Shown: one piece after another, positions 1 through 64,000 of the stretch
How the letters are laid out: each line of letters starts with the position of its first letter
How positions within the stretch are numbered: position 1 is the first letter of the stretch
IMG/VR virus record: IMGVR_UViG_3300021431_000087
Coordinates: 32,001-96,000 of that record
Source of the DNA: a virus
Lineage: Duplodnaviria > Caudoviricetes
DNA length: 64,000 nucleotides
Direction: 5' to 3' (one strand)
Program-made: the position numbers and the translations under genes
The notes under the pieces: generated by a model
Seen by the model: the letters and a program-made list of their open reading frames with translations, nothing else
Told to the model about the DNA's origin: nothing
Databases searched by the model: none

Positions 1-1
1 C

Positions 2-556
2 ATGAGGGTATTGAACAACACAAGCGTTCCCGTGCAGTTTGAGTCCGTCTATACATGTGTGGTCAAGAAAGCGGACATGAGAAAGATTGAGTCCGCACTC
101 CACAAGGCATTTGCCCCAGACAGGGTGAACCCCAAAAGGGAGTTCTTCCGCATGGATGCGGACAGGGTGATACCGATACTCTCCATGTTCCAGTTGGAGA
201 ACATCACGGATGAAATAAATATGGAACTCAACAAAGACCTTGACCCGCAGGAGCGTGTCGCCCTTGAGAAAGAAAAGGCAGAGTCACCAAAGAGAAGAGA
301 GCCGTTCAACTTTCTCGCTTTGGGAATAAAGGAAGGCGAGCATCTTTATTGGAGGGACGACCCCCATATCTTCGCCACTGTCGCGACGGAAAAGAAGGTG
401 GCGTACAATGGCGAACTGATGTCCCTTACTGCCGCCACAAGCAAAATAAAGGGGCTTTCCTACGGCGTTCAGCCCACTCCCTACTGGCTCTACAACGGTC
501 GACCGCTGATAGACATCTATATGGAGCGCTACTCGCCCATCGACTGTGAATCGTAA
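2..556 (+). CDS. T5orf172/GIY-YIG-like domain protein (probably 5'-truncated by the window)
   Basis: TSVPVQF...IESALHKAFAPDRVNPKREFF matches the T5orf172/MUG113 pattern; extra C-terminal domain. Confidence 0.7.
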   Translation: MRVLNNTSVPVQFESVYTCVVKKADMRKIESALHKAFAPDRVNPKREFFRMDADRVIPILSMFQLENITDEINMELNKDLDPQERVALEKEKAESPKRREPFNFLALGIKEGEHLYWRDDPHIFATVATEKKVAYNGELMSLTAATSKIKGLSYGVQPTPYWLYNGRPLIDIYMERYSPIDCES

Positions 557-793
557 AAAGGATGGGGAAAGAGAGTCGCTATGCCCTTACCATGCAGTGT
601 ATCGTTAAGTGATGCTTTAAGTTGCTGAAAAGCAACTCACCGTCCTCAAACAGCATAGTGCATTTACTTTTTCTTTCCGTATCGTTCAACCCCAAGGCAA
701 AGAGCCATGCATTAAGATAGCGGATGTCGTAGCGTGTCATGTCATACAGGCATAGTATGTTGACACCGTCTTTCCCCATTTCAAGCATCGTAC

Positions 794-1183
794 TCATAGG
801 CATGGCTCTCCTAACAGTTGCACAGCTTTTCTCATAAGGTAGCCCGTAAGCCATGCCCCGTCCTCACTGCCGTATGGAACGTCATAATAGTCACATATGG
901 CAATCATGGCATGATAGAGTACCTCGTGCGCCGTCGTATCCCACCACTGGTCGCCACCCGTAGCATTCCCTACGAACACAAGACTCATGCAGATGTCATC
1001 ACGGCTTACGCACATGCCACTATTCTTCTGGAAAAGCAGAACATCTATCGCCTCGTCAATCTTATCCCCTCGCATTCCGAAAGCTATCATAGCCTGACGC
1101 ATCTCATACTCGTCAAGCCTCCGTAGGTCGTGGCAGAGGATTATTCCCCAATAACCTTTTATGTCTATATAATCCGTCTTCAT
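794..1183 (-). CDS. hypothetical protein with HE-x(3)-H zincin-like motif
   Basis: AHEVLYHA...EDGAWLTGY; similar in style to 63429..63824. Confidence 0.45.
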   Translation of the reverse strand: MKTDYIDIKGYWGIILCHDLRRLDEYEMRQAMIAFGMRGDKIDEAIDVLLFQKNSGMCVSRDDICMSLVFVGNATGGDQWWDTTAHEVLYHAMIAICDYYDVPYGSEDGAWLTGYLMRKAVQLLGEPCL

Positions 1184-1188
1184 AGGCT

Positions 1189-1584
1189 TTAGCAGAATCT
1201 TTCCCAGTGTAAGGCAACGCCTGCGTTCCTCATCTTCGCCACGAAACAGTCAAGCACGTTCTCCTTGCATCCGTCGGGGTCGAGAAGGGTCTCTTCCACG
1301 AAGATGGCTCGCTGCTCATCGGTCTCACACGTCTTAGGATAGTCGGCTTTCGCCATGTTGAACAAATACCAGGCTGTGTAGATATGCTCTTCGGGAATGG
1401 ATACCTTATACTCCTTCAAGGTATCAAGCGTATCTTCAAGCGGTACGGAAAGAAGTTTCTTCTTCTCACCATTCTCGTCCTTTACCATCATATGCCTTAT
1501 TGCAAAATCTGCAAGCCTCTTGGAAAAAGCGCCTTGGTAAAGGTCTTCATATATTGCCCTGTCCTCTGATATATATTGTTTCAT
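1189..1584 (-). CDS. conserved phage hypothetical protein (Gly-rich protein cassette)
   Basis: Co-directional ORF with NMAKADY and LLDPDG motifs. Confidence 0.55.
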   Translation of the reverse strand: MKQYISEDRAIYEDLYQGAFSKRLADFAIRHMMVKDENGEKKKLLSVPLEDTLDTLKEYKVSIPEEHIYTAWYLFNMAKADYPKTCETDEQRAIFVEETLLDPDGCKENVLDCFVAKMRNAGVALHWERFC

Positions 1585-1653
1585 TTTCTTTTTTCTTTTT
1601 TGATATTCTATTTTAGGGGGTCGGAATATTCCACTACCCCGACCCCTTCATTA

Positions 1654-1869
1654 TTAGTAGCTGCGACGGCGGTAGTCCTCGGACTCCATTTCCTCCTCAC
1701 AGTCTTTCCAACCCTTCTCGTAGCCTTCCTTCCAGCTCTCCTCATCCTTGTAAGACGTGGTGCTTGTGCGGTAGCCGCCACGATAACGTCCGCTGTTTCG
1801 CATACGTGAGCGCATATATGAACGCATCTCACTCTTGCTGTCCTCGTTACTTTCCTTAATAATCAGCAT
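1654..1869 (-). CDS. small Arg/Tyr/Glu-rich hypothetical protein
   Basis: ORF in cassette; WKEGYEKGWKD. Confidence 0.5.
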   Translation of the reverse strand: MLIIKESNEDSKSEMRSYMRSRMRNSGRYRGGYRTSTTSYKDEESWKEGYEKGWKDCEEEMESEDYRRRSY

Positions 1870-1893
1870 AGTCTTTGATGTTTTTTGTGGTTT

Positions 1894-2421
1894 CTATTTC
1901 TTGGATGGGGTAAAAAGCTCATTCAGCTTGCTAATGATGGTATCGAGCTTGCTGTCCGTAGCCGCCTGACGTTCCTCGAGGGACTTTATAGTCCTATCAC
2001 GCTGTTTCTCCTCGGCATAGCGGGGGTTCAGCGTTTCCATGAACCTCTCTCCCTCGGCGAGAACCATCTTGTTATAACTATCCCTTTCAAGCTCTGCCTT
2101 TGATGTCTGCATCATGGCATCCACCGCCTGCATCATTGCCTGCGGACTTCCTGAATAGGTGACATCACCTCGCGCGGCTATCTCCACGTTACATGGGATA
2201 TCGGGAATGACACGGTCATTGCCTCCCACGGTGGCAACGATCCTTACCAACTGTGGCTGCGCCCCCATGCCGTTCAGTGCTGTCGGAACTGCCTGAAACT
2301 GATACTGCGGCTGCTGGAGAATCTTCTCCTTGACCGTTCCTACCTCGAGAGTAGGTTTCTGACCCTCTCGCTTAGTGAGTATATAGAATGGGCTACCCTG
2401 CCCAAGACTGTTGAAATCCAT
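1894..2421 (-). CDS. hypothetical protein with C-terminal coiled coil
   Basis: Start re-chosen at MDFNSLGQG (ATG at 2421). Confidence 0.55.
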   Translation of the reverse strand: MDFNSLGQGSPFYILTKREGQKPTLEVGTVKEKILQQPQYQFQAVPTALNGMGAQPQLVRIVATVGGNDRVIPDIPCNVEIAARGDVTYSGSPQAMMQAVDAMMQTSKAELERDSYNKMVLAEGERFMETLNPRYAEEKQRDRTIKSLEERQAATDSKLDTIISKLNELFTPSKK

Positions 2422-2560
2422 AGTTAAATACTTGTTTTTTAAATATTTTTTTGTAACTTTGCATCGGGAATAGTTCAGTTTGGCCACTGAATGACAAGAG
2501 GTAAGTCAACGCCTCTTTCCCGTTTTTCAATCGTTGACATTATTAAACATAAAGTTGACA

Positions 2561-3220
2561 ATGAAAAAAGAGGAATTTATCGAGTCTATAAGGCTCGAAG
2601 GAGAAGAGTGGAGAGATGTAGTTGGTTACGAAGATGACTACATGGTGTCGAATCTCGGTAGAATTGCAATGGTTAGAACCTTTTACGTCTATTCAAGGAA
2701 TGGTAGGAGCTTTACAAAACGATGTGTACCTCACATCTGTAGTACATCCATAGCACCAAGCACACCATATCGAAGAATGACGTTTGTAAAAAACGGGGAA
2801 AAGGAAACACAACTATTACATAGAATAATTGCGATGGCCTTCCTTCCTAATCCAGACGGTTTGCCATGTGTCGACCATATAGATGATAATCCTTCAAATT
2901 CAATAGCCTCGAATTTACAATGGTGTACATATAAAACCAACAATTCCAAAGAGCATCATCGCACAGCTACATCAGAATCAAAAAAGGGTGTTCCAGCTTA
3001 CAATAGAACTGCTATAGTCAAACTCTCTAAAGACATGGATTTAGTTAAAATCTATTCTTCGATGACACAAGCAGAACTTGAAGGCTTTTCTCATTCCGCT
3101 ATCCATAGAGTTGCTCATAACAAGCTAAAAACGCATGGCGGATTCAAATGGATGTATCTTTCCGATTACGAAAAACTCTTGTCAAATCAGTTGTCAAAGA
3201 ACGCTTCACCTAATGATTAG
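2561..3220 (+). CDS. NUMOD4-HNH homing endonuclease with C-terminal DNA-binding domain
   Basis: EEWRDVVGYE..YMVSNLGR (NUMOD4); HRIIAMAF..VDHIDDNPSNS..NLQW (HNH); own TAACTTTG promoter at 2454-2461. Confidence 0.9.
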   Translation: MKKEEFIESIRLEGEEWRDVVGYEDDYMVSNLGRIAMVRTFYVYSRNGRSFTKRCVPHICSTSIAPSTPYRRMTFVKNGEKETQLLHRIIAMAFLPNPDGLPCVDHIDDNPSNSIASNLQWCTYKTNNSKEHHRTATSESKKGVPAYNRTAIVKLSKDMDLVKIYSSMTQAELEGFSHSAIHRVAHNKLKTHGGFKWMYLSDYEKLLSNQLSKNASPND

Positions 3221-3295
3221 GTTCTGTAGTAAGGTCTTAAAGTTTTTTACCACCTTTTTGACCCATCTACTTTTGAGGTTATTACTTGCTTTTTC

Positions 3296-3634
3296 TCATA
3301 CCGTCGTACGTGACATTAGTTGAAGTATGCCATCGAAACGATTGTTGAAAACAAGGAATACTCCTGTTCCACCAGTCAAATCTGCAACCGTTGCTGGTGT
3401 TCCGTTAAACAGGGTCAGAGCCCTTGTCGTACCATTCAAGGTAAGAGTTATGGGCAGTGTACCCGTTGTTCCTGTAGGTATTGCGTCCGACAAACGGACG
3501 GTGAAATAGCCTACAGGCTGTATGCGACGAAACCCTAAAGCAATGTCAACAGAATCGGTCCCGACCGTAACATTTGTTGACGGTAAATAGGCAATTCCTC
3601 CTGCATTTGTAGTTATGTTGTTAAAACATGCCAT
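3296..3634 (-). CDS. beta-rich hypothetical protein
   Basis: Thr/Gly-rich ORF with GGAGG RBS, directly downstream of the Gly-rich gene. Confidence 0.55.
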   Translation of the reverse strand: MACFNNITTNAGGIAYLPSTNVTVGTDSVDIALGFRRIQPVGYFTVRLSDAIPTGTTGTLPITLTLNGTTRALTLFNGTPATVADLTGGTGVFLVFNNRFDGILQLMSRTTV

Positions 3635-3655
3635 ACATTACCTCCTTTTGCCTAT

Positions 3656-4648
3656 TTAGAAAACAATGTTATTACCACCAAAGCCGTTCCAATTGCCATA
3701 GAAGCCTCCCACAAACGGAGTGGTGTTGACCACCGAAACCTGCGGGTACTCTACGTTAATGGTATTAGGAAGTTTGCACTTGATGTCATCCACTTCCTTT
3801 GCAAGACCTGCGAGCTGTGCGTTCAGTGGAGCGACAGCCTGCTGAACGACACCAGCGGTGAAGTTCTGCGATTTCAGTTGGGCGTTTTCTGCCGTGAGGG
3901 CGGTGATTTCCCTATCCTTACGGTTCGATTCAAGAGCGTCTATCTTGTTGTCGAGGGCGAGGAAGTTCCGGTTCATAGTATCGGTAAGTCCGTATGTTTG
4001 CTGACACATAGCCAACTGGTCGGAAGCCGCCTTTGATGCGATGGACTGCTGTACGCCTGCGAAGCCCTGCTGTGCTGCGACAGCGTTTGCGTTCAAGCCC
4101 TGCTGAAGCGCATTAGTCTGTTGGCACATAGCCAACTGATTCTGGCAGCAGCACTGCTGGAACTGAGCGCCAAGGCTTGCGTTTCCATTCTGGATGGCGT
4201 TAATGACCTGCAGGGCATTCATACCCTGATTTGCACTGATGGTATTCAAAGCATTCTGAATACCCTGAATCGAGGCGTTTACTAAATTGAAATCCTGCCC
4301 GAGCATGGTACTCAGCGTCTGTGTTGCCGTGCGGGAAGCCTCGCCTTGGTTGGTGATAGCCTGCATGATAAGTTCTCTACCCGTGTCATTGCTGATTTGA
4401 TTGGAGAGGAAACCTGCAGCACCGTTAACGCCACCATTACCGCCAAATCCGAACCCTCCGCCGTTGTTCCATCCGAAGATAGAAGCCACGATGGCGAGCG
4501 TGATAAGGCCTCCGATGTCATTGCCGAAACCATTACCTCCGAAGATGCCTCCGCCACCGAAGCCACCCACGGGGATAGAGAACGGAATGTTTCCGAATCC
4601 TGCATTTCCAGAATTGCTTTCCGGAATTTGATAAATTTCTGAAGCCAT
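3656..4648 (-). CDS. Gly/Asn-rich protein with TM segment, CCC motif and coiled coil
   Basis: GGFGGGGIFGG, hydrophobic LITLAIVASIFGW, QQCCCQNQ; promoter box at 4706-4713. Confidence 0.65.
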   Translation of the reverse strand: MASEIYQIPESNSGNAGFGNIPFSIPVGGFGGGGIFGGNGFGNDIGGLITLAIVASIFGWNNGGGFGFGGNGGVNGAAGFLSNQISNDTGRELIMQAITNQGEASRTATQTLSTMLGQDFNLVNASIQGIQNALNTISANQGMNALQVINAIQNGNASLGAQFQQCCCQNQLAMCQQTNALQQGLNANAVAAQQGFAGVQQSIASKAASDQLAMCQQTYGLTDTMNRNFLALDNKIDALESNRKDREITALTAENAQLKSQNFTAGVVQQAVAPLNAQLAGLAKEVDDIKCKLPNTINVEYPQVSVVNTTPFVGGFYGNWNGFGGNNIVF

Positions 4649-4750
4649 AGTTTAGTTTTTGTGATGTTAATACATTAGTTCCTTGTCTTTGCGCATCGAC
4701 AAGGACAAAGATAGGCAGGAAATATATCAAAAAAAAGGATTTTCTTGTTT

Positions 4751-4993
4751 TCAGACTGCACAGACATTGCAGTCCTTAGAGAACTTTTTTAGAAGGTAAT
4801 AGACCTTCCGCTCGCTTATTCCGTACTTCTCCGACAAGACAGATACGGCATAGGTTATCTTTCCGCCGTGACCTATGATGCCCATAAAATCATCATAGAG
4901 ACAGATATACCTCACATCACCCACACTGATGCAATTTTCATGCAGTATGTTTAACACTAACTGGTCAATTTTTAACAATTCTATAACTTTCAT
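4751..4993 (-). CDS. small HTH DNA-binding protein
   Basis: LSEKYGISERKVYYLLKKF helix-turn-helix. Confidence 0.6.
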   Translation of the reverse strand: MKVIELLKIDQLVLNILHENCISVGDVRYICLYDDFMGIIGHGGKITYAVSVLSEKYGISERKVYYLLKKFSKDCNVCAV

Positions 4994-5127
4994 AAGACGT
5001 GTTTTAAGGTTTTATTTAACTTTGCATTGACCTCAAAACAACTATGAAAGAGAGGTGTGAACCCCGTCATTGCAGCCTTGCGCTCTAATAAATCGGTGGT
5101 GCCTTTTATTAAAGACGGGGTTCCCTT

Positions 5128-5838
5128 TTATTCCCAATCATGAGACCTTATCGCCTCCATTATCGCCTGTCTGTTATCACCGTCCACCTTCTTCCTGTCC
5201 CTTGATATGTGAATCTTCTTCCTCTCCTCATCCGTCACATACAAGGAGTTGACACGGTCTGCGAGAAGAAGCCTTAGCGATGTGTAGTCTATTTCCCATA
5301 CGACCTGTCTCTTCGTCATCTTGTACCGTTCCATAGCAACGTCAAGCAGCGAACCGAAGACAGAGACTCCGCCGAAGGTGTAGCTGTTCTTGTCCGAGGC
5401 GGATTTCACCTTAGCCACCTTCTGCATATCTTTCTGCTCGATGTCAATACCGAGGTGAGTGATAAAGCGTTCCGTCCTGTCCGATGACAACGCCTTCATG
5501 ACGAGCATCGCTATCTCACTGTCTTCCTGTTCCATGAACACTGTTTTTCTCCTGTCAAAAGCGTCATAGTCGAAGACGGAGTAATAGTCGTTCCTTGCCG
5601 TAAGGTAGGCGAGAAGGTCGCAGCAGGCAGGCTTGTTCTTCTCCACGACACGCAGCATTTCAAGCATGGCGTTCTTCTCGAGGTTCTTCTTTTCCAATCC
5701 CAACGACTCGGATATCCTCTGCATGAGATGAATCTTTCCGAGTGTCAAGGGATAGAGGTAGAACGTCTCGCCATCGATTCTGAACACATGGGGACGTTCA
5801 AGAATGGCATCCTGTATTTCGTAGTCCAACTCTTCCAT
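5128..5838 (-). CDS. putative tail assembly chaperone
   Basis: Position after tail tube gene; FYLYPLTLGK and VVWEIDYTSLRLLLAD motifs. Confidence 0.55.
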   Translation of the reverse strand: MEELDYEIQDAILERPHVFRIDGETFYLYPLTLGKIHLMQRISESLGLEKKNLEKNAMLEMLRVVEKNKPACCDLLAYLTARNDYYSVFDYDAFDRRKTVFMEQEDSEIAMLVMKALSSDRTERFITHLGIDIEQKDMQKVAKVKSASDKNSYTFGGVSVFGSLLDVAMERYKMTKRQVVWEIDYTSLRLLLADRVNSLYVTDEERKKIHISRDRKKVDGDNRQAIMEAIRSHDWE

Positions 5839-5842
5839 GCCT

Positions 5843-6529
5843 TCATTTCCACAATTCCTTGTGCTCCATTATCCAGTCGAAAAGGTCTATGTTGAGGAAC
5901 TCATGGCTGCCATGGCTGAAATGCTCAATGTATTCATCCACCTTGAACTCCTTATAAGGAAGTCCTTTGTCGAGTGTGTCTCTCATAAACCACGCCCCCG
6001 TGTCATAAAGGTTGTTGGGTTTCTTCGTCGAGAGATTCCACATCCATTCACCGTTAAAGTAACGTACTCCGTGCCTTTTGCACATTGGCACGTTGATATA
6101 GCAGAGGAACGGCAGGAGGCGAGTGACGTAAGCACCTTTCGGGCCGTCATCCTTCATCTCTCCGGACCACACGCAACTCTCGTCCCATATCCACGTGAAA
6201 TCCTTCTTTATCAAGATGTCGGAATCCATAAGGATAAAGCCGTCAGTCAGTATGTCGAAACAGGCATCGACGCTTTTTGTGTGCATGGCGCTCCCAAAGG
6301 AGGAAAAAAGACCTGCCTTACGTTCGGGGTACTGTCTCAGCAGAGCATCGAAATCAAACACCTGCCCCCTTGTATTGTCTATTACCTCCACACCTTCAAT
6401 TTTTTTTGTAAACGGCTCCTCATCGGAATTGTCAAAGACATAAAAGGGACAGTCCGTATATTTCCTCACGCTGCGGACAAGTACATCGACAAGAATAGGG
6501 GTGTTGTAATGGACGGTTAGTATATTCAT
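5843..6529 (-). CDS. GT-A fold glycosyltransferase-like protein
   Basis: ILTVHYNTP, VFDNSD, DxD motif LMDSDIL, late DTG and H motifs. Confidence 0.65.
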   Translation of the reverse strand: MNILTVHYNTPILVDVLVRSVRKYTDCPFYVFDNSDEEPFTKKIEGVEVIDNTRGQVFDFDALLRQYPERKAGLFSSFGSAMHTKSVDACFDILTDGFILMDSDILIKKDFTWIWDESCVWSGEMKDDGPKGAYVTRLLPFLCYINVPMCKRHGVRYFNGEWMWNLSTKKPNNLYDTGAWFMRDTLDKGLPYKEFKVDEYIEHFSHGSHEFLNIDLFDWIMEHKELWK

Positions 6530-6569
6530 ATAATTAATTTTCTAAGATTATTATTCTTACTTCAAAGGA

Positions 6570-6600
6570 AAGAGCCCCCTTCTGTCGGAGAGGGCTCTTG
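6570..6600. terminator. intrinsic terminator hairpin after tail tube gene
   Basis: AAGAGCCC(C)CT...AG(A)GGGCTCTT imperfect inverted repeat, T-rich on the minus strand. Confidence 0.6.
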
Positions 6601-6617
6601 TAGGATATGGCGTTGCT

Positions 6618-7079
6618 TTAAACGCTTGCATTGACAGATGCGGAACCAGTCCACAGTATCTGCTTTCCTGTCTCTGGTTTCAGCGACTCGAACTGATAGG
6701 TACGGATGATACCATTGTCGGAAGAGTAGCTGTCCTCATAGGAACACACAGACTTTGGAATCTTGAAACCAGGTGCCCCTGAAGAGAAATCCTCTGGCTC
6801 GAGCTCCACCTCCCATTCGCCAGAGACGACACCGTCTACTCCGTCAATCTCCCATTTGTTATGGCTGTCACCCAAACGGACTTGGAACTCTAATGTATAC
6901 TTGCCGCGCTTGTACTTCACGGCCTCTGCCTCGCCACCCTCGATGGTAGCCTCCATCTTCTCGCCCTTTTCCGTGGAGAGCTGCGTTGAGTCCTCTACGG
7001 GAGTATGGAAAGTGATGACTTGGCTTCCTGTAGCAAGATTCTTCACTTTAATGGTTGGAATACCCCAAGATATAATCAT
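6618..7079 (-). CDS. major tail (tube) protein
   Basis: ISWG..TPVEDSTQLSTEKGEK.EATIEGGE; synteny. Confidence 0.7.
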   Translation of the reverse strand: MIISWGIPTIKVKNLATGSQVITFHTPVEDSTQLSTEKGEKMEATIEGGEAEAVKYKRGKYTLEFQVRLGDSHNKWEIDGVDGVVSGEWEVELEPEDFSSGAPGFKIPKSVCSYEDSYSSDNGIIRTYQFESLKPETGKQILWTGSASVNASV

Positions 7080-7092
7080 AGTCGTTTTTTCT

Positions 7093-7506
7093 TTAATAGT
7101 TGTTTTCTATAACTTTAAATTTCATCTTCAATGATACGAAGTGTTCATGAGTACTCTCCTCCCTTAACGTAACTGGCAATCCTTCACGCTGAAAGTAGAC
7201 GTATCCGTCCCTCAAATACTGCGGTAAGTCTTTCAGCCACGCCTCGAGCTCGTCCGTGCGGCGTTTGTTCCGCAGATAGAGCCCGCTTGCGGTCAGAGTG
7301 TCAGGGACGTAGATGTTAACCACACACGTTCCCTTGACATGTTCATTCCCAGCGCCCGTCAGAACCATTACCTCGCAATCCTCGAGGAAAGCGTCGTTGT
7401 CGTTCTGCCGCGGACGCATATCCTTAAAGTACACGCCGCCAGATATCGGAGGCTGAGCCTCCATGACACGTGTCCTCATAAGGACTTCCAACTCTCCGTT
7501 CGTCAT
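7093..7506 (-). CDS. putative tail terminator
   Basis: GGVYFKDMRP..EDC..VNIYVPD; synteny. Confidence 0.55.
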   Translation of the reverse strand: MTNGELEVLMRTRVMEAQPPISGGVYFKDMRPRQNDNDAFLEDCEVMVLTGAGNEHVKGTCVVNIYVPDTLTASGLYLRNKRRTDELEAWLKDLPQYLRDGYVYFQREGLPVTLREESTHEHFVSLKMKFKVIENNY

Positions 7507-7919
7507 TGAATCTTCTGCTTTTCAAGATAATCTTTGATATCCTTTCCTATATCAAGCGTCCCACCGTCAAGAACGACATACCCCTTACGTTCGACATAGA
7601 GCGCATATTCCATGCCTGCCACTATAATCAGTCCGTACGGTACTCCGCTGACGAGCGAGTGCAGATACGTTCTGCCTTTCTCTCCGCCTTCCCCGTTTCC
7701 GAAGCCTCCCTCTTCAATCAACTGACCATTCCATACTACTCCATACCCGATGGATGATGTCAGCTTAAACGTCACGTCCTTGTATGTCTTGGTCTGTTTG
7801 ATTTTTTCTACGGCAAGTGCCCCCGCCCTCTTGAATGCGGATATCATTAACTTCTCCGCCTCCATTTTCACGTTGGCTACAACCTTGTCGATGTCTGTCA
7901 AGCACCTTATCATACCCAC
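7503..7919 (-). CDS. HK97 gp10-like neck/tail completion protein
   Basis: YKDVTFKLTSSIGY..VAGMEYALYVE. Confidence 0.7.
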   Translation of the reverse strand: MGMIRCLTDIDKVVANVKMEAEKLMISAFKRAGALAVEKIKQTKTYKDVTFKLTSSIGYGVVWNGQLIEEGGFGNGEGGEKGRTYLHSLVSGVPYGLIIVAGMEYALYVERKGYVVLDGGTLDIGKDIKDYLEKQKIQ

Positions 7920-8242
7920 AGCTCAATGGTCTGAGTTATCGTGTAGTATTCAATTCGTTGCACTTGAAACATTCCAAGGTCACCCTTTATATCATGCACA
8001 AGATGAACCGTGTGCGGGCTGAAACCCTCCCCTGCGTCCTCCATATTACATGTCACGGTATAGGTTGCCAGCTTTACTGCCCCTCCGTCATAGGTGGCGT
8101 TCCTTTTCTCCGATGCCGTCGTTATGGTGCATCGGCACTCCATGGAACTGCTTGTGTCTGCGGCTACTGGCATTCCGTACTCGTCAAGGTCTGCCGTAAC
8201 ACTGCCGAACCACCTAAGTATGCCGTTGGGGAATATCTGCAT
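7910..8242 (-). CDS. putative head closure protein
   Basis: DEYGMP motif; size and synteny. Confidence 0.5.
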   Translation of the reverse strand: MQIFPNGILRWFGSVTADLDEYGMPVAADTSSSMECRCTITTASEKRNATYDGGAVKLATYTVTCNMEDAGEGFSPHTVHLVHDIKGDLGMFQVQRIEYYTITQTIELWV

Positions 8243-8245
8243 GGC

Positions 8246-8560
8246 TTAACTCATTATATACACCGTCGGATTTGCCGTATCTCCGATGAGCGTCTCACCA
8301 TACTTCTTGTAGATAGCGTTAGCCGTCTCACGTATCCCAGCCATGTTCTGTGCCGTTATCGAGCCACCTTGCGAGAGGTTGACCATGGTGATAACGAATC
8401 GCAGCGTATCGGCATAGGCAAGCTGAAACGCCTGCTCCGATGCAACGGATGCGTCAAAAGCGTCGGCGGGGTTTAACCCCCTACCGACAATCTTTTCCAT
8501 TGCTTGTACGTCTGTCATGGGGTAGTTGACGCGAGCCTTTATTGCTTCAAGTATAGTCAT
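8246..8560 (-). CDS. putative head-tail adaptor
   Basis: MTILEAIKA..NLSQGGS..ANAIYKKYGE; follows capsid gene. Confidence 0.55.
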   Translation of the reverse strand: MTILEAIKARVNYPMTDVQAMEKIVGRGLNPADAFDASVASEQAFQLAYADTLRFVITMVNLSQGGSITAQNMAGIRETANAIYKKYGETLIGDTANPTVYIMS

Positions 8561-8626
8561 TTAGCTCCTTTATTTATTCGTGGTTAGGAATCGCTTCATG
8601 TCGTCCTTGATGATGTCTCGCTTGAA

Positions 8627-9937
8627 TTAACCGTTAGTCACGGGTGTCAAGGCAGCCTGCAGCTTCTCTACCTGCTCAACGCTGAGCTTGTTCACGGCCT
8701 TAATGATGTTGACGTCGGTAGTACCTTCCTTCAAGGTTCTCGGAGTCTTCTCACCTTCGAGTGCGTTGTAGGCGGTAATGAAAGCAGCCTTGTTGTACTT
8801 GTTTCCCCAGACGGTTACGAAGGTATCATTGGTGTCTGCTGCCTCCGCAGTTTGGTCAACCTCCTGCCCCTGACTGATGTCAAGCACGTAAATCTGGTCG
8901 ATATTCTCGATGATAGGAGCAACAATGGCCTGACCCGTGGTTGTCTCACGCAGAGGATTGGTTTCACGGAAGCGTGCAATAAGCTTGTAGTTGTCAACAA
9001 GCTGATAAAGCACGTTCTCAACGGGATTTGTGGTCTCTGCAAGACGACCGTAGACAAGCGTGCCAACAATATCGTCCTCTACGAAGATAATACGGTTGTC
9101 GTTCCAAGGCTTCACGTTCTTGCGAATGCCATTCTCCTCGATGATGACAGAACGGTTAACCTTAACGAAGCTTACACCATTTGTCTCGTCGGAGAACGCT
9201 TCATCAAACAGCGTAGGAGTCGGAACAGGCAATGTGATACCATTGCCGACAATACGACGCTCGTAATTTGCGGCCAACTCTCGAGCAGCTTCGGAATGAC
9301 GCAACTCATCGTACGTTTGCTTAGAAATCCAAATGTAACGGATGGTTGTACCATTTTCCTCTGCTTTCTCGATTACGTTCAAGATATCCTCAAGTTCGGG
9401 AGATCCTGGATTCGAAGATGAGAATGTATTCTTGTCGAGGTAGTTAAAGTTGATACGCATGAGCGCGTTGGGATTGTCATCATCCTTAATGGCTACGTAA
9501 CCGTTTGAGAATCCAGACAGGAAGTTGTACTCATTACGCTCGTCGAGACCCTGTGCGCATGCCACGGGGTCATTGGCAAGCTTACGGGAGATGAGCTGCG
9601 CATTGCCGCCCTGTGCCTCCATTGTGTTCAGAGTATTGATGTCAGACTCGCGAAGAACGCGGCTGATACCAATCTTCGGAAGCTTGCCGTTGGCGGTCTG
9701 GATAGTGTCGCGCTGCTTGATAGGAAGTGCGCTGTCCATTGAAACAAAGTCAGCAGCCACGTAGGTGGTGTCACTGATTGTGCTTTCCCACTTGTTGTCG
9801 GGGCTGTACTCTTCATTCAAATGCTGCTTGTGCAGATATGTAAGAGAGTTTCCACGCTTTTTGTTTACCGTCTCAATGAGACGCTGGAGTCTCGGAAAGA
9901 AACGCTCCAAATACTTATAAAAAAGTGACTGTAACAT
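8627..9937 (-). CDS. major capsid protein
   Basis: AADFVSMDSALPIKQR..GKLPKIGISR; 436 aa; follows scaffold and decoration genes. Confidence 0.8.
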   Translation of the reverse strand: MLQSLFYKYLERFFPRLQRLIETVNKKRGNSLTYLHKQHLNEEYSPDNKWESTISDTTYVAADFVSMDSALPIKQRDTIQTANGKLPKIGISRVLRESDINTLNTMEAQGGNAQLISRKLANDPVACAQGLDERNEYNFLSGFSNGYVAIKDDDNPNALMRINFNYLDKNTFSSSNPGSPELEDILNVIEKAEENGTTIRYIWISKQTYDELRHSEAARELAANYERRIVGNGITLPVPTPTLFDEAFSDETNGVSFVKVNRSVIIEENGIRKNVKPWNDNRIIFVEDDIVGTLVYGRLAETTNPVENVLYQLVDNYKLIARFRETNPLRETTTGQAIVAPIIENIDQIYVLDISQGQEVDQTAEAADTNDTFVTVWGNKYNKAAFITAYNALEGEKTPRTLKEGTTDVNIIKAVNKLSVEQVEKLQAALTPVTNG

Positions 9938-9988
9938 TTTCTATTTTTCTTGTTATCCGTTAAACAATCTTTTTACCTTTTTTCGGGC

Positions 9989-10375
9989 TTATACGTCATG
10001 CTCCCAGCGAATAGTCGGGACAGCGGCCTTGAAAGCGGTCTTGATAGCCGCTGTGAGAGGGAATTTGAGTGCCTTTTCGTTCACCTCACCGATGGTCAGA
10101 ACTGATACGAACGGCTCTGCGGTCGGTTTGGTACGAATAACGACACCACAATACTCATAGCCTTCCGGCAGTGTGCCAAGAGCACCATTTGCCACGGGGA
10201 ACGGCTTAAAAGTCAGACCTGTTGCCACGTCACGGATAACAGGATGACCTGCATAGACGAACTCTTCGGTGTAACCAGTGACATCGAGAACGACTCCACC
10301 TTTGATGTCGTCAAGTTCCTTACGGATGACGATAGGGTCATTTCCGAAGGTAAACTCTGTGTTTGTGTTTGCCAT
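9989..10375 (-). CDS. head decoration protein
   Basis: IKGGVVLD..AGHPVI..GEVNEKAL; lies between scaffold and capsid. Confidence 0.6.
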   Translation of the reverse strand: MANTNTEFTFGNDPIVIRKELDDIKGGVVLDVTGYTEEFVYAGHPVIRDVATGLTFKPFPVANGALGTLPEGYEYCGVVIRTKPTAEPFVSVLTIGEVNEKALKFPLTAAIKTAFKAAVPTIRWEHDV

Positions 10376-10392
10376 TTTCTTTTGTTTTAGTT

Positions 10393-11244
10393 TTACATAA
10401 TTGCTGCAAGAGCCTCTATCTCTGCATCTGACATCGGCTCTTTCTTGGTTTCTTGATTAGCTCCGCCAGTTCCTGGCACGCTAAACGTATCAAGTCCCTT
10501 GTCGGCACGCTCTTGATTGAACGCCTTTATATCCTCCTGGATGCCACCGAGAAACTCCTCAAAGTCCTCGTCGGAATCAAACGACATTCTGGCATAGTTC
10601 TTCTTTATGCGCTCTCCATACACACCTGCATCCTTTAAGAGTTCCTCGAGACGGTTCTCTCTGGTCGCCTTCAGACGGTCTGCCTTCATGGTATTGAACT
10701 CATTACGGAAAGCATTAAACTCTTCAAGCTGTTTCTTGAACTCCTCCTGCTGTTTCTTGTAAGCATTTGTCTGTTCCTTCAGCTGCTTGGCGAGGTTCTC
10801 GTTTTCCGCTTTCAAGCCCTTTGCCCAATCGGAATCAAGGAGTCTTTGGAATCCAGCCTCTTCTGCCGCCTTACGTGCTGCCTCCTCGGCTTTCTTGGCT
10901 GCTGCCTCCTCTTCGGCTTTACGCTTTGCCTCTGCTTCCTCGGCGGCTTTCTTCGCTGCCTCTTCTTCAGCCTTGCGTTTTGCCTCGGCCTCGGCCTTTT
11001 CACGCTCCTCCTTGTTCTTGGTGATGATACGGTTAGCATTCTTCTGACTCAGCTCAAGTATCGGCATATAGACCGCCACCGCCTTTTCTGCGGCTGCGTT
11101 CATCACCTCATCCGTCGCATCGTCATCTACTCCAAGGTTGTCTGCAATCGTCTTTGCAGCACCCTCCAATTCCTCTCTGTTGAAACCCAGGGACGAAGCC
11201 TTGGTCTTCAACAGTTCCAGTACCAACTTGGTTTTCTTGTTCAT
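10393..11244 (-). CDS. capsid scaffolding protein
   Basis: Coiled coil with KAEEEAA repeats; start MNKKTKL downstream of promoter at 11281-11288. Confidence 0.65.
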   Translation of the reverse strand: MNKKTKLVLELLKTKASSLGFNREELEGAAKTIADNLGVDDDATDEVMNAAAEKAVAVYMPILELSQKNANRIITKNKEEREKAEAEAKRKAEEEAAKKAAEEAEAKRKAEEEAAAKKAEEAARKAAEEAGFQRLLDSDWAKGLKAENENLAKQLKEQTNAYKKQQEEFKKQLEEFNAFRNEFNTMKADRLKATRENRLEELLKDAGVYGERIKKNYARMSFDSDEDFEEFLGGIQEDIKAFNQERADKGLDTFSVPGTGGANQETKKEPMSDAEIEALAAIM

Positions 11245-11474
11245 AATTCTTATATTTGTTAAATTTTTGATAACTCGATGCAAATGTATCAAAAAAGTAT
11301 TTTGTTAACAAATACATTAAAAAAAATGGTGCAAAGGTACGAATAAAAAAAAAGGAGAGTCGTGAAACTCTCCTTAGAAACCCTTAGTTTTGCCGTTTGT
11401 TTCGGCTGTGTCGCCCTTATATACATCGGGCGGTATAGTTGAACGCCGTGCCCATGTTACGCGAACACGGCGGC

Positions 11475-12329
11475 TTATTTAATTTCTTCTATCAAATCAA
11501 AATGCGTAAAACCTTCTTGCGCTGTGCCGTCCTCGTTGTATGGCCACATTATGGCGTCTGCCATATTAGGATTAAGACTTTTACCCACCATACACTCATA
11601 GACGCTTCTTCTTGCAAAATCACGTCTTTTTACCAATATGGCAATACTGCCGTCACGGGTTTTGAACATATCCCCGAATTTCGCCGTTTTCAACATAACT
11701 TTTTATTCGATATAGATACTTTCTGCAATCACCTCTTGCCATCCATGCCACTCAAGACCTTCTATCGGCTCTGAGTATTTTTCATCAAAATCAAACTCTC
11801 CGTTATAAAACATTTCTCCGTATGAGCCGTTTGAAATGTACTCACTCTTAGCGTAGGCAAAGGTGGATGCTGCCACCAATGCCATGCCGTGATTATACTT
11901 GCCTTTCGGCTTTAACACATATACGTTCATATTGACATTATTTTACCCCATGTCTGTTTTTACCAACACAGTGCCTTTCACAAAACTTATAGAAAAGCGC
12001 ATAAGTTCGACACCATTGCTGCCACAATTAAAAGCGTGGTCATAATACACGTGCACCAAAAAAGAACAAGTGTCGCTTTGCTCATCATACCAGCAGCGAA
12101 TGCAAAGTCCTGCCTTTTTAAACATCTGCCGAAGTAAAGGCGTAGCAGTAAGCTGTCGTGTGGTGTCCTCATCCTCCTCTATACACACATACACTTCACC
12201 ATTTCTCCTTTCGCTTGTCGTAATAAAGGGCTTACCGTCAATACCAAGGTTCTCGCGCAGTATATTGGATATAGTGCCCATGTTGACGTTAAGTTTCTCT
12301 ATAAGATTGTTCGCTGTTTCTTTATTCAT
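11475..12329 (-). CDS. three small hypothetical ORFs (11475-11696, 11703-11930, 11943-12329)
   Basis: Tightly packed co-directional ORFs. Confidence 0.5.
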
Positions 12330-12523
12330 ACTTTATTTACCTGTTTATATCCCGTCGGCTGCGGTTCTAAGGGTTGCCCTTTTGTAAGGGTAGTGCGAAG
12401 ATAAGCGCTTAACCAGAAACGTGCAAGTTATTTATCTTAGTTTAGCTGAAAATAGGCGACTTTAGCATATCCATGCCATCGCCGCCTAACATCAAGATAT
12501 ATTTAGTATGACAAAAGATTTCC

Positions 12524-13180
12524 TTAATCCATGTCTACAAAACTGCGCATCAGCTGGCCAAGCCTCTCGTCCTTCCTTTTCCAAAAAGCATCATACGTCC
12601 TCTCTCCAAGCAAGGGATTGTCCGATATTACCCTCACGGAGGTAAAGCCTACGCCCCTCTCCTCACAGACCTGCGCTATGGCTGCGCTTTCCATATCCAA
12701 GGCTATGGGGTAATGCTCGGGATACAGCGTCTGCATGATGGTAGATGCCATCAGCTCCGACTCCACGAAGGTATCGCCCGTCGCTATCAGCCCATGCCTC
12801 ATTCCATCCAAGAATCTCCATTCAGCATAGCATGACGGATATGTCTCTGGATGCCCCTGCACCTGCCCCACTGCATTAGGACTTCCGCAGTTTACATCAT
12901 AGTACATATACTCATCGCCAACGATGACTTCCCCGATATGAACGTCATGGCTCACACCTCCTGCGCAGCCGAAAGAAATGATGCGGTTGCAGTCGTATTC
13001 CTTCCACAGCCTGTATGCCGTCACGGCAGCATTCACCTTACCGATGCCGCTTATCATCGCCACATAGGGTATGTTCCGCCTCGTCCGCCCATTGGCGAAA
13101 GCCATGCCTACTTTCTCCGTTCCTACAAAGAGGGCATCCCACTCCTTCTGCATGGCAACAATTATCCCTACCTTCTTCAT
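12524..13180 (-). CDS. mtnN: 5'-methylthioadenosine/S-adenosylhomocysteine nucleosidase
   Basis: GIIVAMQKE, SGIGKVNAA, IATGDTFV, DMESAAIAQVC, RVISD. Confidence 0.9.
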   Translation of the reverse strand: MKKVGIIVAMQKEWDALFVGTEKVGMAFANGRTRRNIPYVAMISGIGKVNAAVTAYRLWKEYDCNRIISFGCAGGVSHDVHIGEVIVGDEYMYYDVNCGSPNAVGQVQGHPETYPSCYAEWRFLDGMRHGLIATGDTFVESELMASTIMQTLYPEHYPIALDMESAAIAQVCEERGVGFTSVRVISDNPLLGERTYDAFWKRKDERLGQLMRSFVDMD

Positions 13181-13488
13181 TCCTTCTTCTTGACGATACG
13201 TTTCTTTTTCAGTTTCAGCCGTCTCACCCTGTTGTAGACACAGTTCTCATCCACCCCGAGACGGCGGCAGATATAGCCTGCAGGATATTGTTCCCAAAGC
13301 TCCCTCAAAAGCTCGTCCTCCTGCTTCGTCCACTTGTGGAATCCCGTCTTCAGCCCGAGAATACTCATATACCTCTGAATGGTATAGTAGCTCCTCCCGA
13401 GGGATGTGGCTATTTCCGAGATGGACATAGACTCCGCATTCTTCTTTATAAATCTTTCCTCTTCGTTTGTTATCGGTTTACTGAACAT
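13177..13488 (-). CDS. tandem HTH/Myb-like repeat protein
   Basis: ISEIATSLGRS and KWTKQEDELL..ICRRLG. Confidence 0.6.
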   Translation of the reverse strand: MFSKPITNEEERFIKKNAESMSISEIATSLGRSYYTIQRYMSILGLKTGFHKWTKQEDELLRELWEQYPAGYICRRLGVDENCVYNRVRRLKLKKKRIVKKKE

Positions 13489-13770
13489 ATTTTTTTACTT
13501 TTAATTTCCGTGGCAATTTATGCCAATGAGTTACAACGCAGGTTTCATTAAGATATTCTTCCGGGCTTTCATTGTTCTCAATCCATAATTTCCTTGTGGC
13601 AGAATACTCCGCTACGGTCGGAATATAATAATAAGACAATCCCTTTTCATGGTATCCTATAAGTACCCAATCCCAATACTTCCGTGGCGGCATGTACTTG
13701 TTACACGGAATCCAAAAACCAAGCCTTGCGGCAATTTCCCAAAACAGGTTCTTCATTATTCAAAAATAAA

Positions 13771-13838
13771 GAGGATGACAAGAGTTGCACTTGCGTCTTA
13801 CGGATTGTACCGTTAGCGGACTGCCACGCACCATCCTC
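13771..13838 (-). ncRNA. degenerate tRNA-like element
   Basis: GAGGATG/CATCCTC acceptor stem, ACGG/CCGT arm, GCAAG-TGCAACT-CTTGT T-like arm. Confidence 0.4.
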
Positions 13839-13845
13839 GTGTAGG

Positions 13846-15066
13846 TTAATATTTCTTTCTTTCAAAAAGTTCTTCCTTCGTCATCACCTTTTCCCAAGGG
13901 AAGAAAGTCAGTCCGTCCTTCTCGTATGGATTGCGTCCGAAATGCCCGTAGGAAGCGGTCGGCAGATAGATGGGCTTTCTCAATCCTCCGAGCATCTTGT
14001 CTATTCCGTATGGTGAAAGGTCAAAGTGCTCCTTCACGAAATCACCGAGAACTCCTACGCCACCGTTATATGTACCGAAGTCTTCCACATAAACGCTAAC
14101 TGGCTCGGCTACACCTATGGCATAGCCAATCTGAACCTCGCAATTTGAACAGATTCCGTTTGCCACAAGGTTCTTTGCAACATAGCGAGCTGCATAGGCT
14201 GCGCTGCGGTCTACCTTGGACGGGTCTTTCCCCGAGAATGCGCCGCCGCCATGACGAGCCATGCCGCCATAGGTGTCGACAATAATCTTTCTTCCCGTCA
14301 AGCCCGTATCACCTGCTGGGCCGCCCAAGACGAACTTTCCCGTCGGATTGACATGGTATCTTATGTCTTCATTAAACAATCTCAATATACGCTCATCCTT
14401 TATCTTCGTCTTAACATACGGAATAAGTGTTTTTATTACGTCATAGCGAATCTGCTCCTGCATAGCCTTTTCCGAGGCGAACTCATCATGCTGTGTGCTA
14501 ACCACGATAGTATCAATACGTAAAGGATCGTCAAACTCGGAATACTCCACGGTCACCTGTGATTTAGCATCCGGGCGTAAGTATGGCATAAGATTGCCTT
14601 CCTTACGGATTTCAGCCAAACTCTTAACTATAAGCGTAGCTATATAGTGGGCAACTGGCATATAAGTTTCTGTCTCATCCGATGCATAGCCAAAAACGAT
14701 ACCCTGATCGCCCGCACCCTGCATCTTCTCTTCCTCACGGATGACACCCTGATTGATGTCGGGTGACTGCTCATGTATTGCCGTAAGTATTCCGCAGGAG
14801 TTGGCATCGAAGCCGTAGAGAGGATTCGTATATCCTATCGATGCGATTGTCTCCCGTACAACGCTCGGAATATCCACGTACCCCTTGCTGCGCACCTCAC
14901 CTGCTACCACGACCTGCCCTGTCGTCACAAGGGTCTCCACTGCCACATGAGACCGTTCATCCTCCTTGAGGAACGCATCAAGCACCGCATCCGATATCTG
15001 GTCAGCCACCTTGTCTGGATGCCCCTCGGAGACGCTCTCACTCGTAAAATAATATCTCTTTCTCAT
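13846..15066 (-). CDS. metK: S-adenosylmethionine synthetase
   Basis: [44 protein letters not shown]. Confidence 0.97.
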
Positions 15067-15196
15067 CTGAAAATTTTTTGTTAATGATACAAAGGTACGA
15101 ATAAAAAAAATATTATGCAAATAAATGAATAAAATATTTGGTTAATAAACACTTTTTTAATACTTTTGCGCAAAAGTTGCGCAATTCTAAGGAATC

Positions 15197-16636
15197 ATGA
15201 TAGATATAAAAGAAATCCTCAGCGGTGATAATATAACGGACATTATTGCCTCTCTCAAGGAAAGGACGACACCTCCGCATTTTTGGGCGAAGCTGCGTCA
15301 GGACTATGAGCCGTCCGAGCATAAGATTGTCCACGACATGCAGGGACGGAAGGACAAGATTCACTCCGACGGCACGAAGGATAAGGCGGCAAGGCTTGCC
15401 ATCGGGCTTGAAAGGCTTCTTACGAAACGTATGAACGAGTTCACTTTCGCCATTCCCGTAAAGAGGAACTACGTGGGTGACGACACGGACGAGAAAAAGA
15501 ATATAGTAAAGGCCATCGAGCGCATATACCAGGTGGCGCACATCGACTCGGAGAACAAAAAGCGTGGGCTTGCCTATTACGCAAGCTGCGAGGCGCTTAC
15601 GATATGGTACACGAAGAAGGAAAGACACCACCTCTACGGTTTCCCGTGCAACTACAAGCTTAAGTGCAAGACCTTCTCCCCGATGACAGGCGTGCAGCTT
15701 TGGCCGCTCATTGACGAAAAAGGCGAGATGTACGCCATGTCCTTCGAATACACGAGGAAGGTGAAGGACTCCATAACGACCTTCTTCGAGACCTTCACAG
15801 CCGACAAACATTACATCTGGAAGAAAAGCGAGAGCACGGAGTGGGAGGCGGTCACGGAAGGCGAGGAGATAAGCATAGGCAAAATCCCAGGCATCTACAT
15901 CTACCGCTACAGTCCCGTATGGGAAGGACTGACGGACATTCGTGAGGAGATAGAGTACGCCCTTTCACGCCATTCCGACATCCTCGCCTACAACAGCGCC
16001 CCGATACTCAAAGTGGCGGGCACCATCGTCGGCGAAGAGGCGAAGGGAGAAACAAGACGTATCTACCGTGTCACGGAAGGAGGCGACGTCTCCTACGTTT
16101 CATGGGCGCAGAGCAACCAAGCACTCGAATACTACATCAGCACCCTCCTTAACATGTTCTTCATGCAGGCACAGATGCCCGACATATCCTTCTCCACGAT
16201 GTCGCGCCTCGGCAACATAGGGTACGATGCGAGGAAGACGCTCCTTACGGACGCTCACCTCAAAATTGGCGACGAAAGTGGTGCTTGGATCGAATTCCTC
16301 GAGAGGGAGAACAGCATTATCAAGGCTTTCTTGAAGAAGCTCAACGTCGGTTTTAAGGAAGAAGACATCGAATCCATCCTTATCGAGAATATCATCACAC
16401 CATTCATACAGGAAGACGAGATGCAGAATATCCAGAAATGGAGACTCGCAGGAGGGGACACTCCGCTCGTATCACCTCTCGAGGCCATCGAGAACGCAGG
16501 GCTCTCGGAAGACCCGCAGGCTACATTCGCACAGATTATGGCCATGCAGGCGGCGCAGCAGGCAATGAGCGAACCGGCCGCTGCAACGGAGATCGCACCG
16601 AAAACGGAAACAACAAACAATCAAGAAAATATATGA
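15197..16636 (+). CDS. phage portal protein (SPP1 gp6-like)
   Basis: 479 aa; IGKIPGIY, DILAYNSAPIL, QMPDISF; TACTTTTG promoter at 15161-15168. Confidence 0.85.
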   Translation: MIDIKEILSGDNITDIIASLKERTTPPHFWAKLRQDYEPSEHKIVHDMQGRKDKIHSDGTKDKAARLAIGLERLLTKRMNEFTFAIPVKRNYVGDDTDEKKNIVKAIERIYQVAHIDSENKKRGLAYYASCEALTIWYTKKERHHLYGFPCNYKLKCKTFSPMTGVQLWPLIDEKGEMYAMSFEYTRKVKDSITTFFETFTADKHYIWKKSESTEWEAVTEGEEISIGKIPGIYIYRYSPVWEGLTDIREEIEYALSRHSDILAYNSAPILKVAGTIVGEEAKGETRRIYRVTEGGDVSYVSWAQSNQALEYYISTLLNMFFMQAQMPDISFSTMSRLGNIGYDARKTLLTDAHLKIGDESGAWIEFLERENSIIKAFLKKLNVGFKEEDIESILIENIITPFIQEDEMQNIQKWRLAGGDTPLVSPLEAIENAGLSEDPQATFAQIMAMQAAQQAMSEPAAATEIAPKTETTNNQENI

Positions 16637-17149
16637 AAAAGAAAATCTCACGATTCCTCCTAAAACTTGCAAGACGCATAGACCGTTCCGTTGTCTTTGA
16701 GGACATTCCTACCGCAAGAGAACTTGGCCTTTGCATACACATCGCCAAGAATGACGTGCGCAGTTTCAGGAAGGAACACCCCGAAGTCAAATCACACAGG
16801 GAGGGGCTGCGGCTGCTTGTCGAGGAAGCGAAATGGCAGGTCGCAGGTGCTATCGGACGTGCCTTCGTCAAGAAAGGCATTATTGATTATGACGTAAAGA
16901 AGACTAACTTTGTCGCAGACGTGACGGGAACAGTTTTTATCTATGGCGGCGAAGAAAAGGAAAGCGCAGGTAACTGAGGAATCTCACACATGCCGAGAAT
17001 GTGCCTATTGCACGGAGGTAACCTTGTTTCACACACTTAGCGTCAAGGGTATGCCGACCATGGGGACATGCCCATACTGGAAACAATCAAAATGCGTCCT
17101 TCTTAGCCAGAAGAGCTGCCAACACTTCAAAGGAAAGGTCATCACATAA
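16633..17149 (+). CDS. two hypothetical ORFs (16633-16977; Cys-rich 16943-17149)
   Basis: Overlapping start/stop after the portal; CRECAYC..CPY..C. Confidence 0.5.
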
Positions 17150-17382
17150 ATGATGGCCTCTTTTTTTTATATCCTCATTTTCTTTAGCGTCTCATACTCT
17201 TTTCGGTCATCTATGCGCCAAAGGAAATTATCCCCATCTTCCGCATATCCCGCATCCTCATCCCACGACATGACGTCTTGGCAGCGCGACAGACACTCCT
17301 GCAACATATCCCATTCTCCCTGCGTCAGTCCTATAATTGTAACCGTTCCGTTCTTGTTGAACTTTGTCCTTGCCATGGCATG

Positions 17383-17640
17383 TCATTTTATTTCATTTGA
17401 TTTGCAAACCAACACATCACCTACAATGGTGTCACGCATGATAAGCATCGATGCCGTCATGTTGATAGGAAGACCGTATACCTTACCCTCCTCGTTGACC
17501 ACCATAAAATGCTCATCATCCATGCGAACTATCTCTATGTACCCTCCGACAAAGCCTTGCAGCTCCTCCAGGGAAAAGTCCGTGCCGTTCTTCGGCTGAA
17601 CTTCTATTCTTTCACCGTTAGTTTTTATCCAGTCTGCCAT
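17383..17640 (-). CDS. DUF3846-like protein
   Basis: FSLEELQGFVGGYIE..VNEEGK..LPIN..IVGDV. Confidence 0.8.
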   Translation of the reverse strand: MADWIKTNGERIEVQPKNGTDFSLEELQGFVGGYIEIVRMDDEHFMVVNEEGKVYGLPINMTASMLIMRDTIVGDVLVCKSNEIK

Positions 17641-19177
17641 ATATTTTAAAAATCTTCAAAACTCATAGAATAAACTTTATAAGGTTTCTCCAGTTCAGAA
17701 TTAAGTTTTTCAATTAATTCATTTACATCCGTTTCTGGTTTTACTTTCAGTTCAACGCTTAGACGTATCTTTTCATATTCACGACTTACTTTACCCGATA
17801 TCTCGTCCCAAATAAGGTGTTCTTTCTTAAGAACGTCAAAGAACTGCTTCTTTTCCTCTTCGGAAGCAATTGTTATATGTTCGTTGAAAGAAAACTTGTG
17901 AGGACGGATTTGTGGATTGTCATAATCAGAGTTATATATAAAATATTCACCAACTATGTAGTAGTAATCTTTTTCCTTGCCAGTTAGGCTATCGTACCAT
18001 GTTTCTTTAAGAACGGTGCCTACTTCTAAAGGCTTCTCTAAATATTCATTCTTCATAAATTTAACACTTTATAGTTAATCGGTTGGAGGAAATACCCAAT
18101 CCTTAAATCTTACCACAACCCCAGGGTGCTCTTCAAAATCCTCGTTCGGTTCAAACTGAAGGAAATCGCCATACAAGACGGCCTCGCGTATCTTGTCCTC
18201 GTTGCAACCACTCTTTATGAACACTTCCCTATCCCAATACAAGCAGTAATGAGGATATCCAGAACGGCTGTTGCACATATCTGCAATCAGCGCATTCAGC
18301 TTATCCCTATCCTCTTCGTTCTTTATGGGAATAAGTGAATTTAACTGCTCACACAAAGCGTTCATGCTACTTAGATAAGCTTGTTCTTTCATAACTACAC
18401 ACTTTCAAAGTCTTCTTTACATGCCATTTGGTAAGGTTCTACGAAACCGTTGCCACAACCGCAAATCCAGTCGTCACCATCCTTTGATAGGTAAATACAC
18501 TGGCTACAAAGACGTATTTTCTTTTTCTTTGCCATATTCTTTCGATTTTAGCCCCTCTGTCGGCTTTTCACCTCGAAGGTGGTATAGTTGCCCGCCTGCG
18601 AGGTAAAAAGCCGTTAGAAGCGGCGATATTTAATTGTAAAGCCCCATCTTCTTGAACTTTTTGTGGACAGCTTGAGCGATTTCGTTCAGCTCAAAAGCCC
18701 TTGATGCATCCTCGCCCGTAGCCCTTGCGTACACATATGGTGCGCTTGAACTGTAGTTCGGATCGTAGAGATTCTCTATGTAGATTTCGGCATAATCCTT
18801 GCCGCAGTGCTCTACGGCATACTTGTTAGCCTCGTAGAGGGACTTTGCCTCCGCATAGGTCAGTCCTTTGCCAAGGCATGTTTCATTCGGTGTAACACCT
18901 CTGCGAACGTCGCGTTCGTTGAAGGTATCGGCATACACGAACCAACCACGATTGTAGGTCTTGCTGTTGAATACCTTGTGGCAGAAAGCGTCCCAATCTT
19001 GCCATGAATTAATGCTGTTTACGATGTTCTGTACCATACTCTCTTACGCTTTATCCGTGTCGCGCCCAACTTCTAAGGATTGCCTTCATTATTGAAGGTA
19101 CCGCAAAGGTAAACTATCCTTATCAAAAATGCAACTCTTTTATCTTTACATAGCAAAAGATAGCTTTGTTTATCATG

Positions 19178-19516
19178 TCACCATGACGACACCCCATACT
19201 TCTCCGCAAGCACCTCACCAAGCTTCCCGACAAGACCACCCCCGACGAGCCTCAAAGCTCGAAAGCCGTTGCTTCCGATACGCACCAACTGCCCGACGGT
19301 GTGAATATCGTTCTCCATGCAGCGGTTGCGGAAACGAACGGCAGACATCCCGAGATACTGCTCAATCTCTCCTACCTTGATACTATCAAGGTCTATCTCT
19401 TCTTTTGTATCCTTCACACCACACACCCAAGAGTACATCATCTTTACAGTCTCAATGGAAGAGCCGCTCATAATAGCAGCCTTCGCAAGTTCCACTCTTA
19501 TTTCCTTGTCTGTCAT
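19178..19516 (-). CDS. RNA polymerase alpha-CTD-like domain protein
   Basis: AVRFRNRCMENDIHTVGQLV...RLVG. Confidence 0.6.
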   Translation of the reverse strand: MTDKEIRVELAKAAIMSGSSIETVKMMYSWVCGVKDTKEEIDLDSIKVGEIEQYLGMSAVRFRNRCMENDIHTVGQLVRIGSNGFRALRLVGGGLVGKLGEVLAEKYGVSSW

Positions 19517-19818
19517 TTTGTTACAAATTTAATACATATATAAACAATTTCATTCCACCGACCGTTACAATAAGCGTCAGCCAAAATAACACAACGACGA
19601 ACAGACATCCGCAGCAGCCTGTCTCGTCTTTGATTCGTATTTTATCCATTCATTTCCTCCTTTATTGTTTTAAGTCCTTTTGCAAACTTTTTTTATTTTC
19701 AGCTTTAGCTCTTGAAATTCCATTTCATAGGCTCTTTCAAAAGCCTCACAAAATTCATCAGCAGCCTTCATACCCTCATTCAGAGCATCGCACATTTCTT
19801 CCACTAATTGGTCTTCGT

Positions 19819-20589
19819 TCATTTTACTATTGCGTCTACTTGTTTCTTTACTTTTTTCACGTACCCCTTCGTCATTTCTATGAAATGTATATGTTCCATC
19901 TTCGATAGCGCATAAATGAGCAGTGGGTTATGCACCACGGCAATCATCTGCGTATGCGGTTTGTGGAACGAAAGGATTCCATTTATCTGCTCGATATTGT
20001 CAAGCGAGAGATTCCTGTCTGGCTCGTCCATCATGATAGTCCACTCGTCTGCGCATTCCACCCGATGTCTCTCCACGTAGTCCACATACAGCGGATAGAC
20101 ATCCTTGAACTGATTATAGTCAAAGGCCAACTTTGCTTTCTTTCCGAAGATGTAGCCGAACAGATAGTTGATGGCTACAAGGACACCCTCGCCCGTTGAA
20201 GACTGCTTTTGGTCGAAGAAAGAGCCGAACTCCTCAAAGGTCTTCAACGCCTCGTTCTGTGCTTTCTCGCCTGCATGAGAGAGACGGAACGTATTCTTGG
20301 TGTAGTCGGCATACACATCCACACCGTCAAGTATAGCATCATTGTTAAATGTCTTGAAGAGGGCATTGATGTTGCAATTGTATTCGCCACGGAAGCACTC
20401 TGTATAGTCCACGATAAGATATTTTTTGATTAGCTCCATCAGCGTTGTCTTACCGCTTCCATTCTCGCCAACGATAATATTTACTCCAGGCGTGAAATCA
20501 TACTCCTTCCCGTTCTTGAAAGCCTTCAAGTCCGCAATATAGCGGATGGGGCTTTTAGTGTTGTCACGGATAACTACTTTTGTTACCAT
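19819..20589 (-). CDS. ABC/AAA-type ATPase
   Basis: Walker A GENGSGKT, signature SSTGE, Walker B IMMDEPD, H-loop VVHNP. Confidence 0.85.
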   Translation of the reverse strand: MVTKVVIRDNTKSPIRYIADLKAFKNGKEYDFTPGVNIIVGENGSGKTTLMELIKKYLIVDYTECFRGEYNCNINALFKTFNNDAILDGVDVYADYTKNTFRLSHAGEKAQNEALKTFEEFGSFFDQKQSSTGEGVLVAINYLFGYIFGKKAKLAFDYNQFKDVYPLYVDYVERHRVECADEWTIMMDEPDRNLSLDNIEQINGILSFHKPHTQMIAVVHNPLLIYALSKMEHIHFIEMTKGYVKKVKKQVDAIVK

Positions 20590-22657
20590 CTTAATCTTTT
20601 GTTAGTTTCAACATCACCGATGCGAGTGCCTGAACAGCATGGTCGTTATACCATTTGCGAGCTTTCATTTGGCACTCTTCCTTGCTGTCCCCACTTAAAT
20701 AATCGCTTTCAATAATGGTTACAGAGTCATGTGGCTCATACAATTCATGTTCCTTTTCTAAGTACACACCGCTGCAAAGACGAATATGACACTTACACGT
20801 ATTATCCGGCCAATATCTTGTATCGCAACTGACAAACGGGAAGTCCAAGTCCATCTTTCCGCTACAATCCTCGGTCCATACTGCATTTCTTGTTATGTCT
20901 ATCATTTTACTTTTTCCTTCTTTGAATTGCATGAACAACTCTCGGCATGGACTATTCCGCATTTGTAAGACCCGTCAAAGATTACATAGTCATGACCTTT
21001 CACGTTAACAATAAAGACCTCTGAAGCACCGTATCTTACCTCAGGTTTCTTGTATTTGTATTCGCAACCAGTCACAAAAAAAACCAATGTTATTAATAAA
21101 AGTTTTTTCATAACGTTTCTATTTCATTTAACAGGTTGCTGATTTCTTCTTCTATCTCTGCACGAATCATGGTGTCGTGCTTGTCGAGCAGCTCGCTGAT
21201 GTAGCGCATGACCCACTCTGTAGTCAGTCGCCAGTCGCTGTTGCCATTTTCGGCATACCATAGACGGTGATCTCTGGTGCCTTCGATTTCCTTCTTTACC
21301 TTTTCGAGTTCATTCAGGCGCTCATGTATCTGAACGGCTCTTTTGTATTGTTCGTCTGTCATAATTTATTCCTTTTTTTGCTTTTTCATATTATAAATAC
21401 CTTTCAGTCTGATAACCTCTCACGCAGACGGAGTTATCGCGCTTGTTGATATAGATGCCCGTCTTCCACGGGGTAATGCTACCGATTCGGTCATGTGGCA
21501 CACCTGCCTGCTCCAGCAAACTGCCTAATGCATCGTTGGGACCATAGTCGCTGTAGGGCTCTATTTTCATCTTTCCATACTTTTCATCCTCATAGATACA
21601 CCCACCAAGGTAGTATTCCTTGCAGAGCTTGCGGAACTTCTCTACGGTATCATCACCGATGCCGCTGCTTGCCTTATCCTTGACAAGCGTTCCAAGCATC
21701 ATTGCTATACAGCCGTTCTCAGAACGGTCACCGTTATTCTGAATATGGTTACCAAAAATCATCCTCGTCCACTCGTCGGCAGCCATCTGGCAGGATTCCT
21801 CGAAGGTGTGTACATATCCGTGCTGGGCGATGAACTCCGTCTCGAAGGTTATCAGCCACTCCTTGAAAGGTGATACCACGCCTTTCAGAATGTCGCCCCA
21901 GAAATACGCTCCGTAGGCCACGCGCTCGGGGTCGTCGTCCTTCAGTCCGCGCTGATACGGCCACAGTTCGTGCGCCTTGTGGTAAACCTTGTCGCTGGCT
22001 TCGGCATAGAACCGTTCCTCCGTCATGGCCTTGGTGATACACTCCGCGATGTCCTCGCGCTTAATTTTCTCACATTCGGGAAATGTCTGAATCAATTCTT
22101 CTATTGTCATAGTTCCTTCCGTTATTTTTCTTACTTAAACATAACCACACCAAACATCAGCACGGCAAGCAGCCATCCTGTGACTGTCCATACGAGGAAC
22201 CTTTTCCATTCACGTTCTGTCTTTTCCTCCAGTCTCTTAATGTCATTCAGCTTGTACAGGTGCTCACCGAAATGCTCTATGAATACCTCTTCCACATAGC
22301 GCTTTACTTTCGTGGCAATTCGCTGACGCATTTTCTCTGGGATAGAGAACAGTGTCTTCTCAAACTCACCAGTTGGTGTGACATAATACTCATTCAATAA
22401 CACATCAAACTTGTAGTGTTCCTTGTTTTTCTCTCCGTAACGGTTTGAAACGAACCGCCCGTCAAATTCAATCTTCACGACACCTTCTTTGTCGTATATC
22501 TCCCTGGCCTTTTCCTCAATCTTCTTGGCTTTCATCGTTGCCATCTGGACAAGGCGATTGTAATCATTCTGCGTCAGTTCCACTTTGGGATTGACGTAGG
22601 TTTCTTTTAAGATTTTTTCCACCATAGATTTTATCATTTATTGGGATTAATATATTG

Positions 22658-23083
22658 TCATTTATCTTTTAGCTTATAGCCGAACTGCTTAACATATTTT
22701 CTTAGGACATTAAGACTACCCATTCCAAAGCCTCTTCTGCTAAGATAGAACTTCTCACTTATCTGTAAAATATCCCCCAAAGTCTCGCAGTTGAGTTCAT
22801 TTAAAGTTCGCCACACTTTCGTATTGAAATCCGCCTTATTCAATCTCCGTTTGAGAATTGCATCAGGCTTCAGCCTTTCAAGCGGTCTTTCCTTACGCAC
22901 AGCACCACCTTCTAACGCCTCTGCCTCCTCTGTCAAACGCCGCAACTCTACATCCTTGTCTTCCGCACATTCAAGACCTCTCAGAAATCCTTTCATGTAC
23001 AACTCTACAAGAACATGCTTGAAGACACGTTCCACCTCCGTCTCAGCATCCGTACGTACCTTGGATATTATTCCTTCTATCAT
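22658..23083 (-). CDS. RNA polymerase alpha-CTD-like domain protein
   Basis: FNTKVWRTLNELNCETLGDIL..RRGFGMGSL. Confidence 0.6.
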   Translation of the reverse strand: MIEGIISKVRTDAETEVERVFKHVLVELYMKGFLRGLECAEDKDVELRRLTEEAEALEGGAVRKERPLERLKPDAILKRRLNKADFNTKVWRTLNELNCETLGDILQISEKFYLSRRGFGMGSLNVLRKYVKQFGYKLKDK

Positions 23084-23721
23084 AAGTTCTCGTATAACAG
23101 TGTCAAATGATTCTTCTTCACATCTGGAACTTCCATTTCTTTGAATTTACTCTTAAATCCGATATTGAACTGCTGCAGATTGAATGGGTTGCAAATAATA
23201 TGAATTCCGTTCCTTGTACACATTACAAATTCTACATTTCTTTCATGTCCTGATTCCATCGAATTTATATATTCCAATAATTGAGACAGATATGTTTCTG
23301 ACACATCACCGTCAACGTCAACCACCCATAATGAATCACCTCTTTTCACATACTTTCCAGAGCATGATTCAAAGATGTTGTAGAATTTTTTATAGTCATG
23401 TGCTGCAATCCTCCGTGCTGATTCCGCTTGCGTATCAAGAGCAACCTGTGACATCAGTTTGTAGTTCACGGAACAATAAGCACGCATCTTAAGCAGCGTA
23501 CAAACATCTTTTATTTCTTTTTCATATTTGTCAAGGTCACGCAATGAGTAGATATAGTAATTCCGGAAATGATAGTTTGCTGCTGCCATATCTGGATTAT
23601 CCTTTCCTCGGCGTATCAGTTCGATTACGTAATACTTGTCAAGATTACCTTTCTCGTTTGTCTCAGGAAGTCCGCCTCGCAATTTAATGAACTCCCTATA
23701 CATTTTAAAATTATCTGTCAT
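23080..23721 (-). CDS. conserved phage protein, possible AEP/prim-pol-like fold
   Basis: WVVDVD (DxD) and TRNGIHII (G-x-H) motifs. Confidence 0.4.
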   Translation of the reverse strand: MTDNFKMYREFIKLRGGLPETNEKGNLDKYYVIELIRRGKDNPDMAAANYHFRNYYIYSLRDLDKYEKEIKDVCTLLKMRAYCSVNYKLMSQVALDTQAESARRIAAHDYKKFYNIFESCSGKYVKRGDSLWVVDVDGDVSETYLSQLLEYINSMESGHERNVEFVMCTRNGIHIICNPFNLQQFNIGFKSKFKEMEVPDVKKNHLTLLYENL

Positions 23722-25790
23722 AAATACTCCTCCTTTTTACCTGCTCTTCTTTGGCTTTAAATGCGTAGCTTGCACGTATAATGACGGATGTTCATGGATA
23801 TAGTCCATAACTCGTTTTGTCATATTTTTCTTAAATCCATTGCAAGCTGTCTCGTTTTCTTCAACTTGCAATAACTGTTCGTCTTCATCGTTGAAAGGAT
23901 TAATGCCATCGTAGCACTCTTTGTTCATTTGGATATTGGCACAATCGCCTACATGATCGGGCTGTCCTTTATAGTTGATGTAGCGCATAAAATAGCCACA
24001 TTTTCCACACTTCTTAGCCCTTGCCTTATCCCTCCGTTCATTATCTAACCTACAAAATTCTTGGCAGTATTCCTCCCATATTTCTTGTATGGCAAGAGTT
24101 GTCACCCCATACCACCAACGTCGTCTGTGCTTTCCGTACCAGCGATATACAATCAACTTATTATTGTTGCTTTCCGGATGAGGGAGGATGTGCAGCACAT
24201 GAGCCTTACATACGCTATCCGTCGCCCTGTCATCGTAAAAGTAGTATGCCTTCCCTTCTTGAATTGTTTCCATAAATCATTTTAATTCGTTTATTTTTTC
24301 TTCTATATTTTTTTTCAACGCATCAAGACACCCAAGTAATTCAGAAACCGCTCCGTCTTTGTCTTTATATGGATCAGTCTCGTAATACATCTCACCTATA
24401 GAAATAGAGCCTAACCACCTGCCACTTTGTTCGTTTCTCGCTACGGTAATAGTTACACAAGGAGAACAATATATACCTGTCTTTTTTGCTATTTTGTTCA
24501 TATCATTATGGTCTTTGTTCGTTTATACTGATTCCTTAGTTCCGACGTGCTGTAGCCAAATGCTCCAAGCGAGTCTATGTATGCGATAGCTTCTTCCTCC
24601 GTCATATGGGAGAGGTCTTTGACTTGTATTCTCGAAACACCTGAAACTTTTATAAAATTTTTCGAAGTCCGCAGATACTCAACGACCTCTTCCATCAAGC
24701 TAAATGGAAGAAAACCTTCGACATAAATACCGTCCTCCTCACTACGCATTATCTTTACCTTTTTGCGCAGCATCCTTGTTACGCATTCACGTGTTTCCTC
24801 TGTGCTTGCCATTAACACTTTTCTTTCCATAACTTGTCCTCATTCTTTAGTTGGTTGACGAAGCTCTCCAACATGGTCTGATAAACGTCCCTGTCTTTTA
24901 GGAACATGAGGTAGTCGAAGCGCAGACGATAGACAGTACTGATATAATAACACTTCTCATAGCCAAACAGTTTGTCCTGTAGGTTCAGCAGCGTCTTGAT
25001 ATACTCATCGCCACTATAGAACATGTTGACAAGCCGAACAATCTCATCAACGCAGTTTACGTACCCGCCGGTTTCCGTATCTTTGTCCCATTTCCACCAT
25101 TTTACGTTTTTTTTCTTATGCCCGTGCATCAATTCTGTCAGCCCGAGCAGATAGTTTGCCTGATCGTGCTTGATGAGATATTTGCCGAGCCGAAACCACG
25201 ATGTGAGATTCTTGCAGGCATACACATGCTCTCCGTTGATAGTACTTTCAGACTTCATTGACTGCTCTCTGCGGCCAGCGTAGTCCTGTATCTTCCATTC
25301 GGTTATAAAAATCTCTGCCATCGCTCAGTCCTCCTTACTAATGATTTCCCTTACATCTTCCTGATCAAATCGGAAGTCCATGCAATAGCGCTGCAGACAG
25401 CAGCAGACCACCTCCTCTCCAACAGCCTTATAATATTCTGCAACGTGATAGAGGTTGGGAATGGTGTTAGGGTCGAACTCTTCCTTGTGTGCCTTGATGC
25501 GGTGTATCGCATTGTATCGGTACAATCCAATCTCGCTCATCATCAAACCGTAGTCAAGCCAACCTTTTCTCTTGGTTTCCTCTTCAATGCCTGGCGGTGT
25601 CGGTTCTTCCTGCTTCATCTCGTCAATGATGGACTTTACCGACCCCAGTGCCTCAAGCTCGGCAGCGACCATACACTCCTCTGTCGTGCCAAGCGGGTCT
25701 GGGTTGCAACTTCTTTTCAGCGTTTCAATGATTCCATCTATCTTTGCTGTTATTTTCTCTGAATCAATATACTTCATAGTTCCTATTATT

Positions 25791-26855
25791 TTAAATTAAC
25801 GGACTGTCGTAAGTATTTACTTTAGCAAATTCTTTTTTTAATTCTTTAACCCTATCCATTTCATCGCAATGCGTCACATCAAGGACATAGTTAACACCCT
25901 TTGCATCGTCAGTAATCCTATTGTGAAGTTCTGTTATATCAAGTTCTCCATAGCGGAACATTCCTTGATGCTCATTGTAATGGTTTGTCCTGTCCTCCAA
26001 TATGTCGGAAGAAAGAGCATACCTACTTATCTCATTGCTGATATACCCGTCGCCATGTCTTGTAAGATACGGACGTGTCACATAGTGCGCGGTTATATCC
26101 TCTATTCCCATTTGCCTTGCCATTGAAAGCGCATAGGAAATACCCGTATTGGATGGAGTGGTGTCTTCCGTATCTTTGCCTGTGTCGCAAAGGAGAAGTC
26201 CTTGACCATTCTCGAAAACAATATTGTCGTAGCTATTCATTGTCACAACGTCTGCGGGCTTTGTTAGTGAGTGCATGATCTGACAATCTCGGACGAAATG
26301 TACCTTCAGTATGTCTGAATCCCACGTATCCTTCCATTTTGTCGGTATTTCCATGAAATTCTCGTAGTAAAACTTCACGCTTTCGAGATACTCATATTGT
26401 CTATCTTCATTTTTAACAAAGTCATCAAACAGCATGATAGGCATGCTTCCGTAGCGTTTGATTGTCATCCATATACCCATTCCACATGATGCGTGTCTCC
26501 CTCTTGCTTCTTCGTCTATAAGATTAGCCATAGCGTCATAAGGCGTGCTCCATCTGCATCTTGGGTCGCGGTAGATATGTTTCGGTTTTACTATCAATTC
26601 GCAGTATTCCTTAACGAACTGCATAGGGTTTAGGATATACCATGCTGAATAGTAGTTGTCCGCACCATAACAAGTGCCGCTTCCAAAGTGCTGAAACGTC
26701 ATTGAACCGTCCTTGGTGAGAATGGAGTGCCCACGCTGTGAGCCTCCATTCGTCAAGACATTCAGCACATTTGTGCCAGTTTTTGTAAGGTGGGCGACGA
26801 CCGTACCCTTTCCCTCATCTCCATAATTTGCTCCAATTACTATTCTTGCATTCAT
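25791..26855 (-). CDS. adenylosuccinate synthetase-like protein
   Basis: GANYGDEGKG, NGGSQRGH, FENGQGLLL, TRPYLTRHGDG. Confidence 0.85.
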   Translation of the reverse strand: MNARIVIGANYGDEGKGTVVAHLTKTGTNVLNVLTNGGSQRGHSILTKDGSMTFQHFGSGTCYGADNYYSAWYILNPMQFVKEYCELIVKPKHIYRDPRCRWSTPYDAMANLIDEEARGRHASCGMGIWMTIKRYGSMPIMLFDDFVKNEDRQYEYLESVKFYYENFMEIPTKWKDTWDSDILKVHFVRDCQIMHSLTKPADVVTMNSYDNIVFENGQGLLLCDTGKDTEDTTPSNTGISYALSMARQMGIEDITAHYVTRPYLTRHGDGYISNEISRYALSSDILEDRTNHYNEHQGMFRYGELDITELHNRITDDAKGVNYVLDVTHCDEMDRVKELKKEFAKVNTYDSPLI

Positions 26856-26861
26856 AGGCCT

Positions 26862-27725
26862 CTACCAACTTATTAAACCACTATTCAGTTTGCTTTCTGG
26901 CTGCTGTTCTACGCCCTCCAAACTTTCGTTGATACACGTTTCTATCACTGCAGCAAGGTTGTTGATTGAAGCTACCTTATAGCGCAGACCAAGAACAGAT
27001 CCAAAGCTGCTGGCTATGTCATTCTGATAAAACTTGTAGCTATCTTGCGGACTATCCACGGCGATGTGGAAGATATCGAACTTTTCAGTTGCCTCCTGAT
27101 AGAGCTGGAGTGTCTCGATGTCGGCCTGTTCCGTACCACCGATAGCTTGGTTCAATTTGTCCACCGGAAGATAGGGATTCAGCGGCTCGTCACCCATAGT
27201 GATGATGATACCTTTCCGATGCTGTTTGTCATAGCAGTCAAGTTTCGTTCGCTTCAATCCCATGTACCAAGCAGCCGTGTAACTCTCGTAGCGATTTCCA
27301 CCGCCACCATGCTCCATATAGACTTTGTCTAACGACTCTACTATGCGGATGTCGCTCTCGAACTGACTCATTTGAATTGGTGCACGGTCGTAAGCCAAAT
27401 CACCTATGCCCATCATACAGAACTCTATGTCCTTAAACTTCTTGTAGAGGTTAAAAATAATGGTGCCCAGAGCTGCCGCAGTCTCGCTACAAGCCTCGCC
27501 CATCGAACCAGTAACGTCAAGACCAAGGATAACAGGAATGGTATTAGGGTGCTCTTCGCTATTGACACATTCCCTTACCTTAAAGTTTCTTGGGTCAAGT
27601 GAAGGGTCTATGTTCCTTGCAATAAACTCCTGTCCTTTAACACGTCCCGTTGAAGAATCATAACTGCGACCAAGACTGGTTGCGTAGGTACGCATTGAAC
27701 TATGTGATACTGTTCCGCTTCCCAT
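26862..27725 (-). CDS. VWA domain protein
   Basis: MIDAS LDVTGSMG, GGGGNRYESY, TMGDE. Confidence 0.85.
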   Translation of the reverse strand: MGSGTVSHSSMRTYATSLGRSYDSSTGRVKGQEFIARNIDPSLDPRNFKVRECVNSEEHPNTIPVILGLDVTGSMGEACSETAAALGTIIFNLYKKFKDIEFCMMGIGDLAYDRAPIQMSQFESDIRIVESLDKVYMEHGGGGNRYESYTAAWYMGLKRTKLDCYDKQHRKGIIITMGDEPLNPYLPVDKLNQAIGGTEQADIETLQLYQEATEKFDIFHIAVDSPQDSYKFYQNDIASSFGSVLGLRYKVASINNLAAVIETCINESLEGVEQQPESKLNSGLISW

Positions 27726-27832
27726 TACTTCTCCTCCTTTTTGTTTTCATTGTTTGTTACTTTGTTTGTCTGATTCTGAACGTTTTCCTTTGCGTACTCA
27801 GGAAATACGACATTACCTATTGCTCCCATCGT

Positions 27833-28441
27833 TTAATCCTCCTCGCTTGTTCCTGTTTCCTCTTCGTTATCGCTCTCACTGAAGTCAAAGTCAAACATAC
27901 CGTCAAACGGATTTTCCTTGCCGCCCATAAACATCGACATTGCCATCATCTGGCCGAATCCGTTATTGTTCGTGCTATTGTTTCCACCTCCCATCATTTG
28001 AGAGAACATCATCATCTTCATCATATTTCCAAGTCCCCTGCCGCCTTTAAAGGCATTACCAAACATGGAAACGATTTTCCCATAGAAGTATGTACTGCCC
28101 ATGAAAACGTGTCGCTCTGGCACAACCTGTCGAACCTCTGCGTTTTCATAATCTATAACCGTGATAATCTTCTTGTTAGCCTCTGTTACGCACTTTGGCT
28201 TTCCACCTACAAGGATAATGTCGCCAACCTCAACCTTATTTGTTGGAATAACAAAAAACATCTCATCACCTACGTTGAAGCAGAAATTAGTAACATTGGT
28301 TAAAGTCCCTTTCTTTATATTATAGGACTTGTAGCCGTTAGAGCACTTGACAGCGATGCTGCCATTCATAGTAAGACGGCACATGCCTGATGCTATCTTA
28401 CCAAACATACCATTAAAGGAGTTCTGAATGTTTTCAAACAT
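27833..28441 (-). CDS. conserved protein with Met/Gly-rich C-terminus (VWA/PurA module)
   Basis: Co-directional upstream gene; MMKMMMFSQMMGGG. Confidence 0.6.
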   Translation of the reverse strand: MFENIQNSFNGMFGKIASGMCRLTMNGSIAVKCSNGYKSYNIKKGTLTNVTNFCFNVGDEMFFVIPTNKVEVGDIILVGGKPKCVTEANKKIITVIDYENAEVRQVVPERHVFMGSTYFYGKIVSMFGNAFKGGRGLGNMMKMMMFSQMMGGGNNSTNNNGFGQMMAMSMFMGGKENPFDGMFDFDFSESDNEEETGTSEED

Positions 28442-28476
28442 AATTATTTATTTTTTTTGTTTATATTATGCAGGAC

Positions 28477-28881
28477 TCAAACCTGCGTTAGTTTTTCTTT
28501 CCATAGTTTTGTCCCGTCGAGCGTTGTGCGTCTGCCCAATACCTCTACGAGGTATTTCTTTCCTTTCTCCGCGCCCCATTCCTCACGACCCTCGCGGTAC
28601 TCGATGGCTTTCAACTCGAAGGTCATGCGGCGCGATTCATCATCCTTCTTCGGATAACCCAACGAGAACTGGACGTGGGTGTAATCGGTGGGTACGCCTT
28701 TCTTCGTACAGTGGCTTACGGCACAGTAACCTCCCCAGTCACAATCGCCCTTCGAGCGGCAAAGCCGCTTCACCCAATAGAAGACATCCCGATATTCCTC
28801 CGTCTTCTCGCCAGACTCTATCATTCTGTAGTACTTAGCCTTCAGTGGCTGATACAGGATTTTAATTCTTTGCTGTTCCAT
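28477..28881 (-). CDS. ASCH/PUA-like domain protein
   Basis: YYRMIESGEKTEEYR..YWVKRL..FSLGY. Confidence 0.75.
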   Translation of the reverse strand: MEQQRIKILYQPLKAKYYRMIESGEKTEEYRDVFYWVKRLCRSKGDCDWGGYCAVSHCTKKGVPTDYTHVQFSLGYPKKDDESRRMTFELKAIEYREGREEWGAEKGKKYLVEVLGRRTTLDGTKLWKEKLTQV

Positions 28882-31800
28882 AGTTATTCCTCCGCTCTTG
28901 ATTTTACACATTGACGCACTATCTGCTCGGTGATGATATTGTTATTGGCCGTAGCCATCTGGTCGAGTTTCTCCACGTCAAATTCCTCGGCAGAGAACTT
29001 GAACTGAATCCAATTTGGCTCAAACTCGCGGTAGTCGAGGAACGTCTTCGGTTCGTCTGTTTCGAGAATGTATTTCACCATGCGCAGCAGACGCTCACCT
29101 GCTGGCTTCGACTCCACAAATCCACTGACATCATACTGGCTGGCCCCACGGCTCTTCCAATACTCGCCGCCGCCTTTAGGACGTTTATCCTTCGGGTCGA
29201 AGCGCACAATGTCACTGTCGAAATACTCAATGGCCACCGATACACCTTTATTCCCAAAACCAAGATTGCCGGAAAAAGGACGATATCTGCGGTTATTGTT
29301 CTCGATATAGAAAGGCACATCTTTGGGGTTAACATGGTTTATCCCGCAAGTGTGCATCCAGTCTTGCACCCACTTTATCAGGTCGTGAAGGGTGATTACT
29401 TCTTGTTCGTTCATGATTTATTCCTCCTTGTCTTTAAGTGTTTTCTTTAGTTCTGCTATCAATGCATCTGCATACCTGATGGCAAGAATAGCGGATGCTT
29501 TTGGATAACTCATTCCGTTCATCCATTCCTTCTGATCAGCATTCACGGATATTGCTGCATTAGGAAGAAGCTCCTTGGCTATCTCATAGCGTCGCTGTTC
29601 CCAGTCGATAGAATCTTCCGCTTCTTCTATTTCTACGTAGTTGTCATAGAAGCTGACTGGCAGGTTCATCAACTCGCCTTCGCTATTTCGGAACATGGTA
29701 TAGCTGCCGTCAGCACCGTATCGCTCAACATCTACTATTTCTCCTGTTTTCTTGTCTCTTGCCTTCATTGTCAATCCTTCTTAAATAGTTCTTCATCAAA
29801 CGAGTCAAACCTCTCTACCCATTCGTGGGTCTTTAGATTATATCTTCCGATAGTCCAATTTATCACCACAGATGTATTGTTTGGCAGTTCAAAGTACTTC
29901 TCTACGAAAGCCTTCCATTCCTTTTCTGCCTCCTCGCGAGAATTGATATGGCACACATCGTCGTCGTCAACGTTATGTTCACAGTAGAACTGGTCTGTTA
30001 TCTGGTCAGCAATGTCATCGAGCGACGGCGCGAATTGTGTGACGTTCACTTCCTCAATAATACCGACCCATATAACATCAGTATAATCGTCCATATCCTC
30101 ATCCCAATAGTTGCCGTCGGGATGATCGTATGCGTCCTGCGCAAACGCAATAACCTCGTCAATGGAATCGAACATATCAGTGAAACACTCCGTATCACTG
30201 AGGCCAAAGCCGTACTTTACTTTTTTATCTTCCATAATCATTACTTTTTACTTCTTGCAAATCTAAAATCTCTACACGCATCCGCTAATTCGTTCCCATG
30301 AGGGCAGAACCTCCGAAGCATTGACATCGTAAGATTTGCGGACATTCCACTGTGCCCTTCCGACATGAACACGTCGTAAGCCTTCTCCAGACGTGCTGCC
30401 AAAACAAGCGACTCATCACGCATTATCTTACAGCAGTCAAGCACTTGCTCCAGCTCCATTCCATGATAGAGGTCGCCGAGACGAATAGGAACAATCTCAT
30501 CCCAATACTCCAACTCGCTATCCAATACAAGACCACGCGCTTCGTTTCGGTAATGCTCGGTCAGTTGCGGTATTCTTGCCCGATGCTCGCGCTCAGCACG
30601 TTCATACTCTTCTCTCCACTTTCGTTGCCCTTCTTCAAATTCAGCCTTTGTCTTACCAAGAACTTTCATATAGGCTTCATCAACGCTGTCTGTGGAATAA
30701 ATTTCCTTTCCATTGAACTTGCCAAAGCACGGTTCGCCTGCGTTCTCGGATTCTTTCTTCAGCCACTCAATGGCTTCATCAAGATTTGTACCTCCAGGTA
30801 TTCTTATCTCTTTCATCTTTTTTAATACATTCTAAAATATTACTCCCTATAATCATCATAAATCTCCACCTCCCAAAGACCTTCTTTGTTAGACGGCTTA
30901 AATAAGATAATTTTTCCGTACTTCTCGACGAACTTATGCAAGTCGGGAATATCGCACATCCAGGCCTTCGTCGGTTTCTTATAATAACCGCATAATCCTT
31001 TTTCATCTTCCCTTTCTACGTCAAGTAAATAACGAAACCTCTCTTTTACGCTTTCTGATGCACTTGCAGCTATAATTTCATATTTATGGATTTCGCATGG
31101 AACAGCCTCTTCTATAGGTTGTTCGTAATCCCATGTACTTGATCTTGTTACAATATACTTTGTCATACTTTTTTAGTTATCAAAAGCAAACACCACACGA
31201 CACTCATATTCTCCTGTCGATTCAATGCCCTCACAAAGGGAGACAAGACCAAGCCACTCCACATAGTCAGCATAAGGCTTCATCGTTTCGTCCTCCTGTT
31301 TGAAGCAATCATCAAAACACTGCCTTAACTCCTGTGTGGTAAGCCATGAATGAGAATGAAGGTCTGGGTCTGTTATCGTAAGGTGGTTTTCATCCACCCA
31401 TTTTGAGCAACCTAATTCTACCCATTTTTCAGCCATTTCCTTTAAGCAGTAACGCTCTCCCCAGTCTGCTGCCGCTTTATCGTCTGTTACGTACAAATAG
31501 AAACTGTTACGAGTAGCCCAATCTATTATGTCATTTGGAAGCCCACGTGGTTCAAACTGAACTTTATAATAATCACCATATGCTCTCACATTTGCCATTC
31601 GTGCAAACATTCCGTATATACGGCAACGAAACTCACCCAAGAAACCGACATTGTACCATTCGTTTCTTTCATTAGGATAAGATTTTTTCCTCCTTCTCCG
31701 TTCTACTCTTAAATGTATATCACAACCCATAGCTCTATATGTTTATTATTTTTCCGTACTTTTTCAATTCTTCAACCATCCATCCGTAACCGCAAAAACC

Positions 31801-33648
31801 TTTTGATTGTTTTTCGGCTTTCTTGGCTTCGGATGGAGTGACAAACTTTACTTCAACACAAGCCGACCACCCGTCATCCCAATGGTAATAAAAGCGACCC
31901 TCTTTGAGATTGGGATAAATAGGTTTACCTCTCATGGTAGCCGTGCAAGTCATCGCATAAAAACGACCTTCACCACTCCATTTCCCGTTCCAACTACCCA
32001 CACCAGGCATGGTAAGGATAAAAAGAGCTTTTGTCTTCTTTTCTTCTTTCATATTATCATTTCTTTTCAAATTTCTCACACGGCTTTCCATATAATGGTG
32101 CGCAATAGAACAAGCCATTTTCTTCCTTCGGTTTCAGTTCGCATACCATTGTATCATAGTACTGTCGTCTGAAGGTGCGCCCTTTGACCCTATGCTTGCA
32201 GTCCTTACACCGGTATTCGTTCGGTGCAAGCTTTTTGCTCTTTCGCTTGTACACTACCACCGTCCTGCCGACAATCTTTGCCGTGCAATCATCTGGGATA
32301 GTGTATTCTCCTTCTTTCAAGTCATCCCGCGTAGGCTCTTCTTTCATATCAAAGGGATTGTACGGCATATCCTCTTCTCTTACACCTGCCGCCTTGCAGA
32401 CACGATAGACGACCTCGTCAAGGCTCGCACATTTGGGATTGGAATAGATGCCCCACGCTTTCGCACAGTCGGCACAATCATCATTTGTTATGCCGTCTAT
32501 GGCTTTGCCAGCAATATCAGCCTCCCACAGTCTCTTAAACTCTTCCTTTGTGTAAACCATATTTTATTCTACTTTATAAAGATAACATGTTTCGTCTGCC
32601 GTCGTGATGAACACCACATCGGGAACGACAAGGTTGAAAACCATTCTATTGAAGGTCTGAATATACGTTGCCCTCGGTTTTATCTCCCCTTGGGTTATCT
32701 GCTTTACTATCGGCTGATATATGCTGCCCTTACGGAAAACATAAAGCGACTTCAACAAATCCTTTGCCTTTGCCATACACTTCTACTTTTTAAACAGACC
32801 AATCTTTATCATTATAATGGCAATACACCTTGTTCCCTTCCGTTCCATTGCAATATTTGCAAGTGTCACAGTTCTTTCTTTTTAATGTGCAACTGTCTGC
32901 CACTATTCGAATTCGACGCATTTTCATATATCAATCCTCCAATTCTACTTCACGACTACGCATGATGTTATGGATAGCTTCTCGGCACTCTTCAGTGTCG
33001 GCCTCCATAATAAGCCTGCGGAACGTGCTCCTGTAGGTGGTCTCGTAGGCTTGCTCTAACAATTCTTTGTCCTTTTCTGTCATAATTCAAAATATATCTT
33101 GTTCGTCTACTGCCATCCCATCGTGGATGAGCCCCATAAAGTCGAACTTGCGCTCACAAAGCCATTTTACACGTTTAAAGGACGGAGTGCTTGCAAACAT
33201 ATCCAAATCCCCGTAATGAGGTAATTTTGCGTATTCTTTACGCTCTTCTATTGTCATGCTCTCCATCGTCCGAAGTATAGGTTTCACAAACTCTACGTGA
33301 AAATGCTGCGTGCCAAGGAATGCCTTCTCGCCTATAGGCACGCACTCTACCGAGCCACGATACACATCTATGGATTGCAACTTACAAGGAAACTCCTGAA
33401 AGTCGTGCTTGACCTTCAAGCCGTAGGGCGCATACAAGCATAAGGCAGAAAGTCTCTCCCTAATCTCTTCCTTTGTCATTTTCTTCGCCCTCTCCTTCTA
33501 TTGTTAATATTATCAATATTGTGGCTACACTTTTCGCATGGGTGATAGCCAGATTCGAACCAATTCCACCCCTTATACCGAGTGCATTGCTCGATAACTG
33601 GGAACACTTTACATTTATATGAATCGTCCATAATTTTTATTTTTCAAT

Positions 33649-33924
33649 CTATTCAAATATACTACGCATGTCCGTTTCAAAAGACTGGGAAAATCCGCAT
33701 TCTTCATCATAATCATCTGCCCAGTTTCTTTCAATTCTGTCCATCCTATCAAAATAGGAGTTTCTTCGGTCTGAGGATATTTGCTTCTTGCACTCCTTGA
33801 CTTGCCCGTCCGTCAAAGAAAAAAACGAAACGTTGGAATGCGCCCATAATACGTATTTTGGGTTTGTCTTTATGACCGACTCCACGCTTTGCCCTTTATA
33901 CATGCCAAAAGTAAATTTGTCCAT
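33649..33924 (-). CDS. FGKYKG-motif small domain protein (ExoX C-terminal-like)
   Basis: FTFGMYKGQSV..NPKYVLW. Confidence 0.6.
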   Translation of the reverse strand: MDKFTFGMYKGQSVESVIKTNPKYVLWAHSNVSFFSLTDGQVKECKKQISSDRRNSYFDRMDRIERNWADDYDEECGFSQSFETDMRSIFE

Positions 33925-35974
33925 ACCTTTTCTTTTTAAGGTTTAATCTCTTCCTTTGTTATAAATTATTCTCCTTTCTCTTCGGGATTAAGTGTAAACT
34001 GTTCGCGGAACTTTTCTTCAAGCTTCGGGTACACCTTGCACATTTGGTCAAGATACCCCGCAGACGGTTTCTCTCCTTTGATAATTTTATCAAAGTCGTC
34101 TTTCCATTTCTCTGGGACACTGAACACATAGTAACCGTATGTGCCGTCAAACTCATCATCGTAAGTCTTTACAAAGTTCGGGTCTTTATAAAGTGTTTCC
34201 TCACCAAATCCACAGTTGCGGTTACCACCACCGACCCTTGTGAGGACAATAATCTGTCTGTCCTCGCCAACAAAGCAATCACGGAACCTCGGATAATCAT
34301 CAGGGTGTCTGCCAAGCATCGGCAGAATCAAAAACGTAGCGGGATTTACCCCGTTTAAAATATTGTATAAGCTCATACCTCTCTTTTTTAAAGGTTGTTA
34401 TTATAATTCGTTTACATCGACCCACTCAAATACCTCACACTCACGGAACTCGTTACCTCCGTAGAAGAAACGATGTGCGATGGTTTTGTCATCGAAATCA
34501 CCTACCCACAAGCACACCCAATGGTGTAACTTGTTATCAAGGCCACCGATACCACGTACAAGATACTCACCTGACGCCGCCGGCTTCTCATCGGGAAATT
34601 TCCTCCACCCCTTCTTGCCTTGCTTTACATCGGGCTTGGGCGCAAAGTTTGGGCATTTACCATACCATTTACCATACTTAAGCTCAAGAAGCTGGCTCTC
34701 AGCCTCTTCAATAAGGGTGTCCATAACCTTCCTGATAACCTCATTGTTGCCGATACCTGCCTTCGTGCCATTTCTGTAGAGAATATGTATCTCCCTTACC
34801 ATCTCACGGTGTGCCTTATAATCAGCAATCACCGACTGAAGCATTTCTTTCTTGCTCATCATATTTCTATATCTTTGGAACTGATAATATGTGTTTCAAC
34901 GTACTCCATCGTAAACTTGAAACCACGACGTTTCAACTCGGCCATAAGCTCACGTGGGGTAAAATCCTTTAAACGCAGGAAACGGGCATCGGTGGCATCC
35001 TTCTCCTTCAGCTTTGCAATCTTCTTGTCAAGCTTTGCCATGATCTGATGTTTCCTCGTACACTCCTTACATGTTTTAAGCCTCCCGAGCCGGGAACTGC
35101 GATACATACTTAATGGTAGCTCCTTGCCACAGCATTTACATACTTGCATCTCTTCCATTTCTTTCATATTCTTTTTTATGGTTAAGTGTTCTTTGAAAAG
35201 ATGGCTAACGATAACCATCTGCACCTTTATTATCATACTCTGCCCATTTGGGTTTGCATACGATACAAAAGTACAAATAATATGTTTTATAACAAAATAT
35301 ATTTTGTTTTGTTATCTAACTATGGCTTCTTTTAGCAATTTGCCTGAATAGCAGGCAGTTGCAAACTTTCTTATGGTAGTTTGAAGATACTATGCCTTTT
35401 CCCCCTTATTAATATAACGTTCAAGGATTTGCATTGCGAGGGCAATACTCAGTTTTTCTGCGCCTTCCCCTAAATCCTCTGTCCTTAATCTTACCATTTC
35501 GCCCTTTAACTTTTCCACGGCCTCCTGCATTTTTTCAACCGCAGTCTCTTCCGACAATAGGAGCAACGTAGCCGCAGCCGTCTTCAAATGCTTGTCATGT
35601 ATGCTGATAATAATATCCATGGTATTCAGTCTTTCGTCCTTTCCTCAAACTCCTTCACTAAGCGGTCATACTCACCCCGTACTTTCTTCTCTACGAAATC
35701 AAAGTTGGTGTCATAGGAGATGGAACGCACTCCCTTCTCGTTGGAATCATCCTCACCGCGACCATGAATATTAACGGTAACGGTGGCCTTATACCTCGGT
35801 TTTCCCTCCTCATCCTTATTCTCATTACTCTTCAGCCAGTCAAGGACACCGAGCATATCCTCACACTCCCCTATCTTTCCGATAAGAGCCTTATTTCCCT
35901 CATCTTTTCCGTATTTCCGGGCGCGTTTAAAATCATTGTAGTTCATATTCTCTAAATTATATGTTTGTTAATAA

Positions 35975-36388
35975 TTATCTGTAAATGCCTTTAAAAAGTT
36001 TCTCGTAAAGTTTCCCGCACATCACGTCACTGTTCTTTATCCGTATCGTCCTTACCCCTATGCTGCGGAAATCCGCATCCCGCCGTCTGTCGTGATCCTT
36101 CTTGAGCCTATGTACGGAACCGTCGATTTCCACGGCAATCATTCTCTCTGGGAAGAAGAAATCAAGGAAATAAGACCTTCCCCTTATCTTGAAATATGCC
36201 TGTCGCACGGGCTTATCATCGAACTGAGCAAGCATCCTCGCAGTCATCTTCTCAGGCAGCGTCACCCTGCGGAGCAAGGTTCTGCGTGTCTCGGTGACCC
36301 ATTTTCTTGCCGCAGGTGCAAGGCTTTCAATGCCGAGAACCTCCACTCCATCCAACCGTATCTTTTCCGTTGTATATATTTTTCTCAT
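35975..36388 (-). CDS. DUF559/Vsr-like PD-(D/E)xK endonuclease
   Basis: YFLDFF..AVEIDGSVH..DRRRDA..GVRTIRI. Confidence 0.8.
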   Translation of the reverse strand: MRKIYTTEKIRLDGVEVLGIESLAPAARKWVTETRRTLLRRVTLPEKMTARMLAQFDDKPVRQAYFKIRGRSYFLDFFFPERMIAVEIDGSVHRLKKDHDRRRDADFRSIGVRTIRIKNSDVMCGKLYEKLFKGIYR

Positions 36389-39300
36389 TCATCCACATCA
36401 AGAACTTTATACTGCAATCCCGTCAGACCTGAGCAAGTCTGCGTGCATCCTGCGCAGTATTCCTCGGCATCCTTCCTTTCATTGTAAGGATAGCCAGCCC
36501 ATCTCTTAAAGACGCCTCCTTCAAATGCACCTACCCTATACCGCATGAGTTTCCCTCCAATCCTTTAACACGGTCTCCGCCCTCTTAAAATCCATCATTA
36601 GCAAAGATTCCGCCATTCTATGTATCATTATCATTATATCCTCCTCCTTGAATTCCTTGTCACCGAGAGAATGGATTGTCTGCACGACGGCAATGATTCC
36701 CCCTGCAATTGCCATAAGACGTTTCGTATCATCCTCCGCCTCTACCTGCCGCTCAACGTCTATCAGTTCGATGTCCTCCCTTGTCATGGGAATAGGAGTG
36801 CCTTCCTCCGACATCCTATACGTCTTCACATCACATCCGTAGACTACCCTCAAGCTGTCTATCACTCCGATGCGGGACTGCGAAAGGATATCCTTACAGA
36901 GAGACCATATGTCATACGGCAGCGTCTCGGTCACTATGTCTCCTTCCCCCAACACTGAGTCCTTTATCCTTTGCAAGACCGAACTGTCAAAGTCCTCGGA
37001 GAAGTACTCCTCTGTGTCTATCTTCCATCGGTAAAGCCTTCCTACTACCTGATGCATCCAATACTCATAACGGCACATATTGCAGAATGCCATGTCCTGA
37101 AAATCCGCTATCTCTTCATTGCGGATAAAGGAGACGGGTGCGCAGACTTTCCTCAACGCCGCAAGCTTATCCATCGTCTTATTAAAGAAAACGGCAAGCG
37201 GTGACACGTCATCTATCTTATCGAAATATTCCAGTTTCATTCTATGGTATCGAATATTGTTTCTTGTCTATCCATGAATTCACTCCTTATCTCCCCCAAC
37301 GTAGCCTTCCTATACATTCGCTTTGCCGTCGCCGCATCTTCCGCACTCACGTCTTCCTCCATCAGCCTGTTTAGGGCATACATAAGATACTCACGTTTCT
37401 TTATCCTTCCATCTCCCTTGCCTACATTCAAAAGGTTTGAACTCATCCTCCATCTCTTGCATACATATGACGGAGGAACCATTCCCTCTCCCAAAAGGCA
37501 TATCCTGTTTTTATTGTCGAAGCGCTTATGCTCACAGGAGGCGCAGCATTTCTTTATAGGAATACCCATATTGTTATTCTCGTAAGGTTTCATTTTTTCT
37601 CTTTTTTATTTCTATACCCTCATCATTTTCTTTCTTGCAAGTCCATCACAGGTCACATTCGTATCAATCCCACGGGTCAGTCCTTATTGATTACATTCAT
37701 GTCTATATATGTTCCACCTGCAAAGATGGTATAAACAATCCTTCCGTTCGGTTTATCGCCCTGTTTCGATTTCTCATAAGGTCGTCGGTACTCAGGCCGC
37801 TCACACTCAGTCAGCCGCTGCGCAAGCTCATCTGCGGAAGTGTGGCTCTCCACCCATGGCATTGCCATCAGGTCAAGGTCGTGGACGGCAGAACCGTGAA
37901 TGGCTATTGCCCATCCACACTCTGCCGCCACCTTGCGATACTCCGGGAAGCGGAATATCCAGAAGATAGCATTATTGTCCTTCAGTTTCTCCAAGTCAAA
38001 CATACGTCAGTCATCCTTTTTCATTAGTTGGGCAATAAGGGCATTGGCCTACCCCGCAGCTTCACATAGTTCGTTGTACTTACTTACGGCTTTTAGATAA
38101 TCATTCAAATCTGCATAATCTTCCATTCGCGGTAGTTCTGGTTTATATTTCGGCTTGTTAAGACCCTTTACCCAGTAACAATTCAATTTCCACCAAGTGA
38201 AGTCAAAGTAAAAGTAAAGGTTGTGTTTTACCTTACGGACGGAAAGATGTGGGAGTTTTCCAAATCCGTCATGACGTACCCAGTTAATCCACATCCAACT
38301 ATCACTCTTCTTGAAATGATGATGATACAAACTCATTGTCAGTCCTCCATTTCTTTCTCAAAAGCTCGCACAATGGTAGCAATGTTCGCTTTCGATGTTT
38401 CATACTGTTCCATCACCTTTCGTAGTTTTTCAACTGCAAGATTTTTTGTTTCCTTGATGGCATCGTCTCGGTAGTACTTAAGAGCACCGTGGGGCATTAC
38501 TTCGGTTATGTCGATTTTCTTTACTAATCCACGTACGAACTTAAACCCGTTATCACGAAGAGCCTTGTTGTAGCCGCTCATAAAAGCGAAGCCGATTTCA
38601 CAAAACACTTTTGTCAACTCTCCCATCCACTTTGTGTCCCACCCATTCATCCTGCAAACATACTCGGAGTAAACGTCAGTAACTTCTTTCAAGTCCATCA
38701 TCTCGTCTATGTGAGCAGTGCGGTCTTCTATCTCGGATTCCAACTGCTTGACGGTTCTCTTTCGCATTTGTTGGACTTTCCATTCTTTGAGACTTTTGAT
38801 AAATACCATATCAATCCTCATTGAAGTTAAAGTCACCCTTGATGATTTCTTCCACGTCGTCAGCGGTGAAGTTGAAACCGTCAATGTTTCCATCTTCGTC
38901 AATATACATGACGATGTAGTCACCCCACTCACCTATACAATCGGGAACGTAACTCTCGACCGAGACAATGATGTTCTCCAACGAATCAAGGAGCTGGTAA
39001 ACACCATCGTCGCAGACCTTGTAGTGAACTCGTGCCGTCGTTCCCTTCGGCCAGTCAACAATACAACCCCTCTCTACGTCGATAGTCGGTTGCCAACGCC
39101 AGTGATCGGAGTAGATATTTGACTCAGGCTCGTCTTTCACCTTGACGGCAAACGGCATACGTGGAACGGCATTACCTTTGCATTCGTACATATCCACGTC
39201 TGGTGTTCCGTCTATGTCAGAATCTTCCCAATAATGTACTCCTGCATCAACTTTGAGGTATCGCAAATCCACTTCCCTTGTCACCTTGATCTTCGTTTTC

Positions 39301-39630
39301 ATTTGCTTACTTTTTGATATTTAATAAAAATAGGAAACCTCGAAAGAGCACTACTTCTTTCTCGGTTTCCTCTACTTTATATATTAAAGTAAAAATTCAT
39401 TTTTAGTGCCAATGTAGTGCCCTTGAACACATTGCAAAAGTAATATTTTAATTCAAAAGAAATGCAATATATGCGTATTTTATTGTTGCTATTAAGCATT
39501 TTTAGCATATATTACTTTGAAAATAAATACTTTATTCGTACCTTTGTATCGCTTGGATGAAAAACATAGTTGTGAAACTATATGTCTAAAAAACGCATTT
39601 TAAATCACAGCCCACGGCGGTGGGCATTAT

Positions 39631-39729
39631 GGGTGGATCGGCAGCTCGCCACGGTGGCGGCTTAACTGAATTTTCAGAACAGGTAATATCGCGATTATTG
39701 AAACAAGGGTTCGACTCCTAATCCACCTA
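39631..39729 (+). ncRNA. atypical tRNA-like structured RNA
   Basis: GGGTGGAT/ATCCACCT terminal stem, GGTTCGACTCC T-loop, three internal hairpins; TACCTTTG promoter at 39539-39546. Confidence 0.5.
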
Positions 39730-39770
39730 CTACTGATAAAGTCAAAAAGGAATGTATAAATAGATATGAT

Positions 39771-42700
39771 ATGAAAGCAAGAAAAAAGGGTACTAATGAC
39801 CCATTTGAGGAAATTGACTGCCTGCAATTTAAAAATAGCTATGTGCTTTATAAGGCAGATATGATAGAGTTTGAGAATGAATCAAAAGGTAATAAACCAG
39901 ATGTTGAATATTGGGAACAATTAAGGCATCAATCAGCCATTGCTGCTATGCAAGGTATGTTGGCGAATCCAGAACTTTTAGATAAAATTAGCCTTGATTA
40001 TAGAATCACAATAGAAAGGGCAGCTGTTGGATACGCAAATGAGCTTGTAGAACAACTTAAAAAGAAAAAGGCATGATATATTTACTGATATTTTATTGGA
40101 TTTTTGCTGCATTATTTTGCTTTGGAGCAATTTACCGTATAGCAAAATCTAAAAGTAAAAGTATATTTGGTGCATTTGTTGGTTGCTTGATATTTGGAGG
40201 TATTCTCTTCCCAATGTATCTTGGTATAAGTTTAAATTTTGAACAGTATGAATAAAATATGCACATCGCTTGAGCAATCCAAGAAACTTATAGAGTTGGG
40301 GATTGATGTTAATACTGCTGATATGTACTATGATGTCAATAGTTACGGCATACAAGGCAAACCAGAAGTTGCAGTAGGAACAGTATGGGAAAAGGATATT
40401 CCTGCTTGGAGTCTTACTTCTTTGTTGGAATTAATGCCCGAAAGAATTAAAATCGGTGATGAACTTTCGTTTTGTCTTACTTCAAAAAAATCATCAACTG
40501 GATTTAGTTTTGGTTATAATTTAAATGGAAGTACATTTGTAAAAGATAATCCTATTGACGCTGCATTTGAAATGGTAGTTTGGTTGTTAGAAAATAAAAA
40601 GATATGAAGAGTTATACAGACATTGAACAAAGTAAGAAGTTAGCCGAGATACTGCCACTTGAAAGTGCAGATATGGCTTGGTGTAACAATTCTATAAGAG
40701 GAGTTAATTATACTGATGAATATTCTGCAAATCTTTACACAGTAAAAGAAATGCAAGAGTGTTTTGATAAAGCGCTAAACGGATGGGATAAGTATTGGAA
40801 ACTAATCCCATGTTGGTCACTTGCATCATTGCTTAGTGTTTTACCAAGTGTAATCACAAGGAAAGGGAAAAGAATGTTCCTTACTTTAGAAAAGGCGGGA
40901 GCATATAATCTTTATTACAAATCACCAGATAGACTTGATGAACTTTGGGAAACAAAAGAAGATGTAATTGATGCTTGCGTGACTATGATTGAGAATTTAC
41001 ATGAACTTAAAATGCTGTGACTATGGAAAAGAAAGAAGCAATGAAAATATTAAAGGATTTTCACGATAAGTCTGCACTGTTTTCAGTAAGAACAGCACTT
41101 GATGTCATTATCCCCGAACTTAAAGGGAACGAGGATGAGGATATAAAGAAAGCAATACTTGAACTTGTCAGACAATCATCAGAAGTTCTTGACAAGCAAA
41201 ATCAGAATAACATGATTGCCTGGCTTGAAAAGCAAGGTTATACTAAAAAAGATGTTGATGATGCTTACTTGAAAGGAATATGTCATACTAAACATGAACT
41301 TGAAAAGCAAGGTGAACAAGAGTCCGCTGATAAGCATGAACCAAAGTTTAAAAATGGGCAGTGGATAGTTTGGCAAAACAAATGCTATAAGGTCAACTAT
41401 AATGGGTGTGGCTATGGATTGATTGACCAAAACGGTTTAAGTACATCATTAGAATACGGAACTGTTGATACTTCTGCTCGTTTGTGGAATATTACCAAAG
41501 ATGCAAAGGACGGTGATGTACTTTATTCGCTTGACACTTATCAACCATTTATATACAAAGCAAGAAATATACACGAACAGGCTACTGCATATTGTGGTAT
41601 CAACAAGTATGGAAAATTCTTTGTATGGAATACCAACGATTGCATTATCACGCTTGACAAGTATATTCCAGCCACCAAAGAGCAGCGTGATACTCTGCTT
41701 AAAGCAATGGCTGATGCAGGATATACCTTTGACTTTGAAAGTAAAGAGTTGAAAAAGATTGAACATAAGTCTACTGATAGGCGCGAGCCAAAGTTCAAGG
41801 TTGGTGATTGGGTTACAAATGGTATCGAGACAGTACAAATTACTGGCTATGACATAGATTATGGGTATCAAGTGGATTACAAAGGCAAATTACAGCACCG
41901 TGATACTGATATTATTGAAAAAGAATATCATCTTTGGACCATCCAAGATGTAAAGCATGATGATGTGCTTGTTGTAAATTGGGATAATGGCTACAAATTG
42001 GATGATAAAAAGAAAGAGTTAAAGAAGCTTTCACAACGTATGATTTCAGCAGAAGCAAAGGAAGCACTATATGATAAACCAACTGACGAAGAAATGAAAG
42101 AGTTACTCAGAACAGAGTATGAAAAAGGCAGAGCTGATACTATTGCTAAAATGTATGTACCAACCCAAATATCACCAGAAGAAAGCCTTGGAGTATCATC
42201 AGAGAAATACATGGCTATTGTCGACACTTTTACGCAAGGTGGGCAAAAACCTGCTAAGTGGAGTTTAGAGGATGAAAGAGTCATTGCAATTATAAACAAT
42301 GCTCTTACAGAGAGTAATACACAACCTGATGATTATGATAAGGTTTATGATTGGTTGGAATCGCTTAAACAAAGAATAAAAAGTTATGAATGAAGAAAGA
42401 TATGATGAAATTAAAGAAGCAGCAAAAGAACGGGCAAATCAATATAGCCATCCAGTTCAATGGAATGATGTTTATAATGGATTTATAAGCGGAGCAAGAT
42501 GGGCGGATGAACATCCTGACGCTATAGATATGAATTATCTTCGTTGCTGGTACCAAGATTCTGTTGATGAAACTCAGGAACCTATATGGACTGATAAGCA
42601 TATCGAAGAGTTGTTTAATGATTTTTATTTAATTCCTAAAAGATAAAGTTATGACAGAAGAAATGAAAAAACTGGTAGCCGAAATGTACAATAATGGATG

Positions 42701-45700
42701 GAACCCTGAAGACATATCAGATGAATTAGGGCTTGATGAAACGGAAGTGATTAATTACTGTTGTGAATTACTTTGATATGGAAGCACCAGAGAAGATATA
42801 CTTAGATAATTACGGGTCTGGTTTTAGTCATGGATTTCATACTAACAAACTATATGATAATGATATTGAATATATCAGTACTGATGCCTTTATTGAGAAG
42901 GTTTGTGTGAAACTAAAGAAGTTAATGTATGATAACCTTATGTTTCAAGGCAGATTGCATCGTGAAGAAATTATTGACAACTTTGTTGAAGATTTCAAAA
43001 ATAGAATAAAAGGAGAATGAAGTTATGGAAGGTAAACAGAAAATTTATCACAATGTTCCAAAAAGAAAGGCAACTGGTACATTAAAGGAGATGATTGATG
43101 AAAGTAATAAACTCCTTGCGTTAGAGCGCAAAGCCTGCATCACTAAGACTATTGAATGGTTTTTCATACAACTCAATGATGGTGACATGGAGTGTAGGGA
43201 TATTGAAAAGTTTGTTGATAACTACATAAAGTACATGGAGGAATAAAATATGAATGAAGAAGATGTTAGGAAAGCAATGCAAGAAGGATTTGATAAAGTT
43301 AAACCTATTGTTGCTAATATGACAGGTGAATTAATGGATGCCTATCAACTTGGTTTTAAGACATGTTTTAAGTTATTAACTGGACAAGAATTTTGAGTTA
43401 TGACACAGTATATTGACAAATCCGTTGTAAAGGCAGAGATAGAGAGATGGCGAGATGGGATAAAGAAAGGTATCCTTTCTATTCCCTTAACAGGTAGCGA
43501 TAGAGCCTATGCTACATATGAGTATGAAATATTAGGGAAAGTAAGAGATTTTCTCGACACCCTTGACACCCTTGAAATGAAAGATGTGGACTTGGATGAA
43601 GAATTTGACAACTATACAAAAAACATTTTGGCTTGTGATATTCAATTTGAACCATTTACGCACTTGTATAATTGTGCAAAACATTTCTTTGAACTCGGAT
43701 TAAATGCAAATAAAGGAGAATAATAGAGTATGATTAGAGAAGCGTATGTTTCATTTGAAGTGGCTAAGCTACTTAAAGAAAAAGGATTTAGAGAACCTTG
43801 TACCGCTTTGAATCAACTTGTTATTAAAGACGGTGAAAAACCGTTTATGAAAGTAACGCATCAGAAAGCAATGGCATGGTTGAGAGAAGTGCATGATATC
43901 GAAACATGTGTTGAATATAGCATTCCTGATGATGCTTATAATTACACAATTATAGTAAAAGATGTTACTAATGGTTTTACTATCATCCATTCAGAGGGTA
44001 CTTATGAGTTTTATGAAAAGGCAACTGATGAATTATTAAAATATTGTCTTGAAAATTTGATTTAACATGGCACAGTATATAGACAAATCCGCTGTAGTGG
44101 CGGAGATAGAGAAACTGCAACTCTGCACAATGGATGAACACATGAATTTCTATTCGGCAGAGGCACAGGGAGAGTACAATGCTCTTTCTAAGTTAGAGTT
44201 TTTCCTCAACACCCTTGAAGTGAAAGAGGTTGATGAAATAATCAAAAACGCAGAAGACCATGCTTATTTTGCAGGAAGCGAAAATACAAGGGAAAAGTTG
44301 ATTGACAAGGCTTGCAAGTGGTGGGAAGTGGAACTAACATACCCATCAATGACGCCAGATGAAATCAAGCGGTATAAAAATAGAGTTAGAAAGTTCCGAA
44401 AAGATATGGAGGATAAATGATGGTATTTCAAGATTATAAGATTGAAGGCAATAAAATAACCTTCACAAAGGAAGAACTGCAAGAAGCTTATGAACATTTT
44501 TGCAAGGTTGCTGATAAATACAAACCTCAAAAGAACCGAGAATGGGATATGCGTTATGCCTATTATTTGGGTAAATGCACAATTCTGCGTGATATGCTTA
44601 AATTGTTTGAACCGATAGATTTCATTTGATTATGACTAATAGAAACTTAGAAGACATAAGGGCAAACACTGTCAATGAATGCTACTACTGCACTAAGGAT
44701 AGTAAGGATTGCTCTGTATGTGTATGGAGGAAATGAATTATGACAAGAGAAGATGCAAAAAGAATTCTTGCCTGTAGAGGCAATGGCTATTCAGAAGAAG
44801 ACTTCAATAATGCTCTTGAAGTAGTATTTAACAGTATTCCATCACTCCTATCTGATGTTAATGAAGCAGTAGATAAGTACACCGATAACCCTGCTAATTA
44901 TCTTGAATATAGCGATGATGGGTGGGAAGATAAAACAGATATAGACTATGTGGAACGTGCTTTTAAGGCAGGTGCTGAATGGAGACAAAGTAACCTATGG
45001 AAATCTGCTGATGGTGATGATGATCTTCCAGAGTTGGAAAGGGAGGTTGTAGTCTTTACCCAGAACTTCCCTAATGATGCCGGCATAATGAAAGTTGGTA
45101 TTGCTCATCGCCCTAACCCTAAAGGATGGAATGGCAGGAATATTTTAACAGGTGAGGTAGAACATTTTGTTCCTAAGACCTATGGTAAAGGTGGATGGTC
45201 TATGCCTGATGTTAAGATTTGGTTGGATGCACCACTACCATTTAAAGAAGGAGGTGAGGAATGAAAAAATTGATATTATTAGCACACAATAAATGGAAAC
45301 ATATTTAATAAATCTTATAATTATAGTGATAACGTTTGCATGCGGATTTTACTTTGGCTTTAGACAAGGTTGTAAGTTTGTGTGGAAAAAAATAATGAAC
45401 TACCTTAAAAGCATTGGAAAATCCGATATAGAGATTGGTAATATTTTTGTTGAATTAAGTAAAAGTAAATATGTATAAACAAGATTATAAACTCACAATC
45501 TCCTCAGACATCAACGGTGAATTTTATTGGCAGATGTTTAAAAAAGGAGAGCCAATACATCCAACAGCGGATGAAAAGCTATTAATGAAAGAAATGATTA
45601 ATAATGTAAAACATGGAATAGAAGTAGAAAAATTTTTAAAGACCACTAAGGAAGAAGAATCTAAAAAGGAAGATAAAATATGGAACGTAGATTATTTTTA

Positions 45701-48700
45701 ATTTTATTAACACTCACTGCCATTATGATGGTGGGGTGTGTGAATCAAGAAGATGTAGCCGCATCTATAGAAAAAGGAGATTTTGCAACTATTGAATATG
45801 ACAGTTGCGAATATCTACTTAGAATGGATGGTTATCAGGGGTTTCTTGCTCACAAAGGCAACTGCAAGTATTGCCAAGAAAGAATAAAGAAAATGATAAA
45901 GGAAGTGAAAGATGAATAAACGTGTATTTCCTTATAAAAAAGGAAAGATATATAAAGCACACCAAGAAGGAGAGACTTTTTTAATAAAAGTATTGAATTT
46001 TAATTATCCTTCTCATCGAAGAGGAATTAGGGACTATTTACAAATGTGTGTTGAAAGACTTGATACGCATTATATTTTTGATGTTAACAGACAAGGTTAT
46101 CAAACGCTTAATAAATATGGGAACTATGTTCCGGATTTAAAAGAAAAAATAATAATAGATTTAGAACCTTTAGATGATTTAAATTAAGGAGGTGAAGAAT
46201 GACATTAAGAAAAGATGAATACATGATTAAGGGTGACTCTATTATAATACCAAAGAAGACTCTGGAGAAACTGAGAAAACATTATGACAAAAAAGCTGAT
46301 GAATATGGCACTTTTTCTTTTACAATGCTTGGTTATGATGTTTCGCCTGTCTATTATACAGGTAAGACTGATATATTAACGGATCTGTTGAAACTTTTTG
46401 AACCATTGGAAGGATGAAAACATACACGATAGAACTTACGGAAAGACAAGTAAAGCTGTTGTCCTATACCTGCGACCGCATGGCACGACTTATACAAGGG
46501 CAGGATTGGACGTATCAGGAGCTTATGGAAGAGGCGTGGGAGAAGCGATGCAAGAAGGCGGTAGGCGGTCACGGCATGGATAAGGAATGGAACGGTGGAT
46601 GGTATGCCATGCGTCACGATGCGGAACGAATGAGTAAGGAAATAAAGAAACGTTTCTGGGGACTCGAAAGCAATGCACTGTACGGCATTCACTACGACGA
46701 CACGGCTGACATCCTATGGGATATACATCAATGCCTAAGACATCAGCTCTGGCTCGATAAGCCGGAAGGAGAGAAATCACATATAACAGTAGATAGCGAC
46801 ACCCCTATGATGGTGGGTAGTGAACCTTTAATAAATATAATGAGAAATGAATAATAGAAAAGAACTTATCGAACGATGGAAGACTATAGCCAATGCGGTC
46901 TTTGGGGCTGAGAATAACATCATAGCCGACTGGCGACCACGCCTTGAATCAGCAACTAAGGAAAACAGCAAAGAGATGGCAGATGCGTATCTCGAAGCAA
47001 TAGCAAAGGAGATAATTGATAACTCTAATTTGAAGTTTGAGGATGAAGAATAACGACCATATTTGTAAGGAGTGCCGACACGTCAGATACGACAATAGGC
47101 ACAATGTGAGTTGTTTGCCACCTGCGGCAGACTACCCTATGGAATTAGTGAGTGAGTATTTACCTGCGTGTTTTAGATTTGAGGAATGATGGCTACGACA
47201 ACAAGACCATGCTTTTCCAACGGCAGCGAGGCTGAGTGGTGGATGGATAGAAATTGTGATCATTGTATCAAGGCTTGGAGATTGAAAGACAACGGCGTAG
47301 ATTACACTAAGTCTCGCTGTAAAATACAAGACGAGATACTCACACAATGGATGGGGCGTGGTGATGAGTCAATAAATCAACGTACCTACGATGTGACGCA
47401 GAAGGCTGATTGTCCCTACAAGATGGAACATTACCCTAAGCGTAAACCTAAGAAAAAAGATAAGAATCAATTAGAATTAGGATTATGAAAGTTTTTATTT
47501 TAGTATTATGCGTGTTGTTGCTGTTCCTCCGTTACAGGGCATACCACATCTTCAAATCGAGGTGTATGGAACACACGAGTGAGTTTGGTTTTGTGCTCGG
47601 ATCGTTCTTCGGTGCAATAATAGACGGTGTTTGTTGGTATTGGATTTTTAGGATTATTGGATTATGAACAAAACGCATTACAGATTGGCATTAAAGACCA
47701 TCGGGAAAGGTCTGTGCATATTCTTTAAATCATGGGGAGTGACGCTGAACCGTCTGCTCCATGACATATTGCACGGCATCAGGCATCACTGGCTGTTTGC
47801 TGTTACTCTTGTTGCGATCTATGTGGTTATGTTCGTTGTAATGGCTCAAAGCAGGGCAATGTACCATCATTCCTGCATGGTAAACTACCAATTGAGCCAG
47901 TCACTTGATAGCATAAAAATATTAGTTGAGAAATGAGAATTGTAATAAATAAAACCGAAAGGGAATGTGAAATATTACCAGCACCACCTAATTCTTTTTA
48001 TATTGACGAATGTGCGTATGGATTCCCGCTATATGTAGCTATCGCACCTGCCGTAACGGAACATGAAAAGTGTTGCGGAAACATCGTTACATGTCCTATA
48101 TTTTGCCATAATAATGGATATGATAGCGCAACGCCAACGGCAATTCAGAATTACCTTACGCTCCAAATGTTTGAAGAATTGCTTCATGCCTACTACGAAG
48201 AGGGTTTTTGTTACGAACTTGCTGATGGAGCGAAAGACTTATTTCGTGATTTTGAAGGGCATGGTGTTAAGATGGATGAGAGAGTAAAACAATATGTAGA
48301 GGAATTAACGTCAAGGTAAAATGGCAAAATCCGACACTTTAGAAATGAAAACAGAAAGTGAAACTTACACCTACACCATTTGGGTGAAGGTGGATGAAAG
48401 ACCAGTAATCGAAAGGATAAAGGTATGATAGGAACATTTATAATCGGAATGCTAACTGGCATGTCGGTGGAGACACTTGCCATCATCGGCATTGTAGCAT
48501 ACTTTGCAAAGGGAAACAAAAATGAAGAAGTTTATAAGGACATATCAGATTCCACAGAGGATCACGATGGAGATATTTAACTTGCCCTGCGTTGTCGGGG
48601 TGGGGAAGATAGAGAATGAGCCAGTGTATGAACTTGCATACGGTGTGCATGACATCGACGGTGAAGATGTGTACTATGTACCATCGGGTCGCTGGCTTTG

Positions 48701-49598
48701 CGAGTTGGAAGATAACAGTTGGTTGGTATTAACTGATGAAGAATATGGGAAAGTTAACAAATAAAGAATTAATGGCCGGTAACTACGTCCTTTGTCACGA
48801 CCATGGTTGGAACAGCGACGGTACAGTTTGGGAGGAAGACAAGATATGCACTGTCGTGGAAGTTAATGAAAGACACTTGTCATTAGCGTATAATAATGAC
48901 GGCGTCAAAGAGGAGGGCGATTTCAAAATATCGGAATGCGAAGGCATACTTATAACGGTAGATGTTCTTGAAAAGATCGGTTTTGAACCATTTATAGCAG
49001 GGCAACTGTTATGGAACAAATGCAAGGACTTCGTCGTGACCATCGTGCCGGATATAAGCAATCTTCCAAACTCCACACACAGATGCCTTGTCGGCATAAG
49101 GAATGTGTACACTAACGCTAAGATAGCGTTGGACTACTTGCACGAACTACAGAATGCATTAAGTATCTGCGGAATAAAAGAAGAAATAGAATGGCGAGAA
49201 TAGTAGGAATGGACGGAGTTCCTCGGATTGAGATAAACGGGACTCCGTGGAAACAACAGATAAAGCAGTTCGCTGCGTTCCACGAGGAACTTGCGAGGGC
49301 AATGAGTCATGATGATTATCTGTGCATAGAAACGAAAGTTGGAACAATAGAATTTCATTTCAAATAAAAGAATATGGAAAAGGTATTAAGTCTTTGGTAT
49401 GCCGTGAGTAAGACAGGGCAAGGGAGAATCTTCACCTCCAAGCCTGTAAGGAACGGGAACTTCGGCATATGGACAGGCAACCACCTCGGCTTTGCCACCG
49501 AGACCGTGATATATATGGAAACGGAAGGGTTCACCCTGCCCACCTTGAGGTGGGATGATGAGCCCATTAAGCTTGCTTTGACGCTTAGTATGGATTAG
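39771..49598 (+). other. plus-strand run of small accessory genes (AT-rich to about 46.4 kb) with paralog families
   Basis: Abutting ORFs with recurring motifs EQSKKL..P.WSL and QYIDKS.V.AEIE. Confidence 0.7.
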
Positions 49599-49742
49599 AA
49601 AGAACAATCTTGATAAGAAAAGATAATTGTCGCCGTTTTATGCTAAAGATTGATAACATACTTGGTTATTAAATACGTTTTTCGTACTTTTGTATCGGCA
49701 ATAAGCCAGAACCCTTAGAACCGGCCACCCCAGGGTTATAGG

Positions 49743-50093
49743 ATGGGCAAGAGTATGAAGACCACTTTCAAGCAGCAGATGAGCGAGATTATGAACACCG
49801 CTTGGCAGTTCGTGAAGAAGAACGGTATGAGCATGAGCGAGGCTCTGCAGATGGCTTGGCGCAACTACAAGCTGCGCTGCGCAATGACACAGCGTATAGT
49901 AAAGTTCTACTTCCAGAAGGTAGACGGTGTTACGGTGCGAGAGGCCTACGGCACGCTGAGATCCGACATGCTGCCTCCCACATCGGGCGAGAGCAGCCGC
50001 CGCCCGAACCCCACGGTGCAGGTTTACTTCGACACCGCGAAGGGAGAATGGAGATGCTTCAAGAAGGCTAACCTTCTGCGAGTAGCATTCTAA
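49743..50093 (+). CDS. SH3/WYL-like beta-barrel protein
   Basis: VKFYFQKVDG..REAYGTL..VYFDTAKGEWRCFK. Confidence 0.7.
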   Translation: MGKSMKTTFKQQMSEIMNTAWQFVKKNGMSMSEALQMAWRNYKLRCAMTQRIVKFYFQKVDGVTVREAYGTLRSDMLPPTSGESSRRPNPTVQVYFDTAKGEWRCFKKANLLRVAF

Positions 50094-52156
50094 TAAGGCA
50101 ACGGCAGGGCTAACCACCCTGCCACCACCAATGAAAGATATGACGGAGAAAGAACTTAGAGAAAAGGTTACCATCCGTAGGATGCAGCAGGGCTGCTATA
50201 AGGTGACCATAAACTTTCGGGGCAGGGAGTATTCATGCCAAAGCCACAACTCACTTGCCTGGGACGACCTCGGTGACGATGTTCACCGCAGCTACTACAA
50301 GACCGACAAGCAGTGCCTTGAGGCTTTCTACGAAGAATGTAAAAGAAAAAACGACCTATGATTAAGACTATGAACAAGCTTTACAGAGCCGAATTAAAAG
50401 CCGCACGTCGGCTTGCAAGGTGGGCAGACGGACATTCATCCACCATTGATATTATATGCGCCACAGCGGCGTTTATTTGCGCAATTTACGTATTTTTATG
50501 TTACCCGCTATGAGAACAACGACAGCATACAAACAGCAGATCGAAGAGAAAGCGTTTGAACGGCGCATTAACTACGATAAGTTCAGCGAGATACGGCATG
50601 AGGTGCGCTCGGGCATTCTTGCCAAGATGCGCTACCATCAAAAGGTGGCAGCGGAGGTGTACGGCAAGATTGTGTATCTCACCGAACCAGAGGTGAGGGC
50701 TTTACAGGTTCTTGCCAAGCGTAAGGCAGAAGATTCCGACGAGGATTTTAAGGAGTTTACCGATAACGTCATCATCTACTCGCATTGTCATAAGCGCAGG
50801 TCGAAATATAAAATGATTTTCCGAAAGGACGGCAATTTCGAGAACGAGTTCGAGCCTGGATTCTTCGACGTTAACAAGCGACTATATGAACTATTATAGC
50901 TTACGAGAATAATAAAGTTTAACCATAAAATAATTCTATCATGTTAATCAAGACAAAATTCAACATCGGTGACAAGGTCTTCACCATTGACACCACTTAT
51001 CTCAAGGTAAGGGAGTTTGAGGTAAATCGTATAAATGCCTTCACGGTAGGTGACACGGTAAACGTACGACTCTATGACAGTGAGTCCTACAACGCCAACG
51101 GCTATGACGAGAACAAATGCTTTCACACGGAGGCAGAACTGATGACCTTTATAACGACGAAGGAAGATGCAAAGACACTTTGAAATGACGGTAAGGGAGA
51201 AGGATGGATCAGTGCTCCATCCTTCCTATGTCGGAGAAGTTGGAGAGAATGCCGAGAGATTCCTGAGAGGGTTCTTCGGTCTTGACAATCCCGACGTGGA
51301 GAGCTACGAAATCCAAGAGGTGTACTACTGCTGCATCTGCGGCAGGCGTATAGAAGGACACCCGCACAACGCTGCACCATTACGTGACGGTGTCTGCTGC
51401 GACGAGTGCAATATGACAAGGGTTGTTCCCGAAAGAATAAAAATGGCGAAAGAACAATGATACAGGTAAAGACTAAAAACGGATGGACTCTCAAAAGTTA
51501 TCGTGCCGAAGGCAACGACACGTGGGAGTTCATTAGTTGCGGCACACACAGCCTTGCACAGGAGGTGGCCGCATTGGTACGTGAACAAGGCAAGACCTGC
51601 GAGGTTGACTTTTCCTCGTATGGTTGGTATGTAAGAATTAAAATAGAAGATTGACTATGCAGTACACAACGATCGAGCAGAGCAAGCGGCTCGTAGAGCT
51701 TGGGCTTGACCCATCCACATCAGATATGTGGTACAGCGAGAAATACGGGATTCAAATTGGCTTTGCTGGCAAGAGGACACCCGCATGGTCGCTCGACGCC
51801 CTTCTGAAGGTGATTCCATGCCCCTACCAGATGACCCGTGGAATTGACGGTAAGGTGCAGTTTACGCTGCTCACCGTCTCACGAGACGACACCTTTGAAA
51901 CAGAGCTGGAGGCAGTCTATACGATGGTCGTTTGGCTGCTTGAGAATGATTTGTTAGACCCCATAAAACTGAAGAATTATGATTCCAAGAGAGCAGATTA
52001 AGTATGCCCAGCAAGAAATCCAAAAGGCAGGGCGGGAGCTTGTCAGCGCAAACATGCGTCTTGAAGGCTCAAAGTATGAGAGCGATATGCGAAAGGTGAT
52101 GGATGCGCTTTCCACACTGAACACAAGGTTAATAAACGATTTAAGAAAGTAGGGCT

Positions 52157-52711
52157 ATGCAAGAAATAGAGTTCCGAGGACAAAGAATTGATAATGGAGA
52201 ATGGGTATATGGATTTCTCTACCAGATTCCATTACCAAGTGGAGTTGGATGTATGATATTGACCACGGACAACTACCACGAGGATAATTCTATAGACCCG
52301 AAATATCACCTCGCTTTTACCTTGTGGGTAGATTTGTTCCCCGTTAAGCCAGAGACTGTTGGTCTGTTCACTGGATTGCTCGATAAGAACGGCAAGAAGA
52401 TATACGAAGGTGACATCGTGAGGTATTACTGCATAGTTCCCCGCTGCATCAATCCTGACTGCGACCCGTTCAACCGGATATACGAGTCTATCCTAAAGGA
52501 AATTAATGGGGTCGTTTCCTATGAATGCGGCATGTTCACTTGCGACGATTATTCTCCATTGGCATTTTGCGGTCTTGAAAATTTGGAAGAACTACGCAAA
52601 GACCTTGACGTTTCCGAGGAGGATGGATGGGGTGACGCTGAAGGCAACGTTATCGATGAGTCTGTTCTCGGTATAAAAGTAATTGGCAACATTCACGACG
52701 AAAAACAATAA
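52157..52711 (+). CDS. YopX family protein
   Basis: EIEFRG..GEWVYG..FTGLLDKNGKKIYEGDIV..VIGNIHD. Confidence 0.9.
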   Translation: MQEIEFRGQRIDNGEWVYGFLYQIPLPSGVGCMILTTDNYHEDNSIDPKYHLAFTLWVDLFPVKPETVGLFTGLLDKNGKKIYEGDIVRYYCIVPRCINPDCDPFNRIYESILKEINGVVSYECGMFTCDDYSPLAFCGLENLEELRKDLDVSEEDGWGDAEGNVIDESVLGIKVIGNIHDEKQ

Positions 52712-52892
52712 AGATGAAGTTTACATTACACATAAGGATTGACAACCCCAAAAAGGGTATTAAGGAAAGAATAATGGAAGAGGTTGCATTATATCTTAAA
52801 CGCAATGGATATTCTTTCGATGTAGGTTTCAATCCAAATGAGTTAGATATTGATTCTATGGGCAAAGCTTAACAATTATAAAAGAAACAATT

Positions 52893-53981
52893 ATGGCACA
52901 CAATCTTGAAATCAACAACGGCGTAGCGTCCTTCGCAGAAAACGGGCGCAAGGAGCGTGCATGGCACGAATTGGGACAGGTATTTGACCGTCCAATGACC
53001 GTCAAGGAGGCACTGGAGGCTTCCCACGCCAATTATGAAGTCACGCTAAACAACGTGGCGGTGATAACCCCTGCAATAGCCGAGGCAATGGCAACGGGCA
53101 ACGTTCCCGCAGACCTTCTCCTTGACGCAATGGTGAGCGGTAAGAAAGCCACACTCCGCACGGACAAGAACAAACCTCTTGGCATCGTCGGCGATAGCTA
53201 CGGCATCGTACAGAACATCGATGCCTTCACGTTCATCGACACCCTCTGCACGGGGCAGGTCGGTGACCACGTTCCCGTCATTGAATGCGCAGGGGTGCTC
53301 GGCAGTGGCGAGCGGGTTTTCATAACCGCAAAGTTCCCTGATGACATCATCCTCGACAACAAGGGCGACGACAAGGTAGAGATGTATATGATGTTCACCA
53401 CCTCTCACGACGGAACGGGAGCAGTCAAATGTGTCGTCAGTCCAGTGAGGACGGTCTGTGAAAACACGATGCGAATGGCTCTCGCCCATAACGCCGGCAT
53501 GCTTTCCCTCCGCCACTCATCAAACATCATGCAGCGGCTTGACCTGACTTCCAAGGAAAATACCGAGTTCGCTTTCAAGGCACTCAACCTTATGAAGGTT
53601 TACAAGAAATCCCTTGAGCAGAGGTTTGACCATCTGCGCAACATTAAGATTGCGGAGCAAGACCTCGACCGTATCCTGGCAGAGGTAGTGCTTTCCGAGA
53701 AATCGATGGAAACGTACCGTAAGTTCGGCACGATGGAACACGAGGATATCCCCACCCAGTCCAAGAACACCTTCGAAGCTATGAAGATGGCGGTGGAGAA
53801 CGGTATAGGACAGGAATATGGCGAGCGAGGAACTGGATTGTGGGTCATGAACGGCATCACGTCGTACTACCAAAACAATGCTACTTGGCGCAACGAGGAA
53901 ATCAAATTCGACAGCATTCTGCACGGTTACACCTCCAAGAAGGTGCTCGATGCCTGTCTTGCCGTAGAGAACCTATTATAA
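52893..53981 (+). CDS. DUF932 family protein
   Basis: MAHNLE..AWHELG..Y.IVQN..SHDG..VCENT. Confidence 0.85.
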   Translation: MAHNLEINNGVASFAENGRKERAWHELGQVFDRPMTVKEALEASHANYEVTLNNVAVITPAIAEAMATGNVPADLLLDAMVSGKKATLRTDKNKPLGIVGDSYGIVQNIDAFTFIDTLCTGQVGDHVPVIECAGVLGSGERVFITAKFPDDIILDNKGDDKVEMYMMFTTSHDGTGAVKCVVSPVRTVCENTMRMALAHNAGMLSLRHSSNIMQRLDLTSKENTEFAFKALNLMKVYKKSLEQRFDHLRNIKIAEQDLDRILAEVVLSEKSMETYRKFGTMEHEDIPTQSKNTFEAMKMAVENGIGQEYGERGTGLWVMNGITSYYQNNATWRNEEIKFDSILHGYTSKKVLDACLAVENLL

Positions 53982-54207
53982 GAAATCTCCATCCACGGGA
54001 GGTTTCGGCTGCCCAACCTGCTCTGGGTAGCCATTTTTTGCTAACTTATGATAACTGGTTGCCCATTTGTGATAAGGTATGCTAAACTCTTGCTAAATGA
54101 AGCTAAATTGCTCGCCTAAACGATTGTTTTTCAACCGTTTGCAATTACCTTTGCATCGAACCCTTAGAGGCCAAGAGCGCAAGGCCATAACACGGCGCAG
54201 CAAGAGT

Positions 54208-55116
54208 ATGAATACTACAAAGAAGTCATTAAGCGAGCAGGTAAACGAAGTGTTGAAAAGCAGGATGAGCCGCCCCAAGAAGCAGGAGGCCATCGTAAAG
54301 CTCGGCGTTACTCCTTTTGAGGCAATGTGCCTTGTGAGGAGTTACATGCCTGCCCCACGCCCACTACCATTCTCCTACACCTTCGGGGTAGAAATTGAAT
54401 GCGTAGGATGCCGATACACCGAGTTCTTCGCAGCAGCACGCCGCAACGGACTCGAGGTGATGGATCAGGTATACTACAACCACAGGGACATCCCCCAATT
54501 CAAGCTGACCACCGACTCGAGTATCAGCGGGCACAATCCCGCCGAGTGCGTCACCCCTGCCTTGAACGGCAACGACCAAGGTTTCGAGAGCCTCAAGGCT
54601 TGCTGCAAGAGCCTTCGGGAGATTGGCGCTACGACCAACTCCTCCTGCGGACTCCACGTACACATCGGGGCTGCAAGCCTTACCGACCTTGAGTACTGCA
54701 ACGTCTTCGTCAACTACATGAGGATGGAGACCGCCATCGAGAGCTTTCTTGCCCCGAGCCGCCGGGGTAGCTACGCAAGATGGTGCAACAGCCTCCGCAA
54801 CCACGAATACGGTGTTCTTCACGCCACCACGAAAGAGCAGATGCGCTACGCCTTGAACAGCGACCGCTACCACAGGGTAAACCCCTGCGCCTACGCCGCC
54901 CACAAGACCATCGAGTTCAGGCAGCACCAAGGCACTGCGAACTACACCAAGATAAGCCACTGGGTTAAGTTCTTGGGCAAGCTCGTAGAGTTCAGCAAGA
55001 CTACCCGCCTTAACGCCGACATCAACCGCATCGAGGACATCCCTTTCTTGAGCGAGAACGATAAAGCCTACTTCTGCAGCCGCAGAGCCGAATTCGAGGC
55101 TCGTGCCGCTCGGTAA
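54208..55116 (+). CDS. amidoligase (COOH-NH2 ligase type 2) family protein
   Basis: TFGVEIE, DSSI..ECVTPAL, SCGLHVHIG, RY..VN, TIEFRQH; promoter at 54146-54153. Confidence 0.9.
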   Translation: MNTTKKSLSEQVNEVLKSRMSRPKKQEAIVKLGVTPFEAMCLVRSYMPAPRPLPFSYTFGVEIECVGCRYTEFFAAARRNGLEVMDQVYYNHRDIPQFKLTTDSSISGHNPAECVTPALNGNDQGFESLKACCKSLREIGATTNSSCGLHVHIGAASLTDLEYCNVFVNYMRMETAIESFLAPSRRGSYARWCNSLRNHEYGVLHATTKEQMRYALNSDRYHRVNPCAYAAHKTIEFRQHQGTANYTKISHWVKFLGKLVEFSKTTRLNADINRIEDIPFLSENDKAYFCSRRAEFEARAAR

Positions 55117-55219
55117 CCACGGAGAGGCACAACTACCCCACCCGAGCGCAAAGAGCGCAACGGCGGGGCAGAAAACGGCAAAATATAGAAAATTAAAGTT
55201 TAACATCATTAAATAGACT

Positions 55220-55735
55220 ATGATAAAAGAAGAATGGAGACCGATAAAGGATTACGAAGGACTTTATGAGGTTAGCGACTTAGGCCGGGTTCGCTCTTTA
55301 AGAAACAAAAATCGCATCCTTAAACCTTCAAATAATCAAAACGGCTATCTGCAAGTGACCCTAAGCAAAGACAATAATATACAGGCGCTTCTTATCCACC
55401 GTCTTGTAGCAAATGCTTTTCTTGACAATAAACAGAATCTGCCACAAGTAAATCATATAGATGAAATTAGAACAAACAATTTTGTTACCAACCTCGAATG
55501 GGTTACAGCGAAACAGAACTTGAAGCATAGCAACGTCTGTAAAGTTATGAAAGCCGCTGCCGTAAAAGCTTTGGAGAAACCCGTTAATATGTATAACATG
55601 TATGGTGAGTTTGTGAAAAGATTTGAAAGTGCAACGAAAGCTGCGGACTTTATTGGTGGGTATCAACAGAATGTTAGTGCTTGCTGTTACGGCAAAATTA
55701 AATCCTACAAAGGATATGTATTTAGATTTGTTTAA
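55220..55735 (+). CDS. NUMOD4-HNH homing endonuclease
   Basis: EEWRPIKDYEGLYEVSDLGRVRS; HRLVANAF..VNHIDE..NN..NLEW. Confidence 0.92.
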   Translation: MIKEEWRPIKDYEGLYEVSDLGRVRSLRNKNRILKPSNNQNGYLQVTLSKDNNIQALLIHRLVANAFLDNKQNLPQVNHIDEIRTNNFVTNLEWVTAKQNLKHSNVCKVMKAAAVKALEKPVNMYNMYGEFVKRFESATKAADFIGGYQQNVSACCYGKIKSYKGYVFRFV

Positions 55736-55771
55736 CGATTAAATTAAAATAAAATAGAAAGGATAAACGTT

Positions 55772-56323
55772 ATGTGTGTAATAATAATTTCCCCAGCGGG
55801 TCATGCCCTCCCCACCAAGAAAGAGCTGAGGGCAGCGTTTAAGCGTAACCACGACGGATGCGGATTCGTCAGCGAGAGTGACCACTACAAGAGCCTCGAT
55901 TTTGAGGATTTCTACGCAAGGCTAAAGAAAGTCCCGAAGAACGAGAACTGCATCATCCATTTCCGGTGGGCTACCCACGGCAAGGTGTCCCTTGCCAATT
56001 GCCACCCGTTCTATGACGAGAAATCAAATACGTGGTTCATGCACAACGGCATCCTCGCCATCACACCCTACAAGGGCAAGACGGACAGCGAGACGGCTTT
56101 CAAGAAATACCTCGTCCCTGCTATCCGCACGTACGGTCTCTACTCGAAAGAGCTGCAGACCATCGCTCATAACATCATAGACTCGTCCAAGTTCGCATTC
56201 ATGCAGAACGGGCAGATTAAGACCTTCGGACGGTTCATTGAATACAATGGCTGTTACTACAGCAACCTATACCACCTGCCATACACCGCCTTCATCCAGA
56301 ATAGGTGGACGTACGCAGGTTGA
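55772..56323 (+). CDS. class II glutamine amidotransferase
   Basis: N-terminal MC, NHDGCG, HFRWATHG, NCHPF, HNG, TDSE. Confidence 0.9.
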   Translation: MCVIIISPAGHALPTKKELRAAFKRNHDGCGFVSESDHYKSLDFEDFYARLKKVPKNENCIIHFRWATHGKVSLANCHPFYDEKSNTWFMHNGILAITPYKGKTDSETAFKKYLVPAIRTYGLYSKELQTIAHNIIDSSKFAFMQNGQIKTFGRFIEYNGCYYSNLYHLPYTAFIQNRWTYAG

Positions 56324-56325
56324 GA

Positions 56326-56460
56326 AAAGGGTGTCCTTTAGGCACCCCACGTGGTAGTCATACTCACCACGTTTTTCTAAGGGTTCGGGACGGGACGTTG
56401 AGAAACGTATACCGTCCCTTTTCTAAAAACAAAAAACGGGGCTTTTAACGCCTCGTTTTC
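56326..56460. terminator. cluster of four hairpins at a convergent junction
   Basis: GGGTGTC/GGCACCC; CGTGGT/ACCACG+TTTTT; GGGACGG/CCGTCCC+TTTT; AAAACGGGGC/GCCTCGTTTT. Confidence 0.6.
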
Positions 56461-56530
56461 TTTATCCGTATACCTTATCCACCCAGTCCATATCAAAGCG
56501 ACACGGGCAAAACAAATCGCAAGAACACGC

Positions 56531-56998
56531 CTATTTATCACCCCTCCAAAGCGGAGAGTTGCTCCACAACACCTTGCCGACCCAGAACATAAGATATGTG
56601 CCGTCGCAGGTGATGTCCTTCAGGGCAACGGTCGCCGTCAAGGCACCCCTGCCGCGACCTACATGGATGACGATGGCATCGAACGGCGTGAGATACCGCT
56701 TGCCGTCCTCCTCATAGGAACATTTGCGCTTGTAGTAGTCATTCGTCCAATCACGAAACTCGATGGGCTTTGCCCCGGTAATGATAGCATCGAAGTACAC
56801 CTTGTGGATGGAGAGATGCAGTGTCTTCATCCCATTCGTCTTCGGTTTCAACGGCTCCTTTAAGGCCACCACATCCTTCGGTTTGGGGAGCAAAGCGTCT
56901 AACTCTTGCTTTGTTACCAACTTGGCAAGTTTCTTGCCCTTTTCCTCGTAGGATAACGAGGACTTCAAAATCGATTGTATTTCTTGCTGTAAAGTCAT
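56531..56998 (-). CDS. ASCH domain protein
   Basis: LHLSIHKVYFDAIITGAKPIEFR. Confidence 0.75.
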   Translation of the reverse strand: MTLQQEIQSILKSSLSYEEKGKKLAKLVTKQELDALLPKPKDVVALKEPLKPKTNGMKTLHLSIHKVYFDAIITGAKPIEFRDWTNDYYKRKCSYEEDGKRYLTPFDAIVIHVGRGRGALTATVALKDITCDGTYLMFWVGKVLWSNSPLWRGDK

Positions 56999-58329
56999 AT
57001 CAGTATATACCTAACTTTTCTTCCTTGTCGACATCGACCTCTTCTATCTCAGCGTACCCTTCCTTGTGTCGCTTTACCCATGCCTCCGCCTTTTCTTTCG
57101 TAGAAGCAATGTGGAAAAGCTCAAAATCCTCTTGGTCTCTGTAGTAGACAACAAAAACTTTCATAACGCAAACAAATCTTTTTCGTATATCCAACGCTTG
57201 ATGTGGCAATGTTCCCACATGCCGGAATAATAGCACTCGTCATCGCTGTCAAACCGATTACGATCGAGGTCGTAGTCTGCAAAGCGCAAACCTCCGTCCG
57301 TGCTTTCAAACATAATTCTTCCTGTCTGCGGTTTCTCGCTGCCATCGTGCCACAATGACTTATTGCATCGGTTATAATAGTATCGCAACAACTCGGTCAA
57401 TGCAAGGTCGTTTATCCATTTCTGGTCATCAAGGAACGTAGTAATAGTCGCCTTGTCACGATTGATGTCATAAAGCATACCTTCCAACGGCTGTTTCACA
57501 AAGTCTTCAAGGCTGCATTTATGCAATCCGCAGACAGAAGCAAAAACGATGTTGCCTTTGCCATATTCTTCCAACACCATTCCTTTTATGTGCCGGTGTT
57601 CTTTGTCTTTGTCTTTCTCGCTCATAACTTCGGATTGTTATTTGCCATGAACATTATGGCATCATGAATATACTCGGCCATCTTCCTCGCTCCTGCAAGG
57701 TAGCCGTCAATGAAACACTCTCCTCCGTCCACAATAGGACGGTCTTTCAAATACTCGGCAAAGGACTCTGCCGCAAAGTTCCTTAAATCTTCCTCGCTCA
57801 TAATCTTGTTCTATTTTTTAATCCCACCATTCCCACATCTTGTATTCGCGGATAAGGTTATACAGGTGCATGGCTTTGCGTGTACGAAGATTGACGGAAT
57901 AGGTTATCGCAGCTCCCCATCTTCCGTTTCTCCGAGCGTTTTTAATCGGCTCATCACGAAAGAACCTCCGCTCGTTACGTTCGTTTATATGGCATGGAAA
58001 TGGTACTGAATCGTCAATGCCTGCGTCAATCAACTCAAATAAGCCATCATCACGCTCTTTCCATTTAACGTCACCCACGCTTCGTTTCTCCATCCACGTT
58101 CTATATGCAGCGTCATCTTCCAAAATGATGTCAATTAACTTTATGCAGACGCTCATGTCGCGGACGTTCTGTTCCCATCCCACGTGCCTTTGTGCTTCCC
58201 CTATGTAGTCACGCATCCGCTGGAGTTTCTTCTTCTCCAGAGCAAGCAGAAAGCACCAGTCCCAATCGTGGTCGTTAGCGAGCAGCCGCTTGTAGGCGTG
58301 TATTGGGTTTCTCCTATGCAACTTCCTTT

Positions 58330-59079
58330 TCATATCTCAAAACATTTATCTAATCTGAATCCGTTCATCTGTCCTTTGTGTTCCACGTAGCCGAGCTGAT
58401 TGCATATCACCTCCGTGTTGAACACCTTGCAGTTGATGTTCGTATGCGAGTGTCCGTAGACCCAATAGTCAATCCTTCCGTCCTCCATCAGATAGTGAAG
58501 GTCGGTGGCAAAGGCAGACCGCAGCGGGCTTGTGAGGTGTTCCGTGGCTATCGTCAGCAGAGACGGTGAGTGGTGGGTGACAACAACGATATGCTTGGCG
58601 GTAGATGCCTCGACCATTTCCTTTATCATTCTAACGCAGAACTCATGCTCGTGCCTATACACATGCGGAGTCAGTCTATAATCTCCAAACTCTATCATTC
58701 GGAAATCATTCAAGCCACATTTTACAGAAAGTTCATGTTCTGGTGCAATGTCAGACCATAGCGTGGAGAATATGAAATCCGTATCTTCTATCCGAGCAAC
58801 TTTATTCTGATAGTATGCAACGTTAGAGTATATTGGCTTAACGAAACTTTCAGCATAGTCTGCAAGGTTACTACCATAGAACTCATGGTTTCCTGGCACG
58901 GCAAGCACATGTTTGTAATTCTTTCCTGCCCATTCCCAGAACCAAGCACAATCCTCTATGTACATAACATCTCCAGCAAGCAGAAGTATGTCTCCTGCCA
59001 CTTCCAACGGATTCTCACACAGCCACTCTCGGTTGGCTCGGAACTCCAAATGTAGGTCTGATGCGTATTGAATCTTCAT
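58330..59079 (-). CDS. calcineurin-like metallophosphoesterase
   Basis: SDLH, LAGD, PGNHE, THH, GHSH. Confidence 0.92.
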   Translation of the reverse strand: MKIQYASDLHLEFRANREWLCENPLEVAGDILLLAGDVMYIEDCAWFWEWAGKNYKHVLAVPGNHEFYGSNLADYAESFVKPIYSNVAYYQNKVARIEDTDFIFSTLWSDIAPEHELSVKCGLNDFRMIEFGDYRLTPHVYRHEHEFCVRMIKEMVEASTAKHIVVVTHHSPSLLTIATEHLTSPLRSAFATDLHYLMEDGRIDYWVYGHSHTNINCKVFNTEVICNQLGYVEHKGQMNGFRLDKCFEI

Positions 59080-59090
59080 TGCCTTTTATT

Positions 59091-59585
59091 TTAAGCATCT
59101 GCAAACACCTTCCCGTCATCAAGTGTTACTTGCAATTTCGTGTACTCACAATGGAATCTTTCTTTTAGTTTCCAAAAATAACGCCTACACGCCAACTTGC
59201 AGGCTTGCAGGTCATGAAGAAGATAGTTGCCACATGTCTCTGGTGTTGTGGCGGGCACTTCCTCTTGCTCGCTTATCCACCGTAGACACTCCATCGTCAG
59301 ATAGCGCATTTTCTCTACATCATATCCTTTGCGCATGATAACGTACATTCCCGTCAAGCACCCCATCGGGCCTACATAAACCACGTCATCCTTTACCACG
59401 CTATTCCTGAACCACGTAGCCATCAAGTGCTCGATGCTGTGCATGGCCGCAGGAGCGATGGCAGGCTCCTTGTTCGGCTCCGTGAAACGAAGGTCAAAGG
59501 TCGTAAAATCCTTATCCTCACGGGAAACATATATCCCCGGCTTCAACTTTGTGTGGTCAATCGTAAAACTTGCTATCGCTTCCAT
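59091..59585 (-). CDS. luxS: S-ribosylhomocysteine lyase (AI-2 synthase)
   Basis: SFTIDH, HSIEH, GPMGCLTGMY, CGNY..H. Confidence 0.95.
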   Translation of the reverse strand: MEAIASFTIDHTKLKPGIYVSREDKDFTTFDLRFTEPNKEPAIAPAAMHSIEHLMATWFRNSVVKDDVVYVGPMGCLTGMYVIMRKGYDVEKMRYLTMECLRWISEQEEVPATTPETCGNYLLHDLQACKLACRRYFWKLKERFHCEYTKLQVTLDDGKVFADA

Positions 59586-60211
59586 ATTCTATTCTTCTAA
59601 AGTTTTAACCCAAACTGTGCAACTGTTGTCATCCATACTGGTTAAATGCTTGTAGTAAAACGTACGTTCCACCACTCTATACCACTCTTGCTCCAACCTT
59701 ACGGACTCTCCGACGTTCGGAACAACGGGACTGTCCTCCGTATGGAAAATCACATATTCCGAGTCTGGGTCTTGAAAAAATACTCTCATATCTTATAAAT
59801 CATGTTCTGCCAAATACTTTCTGCTCCATCCCTCGAAGGCATCGATATTCTTGAACTTCGGATGCGCCTCTATCACATTCCCGTCAAAAGTCAACGTTCC
59901 GGCCTCCGCTCCTATGAAGCAATACTCAAAGCGTGATGCGTTCTTGCTGAATCCCAACTTGTAAACGGCATATATATCTCCATTTTCCTTCCTGTCGAGG
60001 TGCGCATGAGGTGTGCGCATATTTCTCGTTGCTGAAACTCTATGAAATCCCATATTTTCTCTTTTTCGACAAAGATACGAATAAACATCGAGAAAACAAC
60101 AAAAACTATGCTAAAGTATCTTATTGTAGGCATTTTTTGGCGATGTGTGCTAACAAAAGATAGTTAATACTAAACTGTGATTTTATATTTGAACGTTAAA
60201 TAGTTTTATGT

Positions 60212-60219
60212 TATCTTTG
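60212..60219 (+). promoter_or_regulatory. Bacteroidota -7 promoter box for the RAMP-array operon
   Basis: TATCTTTG with upstream TTTG (-33-like); divergent box at 60070-60077. Confidence 0.7.
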
Positions 60220-60274
60220 TGTCGTATTTAGTAAACGCCGCAAGGCATAGTAATAACAATTTATAACAGCGTAT

Positions 60275-60844
60275 ATGAAAACGTTAAAATTCCAAATTAC
60301 GGGTACACGGCCTTTGATGCTGAATAACCCGCGAACTGTCAACCCATTTGACAAGTATTCAAAACTATTGAAGCCGCTGACGAGCAAGCGCACCAAGACC
60401 GAGGACGACCTCATGGAGATTTCCCGCCTCAAGTTCCTTGCCAGTTTGTACGTTGACGAAAAAGGTTATTTCCTCCCTCAGGAGTGCATCGAGCGTAGTA
60501 TTATCGAAGCCGCCAAGGAGCGCAAACTCGGCAAGAAGTTTGAGCGCAGTTTCAACGTTATCGACCGTGCACCGCTTGACTTCAAGGACAACAAAAAGAA
60601 GCCTGAGCAACTTTTCGATATGGGTAATATGTACGTCGATGTCCGAGCCGTAGGCATCAAGAACGCTCGTATCACCACCACACGCGCCATCATTCCGAAC
60701 TGGAGTGCCACCTTTGAGTGCTGGTTTGACGAAACCCAACTTGACGAGAAGGAGGTGCTTGACGTGTTGGAGATTGCTGGTCTTCGCTATGGTGTCGGCA
60801 CGTACCGCCGCCTCTACGGACGATTCTCTGTGAAGAAGATTTAA
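60275..60844 (+). CDS. RAMP/Cas7-like RNA-binding protein (stand-alone, phage-encoded)
   Basis: N-terminal FQITGTRPLML, YFLPQECIERSI (IP-x-S-like) and C-terminal Gly loop GVGTYRRLYGRF; adjacent periodic RNA array. Confidence 0.65.
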   Translation: MKTLKFQITGTRPLMLNNPRTVNPFDKYSKLLKPLTSKRTKTEDDLMEISRLKFLASLYVDEKGYFLPQECIERSIIEAAKERKLGKKFERSFNVIDRAPLDFKDNKKKPEQLFDMGNMYVDVRAVGIKNARITTTRAIIPNWSATFECWFDETQLDEKEVLDVLEIAGLRYGVGTYRRLYGRFSVKKI

Positions 60845-60855
60845 CGCTTCATATT

Positions 60856-61443
60856 TGCAGAGTAGTATAGCAATGCGTAGAAGAACTCCCGTGACGGATT
60901 CCTTGCCGTGGTTCGACCCCACGGGCGGGAGCTATTCTCAGCTAAGTTTAGTAGAGCCTTGTGTAGACGAGACGAGTTTTGTTTAGCAAAGTTATGCGCA
61001 GTTTAGTTAAGACGAACTCCCACAATGGTTGTATGTAAGGTTCGATTCCTTCAGTGGGAGCATTTAGTCCAGATTCGTAAAGCACAGTGGAGTGTAGTAC
61101 AGTATGGCTCAGTTGAGAGAAGTTTAGTTCAGACCTGTACAGCAAAGACGAACTCCTATCATGGTGCAAGCATCGGTTCGATTCCGATGGTAGGAGCAAA
61201 AAGTTAAGTTCGGATTAGCAGAGTCCAGCGAAATATAGTTTAGCAGAGTAAAGAAGAACCCTCACTATGGTACAAGCCGTGGCTCGATTCCACGGGTGAG
61301 GGCAAAAAGTCCAGCAAAGACCAGTATAGCGAAGTGGTGTCTTGTATGGCTATGCAAAGCCATCCAAAGTTTAGCAAAGAACGGTTAAGTAAAGACGAAG
61401 GCAGTAACGGTTCACGTTGGGGTTCGATTCCCCGAACTGCCCA
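60856..61443 (+). ncRNA. array of 5-nt-periodic guide-like tracts separated by five mini-tRNA-like hairpins
   Basis: Tracts 60940-61014, 61066-61150, 61202-61256 and 61308-61397; hairpins 60886-60931, 61017-61060, 61153-61196, 61259-61302 and 61400-61441. Confidence 0.85.
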
Positions 61444-61473
61444 AAATGTTTAACATTTAAAACATAAGCGAAT

Positions 61474-61947
61474 ATGGAGAATAAAAAAGAATTGACGGCA
61501 GAGGTGCTTAATCCTCTGATGGCTGAAATAGCCGAAAAGTTTGGTGACGGTGCGCTCATTCCTCACGAATGGCTGCGCAAGAAGTTCGACATCAAAGATC
61601 CTTCAATGGCTGACTGCGAAAGCGAAGAGGACTTTATCGCCAGACTGCGTGAGCAGCAGTTCCTCTATATGGGGTGCATCGACCAACTGCGATGGGCAAT
61701 GCTTCAGAAAGAGCAAATGTACCTAAAGAACGAGTGGGGTGACGGATATTCCATCCTACTGCCAACAGAGCAGGTTTCTTTCGGCTACAACGAGTTTGTG
61801 AAGACCATCAAGAAAGCCACTAAAGAAGCGGATGCCATCATCAATAATGTGCGCCCCGTTCCCGACATCAACGCTGCGAAAGACAATGACATTCGTGCAA
61901 GGTTCGGGATGATGCGTGATATGCTGGCAAGCATAAAGAAAAGATAG
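61474..61947 (+). CDS. hypothetical partner protein of the RAMP-array locus
   Basis: Co-directional with the RAMP gene and array; LKNEWGDGYSIL resembles a wHTH wing. Confidence 0.6.
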   Translation: MENKKELTAEVLNPLMAEIAEKFGDGALIPHEWLRKKFDIKDPSMADCESEEDFIARLREQQFLYMGCIDQLRWAMLQKEQMYLKNEWGDGYSILLPTEQVSFGYNEFVKTIKKATKEADAIINNVRPVPDINAAKDNDIRARFGMMRDMLASIKKR

Positions 61948-61980
61948 AATAGTTAATGTTAATTTGTACATATTTTGGCA

Positions 61981-62012
61981 AGCCTGTCCGTGATGGATAG
62001 GCTCTGCTTTTT
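61981..62012 (+). terminator. intrinsic terminator closing the RAMP-array operon
   Basis: AGCCTGTCC-GTGAT-GGATAGGCT followed by CTGCTTTTT. Confidence 0.65.
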
Positions 62013-63432
62013 ATAGAAAATCTGACAATATTTGATCGTCAGACGCACCGCCTACAACCCCTCCTCTTTCAATAATCATCGTAAGGACATCTTCTGCGTC
62101 ATCATGTGCATTTCTTCCTTCCTTTCGGTAACTTTTCACGGATGAAGCGAACTCTGGCCATCGACGTTCCCAATCCACAGGAAATACAATCATATTGTTT
62201 ACTTCACAAGCCCTTGTGAAGATTCTGACATTTTTGTTGTGGTGCTGCGTGAAAGTAATAAAAGTCGTTTTGTGGTTTTCGTACTCACGACTTATACGTT
62301 CCACGTTTCTGGCAAAAGCCCTGCCTCCATTATTTGATTCAATGACACAATACCTTATCTCATATTTCGCTAAATCCTGCGCCAACATTTGTTCCGTTGC
62401 CTCTTGGCTTTTCTTTGTGTATATAACACTCGTCACGTAGTATCCATCTTTCATTGAAAGGTAGGTTATGCTACACAAATAATCCTCGCCAACATCTGCG
62501 GTGTCGCAACAACAGCACATTGTCCCCAGCTTGACGGGAGGTAAAACTTCATAAGTACGAAATGCGTGCTCATAAAGCAAGCCTTCTAAAGGCATAGGAT
62601 TTTGTTGGTATTGTGTTTGAAAAACATACGAATTGGCAGCATTTATCTTATCAAGTTCCTCAAGTGTATGCTTGTATGGCCACAGTGCTTCACGCTCTCC
62701 GTTCTCGTTTATCTGTATAACTGGCAGTGATATCACCCGCCACTCGTCTGGTTCTATTTCCTGCAAATAGCCGCAGAGGTCATGCTCATGCAAACGCTGC
62801 ATGATAATGATAATGGGTGTGTTACGGGAATTGACGCGGTTTCTGATTGTTGTTTCAAAACGTCGGTTCACACGCTCACGGACAACATCGGAAAGGGCAT
62901 CCTCCGGCTTGATAGGGTCATCGATAATGATCGCGCCACCAAAACGATACGGTTCACATTCCCTTTCGACAAGACCAGCACCGAAACCCGTAATCTGACC
63001 GAGCGTAGATGTGGCGTACAAGCCACCTCCTTGGTCGGTTTCCCACTGAGATTTCATATTCTTTCCGTAGGTGATACGGGTAGGATAGAGCCGTTGATAT
63101 TCTTCGTTTTGAACTATATTTTTTACGGCAATAGAGTTGTCTTGTGCAAGGTTGGCAGAATAAGAGAGGTGGATGAATTTGGCAGAAGGATTGACGGCTA
63201 ACCCCATAGCAATGAAGTTCTTTACTGCAAGTTCCGTTTTTCCATACCTCGGCGACAAATTAATAATAAGTTTATTACATTTTCCGTTAAGGACATCATC
63301 AAGGGCATCACAGATAAGCTTGTGGTGCCTGCCTATGATGAACTTCATGTCGTTGTTCTGCTTGAAGAAGTACCTTGTGAAGTTAAGGGAACTCTTCAGC
63401 GTCCAAGCCCTCAAAATGTCCGTGTCTGTCAT
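62011..63432 (-). CDS. terL: terminase large subunit
   Basis: Walker A SPRYGKT, IIIDDPIKP, MQRLHEHDL, YQQNP, ESNNGG, HDDAED. Confidence 0.95.
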   Translation of the reverse strand: MTDTDILRAWTLKSSLNFTRYFFKQNNDMKFIIGRHHKLICDALDDVLNGKCNKLIINLSPRYGKTELAVKNFIAMGLAVNPSAKFIHLSYSANLAQDNSIAVKNIVQNEEYQRLYPTRITYGKNMKSQWETDQGGGLYATSTLGQITGFGAGLVERECEPYRFGGAIIIDDPIKPEDALSDVVRERVNRRFETTIRNRVNSRNTPIIIIMQRLHEHDLCGYLQEIEPDEWRVISLPVIQINENGEREALWPYKHTLEELDKINAANSYVFQTQYQQNPMPLEGLLYEHAFRTYEVLPPVKLGTMCCCCDTADVGEDYLCSITYLSMKDGYYVTSVIYTKKSQEATEQMLAQDLAKYEIRYCVIESNNGGRAFARNVERISREYENHKTTFITFTQHHNKNVRIFTRACEVNNMIVFPVDWERRWPEFASSVKSYRKEGRNAHDDAEDVLTMIIERGGVVGGASDDQILSDFL

Positions 63433-63824
63433 TTCACCTTACCTTGCTTTACCTTCCAACAGCAATCGAAAATCCACTCTATCAAGTATGCCGCAAACTC
63501 CTCCATCCCGTCACTGTCATAGTCTGGGAGGTCGGCGTTAATCTCGCTGACAAATGCCGTAAGGGCGTGATAGCATTCGTGAACAAGCTGTTTCGCCTCT
63601 AACCCCGTGTCAAAGAAGAAAACGATACCGAGCCTGTTGTCGGATTTCCGCTCGCACTTGCATACCCACGCATCGACATAGCGCATATCCACGTCGTCTT
63701 CCGTCAGCTCTTCGCCTCCCTTCTTGCGAAAGTGTTCCCTGACGAACTCCCCAGAACCTTTGACTATCCACAACAGACGAGGATAGAGAATAGGGTCAAA
63801 CTCGTATATTCTCCCCTTGCTCAT
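63429..63824 (-). CDS. HExxH zincin-like protein
   Basis: LVHECYHA..EEFAAYLIEW. Confidence 0.6.
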   Translation of the reverse strand: MSKGRIYEFDPILYPRLLWIVKGSGEFVREHFRKKGGEELTEDDVDMRYVDAWVCKCERKSDNRLGIVFFFDTGLEAKQLVHECYHALTAFVSEINADLPDYDSDGMEEFAAYLIEWIFDCCWKVKQGKVK

Positions 63825-64000
63825 TTGAAATAGAACTCATCGAACTGCTCGGAAAGGAATCCTGCGAGATACGCAGCAGACTCTATGTCGTTCACTCCGC
63901 ACCATTGGAGTATCCTGTCCTCCACGTGCCGTTTCTCATGCCCGTAACGATTCCTCTTTATTCTTCCGTTCGTCATCCGATAGAAGATTACTAACATTTG

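What the first reader, a model, noticed from the sequence alone, without database searches (positions are those of the whole stretch)
61308..61397. Tract 4 decodes to a terminase motif with the wobble base skipped
NN series: CC AA CC AT GA GG CT AT TA AA CA AA TT AA AC TA AA (terminal constant CG excluded). Read as codon positions 1-2 it gives P-K/N-P-I/M-E/D-G-L-I/M-Y-K/N-H/Q-K/N-F/L-K/N-T-Y-K/N. The neighbouring terL reads PMPLEGLLYEHAFRTYE (62548-62598, minus; CC AT CC TT GA GG TT CT TA GA CA GC TT CG AC TA GA). That is 9/17 identical dinucleotides and 10 compatible residues, in codon register. My rough uniform-base estimate of such a hit anywhere in the window is about 0.03. Inference: the guide targets terL of a related phage, not self, and is insensitive to synonymous escape.
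Basis: partly seen in the sequence, partly recalled or inferred. Interest (0 to 1): 0.93.

Follow-up and report, generated by a model that had tools for sequence, protein, structure and literature searches.

The report
VIPR guide RNA aimed at terminase
The 90-base tract is a guide RNA of a phage VIPR system, a CRISPR-like RNA-guided gene silencer first described in 2026 preprints.

Summary

- **What the locus is.** Window 60275-61947 is a VIPR locus: a vipr gene (E 1e-28 to the solved SUSP1 Vipr protein), guide RNAs built from AG-Y-NN pentamers, each ending in a tRNA-like minihelix, and a vap gene.
- **Published rule.** The 2026 bioRxiv VIPR papers show that the NN pairs read target DNA with one base skipped, usually the codon wobble base.
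- **Self match.** Tract 4 (61308-61397) matches the phage's own terL at 9/17 dinucleotides and 24/34 bases (71%). The shuffle p is about 0.027, suggestive only.
- **Outside evidence, which decides it.**
  - The first nine NN pairs, searched exactly in IMG/VR, hit 36 contigs. All 36 hits lie in frame in TerL homologues at the motif PKP[M/I]EGLMY. A 2-nt-gap control found none.
  - Sister phages without VIPR match at 28-29/34 (82-85%), above the published 80% threshold.
  - A second VIPR-carrying sister keeps the same guide in a form that matches those terL genes at 31-32/34 (91-94%) and its own at 26/34.
- **What is unusual.** The scaffold is AGY rather than GGY, with matching changes in Vipr (N17, T176), and the tails are tRNA-like.
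- **Earlier in this scan.** The scan has already found VIPR guides and tRNA-like tails in at least 12 other genomes.

The parts
60187..60219 (+). Candidate Bacteroidota-type promoter (TTTG, 20 nt, TATCTTTG) upstream of vipr
   Evidence: Read directly. It matches the TTTG / TAnnTTTG consensus recalled from my own knowledge and was not tested. The sigma-70 scan found nothing convincing here.
60275..60844 (+). vipr gene: 189-aa Cas7-like RAMP, homologue of SUSP1 Vipr
   Evidence: phmmer against PDB 36pp_D 'SUSP1 Vipr protein' gives E 1.1e-28 over residues 1-187; the profile gives E 3.8e-55. AlphaFold model pLDDT 94. Foldseek top hits are Cmr4/Csm3/Cas7. PHROG 4652.
60845..60932 (+). Short degenerate pentamer stretch (about 5 units) and the first tRNA-like minihelix (60886-60932)
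60933..61061 (+). vrRNA 1: 14 AG-Y-NN units plus AGACG-AA junction (to 61016) and tRNA-like tail (61017-61061)
61062..61197 (+). vrRNA 2: 16 units plus junction (to 61152) and tRNA-like tail (61153-61197)
   Evidence: Best 1-nt-skip self hit is 22/32 at window 54569 (minus strand), p 0.05.
61198..61303 (+). vrRNA 3: 10 units plus AGAAG-AA junction (to 61258) and tRNA-like tail (61259-61303)
61304..61399 (+). vrRNA 4 guide tract (the finding): 17 variable units at 61308-61392, constant AGACG at 61393-61397, then AA
   Evidence: Target evidence.
61400..61443 (+). tRNA-like tail of vrRNA 4: acceptor-like stem, linker with conserved GG, T arm with GGTTCGATTCC loop region, no anticodon arm
   Evidence: Covariation: 92.8% of cells paired against about 50% in slid controls, and 12 of 13 pairs carry compensatory changes. 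ARAGORN finds 0 tRNAs. Rfam has no tRNA hit; the best sub-threshold hit is mascRNA, E 0.24.
61474..61947 (+). vap accessory gene (157 aa)
   Evidence: BLASTP E 5e-9 to the gene that follows vipr in Felixounavirus wV8. PHROG 5926. The same gene follows vipr in relatives.
61981..62003 (+). Terminator-like hairpin that ends the vipr-array-vap unit
62548..62598 (-). Own terL site partly matched by guide 4 (24/34 = 71%), encoding PMPLEGLLYEHAFRTYE; terL itself is 62011-63432 (minus strand)

Best explanation
Window 60275-61947 is a phage VIPR (Viral Interference Programmable Repeat) locus, and tract 4 is one of its four full guide RNAs (vrRNAs).

By analogy with the SUSP1 system (published, not tested here), one Vipr protomer binds each pentamer. 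It holds the constant trinucleotide (here A-G-Y) and presents the two variable bases. The filament then pairs those NN bases with double-stranded DNA, skipping every third target base, and represses transcription.

The NN series of tract 4 spells codon positions 1-2 of a conserved motif in the nuclease domain of the large terminase. It matches the terL of sister phages that lack VIPR better than the phage's own terL. The guide is therefore most likely a weapon against co-infecting relatives, blocking their packaging enzyme whatever synonymous codons they use.

The tRNA-like minihelices between tracts most likely let host tRNA-processing enzymes (RNase P / RNase Z) cut the operon transcript into single guides, and may also cap their 3' ends. 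This step is inferred.
For: - **Protein.** Vipr homology to a solved structure, a RAMP/Cas7 fold, and a vap homologue downstream.
- **Array.** Clean AG-Y-NN register in four tracts of 10-17 units, unique in the genome. The same vipr-array-vap layout occurs in IMG/VR relatives and in Felixounavirus wV8.
- **Published rule.** NN pairs with a 1-nt skip, wobble-aligned; natural targets are called at 80% NN match or more, and no self hit reaches that.
- **Target.**
  - 36/36 exact IMG/VR hits of the 5' nine NN lie in frame in TerL homologues. The 2-nt-gap control gave 0 hits.
  - Sister genome G001 is syntenic at 85-97% nucleotide identity and has no vipr. It matches at 28/34 with the 1-nt skip only; the null maximum was 24 in 300 shuffles.
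  - Other VIPR-less siblings match at 26-29/34. VIPR carriers (window, L208) match at 24/34, and the vap-only contig L209 at 23/34.
  - The orthologous guide of L208 matches VIPR-less siblings at 31-32/34 and its own terL at 26/34.
- **Guide turnover.** Tract 4 is the only guide conserved between the window and L208; tracts 1-3 are completely different.
- **Scaffold.** N17 and T176 replace the G1-reading H17 and D177 of SUSP1 Vipr. N17 clades use AG and the H17 clade uses GG.
Against: - No perfect target for the window's own version of the guide was found. Units 10 and 12 (AA, AA) fit no TerL among 120 homologues, nor any hit in IMG/VR, metagenome or genome contigs. This copy may be drifting, or may track an unsampled variant.
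- In SUSP1, changing GGY to AGY abolished silencing. Activity of an AGY scaffold therefore rests on the co-varying Vipr residues and is untested.
- The contrast between VIPR carriers and non-carriers rests on few and closely related phages, so one ancestral change could explain it.
- Divergence of the own terL site at read positions (9 differences in 17 codons) lies only in the top 14% of windows along the gene.
- Nothing here shows expression, processing, RNP formation or silencing.
Confidence: 0.88

Rival explanations
1. The terL resemblance is chance: a 17-unit degenerate pattern finds a partial match somewhere in any 124-kb genome.
For: The self match alone is weak. About 2.7% of shuffled guides reach 24/34. 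At dinucleotide level 8-16% of shuffles reach 9/17, and the 0-nt-gap control also gave one 9/17 hit. Four guides were examined.
Against: All 36 exact IMG/VR hits of the 5' half lie in TerL homologues at the same in-frame motif, while three other 18-base patterns gave 0 hits each. Siblings match at 28-32/34, and no shuffle out of 2000 reaches 28 in the window's own 124-kb genome.
Confidence: 0.01
2. The guide acts on the phage's own terL, which lies only about 600 bases downstream, as a timing or dosage regulator of packaging. It is not aimed at rivals.
For: The own terL is the best hit in the own genome. The locus sits next to terL in the window and in L208.
Against: The own site matches at only 71% (76% for L208's guide), below the 80% used for natural targets, and the papers found no self hits above that. 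VIPR-less relatives match better in five of six cases. Both bases are wrong in two own-site units, including unit 14 near the 3' end, where R-loop formation starts in SUSP1.
Confidence: 0.06
3. The window's copy of guide 4 is a decaying relic. It once targeted sibling terL, as L208's copy still does, but has accumulated three changes in read bases and degenerate scaffolds (TG, GG, TC in units 7-10 and 12) and no longer works.
For: The match to siblings falls from 91-94% for the L208 version to 82-85% for the window version. Several scaffold units are non-canonical, and units 8-12 can form a 6-bp hairpin.
Against: 82-85% is still above the published threshold. The papers describe internal scaffold degeneracy as frequent in working vrRNAs, and most of the same degenerate scaffolds (units 7-10) are present in L208's well-matching copy. 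The two changed units could instead track an unsampled terL variant.
Confidence: 0.2
4. The period-5 tract is not a guide. It is a binding platform for a ring-shaped or polymeric RNA-binding regulator, as TRAP binds NAG triplets with 2-nt spacers, or an R-loop-prone origin element. These were my first ideas.
For: The constant AG every five bases and the C-poor composition fit such sites. In wV8 and Gordonia phage Trine the gene pair lies among replication genes.
Against: The neighbouring protein is a Vipr homologue with a solved structure bound to just such RNA. The variable bases carry target information, which a simple binding platform would not.
Confidence: 0.01

Closest known systems
Type II VIPR system of Escherichia phage SUSP1 (Vipr, vap1, four vrRNAs; bioRxiv 10.64898/2026.04.26.720920, 10.64898/2026.04.26.720927, 10.64898/2026.10.15.759431; PDB 36pp)
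   Same: Homologous Vipr (37% identity, E 1e-28) and a homologous accessory gene right after it. Guides are tandem pentamers with a constant trinucleotide and two variable bases, followed by a conserved structured tail. The 1-nt-skip, wobble-aligned match is to a protein-coding gene of a competing element. The own genome stays below the 80% match.
   Different: The scaffold is A-G-Y (74-77% A at position 1) instead of G-G-Y, with N17 and T176 in place of the G1-reading H17 and D177. The tail is a tRNA-like minihelix instead of a pseudoknot. All guides sit between vipr and vap. The host is probably a Bacteroidota bacterium. The target is the large terminase of sister phages, not a satellite's recombinase.
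Non-canonical VIPR arrays (NNNGG, YNNNG, NNNNG in 10.64898/2026.04.26.720920; WGT/NN, TGH/NN, GAC/NN in 10.64898/2026.10.21.760802)
   Same: Period-5 arrays beside a Vipr-like fold whose fixed trinucleotide departs from GGY. WGT/NN covers the AGT units seen here.
   Different: Those reports, as far as their text can be read, give motifs and neighbouring folds only. They give no targets, no link between the motif and Vipr residues, and no tRNA-like tails: the word tRNA is absent from the three VIPR papers, and 'tRNA-like' from the fourth.
Hammerhead-ribozyme-interspersed VIPR arrays (type I and V; 10.64898/2026.04.26.720920, fig. S19 legend)
   Same: A structured RNA element between successive guides that can separate them without a Cas6-like enzyme.
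   Different: Here the separator is a tRNA mimic that would rely on host RNase P / RNase Z, not on self-cleavage. This is inferred and not shown.
Class 1 CRISPR backbone (Cas7 / Csm3 / Cmr4 on crRNA)
   Same: Same RAMP fold (Foldseek probability 1.00). One protomer binds per fixed stretch of guide, and a thumb interrupts pairing periodically.
   Different: The period is 5 with only 2 bases read, instead of 6 with 5 read. There are no CRISPR repeats and no cas1/cas2. Guides are hard-wired in a phage genome.
tRNA-like 3' processing signals (MALAT1 mascRNA, MHV68 tRNA-miRNA units, engineered tRNA-gRNA arrays)
   Same: An acceptor stem plus T arm placed next to a functional RNA, so that tRNA enzymes can cut it out. 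The weak Rfam hit is to mascRNA (E 0.24, far below the gathering score).
   Different: There is no sequence membership. The context is bacterial and phage. Cleavage has not been demonstrated.

Membership tests
VIPR system | Vipr protein: a small RAMP (RRM core, G-loop, thumb) homologous to described Vipr | tested here: met
   phmmer E 1.1e-28 and profile E 3.8e-55 to PDB 36pp 'SUSP1 Vipr protein' over the full length. pLDDT 94. Cas7-family chains top the Foldseek list. R137 and R178 align with the published G2 and Y3 contacts R138 and R179.
VIPR system | vrRNA: at least 4 tandem 5-nt units with a conserved trinucleotide and hypervariable NN, next to vipr | tested here: met
   Four tracts of 10-17 units in one register; G at position 2 in 88% of called units and A at position 1 in 74% (77% under the stricter call). 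NN is hypervariable between near-identical loci: tracts 1-3 of the window and of L208 are unrelated although Vipr is 99.5% identical.
VIPR system | Conserved structured 3' tail after each tract | tested here: met
   A covarying minihelix follows every tract, but it is tRNA-like and not the SUSP1 pseudoknot.
VIPR system | Accessory vap gene in the same unit | tested here: met
   The 157-aa gene is homologous (E 5e-9) to the gene after vipr in Felixounavirus wV8 and is conserved in this position in relatives.
VIPR system | NN series matches natural targets at 80% or more under the 1-nt-skip rule, not under other gaps, with no such self hit | tested here: met
   Sibling terL matches at 28-29/34 (82-85%), and at 31-32/34 for L208's orthologous guide. 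Self is 71-76%. Gaps 0, 2 and 3 are null-like. 36/36 exact 5'-half hits lie in TerL, and the 2-nt-gap control gave 0 hits.
VIPR system | Vipr-vrRNA filament binds DNA and silences transcription | not testable with these tools
   This needs sRNA-seq, a pull-down and a reporter assay. It is known only for the SUSP1 and P. fulva systems.
Canonical GGY-reading (SUSP1-like) Vipr | G1 of the repeat read by H17 and D177; repeat consensus GGY | tested here: not met
   The window protein has N17 and T176 (and Y177 in place of W178). Position 1 of the repeat is A in 74-77% of units. In SUSP1, GGY>AGY abolished silencing. This is therefore a specificity variant and not a canonical member.
tRNA | Cloverleaf with anticodon arm, recognised by tRNA finders | tested here: not met
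   ARAGORN finds 0 genes in the window. There is no Rfam tRNA match even at E 10. Only 11-14 nt lie between the acceptor strand and the T arm.
CRISPR-Cas | Repeat-spacer array of 60-80 nt period with cas1/cas2 adaptation genes | tested here: not met
   Tandem repeat and ORF scans show no such array near the locus. Only the RAMP fold is shared.

The most novel reading that the evidence does not exclude
This clade may be a distinct and so far undescribed VIPR design. Its Vipr would have switched scaffold specificity from G to A at repeat position 1 through H17N and D177T. Its guides would be released by host tRNA-processing enzymes at tRNA-mimic separators. One of its guides would be held under selection against the terminase of VIPR-less sister phages, while the carrier's own terL is changed at the read positions. 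The two-unit difference between the window's and L208's copies would then be a snapshot of guide-target co-evolution and not decay.
Probability: 0.3. Interest if true: 0.55.

Novelty: new member of a known kind. Interest (0 to 1): 0.4.

Why it matters
This locus gives a natural worked example of the VIPR code outside the Enterobacteria and Pseudomonas systems studied so far.

- **Target type.** The guide is aimed at an essential, conserved packaging gene of close relatives. Relatives that carry the system have an own copy that escapes; relatives that lack it do not.
- **Natural variants.** It supplies an AGY scaffold with matching changes at the two published G1-contact positions, and tRNA-like tails. 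Both could be useful for understanding or engineering the system.
- **Limit.** It does not change what is known about how VIPR works.

Tried and rejected
- **First ideas dropped.** I first read the tracts as a TRAP-like protein-binding platform, then as an R-loop or origin element because homologues sit among replication genes. I dropped both once the PDB sequence search named the neighbouring protein.
- **No annotation for the RNA or proteins.** ARAGORN and Rfam found nothing. Pfam found nothing for vipr or vap. blastn of the array against annotated phages found nothing.
- **No perfect target for the window's guide 4.**
  - The middle ten NN pairs gave 0 exact hits in IMG/VR.
  - In metagenome and genome contigs they gave only out-of-frame chance hits, in a Thermotogaceae and a Woesearchaeota MAG.
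  - No TerL among the best 120 homologues has Y-[K/N]-[H/Q]-[K/N]-F.
- **Other guides.**
  - The 5' nine-NN patterns of tracts 2 and 3 gave 0 IMG/VR hits.
  - Tracts 1-3 of the window have no hit above the null in the sister genome G001; tract 2 reaches only 22/32 (p 0.05) there.
  - L208's tracts 1 and 2 have no hit above the null in G000 or G001. Its tract 3 was parsed out of register, so it was not properly tested.
- **Weak or confounded tests.** The own terL site is not unusually diverged: it lies in the top 14% of windows only. My G-only tract caller is unreliable in high-GC loci, so the residue-versus-motif comparison rests on the low-GC clades.

Full report
**The observation.** The terL segment at 62548-62598 (minus strand) translates to PMPLEGLLYEHAFRTYE. 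It shares 9 of 17 dinucleotides, or 24 of 34 bases, with the series, with the skipped base on the wobble position. This is the best 1-nt-skip hit in the whole 124-kb genome. Of 2000 shuffled guides, 2.7% do as well, and gaps of 0, 2 or 3 bases give only null-like 21/34. With four guides examined, the self match alone is suggestive and not significant. The period-5 AG signal is real and occurs only at 60920-61417 in the genome.

**Anatomy of the locus.** The intergenic stretch 60845-61473 lies between a 189-aa gene (60275-60844) and a 157-aa gene (61474-61947), all on the plus strand. A terminator-like hairpin follows at 61981-62003. The stretch holds a short degenerate tract and four full tracts of 14, 16, 10 and 17 variable units. 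Each tract ends in a constant AGA(C/A)G-AA junction followed by a 44-47 nt element. That element has an acceptor-like stem of 7-8 pairs, an 11-14 nt linker with an invariant GG, and a 5-bp T arm with a TTCGAWY-type loop. It has no anticodon arm. Across 26 distinct copies from this and related phages, 92.8% of stem cells pair, against about 50% when partners are slid, and 12 of 13 pairs show compensatory changes. ARAGORN and Rfam do not call these elements tRNAs. The best sub-threshold Rfam hit is mascRNA, itself a tRNA-like processing signal, but at E 0.24 it is only an analogy.

**Identification.** A profile of the 189-aa protein and 26 homologues matches one solved structure, PDB 36pp 'SUSP1 Vipr protein', at E 3.8e-55. 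The window protein alone matches at E 1.1e-28 over its full length. The AlphaFold model (pLDDT 94) finds Cas7-family backbone proteins (Cmr4, Csm3, type VII Cas7) as its best structural neighbours.

Four 2026 preprints describe the system:
- VIPR loci consist of Vipr, an accessory vap gene, and vrRNAs made of GGY/NN pentamers with a structured tail.
- Vipr protomers each hold one GGY and expose NN.
- NN pairs with double-stranded DNA while every third target base is skipped, usually the wobble base.
- Natural targets, called at 80% NN match or more, are competing phages and satellites. No self hit reaches 80%.

The 157-aa gene is homologous to the gene that follows vipr in Felixounavirus wV8 (E 5e-9).

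**Is terL the target?** I searched IMG/VR for exact matches to the first nine NN pairs joined by single wildcards. There were 36 hits. All 36 lie inside homologues of this phage's TerL (30-61% amino-acid identity), in frame, at the homologous site, and encode PKP[M/I]EGLMY. The same nine pairs with 2-nt gaps gave no hit, and two other 18-base patterns also gave none. The tract does spell a terminase motif.

**Which terL?**
- IMG/VR contig 3300028048_003164 (G001) is a sister phage, syntenic at 85-97% nucleotide identity along the genome, with TerL 89% identical. It has no vipr. The interval corresponding to window 60124-62096 is filled there by a Hint/intein segment in a longer TerL reading frame.
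- Guide 4 matches G001's terL at 28/34 (82%) under the 1-nt skip only. The best of 300 shuffles was 24.
- A search of 5.8 billion proteins gave 29 TerL at 72-93% identity. Most carry P[T/K]PMEGLMYEHPFKTY, which fits the guide better than the window's own variant does.
- I fetched contigs for seven of these TerL proteins.
  - L208 carries VIPR (Vipr 99.5% identical) and has the window's own terL motif. It matches at 24/34.
  - L209 has vap only and matches at 23/34.
  - The VIPR-less contigs L210, L211/L212, L213 and L214 match at 26, 29, 28 and 28.
  - L215 also matches at 28, but that contig ends just after terL.

**The sister's copy of the guide.** Between the window and L208 the tails are almost identical, but tracts 1-3 are unrelated. 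Tract 4 is conserved except for a few changes. L208's copy has GA and CC where the window has AA and AA (units 10 and 12). With these it matches VIPR-less sibling terL at 31-32 of 34 (91-94%) and its own terL at 26/34. This guide lineage is therefore directed at the terL of relatives, and carriers have a terL that falls below the published threshold.

**Caveats on the target claim.**
- No perfect target for the window's own version was found anywhere.
- The contrast between carriers and non-carriers rests on few and closely related phages.
- The own site is not exceptionally diverged compared with the rest of the gene.

**What differs from the described systems.**
- *Scaffold.* The scaffold is AGY, with A at position 1 in 74-77% of units. 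In SUSP1, GGY>AGY abolished silencing. There G1 is read by H17 and D177, and the window protein has N17 and T176 at those positions. Among low-GC relatives, the three N17 groups use AG (72-100% A), while the H17 group uses GG (53-68% G). This fits a specificity switch but rests on few independent lineages. Non-GGY motifs, including WGT/NN, are already reported.
- *Tails.* The tails are tRNA-like. The word tRNA does not occur in the text of the three VIPR papers, nor 'tRNA-like' in the fourth; supplements were not held.
- *Likely role of the tails.* In the L037 clade a minihelix follows the vipr stop codon with no tract before it, and the guide after vap ends in a plain terminator hairpin. This favours a role as cutting signals for host RNase P / RNase Z over an obligatory Vipr-binding cap. 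That role is inferred.

**Verdict.** The tract is a real, well-supported VIPR guide against the large terminase of sister phages. The kind of system and its code were published in 2026, and this scan has already reported VIPR guides and tRNA-like tails in at least 12 other genomes. I file it as a new member of a known kind with some variant features.

Noticed in passing
window 60935-61256 compared with L208:6956-7622 (minus strand): Tracts 1-3 are completely different between two phages whose Vipr is 99.5% identical and whose tails are near-identical. Only tract 4 is shared. Guides appear to be exchanged as cassettes between conserved tails; the mechanism of guide renewal is unknown.
   Followed up: partly
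window 60124-62096 compared with G001 37721-38782 (L200): The VIPR locus is absent from the sister phage. There the interval is occupied by a Hint/intein segment inside a 795-aa TerL reading frame. Several other siblings also have about 790-aa TerL with Hint or intein domains.
   Followed up: partly
window 61066-61150 (tract 2) and 54520-54569 (minus strand): Guide 2 has its best 1-nt-skip hit (22/32, p 0.05, wobble register) in the phage's own amidoligase-region gene, and the same score in G001. No target at 80% or more was found, and the 5' nine-NN pattern has 0 hits in IMG/VR.
   Followed up: partly
L209:3516-3989: A sibling contig has a vap homologue (70% identity) next to terL, but no vipr or array in its 5.7 kb. 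Its terL motif (PRPAEGLLYEHPFRTYE) is also a poor match to the guide. It may be a decayed VIPR locus.
   Followed up: no
window 61343-61362: Units 8-12 of tract 4 can form a 6-bp hairpin (ATGGCT / AGCCAT). They coincide with the non-canonical scaffolds TG, GG, TG and TC. The same hairpin is kept in L208.
   Followed up: no
L063:3540-5000: A 65% GC phage has the same design with GGC-NN units: at least eight tracts, each followed by a tRNA-like minihelix, on both sides of vap. tRNA-like tails are therefore not confined to the low-GC clade.
   Followed up: partly
L037:3582-3626 and 4270-4395; L040: In this clade a tRNA-like element directly follows the vipr stop codon with no tract before it, and an extra guide after vap ends in a terminator hairpin without a tRNA-like tail.
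   Followed up: no
L085 (Escherichia phage wV8) 3200-3430 and 4590-4830: The annotated 58-bp 'DR_4' direct repeats of wV8 cover the pseudoknot tails of GGT-NN vrRNAs that flank vipr (gp096) and vap (gp095). The record lists both genes as hypothetical.
   Followed up: partly
PHROGs gave no hit here, but the 164-aa gene in sibling L213 (5476-5970) carries PF02664 LuxS.
   Followed up: partly

Follow-up and report, generated by a model that had tools for sequence, protein, structure and literature searches.

VIPR (Viral Interference Programmable Repeat) systems were described in 2026 preprints (bioRxiv 10.64898/2026.04.26.720920,.720927, 2026.10.15.759431) and have been characterised mainly in phages of E. 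coli and Pseudomonas. They consist of Vipr, a minimal RAMP protein, the accessory gene vap, and vrRNAs built from GGY-NN pentamers with a structured tail, of which the NN bases alone pair with double-stranded DNA (dsDNA) while every third target base, usually the wobble base of a codon, is skipped (10.64898/2026.04.26.720920). For the SUSP1 complex, this code and the binding of dsDNA were shown experimentally, with silencing from either strand; perturbed NN pairing abolishes silencing, and there are no self matches of at least 80% (10.64898/2026.04.26.720920). Repeat consensus forms related to GGY, such as YNNNG, are allowed (10.64898/2026.04.26.720920). In SUSP1, GGY>AGY was among the substitutions tested, and perturbation of GGY abolishes silencing (10.64898/2026.04.26.720920). 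To count as a natural target in the published analysis, a site must match at least 80% of NN, which corresponds to 13/16 for the guide at 61066-61150 that is considered below.

Organisation of the locus and its relation to type II VIPR

Judged by its sequence, the locus studied here is a VIPR system and a new example of the kind published in 2026. It lies in a stretch of 64,000 nucleotides (positions 32,001 to 96,000 of IMG/VR record IMGVR_UViG_3300021431_000087; hereafter the window) and combines a Vipr homolog, tandem 5-nt repeats with an AGY consensus, structured tails and an adjoining vap gene, without self-targeting at or above 80%. Five units, each made up of consecutive pentamers and, 3' of these, a structured element of about 46 nt, are situated between an ORF of 189 aa and one of 157 aa, all on the + strand. 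The features, in window coordinates, are the following.

60275..60844, + strand: vipr gene, encoding a 189-aa RAMP (Cas7-like) protein, the effector expected to coat the pentamers, with matches to PDB 36pp_D, wV8 gp096 and phrog_4652
60859..60932, + strand: short first tract (60859-60884, 4-5 pentamers) and tRNA-like tail 1 (60886-60932), based on pentamer layout, tail alignment and pair counts
60935..61061, + strand: guide tract 60935-61014 and tail 2 (61017-61061); in antisense, an amidoligase C-terminus with stop codon
61066..61150, + strand: guide tract of 17 AGY-NN pentamers, third run of the array (tract 2 of the initial annotation); amidoligase motif in antisense
61153..61197, + strand: tRNA-like tail 3, the 3' element of guide 61066-61150, based on covarying pairs across the five tails
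61202..61303, + strand: guide tract of 11 pentamers and tail 4, based on pentamer layout and tail pairing
61308..61443, + strand: last guide tract (18-19 pentamers, interrupted internally) and tail 5, based on pentamer layout and tail pairing
61474..61947, + strand: vap-like accessory gene, 157 aa, with matches to wV8 gp095 and phrog_5926
61981..62013, + strand: terminator-like hairpin with a T run, closing the unit
54523..54570, + strand: partial 9/16 site in the resident amidoligase gene (54097-55116), below the targeting criterion

The first tract, with so few pentamers, lacks the length of a normal guide and may represent either a leader or a remnant. Within the last tract, several pentamers at 61338-61362 begin with T or G in place of A, and this interruption surrounds a small palindrome (ATGGCT ATGCAA AGCCAT); the tract may represent two guides or one degenerate guide. 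Elsewhere in the window, a gene for LuxS (S-ribosylhomocysteinase) is encoded on the - strand at 59091-59585 (Pfam E 4e-45), adjoined by a metallophosphoesterase gene (58330-59079).

The locus resembles the type II VIPR of Escherichia phage SUSP1 and Felixounaviruses (Vipr, vap1, vrRNAs; PDB 36pp) in its homologous Vipr and accessory gene, in guides that each consist of 5-nt repeats (three bases fixed, two hypervariable) and a structured tail, in the one-base-skip code on codon positions 1-2, and in having targets in competing mobile elements (predicted here) without self-targeting. It differs from SUSP1 in its source, an uncultured phage of about 124 kb, and in that the whole array is placed between vipr and vap. 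The repeat is AGY (A at position 1 in 52/67 pentamers) whereas that of SUSP1 is GGY, the tail is a tRNA-like acceptor/T-arm minihelix instead of a pseudoknot, and the predicted target is the amidoligase gene of temperate phages, whereas SUSP1 is directed against a satellite. As in class 1 CRISPR-Cas, in which Cas7 assembles on crRNA, a RAMP protein would polymerise on the guide RNA with its thumb periodically interrupting the pairing. Unlike in these systems, there is no repeat-spacer array, cas1 or cas2, the guide is noncontiguous, and the period is 5 with 2 pairing bases as opposed to 6 with 5. A repeat search revealed pentamer tracts and diverged tRNA-like elements only, and no array of identical direct repeats with contiguous spacers.

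The 189-aa protein aligned over residues 1-187 of 189 with the PDB entry 36pp_D, 'SUSP1 Vipr protein' (phmmer E 1.1e-28), matched phrog_4652, and was 37% identical over its full length to wV8 gp096, the gene of which is flanked by GGT-NN runs with a conserved tail. The vap-like protein matched phrog_5926 and showed 23% identity (E 5e-9) to wV8 gp095, whose gene directly follows vipr in that phage. Two IMG/VR phages (L087 and L088) with a Vipr 64% identical to the one described here possess vipr, AGT-NN runs with tRNA-like ends, and a clear vap homolog at the same position, and two GC-rich, more distant relatives have GGC-NN runs. An extra tRNA-like minihelix is found 3' of the vap gene in L088 (3290-3345), where it is not preceded by a pentamer tract.

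The residues H17 and D177, which are reported to read G1 in SUSP1 Vipr, correspond to N17 and T176 in the protein studied here. Among the reported contacts to G2, Y3 and the skipped base, R138, R179, K33 and E71 are unchanged and W178 is replaced by Y. Since the changes to N17 and T176 coincide with an A at repeat position 1, we propose a coherent specificity switch, in which the altered pocket would set the specificity for AGY. Because perturbation of GGY abolishes silencing in SUSP1, the function of AGY repeats here would depend on this altered protein pocket.

The tails have the appearance of the acceptor and T arms of a tRNA. In tail 3, an acceptor-like stem of 7 bp is joined, through 12 nt that include a conserved GG, to a T-like stem of 6 bp with the loop TTCGATT, and a discriminator C is also present; in general, the tails have a T-like loop TTCGAYY and an acceptor-to-T linker of 12-13 nt. 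When 13 pairs are compared over the five tails, pairing is retained at 96.9% and 10 of the 13 show compensatory changes; none of 500 shuffles was as good. ARAGORN predicted no tRNA gene in the window, where a cloverleaf with an anticodon arm was not found, and near the tails Rfam returned a weak, sub-threshold match to the tRNA-like mascRNA family for tail 5 alone. Based on their structure, the tails would be recognised by the host RNase P and RNase Z, whose cleavage would release the individual guides from the array. In this respect the locus is similar to the hammerhead-ribozyme-interspersed VIPR arrays, cited in the text of 720920 (fig. S19), in which structured RNA likewise stands between guides, probably for cutting of the array. 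The element would be a tRNA mimic that needs host RNase P and RNase Z in the present phage, as compared with a self-cleaving hammerhead ribozyme in those arrays. No mention of tRNA was found in the running text of the VIPR preprints (720920, 720927, 759431) and of one supplement.

The guide tract at 61066-61150 and its amidoligase match

From position 61066, the tract reads AGTCC AGATT CGTAA AGCAC AGTGG AGTGT AGTAC AGTAT GGCTC AGTTG AGAGA AGTTT AGTTC AGACC TGTAC AGCAA AGACG. It is thus composed of in-phase units of the form (A/N)-G-(not G)-N-N, with G at position 2 in 17/17, A at position 1 in 14/17 and G at position 3 in 0/17. In every tract the AG dinucleotides recur strictly in a 5-nt phase, and over the whole array (n = 67 pentamers) position 2 is G in 64/67 and position 3 in 0/67. 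Positions 4 and 5 are almost random, with entropies of 1.92 and 1.97 bits over the same 67 pentamers. The 5-nt period is incompatible with coding. The fold of the tract was no better than that of shuffled sequence (z 0.06), and neither Rfam nor ARAGORN gave a match for the tract itself.

Decoded in antisense, the 16 NN dinucleotides give [FL]-V-G-[DE]-[NK]-S-[HQ]-[DE]-[IM]-V-T-P-V-[FL]-[NK]-G. The reverse-complement series listed in the initial annotation was reproduced exactly, and its match to the phage's own amidoligase was upheld: codon positions 1-2 of ISGHNPAECVTPALNG (54523-54570) agree with the guide in 9/16 dinucleotides and 22/32 bases, and this is the single best site both in the window and in the entire record of 124,194 bases. 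The accompanying estimate that such a match would arise by chance at a rate of about 0.01 proved too low, as order-shuffled guides reached 9/16 anywhere in the window in 8/300 cases and in 4/100 cases of a second set, which corresponds to 0.03-0.04. Taken alone, the resident match is only marginal evidence. Since it is below the targeting criterion, the resident amidoligase is probably spared by this guide. No guide of the array reached 80% NN anywhere in the phage's own 124-kb record, the best self matches being 7/16, 9/16, 6/11 and 10/18, which is consistent with the published absence of self-targeting by VIPR (paper 720920). The resident gene is part of a module (52893-56323) that comprises, in order, DUF932, amidoligase, an HNH/NUMOD4 homing-type endonuclease and a class-II amidotransferase; in the rival phages the amidoligase and amidotransferase genes adjoin without the HNH gene.

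At the protein level, 236 amidoligase homologs were scored against the decoded residue classes. In nearly all of them, the best-scoring window was the same conserved motif. Members of the resident subfamily matched 8-10/16 residue classes, and 12-13/16 were matched in a subfamily that is about 47% identical to the resident protein and includes members source-labelled Prevotella sp., with motifs such as LVGENSQEVVSPILNG and LVGENSQEVVSPVLSG. A score of 13/16, which refers to the protein level only, was obtained for seven members of the P0107/P0132 subfamily, among them P0132 and P0235.

At the DNA level, the set consisted of 81 amidoligase loci, 80 from IMG/VR and one from a sister phage. The best site, at 4331-4377 of locus L011, matched the guide in 12/16 dinucleotides and 27/32 bases, and five further loci among the 81 reached 10/16; every time, the site was the homologous one and the guide was antisense to it. 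When 200 shuffled guides were run over the amidoligase loci, the score was typically 8 and at most 11 (once), and none reached 12. A skip of one base gave 12, whereas skips of 0, 2 and 3 gave 7, as did the guide read backwards. It is from this comparison that the match derives its significance, 12/16 being reached at the homologous site in amidoligase loci and at most 11 by 200 shuffles. The proposal that the tract encodes the conserved amidoligase motif is therefore supported, since homologs of another subfamily surpass the 9/16 of the resident gene and the matches exceed those of shuffled controls. Equally, the observation that the NN series falls on codon positions 1-2 with the wobble base skipped agrees with the published one-base-skip code of VIPR, one base being the sole skip length with a signal; this signal keeps the reading frame, the skipped base falls on the wobble position, and the best scores are 12/16 for DNA and 13/16 for residue classes.

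In the target family, conservation is 0.69 at codon position 1, 0.85 at position 2 and 0.39 at position 3, and the footprint of the guide includes the invariant residues G121, E126, V128, P130 and L132. When 13 family members are compared, 15 of the 16 guide dinucleotides are present at their own position in one or more of them, and the sixteenth (Val, position 2) is found in proteins. The decoded peptide is a mosaic of variants from different family members and is complete in no single one.

Predicted targets, their carriers and the other guides

No DNA target with an NN match of at least 80% was found in IMG/VR, the GTDB genomes, the JGI metagenomes or the amidoligase loci, the best match being 75% (12/16). 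Exact gapped patterns for guide units 2-12, 8-17 and 5-14 (10-11 consecutive dinucleotides) each gave 0 matches in IMG/VR, and a relaxed IMG/VR scan with 12 dinucleotides fixed recovered the contig of L011 alone. Among the GTDB genomes, a single Blastochloris gene was hit, which has a weak, sub-threshold Roadblock/LC7 match, no amidoligase domain and a score of 10/18 that did not extend, and was rejected as a chance match together with two matches of the same kind in the JGI metagenomes. A protein search restricted to the motif region added no new sequences, and close relatives of the target subfamily were absent from the phage and plasmid collections.

The gene order in L011 is Terminase_3 large terminase, SPP1-type portal, amidoligase and class-II amidotransferase, and in the IMG/VR classification two of the target-bearing contigs are proviruses and another is a genome of 57 kb that has terminal repeats. 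These classes and the gene order of L011 indicate that the carriers of the target are temperate siphovirus-like phages, unlike the phage studied here, which has a genome of about 124 kb and a T7-type terminase. The seven rival contigs, searched as whole records (139 kb), contained no pentamer arrays, and the sole guides that matched them were the two amidoligase guides; the other two long tracts did not. As amidoligase relatives carry Prevotella and Bacteroidaceae labels, the host probably belongs to the Bacteroidales. No vipr homolog was found in the sister phage L001 (IMGVR_UViG_3300028048_003164, 119,607 bases, amidoligase 94% identical), the record of which is estimated to be 75% complete.

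The second amidoligase guide is the tract at 60935-61014, which in antisense gives x-K-A-Y-F-[NK]-[NK]-R-R-T-[SR]-L-[NK]-stop; this is how amidoligases of the same subfamily end at the C-terminus, stop codon included. The tract matched 12/16 dinucleotides at the end of the gene in L007 (4826-4872) and 12/14 residue classes in P0181 and P0221, proteins that end in QKAYFNNRRTALN or QKAYFNNRRASLN; shuffled guides did not exceed 10, and the signal was seen at skip 1 alone. Since both this tract and that at 61066-61150 decode to the same amidoligase, two of the five guides address one gene, and both are antisense to its coding strand. The best resident match of the last tract (10/18) lies at 62549-62601 in the terminase gene and is sense. 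The initial annotation had described the orientation of the tract at 61066-61150 as opposite to that of its tract 4, and this was borne out, the former being antisense to the amidoligase mRNA and the last tract sense to the terminase gene; such opposite orientations fit the dsDNA targeting shown for the homologous system. For the tract of 11 pentamers (61202..61303), the best matches were no higher than those of shuffles.

Interpretation and alternatives

Our results suggest, with a probability of roughly 0.8, that the tract at 61066-61150 is the guide part of one phage VIPR vrRNA aimed at the amidoligase of a rival. In the proposed mechanism, a single transcript would span vipr, the five guides and vap, and cleavage at the tRNA-like elements would divide it into guides. 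By analogy to the solved homolog, one Vipr protomer would occupy each pentamer, with A-G-Y buried and the two variable bases presented, and the 16 presented dinucleotides would pair with dsDNA, each third base being skipped. The computationally predicted target strand is the coding strand of the amidoligase gene, with the codons L-V-G-E-N-S-Q-E-I-V-T-P-V-L-N-G from the most conserved stretch of the family, and because it is the coding strand, the skipped base would be the wobble base. The allele type specified appears to be that of the Prevotella-type temperate phages and not that of the resident gene. As in the homologous system, binding would be expected to block transcription of the rival amidoligase and the genes downstream of it, while the guide at 60935-61014 would act on the 3' end of the same gene.

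Other explanations of the tract were weighed against this one. A guide that is real and was once directed against amidoligase may by now be obsolete, the exact allele having been lost or having escaped by mutation, as could be suggested by the best DNA match of 12/16 and by a decoded peptide that is a mosaic absent from any single member. However, the DNA of the relevant subfamily in the searched databases amounts to nine IMG/VR loci. The guide also retains an intact repeat and tail and shares its target gene with another guide, and we consider obsolescence unlikely. Pairing with the amidoligase mRNA rather than with DNA would be geometrically possible, given that both amidoligase guides are antisense, but is quite improbable: the best match of the last guide is sense to its gene, and for the complex of the homologous SUSP1 system binding of dsDNA was shown, with silencing from either strand.

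A regulation of the resident amidoligase through the partial 9/16 match appears more improbable still. Although no other site in the phage genome matches as well, the resident site amounts to 56% NN, below the 80% level of natural targets, better matches are found in homologs of other elements, perturbation of NN pairing abolished silencing in the published experiments, and according to the same paper no self match passes 80%. Finally, the resemblance to amidoligase could be fortuitous, the NAG repeats being TRAP-like sponge sites for an oligomeric RNA-binding protein and the NN bases meaningless. TRAP binds (G/U)AG triplets that are 2-3 nt apart, and the resident match alone, with p ~0.03, would leave some room for coincidence. 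However, 0/200 shuffles reached 12/16, the matches occur in frame at the homologous motif and with skip 1 alone, the tract at 60935-61014 decodes to the end of the same gene with its stop codon, and the adjoining protein is a Vipr homolog. The sponge with meaningless spacers, which we find scarcely credible, was dropped because the NN bases decode in frame to one gene family.

Beyond the reading of this tract as an amidoligase-directed guide, a broader and distinctly more tentative proposal, which we would rate at somewhat less than even odds, is that the phage forms a VIPR clade with L087 and L088, in which AGY is read by way of H17N/D177T, tRNA mimics serve as punctuation, guides are freed by the tRNA-processing enzymes of the host, and two of the five guides are directed against a rival amidoligase. 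If true, such arrays would parallel in nature the tRNA-guide arrays that have been engineered, with tRNA-like elements as array punctuation. An AGY repeat that occurs naturally, in combination with changes at precisely the two residues reported to read G1, offers a testable rule for repeat specificity. The advantage of skipping the wobble base is illustrated by the target family, in which codon positions 1 and 2 are far better conserved than position 3. The locus would extend the one-base-skip code to an uncultured phage, probably of Bacteroidales, with a concrete predicted target in the amidoligase gene of rival phages, comprising its conserved core and the region around its stop codon. If the proposal is correct, it would also mark the amidoligase-amidotransferase module as important to these rival temperate phages.

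Follow-up and report, generated by a model that had tools for sequence, protein, structure and literature searches.

A VIPR-type guide in a rumen phage that probably specifies the 3' end of an amidoligase gene carried by satellite-like elements

Introduction

VIPR is a CRISPR-like DNA silencer, first described in 2026, whose components are a minimal RAMP protein (Vipr), an accessory gene (vap) and guide RNAs called vrRNAs (bioRxiv 10.64898/2026.04.26.720920). In Vipr an RRM core is combined with a G-loop and a thumb, and in the solved structures one protomer sits on each repeat and a gapped RNA-DNA hybrid lies inside a triplex. Published vrRNAs consist of GGY/NN pentamers followed by a structured tail, with the NN dinucleotides pairing with dsDNA and one target base being skipped per unit; in SUSP1, residues H17 and D177 of Vipr read G1 of the GGY repeat. 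Natural targets are found on either strand, mostly in coding sequence and with the skipped base mostly at the wobble position. They are called at an NN match of at least 80%, and no self-target exceeds that threshold. Binding of dsDNA and repression of transcription by the Vipr-vrRNA complex are known only for the SUSP1 and P. fulva VIPR. Other repeats are also on record, i.e. WGT/NN or TGH/NN in non-canonical or divergent VIPRs, according to the available part of the survey that reports them (bioRxiv 10.64898/2026.10.21.760802), and a variant consensus YNNNG.

The locus analyzed here most resembles the SUSP1/Felixounavirus type II VIPR (10.64898/2026.04.26.720920, 10.64898/2026.04.26.720927, 10.64898/2026.10.15.759431; PDB 36pp). 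Both have a homologous Vipr and accessory gene, and their guide RNAs are runs of pentamers, each with two variable bases, that end in a structured 3' tail; in both a single base is skipped at the wobble position, the phage's own copy is spared and the targets lie in a small integrative satellite-like element. By contrast, the scaffold is [A/T]G-H here and GGY in SUSP1, the tail is a tRNA-like minihelix here and a pseudoknot in SUSP1, and vipr and vap enclose all five vrRNAs. The host also differs, being a rumen Prevotellaceae, and an amidoligase gene is targeted in place of a recombinase or regulator. With the non-canonical VIPRs, as far as the available part of that survey goes (10.64898/2026.10.21.760802), the locus shares a WG-T/NN unit and an adjacent Vipr-like fold; the same part of the text holds no targets, tails or residue-level account. 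More distantly, Cas7 of class 1 CRISPR-Cas is likewise a RAMP with a G-loop and thumb that assembles into a polymer along a guide RNA and turns bases out of the guide-target duplex at regular intervals. Unlike those systems, the present locus has no cas1 or cas2, no repeat-spacer array and no nuclease, relies on a single small protein, and follows a 5-nt period in which only 2 bases pair, against 1 skipped target base. The mechanism would be that of the published VIPR code, and no new kind of system is revealed.

Organization of the locus

The window, i.e. the whole 64,000-nt stretch that was analyzed, is phage DNA and includes genes for a large terminase, an HNH endonuclease, YopX and DUF932 proteins. 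Its 630-nt non-coding stretch between the vipr gene (P0002) and the vap-like gene (P0003) is made of five units, each with a pentamer tract and then a tail of about 47 nt (Table 1).

Table 1. Positions of the features discussed in the text, numbered along the 64,000-nt window
Feature	Position	Strand	Description
Own amidoligase gene	54097..55116	+	PF12224
HNH/NUMOD4 homing-endonuclease-like gene	55220-55735		separates the own amidoligase and amidotransferase-like genes
Own class-II glutamine amidotransferase-like gene	55772..56323	+	amidoligase partner
LuxS gene	59091-59585		PF02664, E 4e-45; adjoins a metallophosphoesterase gene
vipr gene P0002	60275..60844	+	189 aa; RAMP-like; phmmer to PDB 36pp_D, E 1.1e-28; phrog_4652
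vrRNA 0	60859..60934	+	tract 0 of 5 pentamers (60859-60883) and tRNA-like tail (60884-60934)
Tract 1	60940..61014	+	15 pentamers; units 1-13 from the 5' end antisense to K-A-Y-F-N-N-R-R-T-S-L-N-stop
vrRNA 1 3' tail	61015..61061	+	7-bp acceptor-like stem CUCCCAC/GUGGGAG around T-arm-like hairpin AAGG-UUCGAUU-CCUU
vrRNA 2	61066..61199	+	tract 2 of 17 pentamers (61066-61150) and tail (61151-61199); matches amidoligase E-x-V-[ST]-P-x-L-x-G motif
vrRNA 3	61202..61305	+	tract 3 of 11 pentamers (61202-61256) and tail (61257-61305)
vrRNA 4	61308..61443	+	tract 4 of 18 pentamers (61308-61397) and tail (61398-61443)
vap-like accessory gene P0003	61474..61947	+	157 aa; phrog_5926
Large terminase gene	62011-63432	-

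The match of P0002 to the entry named 'SUSP1 Vipr protein' extends over residues 1-187 against 1-188. The protein keeps the G-loop GVGxxRxxxGRF and thumb R138 of Vipr and is 37% identical over its full length to Felixounavirus homologues, and its homologues occur in 130 phage records, mostly Felixounavirus. Its nearest solved and annotated relatives are SUSP1-family Vipr proteins. In addition, P0003 has a homologue in Escherichia phage wV8 (Felixounavirus; BLASTP, E 5e-9, 23% identity), and there too the gene comes after vipr. Given the Vipr homology of the flanking gene (36pp, E 1e-28), the array is read as a VIPR guide-RNA array and, on sequence grounds, the locus is a VIPR locus, probably nearest to the SUSP1-type clade. 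Contigs from RNA libraries of the likely source samples reach vipr alone; contigs cannot show transcription and thus bear on expression of the array neither way.

At the positions of SUSP1 H17 and D177, the G1 contacts, P0002 has N and T (residues 17 and about 176). The Vipr proteins of two relatives with AGT repeats (L084 and L085) also have N and T, and H and D are kept in two others with GGC repeats (L086 and L087). The exchange of H/D for N/T together with AG-type repeats possibly reflects a switch in scaffold specificity, with two clades only as its basis. A natural switch of this kind, pairing AG-type repeats with N17 and T at the G1-reading positions of SUSP1, could guide the engineering of orthogonal VIPR scaffolds.

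The five tails have a 6-7-bp outer stem, which differs among them by compensatory changes, and a T-arm-like hairpin. The tail element has an acceptor-like stem and a T-arm-like hairpin (GGTTCGATTCC). All five have the look of a tRNA-like minihelix with a loop of UUCGAUU type, and tails of a like kind are present in L084 and L085. ARAGORN predicts no tRNA anywhere in the window, and no Rfam family reaches its gathering score there. The tails were also considered as full tRNA genes, a candidate we rejected since they form only the acceptor-like and T-arm-like helices and no cloverleaf with an anticodon arm. Tails of this type could recruit RNase P, RNase Z or the CCA-adding enzyme, and one possibility is that host RNase P or RNase Z cuts the array into single vrRNAs. 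The available portions of the VIPR literature make no mention of tRNA-like tails or of maturation by RNase P or RNase Z.

Structure of tract 1

Tract 1 is 75 bases long and consists of 15 in-phase pentamers of the form [A/T]G-[T/C/A]-NN: AGCTA AGTTT AGTAG AGCCT TGTGT AGACG AGACG AGTTT TGTTT AGCAA AGTTA TGCGC AGTTT AGTTA AGACG. The scaffold has G at position 2 in 15/15 units, A (12) or T (3) at position 1, and never G at position 3, with positions 4-5 free; T at position 1 is seen in tracts 2 and 4 as well. The terminal AGACG/AGAAG unit is constant across all five vrRNAs and is probably part of the tail, not of the guide. Folded alone, the tract does no better than shuffles (z -1.3).

The reverse-complement NN series decodes to Y/stop, K/N, A, Y/stop, F/L, K/N, K/N, R, R, T, R/S, L, K/N, Y/stop. 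A preliminary description of this DNA had given the same series and the same translation; the former is exact, with the tail-proximal AGACG unit left out, and the latter agrees with the codon classes that we decode.

Comparison with the phage's own genome

That description had compared tract 1 with the resident amidoligase, and its C-terminus, DKAYFCSRRAEFEA, is indeed found at 55060-55101. The identity of 5/14 dinucleotides (16/28 bases), which had been called weak alone, is at chance level. Scored over the full tract, the homologous site (55057-55100) reaches 16/30. The best score of tract 1 anywhere in the 124-kb phage genome is 20/30 (67%), at least 17/30 is reached in 55 places, and shuffled guides attain a maximum of 19.4 +/- 0.7 in the same genome. 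The own-gene match of tract 1 is therefore at chance level and reflects homology only, and there is no self-targeting by tract 1 at an NN match of at least 80%. The best two in-genome sites (genome 29666-29709, 20/30, and window 6615-6658, 19/30) were rejected as targets since they score at the level of shuffled guides, and the first of them is out of wobble register with its ORF.

Within the phage genome, tract 2 scores highest at the resident amidoligase (54520-54569, 23/34) and tract 4 at the resident terminase gene (62546-62598, 24/36). Guides that are aimed at homologues in other elements should look like this, with their best own-genome match at the phage's own homologue. The genomes with tract-1 targets carry no homologue of the window's terminase, so tract 4 would be aimed at something else. 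For tracts 0 and 3, nothing above chance turned up in the phage genome, in the amidoligase loci, in the metagenome matches or within the 80 kb around the target element.

Tract 1 matches amidoligase 3' ends in other elements

A total of 249 amidoligase homologues were scored against the tract-1 codon classes, and one clade (EQKAYFNNRR[TA/AS]LN-stop), with proteins that end in EQKAYFNNRRTALN-stop or EQKAYFNNRRASLN-stop, fits them at 12/15. All top protein-level matches are located at the C-terminus and end exactly on the stop codon. Among the first 120 homologues the observed maximum is 11, and shuffles of the guide order give a mean maximum of 7.0, with 0/300 reaching 11.

The preliminary description had suggested that tract 1 targets the 3' end of the amidoligase family, and this is borne out in other elements rather than in the own gene, with 25-27/30 bases matched in nine loci. 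Specifically, the DNA-level score is 25/30 in a Prevotellaceae MAG contig (L002) and in L003, L004, L092 and L093, 26/30 in L088-L090, and 27/30 in L095. The background is 17-19, and shuffled tract-1 guides reach 20.1 +/- 0.7 on the same DNA, with a maximum of 23. The clade for DNA retrieval was picked after the protein-level match, and hence the DNA scores of the viral and genome loci are not fully independent of it. When 0, 1, 2 or 3 target bases are skipped per unit, the maxima over 83 amidoligase loci are 19, 25, 20 and 20 for tract 1, and 21, 27, 21 and 22 for tract 2. The targets follow the published 1-nt-skip rule. The skipped third bases vary across targets (GAG/GAC/GAA, CAA/CAG, AAG/AAA, AAC/AAT), and most of the positions that are read are conserved.

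The best target, L095, matches 13 consecutive dinucleotides exactly, from K-A-Y-F through to the stop codon. All 3 of its mismatches fall within the two tail-proximal units, so that the score becomes 27/28 without the constant AGACG unit. These two units match no sampled target.

A metagenome scan, seeded with 10 dinucleotides of the tract-1 guide itself, returned 8 places, 6 of which (L088-L090, L092, L093 and L095) are amidoligase 3' ends. The other 2 (L091 and L094) are unrelated; with 20 bases fixed, about that many would be expected by chance. L095 also matches at the six bases left open by the seed. Hits of this kind could have lain in unrelated loci or scored no better than chance, an outcome that the preliminary description had set against its own reading; most are amidoligase 3' ends, and the scores exceed those of shuffled guides. 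A search of IMG/VR for exact matches to gapped series of 9-11 dinucleotides from tract 1 or tract 2 gave none, because the Q codon differs from the TA of the guide and the T-S pair varies among targets. L001, the sole close relative by the phage's own amidoligase, was rejected as a target, as it scores only 17/30; the record that holds it (G001) has no VIPR locus.

Directly 5' of tract 1 lie five bases without the xG scaffold (TTCTC, 60935-60939). The TC would pair with the GA that follows the stop codon in targets of L095 type, giving a match of 14 units, and this extension may be chance (1 in 16).

Tracts 1 and 2 match different members of one gene family

In every locus with a good tract-1 match, the best same-strand tract-2 site lies 522-528 nt upstream and shares its codon register. 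The preliminary description had placed both guides on the same gene family, strand and register, and had proposed looking for a tract-1 match about 500 bp downstream of that of tract 2; tract 1 indeed fits best at the amidoligase 3' end, at the distance just given. The description had further spoken of two guides against one gene. This part stands for the gene family and fails for a single gene, since no sampled gene reaches at least 80% on both tracts (0/91 loci, even when the constant unit is left out), and the importance of the amidoligase in phage competition that the description drew from it does not follow. Elements with the best tract-1 scores (83-90%) reach 59-69% on tract 2. Tract 2 is best matched in L008 (27/34, 79%) and in L010, L013 and L014 (76%), where tract 1 scores 57-77%. 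The two guides thus address separate subclades within the amidoligase family, and having both may widen coverage rather than hit one rival twice.

The guides also turn over among relatives. A 1989-nt contig from run X3 has vipr, tails and vap about 97% identical to those of the phage, with tract 1 replaced by 65 other letters, tract 2 by 72 and tract 4 by 99. In run X6, yet another tract 1 is found, with the xG-T-NN phasing kept.

The element that carries the target

In the target elements, the amidoligase gene and its amidotransferase-like neighbor are separated by 45 bp. The phage has a homing-endonuclease-like gene between its own two homologues (Table 1). In L089 the gene pair adjoins two Cro/CI-type HTH genes, and PAPS-reductase-like, ParB-like and small-terminase-like genes and an integrase are found further along. 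Another such element is present in the Prevotellaceae genome G002 (contig C21, 172117-187663). It spans 15.5 kb between 26-bp direct repeats, has host genes on either side and is located 47 nt from a tRNA-Pro(CGG) gene. This element also carries an AAA_25 helicase-like protein, a CHC2 primase, a RusA-like resolvase, HTH regulators and a TerS-like gene, and it has no capsid, tail, portal or large-terminase gene. Its gene content suggests a phage satellite or small integrative element.

The phage has 24/26 bases of the direct repeat of the element (GTGTTCCGTTTTTGTTCCGCTAAA), 44 nt from its own integrase gene. The phage integrase (genome 4865-6181, outside the window) is 63% identical to the integrase of the element (G002:C21:171997-187663; L097/L098). 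Judging from these similarities, phage and element probably use one attachment site in the same hosts. More tentatively, and with considerable doubt, the phage and the 15.5-kb element might form a pair of helper and satellite, or might at least compete directly for one integration site beside tRNA-Pro. The amidoligase-amidotransferase operon of the element would then act as an interference or hijacking factor that the phage needs to silence. If true, such a role of the operon would explain why two of the five guides are aimed at the amidoligase family.

Proposed mechanism and alternatives

We consider it very likely that tract 1 is the guide of a phage VIPR vrRNA that specifies the last 13 codons and the stop of the amidoligase gene of satellite-like elements in rumen Prevotellaceae. 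By analogy with SUSP1, Vipr protomers would bind the vrRNA, one per pentamer, with the [A/T]G-H scaffold bases buried and each NN dinucleotide presented, and the resulting filament would pair with dsDNA, skip every third target base and silence transcription. Read in this manner, tract 1 would spell K-A-Y-F-N-N-R-R-T-S-L-N-stop of the amidoligase gene on integrase-bearing elements of about 15 kb. The footprint would cover the last part of the amidoligase gene, which the co-transcribed amidotransferase-like gene follows after 45 bp, and a bound filament would be expected to block transcription of that downstream gene too. For RNP assembly, DNA binding and silencing by this locus we draw on the literature, and we infer that P0002 would bind the [A/T]G-H scaffold, including the three units with T.

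Scanning an A/T-rich guide, rich in Lys, Asn and Arg codons, over many sequences might by itself yield a match to amidoligase 3' ends. The chance-level identity with the own gene from which the idea arose, the two seeded metagenome matches in unrelated loci, and the choice of the target clade after scores were seen would all fit such a coincidence. We nonetheless regard it as highly improbable, given that the scores of 25-27/30 stand above the maxima of shuffled guides on the same DNA, that only a skip of one base works, and that all top matches share one homologous site, in frame and ending on the stop codon. Moreover, the six unseeded bases of L095 match as well, and the gene family was foreseen from tract 2.

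Two further alternatives accept the match and differ in what the guide does. It could be an antisense RNA whose substrate is the amidoligase mRNA and not dsDNA, and tracts 1 and 2 are both complementary to the amidoligase sense strand and could pair with its mRNA. This is very unlikely in our view, as the published VIPR binds dsDNA and has natural targets on either strand, and as the best own-genome place of tract 4 (weak, 24/36) is opposite the terminase coding strand and cannot pair with that mRNA; gapped pairing of 2 in 3 bases would require a Vipr filament either way. Tract 1 might also be a decaying or inactive guide, i.e. the relic of a past conflict, that binds no circulating target. 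The three units with T instead of A at scaffold position 1 would agree with decay, as would the mismatch of the two tail-proximal units in every sampled target and the lack of a 30/30 target among those found. However, the published cutoff of 80% is exceeded by 27/30 (90%), and by 27/28 with the constant unit set aside. Units with T in the first place are likewise found in tracts 2 and 4, and the available part of the survey of non-canonical VIPRs lists WGT/NN among its scaffolds. The terminal unit, being common to the five vrRNAs, is probably tail rather than guide. We regard a relic as a very unlikely reading of tract 1.

With tract 1 taken as a guide against the amidoligase 3' end, the published skip-one code predicts, from sequence only, a concrete natural target in DNA of an uncultured rumen phage. 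What is new is modest, namely the target class, a satellite-like rival that probably has its att site in common with the phage, the tRNA-like tails, and the N/T-for-H/D exchange with AG repeats. The amidoligase-amidotransferase operon of a satellite-like element in Prevotellaceae would be a new class of target, and it offers a handle on the function of the widespread, uncharacterized amidoligases of phages and plasmids.

Pentamer runs of the canonical type are also visible in phage wV8 (L100 1480-1720, NC_012749.1), where GGT/GGC-NN units occupy the intergenic region upstream of the vipr homologue. The vrRNA is unannotated in the RefSeq record of 2009, in which the only nearby feature of this kind is a repeat region labeled 'DR_4'.

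Follow-up and report, generated by a model that had tools for sequence, protein, structure and literature searches.

Comparison of related loci confirms that five small hairpins in the guide array of a phage have a structure that imitates the top half of a tRNA and is kept by covariation, and it is very likely that these units form, with this fold, the 3' modules of the vrRNAs of a VIPR (Viral Interference Programmable Repeat) system. VIPR itself has already been published, but a tRNA-like tail or a design that relies on processing by the host is not mentioned in the accessible text of the VIPR papers. We regard it as reasonably likely that the explanation holds as a whole, i.e. that the phage carries a VIPR operon, that its guides end in tails that resemble the top half of a tRNA, and that these tails would be read by tRNA-end enzymes of the host.

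The VIPR operon and its phage

The window, i.e. the whole stretch of 64,000 nucleotides that was analysed, belongs to a Bacteroidales-type phage that is represented by a single contig of 124 kb, on which a terminase and three tRNA genes are found. Relatives come from bins of Bacteroides, Duncaniella, Prevotella, Dysgonomonas and Alistipes; a DNA similarity search against GenBank phages gave no match. The window carries a VIPR operon with a possible promoter, the vipr gene, five guide genes, a partner gene and a probable terminator. Apart from the guide genes, which are listed further below, its features are the following:

60184-60191 and 60212-60219, plus strand: two matches to TAnnTTTG, the Bacteroidetes-type -7 promoter motif, upstream of vipr (consensus match only)
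60275-60844, plus strand: vipr, 189 aa, RAMP/Cas7-like (phrog_4652; match to PDB 36pp)
61474-61947, plus strand: partner gene (vap-like), 157 aa (phrog_5926), starting 31 nt after unit 5
61981-62013, plus strand: terminator-like hairpin with a T run, after the partner gene

That the 189-aa protein is Vipr and the system is VIPR follows from the homology to the solved SUSP1 protein, from the RAMP fold, from the exact 5-nt phasing of the tracts, and from an anatomy of tract and tail as it has been published. The family profile matches the PDB entry 36pp_D ("SUSP1 Vipr protein") with E 1e-43 and no other solved structure, and the single Vipr sequence matches the same entry over its full length (residues 1-187, E 1.1e-28). 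The AlphaFold (AF2) model of the 189-aa protein has a pLDDT of 94.5, and the nearest solved folds to this model are the Cas7-type RAMPs Csm3 and Cmr4. The thumb Arg and the aromatic-Arg of the G-loop are conserved, and G2 and the pyrimidine have retained their contacts (SUSP1 = here: thumb R138 = R137, W178 = Y177, R179 = R178). The SUSP1 residues that read the first G are replaced here (H17 by N17 and D177 by T176), and the use of an AGY instead of a GGY triplet would fit these two replacements. The system is therefore not an unknown analogue of CRISPR but VIPR, which was published in 2026 preprints. A CRISPR array with Cas6-type processing was rejected, as there is no family of 25-40-nt direct repeats, the guides are pentamer-coded, and Vipr is the only RAMP of the system, which has no Cas6-like gene.

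In the published systems there is one Vipr protomer per pentamer of the vrRNA, which contains 9-16 YNNGG repeats. Double-stranded DNA is read by the NN bases in such a way that one base, usually the codon wobble, is skipped, and the systems silence competing phages and satellites (PMC13142463; 10.64898/2026.04.26.720927). Downstream of each tract there is a conserved 3' tail, which in SUSP1 is a pseudoknot that is retained and caps the filament (10.64898/2026.04.26.720927). Known variants of vrRNA arrays are staggered, interspersed with hammerheads and thereby self-processing, or restricted to single guides (PMC13142463). With the type II VIPR of Escherichia phage SUSP1 and a Pseudomonas fulva prophage, the system described here shares a homologous Vipr and a small partner gene (bioRxiv 10.64898/2026.04.26.720920 = PMC13142463; 10.64898/2026.04.26.720927; 10.64898/2026.10.15.759431). 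As in SUSP1-type VIPR, the repeats comprise 5 nt with three fixed and two variable bases, there is a 3' module of roughly 40 nt, several guides follow in a row, and the targets lie in other phages, with the one skipped base on the wobble position. Unlike SUSP1-type VIPR with its GGY, the fixed triplet is AGY here and RGT across the clade, the array is located between vipr and the partner gene, and the tail is a mimic of the tRNA top half and not a pseudoknot. These AGY/NN and RGT/NN repeats fall within the "WGT/NN"-type motifs of a genomic language model preprint, whose accessible part describes the non-canonical VIPR repeats WGT/NN, TGH/NN, GAC/NN and others beside Vipr-like folds (10.64898/2026.10.21.760802).

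As promoter motifs are found upstream of vipr and the sole terminator-like hairpin follows the partner gene, the array is probably transcribed inside an operon of vipr, array and partner gene. No terminator-like site was found between vipr and the partner gene, and the hairpin at 61981-62013 is the probable end of the operon. The TAnnTTTG pair upstream of vipr is a possible promoter of the operon, and this motif is barely enriched across the window, with 63 occurrences versus 48 expected. A scan for sigma-70 promoters, whose consensus is wrong for Bacteroidota, remained at chance level and was discarded. Four metatranscriptome runs were available as assembled contigs only; these cover vipr and reach 60933 at most, and they are uninformative on transcription and RNA ends. 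The conserved 157-aa partner has no match in Pfam or PDB. A homologue of its gene occurs in 45 fetched loci; in 44 of these it lies downstream of the array and on the strand of vipr, as is the case for the loci with tRNA-like units, and a weak match lies upstream of vipr (L069). In two more distant relatives (L003, L063), the homologue of the partner gene directly abuts vipr.

Anatomy and conservation of the tRNA-like units

Between the stop of the 189-aa gene and the start of the 157-aa gene lies a non-coding stretch of 629 bases, all of which parse into five modules that each consist of a pentamer tract and a hairpin element of 43-47 nt. The five elements, with their scores in the covariance model that is described below, are as follows:

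60886-60932, plus strand: unit 1, 47 nt, linker of 13 nt; 55.8 bits, E 1.3e-11; MFE fold equals the model
61017-61061, plus strand: unit 2, 45 nt, weakest T-stem (4 bp and 2 mismatches); 58.2 bits, E 2.8e-12
61153-61197, plus strand: unit 3, 45 nt; 63.2 bits, E 1.3e-13
61259-61303, plus strand: unit 4, 45 nt, loop CTCGATT; 66.3 bits, E 1.8e-14; MFE fold equals the model
61400-61442, plus strand: unit 5, terminal type, 43 nt, 6-bp acceptor from G, ACGG linker, 12 stacked pairs; 57.5 bits, E 4.3e-12

Here, coordinates and lengths are counted through the discriminator C. The five hairpins are thus present at 60886-61442, where the original prediction had placed them, their outer acceptor-like stems pair as had been quoted (7, 7, 7, 7 and 6 bp in units 1-5), and they have the flanks that had been described, namely AGA(A/C)GAA before and C after each unit. 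The proposed AYGG linker and T-arm were likewise recovered in all five: the linker after the outer stem begins with N-A-Y-G-G in each unit, and a T-like inner stem of 6 bp closes a 7-nt loop with the sequence TTCGAYY, or CTCGATT in the case of unit 4. A linker of 11-13 nt stands in place of the D-arm and the anticodon arm. The anticodon arm is absent, as had been claimed; there is no cloverleaf, ARAGORN detected 0 tRNA genes in the whole window, and an Rfam scan of 59500-62500 (E<=10) found no tRNA, no hammerhead and no other family above threshold. Matches of BTnc049/SmY to the terminator region and of a plastid leader to the reverse of unit 3 in that scan were dismissed as chance. Unit 5 showed a weak sub-threshold match to the tRNA-like mascRNA of Rfam (E=1), which is a hint of tRNA-likeness, and its subtype also occurs in L001/L008 and in the actinobacterial L132. 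No CCA is encoded after the units. The two stems stack to a helix of 13 bp (7+6) in units 1-4, of 12 bp in unit 5, and of 11-13 bp in other loci. The 13 stacked base pairs of the internal units compare with 12 in a tRNA, and this counts against a reading by tRNA enzymes. Folding energies of single units were modestly better than those of shuffled sequences (z -0.9 to -2.35), and single-sequence folding of the whole array was uninformative (z = -0.9); the support for the fold therefore comes from comparison and not from thermodynamics.

The covariance model (R1) comprises 13 base pairs and was built from the five units and two units of a related viral contig. A search of both strands of the 64-kb window returned the five units and nothing else (E 1.8e-14 to 1.3e-11). 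Among 80 related viral loci, the model detected 73 further sites, of which all but two weak ones lie directly downstream of a vipr homologue, and 27 further sites were found in 25 loci from prokaryote genome assemblies. All matches of the model sit on the vipr strand. In the 34 distinct sequences of the viral loci and the window, 97.9% of the cells are paired, versus 44-50% if the partners are slid by 1-3 columns, and 12 of the 13 pairs have changed on both sides. The genome-loci set, which holds 24 distinct sequences without any seed sequences, gave 93.9% paired cells versus 39-52% after sliding, again with changes on both sides at 12/13 pairs, and with the inner stem paired in 100% of the cells. 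The covariation that had been claimed, and for which a covariance model of homologous loci had been suggested as a check, has thus been borne out by compensatory changes in both sets.

The conserved letters are those of a tRNA. The linker GG is found with constant spacing to the acceptor stem in 32/34 sequences, G-TTCGA-(T/C)-T-C in 33-34 of 34 distinct sequences and in 24/24 of the second set, and the discriminator C in 30/33 sequences. In tRNA numbering, these invariant letters are G18-G19, G53-T54-T55-C56-R57-A58...C61 and the discriminator position. The first acceptor pair is C-G in 25/34 sequences, and position -1 is an A in 86% of 51 units. The junction A(A/C)GAA-C before the unit is clade-specific and differs between subclades, which makes Vipr a more likely reader of this motif than RNase P.

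The description of the hairpins as array punctuation needs to be modified. It is true that the units sit between guide tracts and that there is no Cas6-like gene, but each unit is the 3' tail of its upstream tract and therefore not neutral. In the 51 distinct units, a G is found at -6, -11 and so on up to -56 from the first base of the unit in 73-80% of the cases, and there is no pentamer phase downstream of the units; the pentamers keep their register relative to the 5' end of the hairpin that follows them, and not relative to the end of the one before. The layout in 21 loci is vipr, then one to five repetitions of tract plus unit, and then 15-62 nt to the ATG of the next ORF (15-30 nt except in L062). 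Tract 1 has no unit before it, and unit 5 is followed by a gene and not by a guide. From the locked register, the first tract without a preceding unit and the last unit without a following guide it follows that the unit is the 3' module of the upstream tract, i.e. the counterpart of the published VIPR 3' tail and not a neutral spacer.

This tail can be exchanged for others. In a clade of rumen-type contigs, the same AGY/NN tracts are separated by a 13-nt unstructured motif with the consensus GTTATATCCAAAC, and a quick tree places this clade (SH-aLRT 100) among the lineages with tRNA-like tails; the order of tail gain and loss can be deduced from this tree only tentatively. GC-rich relatives have a hairpin-type tail of ~55 nt, short motifs or staggered tracts. 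An actinobacterial prophage (Piscicoccus, L132) with GGC/NN tracts possesses a tRNA-like module of the unit 5 subtype, and the Viprs of the Bacteroidota and Actinomycetota loci share about 35% identity. As the nested sister clade has an unstructured 13-nt separator, this Vipr lineage does not need a structured tail, which favours a role in processing over a role as filament handle.

Guide tracts and a terminase target

The five tracts comprise 8, 16, 18, 12 and 19 pentamers, each ending in G and mostly of the form NNNAG (= AGY/NN):

60846-60885, plus strand: tract 1, 5 canonical NNNAG pentamers and a terminal AAGAA
60933-61016, plus strand: tract 2, 4 nt and 16 pentamers (15 guide repeats and a terminal ACGAA)
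61062-61152, plus strand: tract 3, 18 pentamers
61198-61258, plus strand: tract 4, 12 pentamers
61304-61399, plus strand: tract 5, 19 pentamers, with an NN series that reads as a motif from the terminase large subunit of other phages

If the pentamers are counted backwards from the unit, no base is left over in tracts 3, 4 and 5, while 1 nt remains in tract 1 and 4 nt remain in tract 2. Tract 1 is shorter than the published 9-16 repeats and may therefore be a vestige.

Judged by base matching, at least one tract is shown to read as a guide against the terminase gene of another phage. For guide 5, the first ten NN of tract 5 were each joined with one wildcard that represents the skipped base, and this pattern was searched in IMG/VR, where 20/20 bases match exactly in 32 viral contigs. 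All of the 31 contigs that could be read through have this match in frame within the TerL motif NPKP[IM]EGLMY, and the skipped base falls on the wobble position. If one repeat of guide 5 is looped out, 32/34 bases match in 19 contigs, and without such a loop-out there is no full-length match of at least 80%. The TerL proteins of these 19 contigs are 55% identical to the phage's own TerL and one residue shorter exactly at the motif site. The homologue of the target motif in the phage's own genome is the following site:

62549-62601, minus strand: own terL site that corresponds to guide 5, 26/36 bases matched and 10/36 mismatched, no better than shuffled guides

As the TerL of the loop-out contigs is one residue shorter at this site and the own site reaches only 26/36, the real target of guide 5 is probably a relative in which terL is as long as the resident gene. 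Self-targeting of the amidoligase and terL genes was rejected, since the best scores in the own genome, 24/34 for guide 3 and 26/36 for guide 5, equal the best of 50 shuffled guides, and no tract matches the own genome better than shuffled guides do. The VIPR authors report the same for their systems.

The second half of guide 5 had two matches in IMG/VR that are AT-rich, out of frame and outside terL, and these were treated as chance. A 13-dinucleotide pattern of guide 5 had no match in metagenome contigs. Guide 3 had no exact 10-dinucleotide match in IMG/VR; it scored the same 24/34 in the sole fetched amidoligase relative, which is 94% identical, and no target was assigned. Guides 2 and 4 were compared with the own genome and with L119 only.

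Possible maturation by host tRNA enzymes

As only the universal recognition features of tRNA are invariant across the lineages, we infer that the units may be read by tRNA-end enzymes of the host. The linker GG could contact the T-loop in the manner of G18-G19 at the elbow of a tRNA. Host RNase Z would then cut after the discriminator C and thereby free the 5' end of the next guide or, after the last unit, the mRNA of the partner gene, and host RNase P may cut at the 5' side of the unit. Together, the two enzymes would generate single guides from one transcript of vipr, array and partner gene without any Cas6-like nuclease. A cut by RNase P or by RNase Z of the host would be plausible, and that at least one host tRNA enzyme processes the units appears rather probable. 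The three tRNA genes of the phage also have no encoded CCA and are followed by A-rich trailers like the units. When tRNA genes do not encode CCA, the 3' ends of their transcripts are cut endonucleolytically and CCA is added, and the host of this phage must therefore cut tRNA 3' ends by an endonuclease and add CCA.

The two sides of the unit need to be judged separately. An RNase P cut at 60886 and the equivalent sites would mean that the tail is removed, unlike the tail of SUSP1, which is retained. The context of C1 and A-1 is suboptimal for bacterial RNase P, and a removal of the tail from the mature guide by this enzyme is conceivable, if somewhat doubtful. It is quite possible that the outcome is mixed, with a cut at the 3' side only and a tail that is retained. 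Alternatively, RNase P and RNase Z might cut both sides of the unit, resulting in tail-less guides and CCA-bearing 45-nt mini-tRNAs that could have a role of their own, e.g. as decoys or sponges that occupy defence factors of the host which bind or target tRNA, and the array would then be a natural counterpart of tRNA-gRNA arrays; we regard this extended version as rather unlikely.

Transcripts that are punctuated by tRNAs or tRNA-like folds are well known, as exemplified by animal mitochondrial polycistrons, MALAT1/mascRNA, the tRNA-like/pre-miRNA genes of murine gammaherpesvirus 68, and the engineered polycistronic tRNA-gRNA CRISPR arrays, and in these transcripts the adjoining fold lets RNase P and/or RNase Z define RNA ends. 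All of these cases are eukaryotic, organellar or man-made, whereas the units described here lack the anticodon arm and belong to a natural guide array of a bacterial virus, for which the cutting is only inferred. Within VIPR, the hammerhead-interspersed vrRNA arrays of types I and V likewise have a structured module between guides, by which the array would be divided into single guides without a dedicated protein nuclease (fig. S19 of PMC13142463). The hammerhead modules cleave themselves, whereas the units of this array, which have no ribozyme signature (no Rfam hammerhead match), would depend on host enzymes.

What alternatives exist for a processing by host tRNA enzymes? The unit could be a retained structural handle that caps or nucleates the Vipr filament, in which case the tRNA shape would be only a compact, nuclease-resistant fold, the guides would be separated by another nuclease, and the tRNA enzymes of the host would be non-essential. 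Published tails are indeed retained and cap the 3' end, filament assembly starts from the 3' end (10.64898/2026.04.26.720927), and the tail of SUSP1 makes the vrRNA competent for the formation of the Vipr complex. The strict register of tract and unit and the clade specificity of the junction motif before the unit would also agree with such a handle. The same holds for the 13-bp stack and for the C1/A-1 context, the latter of which is not ideal for bacterial RNase P. However, a handle that is specific for Vipr would be expected to drift, but across Viprs of about 35% identity it is only the universal tRNA elbow and T-loop that account for the invariant letters, and a structured tail is entirely absent from the nested sister clade. 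Moreover, a free minihelix of acceptor and T-arm with a single-stranded leader is a classical substrate of RNase P, and a handle of this kind would thus need to be protected from that enzyme. Taken together, we consider the handle unlikely.

It is also conceivable that the units serve mainly as recombination cassettes that permit guide swapping by homologous recombination, with the RNA fold being secondary. A contig of run X3 is identical to the window through the 3' end of vipr and unit 1 and then continues with a different RGY/NN tract from 60933 on, and related loci hold different tracts between near-identical units, as would be expected for such cassettes. But the stems covary instead of being identical, which indicates selection on RNA pairing, and the units differ within the array, so that there would be less recombination between them; this explanation therefore appears very improbable. 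As phages often carry tRNA genes, and as three of them are present elsewhere in this phage, the units might even be decayed tRNA genes or remnants of integration sites without present function. Such a decay would have had to remove the D-stem, the anticodon arm and the variable loop by an identical, precise deletion in every copy, and it is already contradicted by the covariation, with 94-98% of the cells paired and with compensatory changes. The units are moreover in a fixed phase with the guide tracts and occur only beside vipr and on the vipr strand, which leaves this origin with a negligible probability. A maturation by host tRNA enzymes remains the reading that we prefer.

The word "tRNA" is absent from the text of the VIPR papers PMC13142463, 10.64898/2026.04.26.720927 and 10.64898/2026.10.15.759431 and from one supplement; this refers to the text and not to figures and data tables, and the authors may have seen such tails. 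The term "tRNA-like" is absent from the accessible part of the genomic language model preprint, which does mention vrRNA (10.64898/2026.10.21.760802), and a literature search found no paper that combines vrRNA with tRNA-like. VIPR has been proposed to be older than CRISPR, and the maturation of its guide arrays has hardly been described. The lineage analysed here exchanges its separators (tRNA-like, short linear motif or pseudoknot-like) while the protein stays the same. With model R1, the units provide a sharp, searchable landmark for VIPR arrays and guide boundaries in gut phages. If the tail borrows the tRNA processing of the host, this would explain how a two-gene system can have many guides per transcript, nature would then offer a precedent for the tRNA-gRNA arrays of genome engineering, and multiplexed VIPR guides could be designed for other hosts by a simple rule. 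If both sides of the unit were indeed cut, Vipr would coat tail-less pentamer guides without any handle, and the module that is found in Bacteroidota and Actinomycetota would mark an old and widespread way of guide maturation that predates Cas6.

Vipr residues and repeat triplets

60275-60844 (+), vipr, encoding the 189-aa Vipr of this phage

In the solved homologue, Vipr of Escherichia phage SUSP1, the first G of the GGY repeat is read by H17 and D177, which are N17 and T176 in the protein encoded by vipr. Both residues are substituted across the clade, the repeats of which are AGY/RGT, and the contacts to the second G and to the pyrimidine are kept. The replacement of H17/D177 is a possible specificity switch.

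A sister clade (L043-L061, e.g. L047:3100-3560; Vipr 51-55% identical) has AGY/NN tracts as in the window, but a short unstructured motif with the consensus GTTATATCCAAAC replaces the tRNA-like unit as separator, and the gene downstream of the arrays is a different one of ~65 aa. At a further related locus (L063:3560-3860), which encodes a 43% identical Vipr, the partner gene lies directly beside vipr, and the two are followed 3' by an unbroken GGT/NN tract of ~250 nt, in which TCAGAGG recurs, and by a strong terminator; the tract may be a staggered array.

tRNA-like units and a possible guide exchange

60886-60932, tRNA-like unit 1
61400-61442, tRNA-like unit 5, the terminal type

An actinobacterial prophage VIPR locus in Piscicoccus intestinalis (L132:1100-1450) has GGC/NN tracts upstream of vipr, and its tRNA-like units share the subtype of unit 5 (G-start acceptor, ACGG linker). 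A bovine metatranscriptome contig (run X3) is 99% identical to window positions 60740-60933, a stretch that takes in the 3' end of vipr and all of unit 1, and switches to a different RGY/NN tract exactly at 60933, which suggests a guide-cassette exchange at the unit border.

Other genes of the phage include:

59091-59585 (-), phage-borne LuxS (S-ribosylhomocysteinase; Pfam E 4e-45), adjoining a metallophosphoesterase gene
107580-107910 (-) of the whole 124-kb contig, outside the window, three tRNA genes (Asn-GTT, Met-CAT, Ser-GCT)

All three tRNA genes lack an encoded CCA, and the tRNA-Ser trailer CAAAAAGG is similar to the sequence 3' of the tRNA-like units.

Guide 5 and terL

61304-61399 (+), guide 5
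62549-62601 (-), site in the phage's own terL

Read by the one-base-skip rule, guide 5 encodes the TerL motif NPKP[IM]EGLMY..KFKTYK of other viral contigs (L085-L116, 30-60 kb). It matches their terL motif at 20/20 bases, or at 32/34 if one repeat is looped out, and is mismatched to the phage's own terL at 10 of 36 positions. Guide 5 looks like a case of inter-phage targeting of a packaging gene, combined with self-avoidance.
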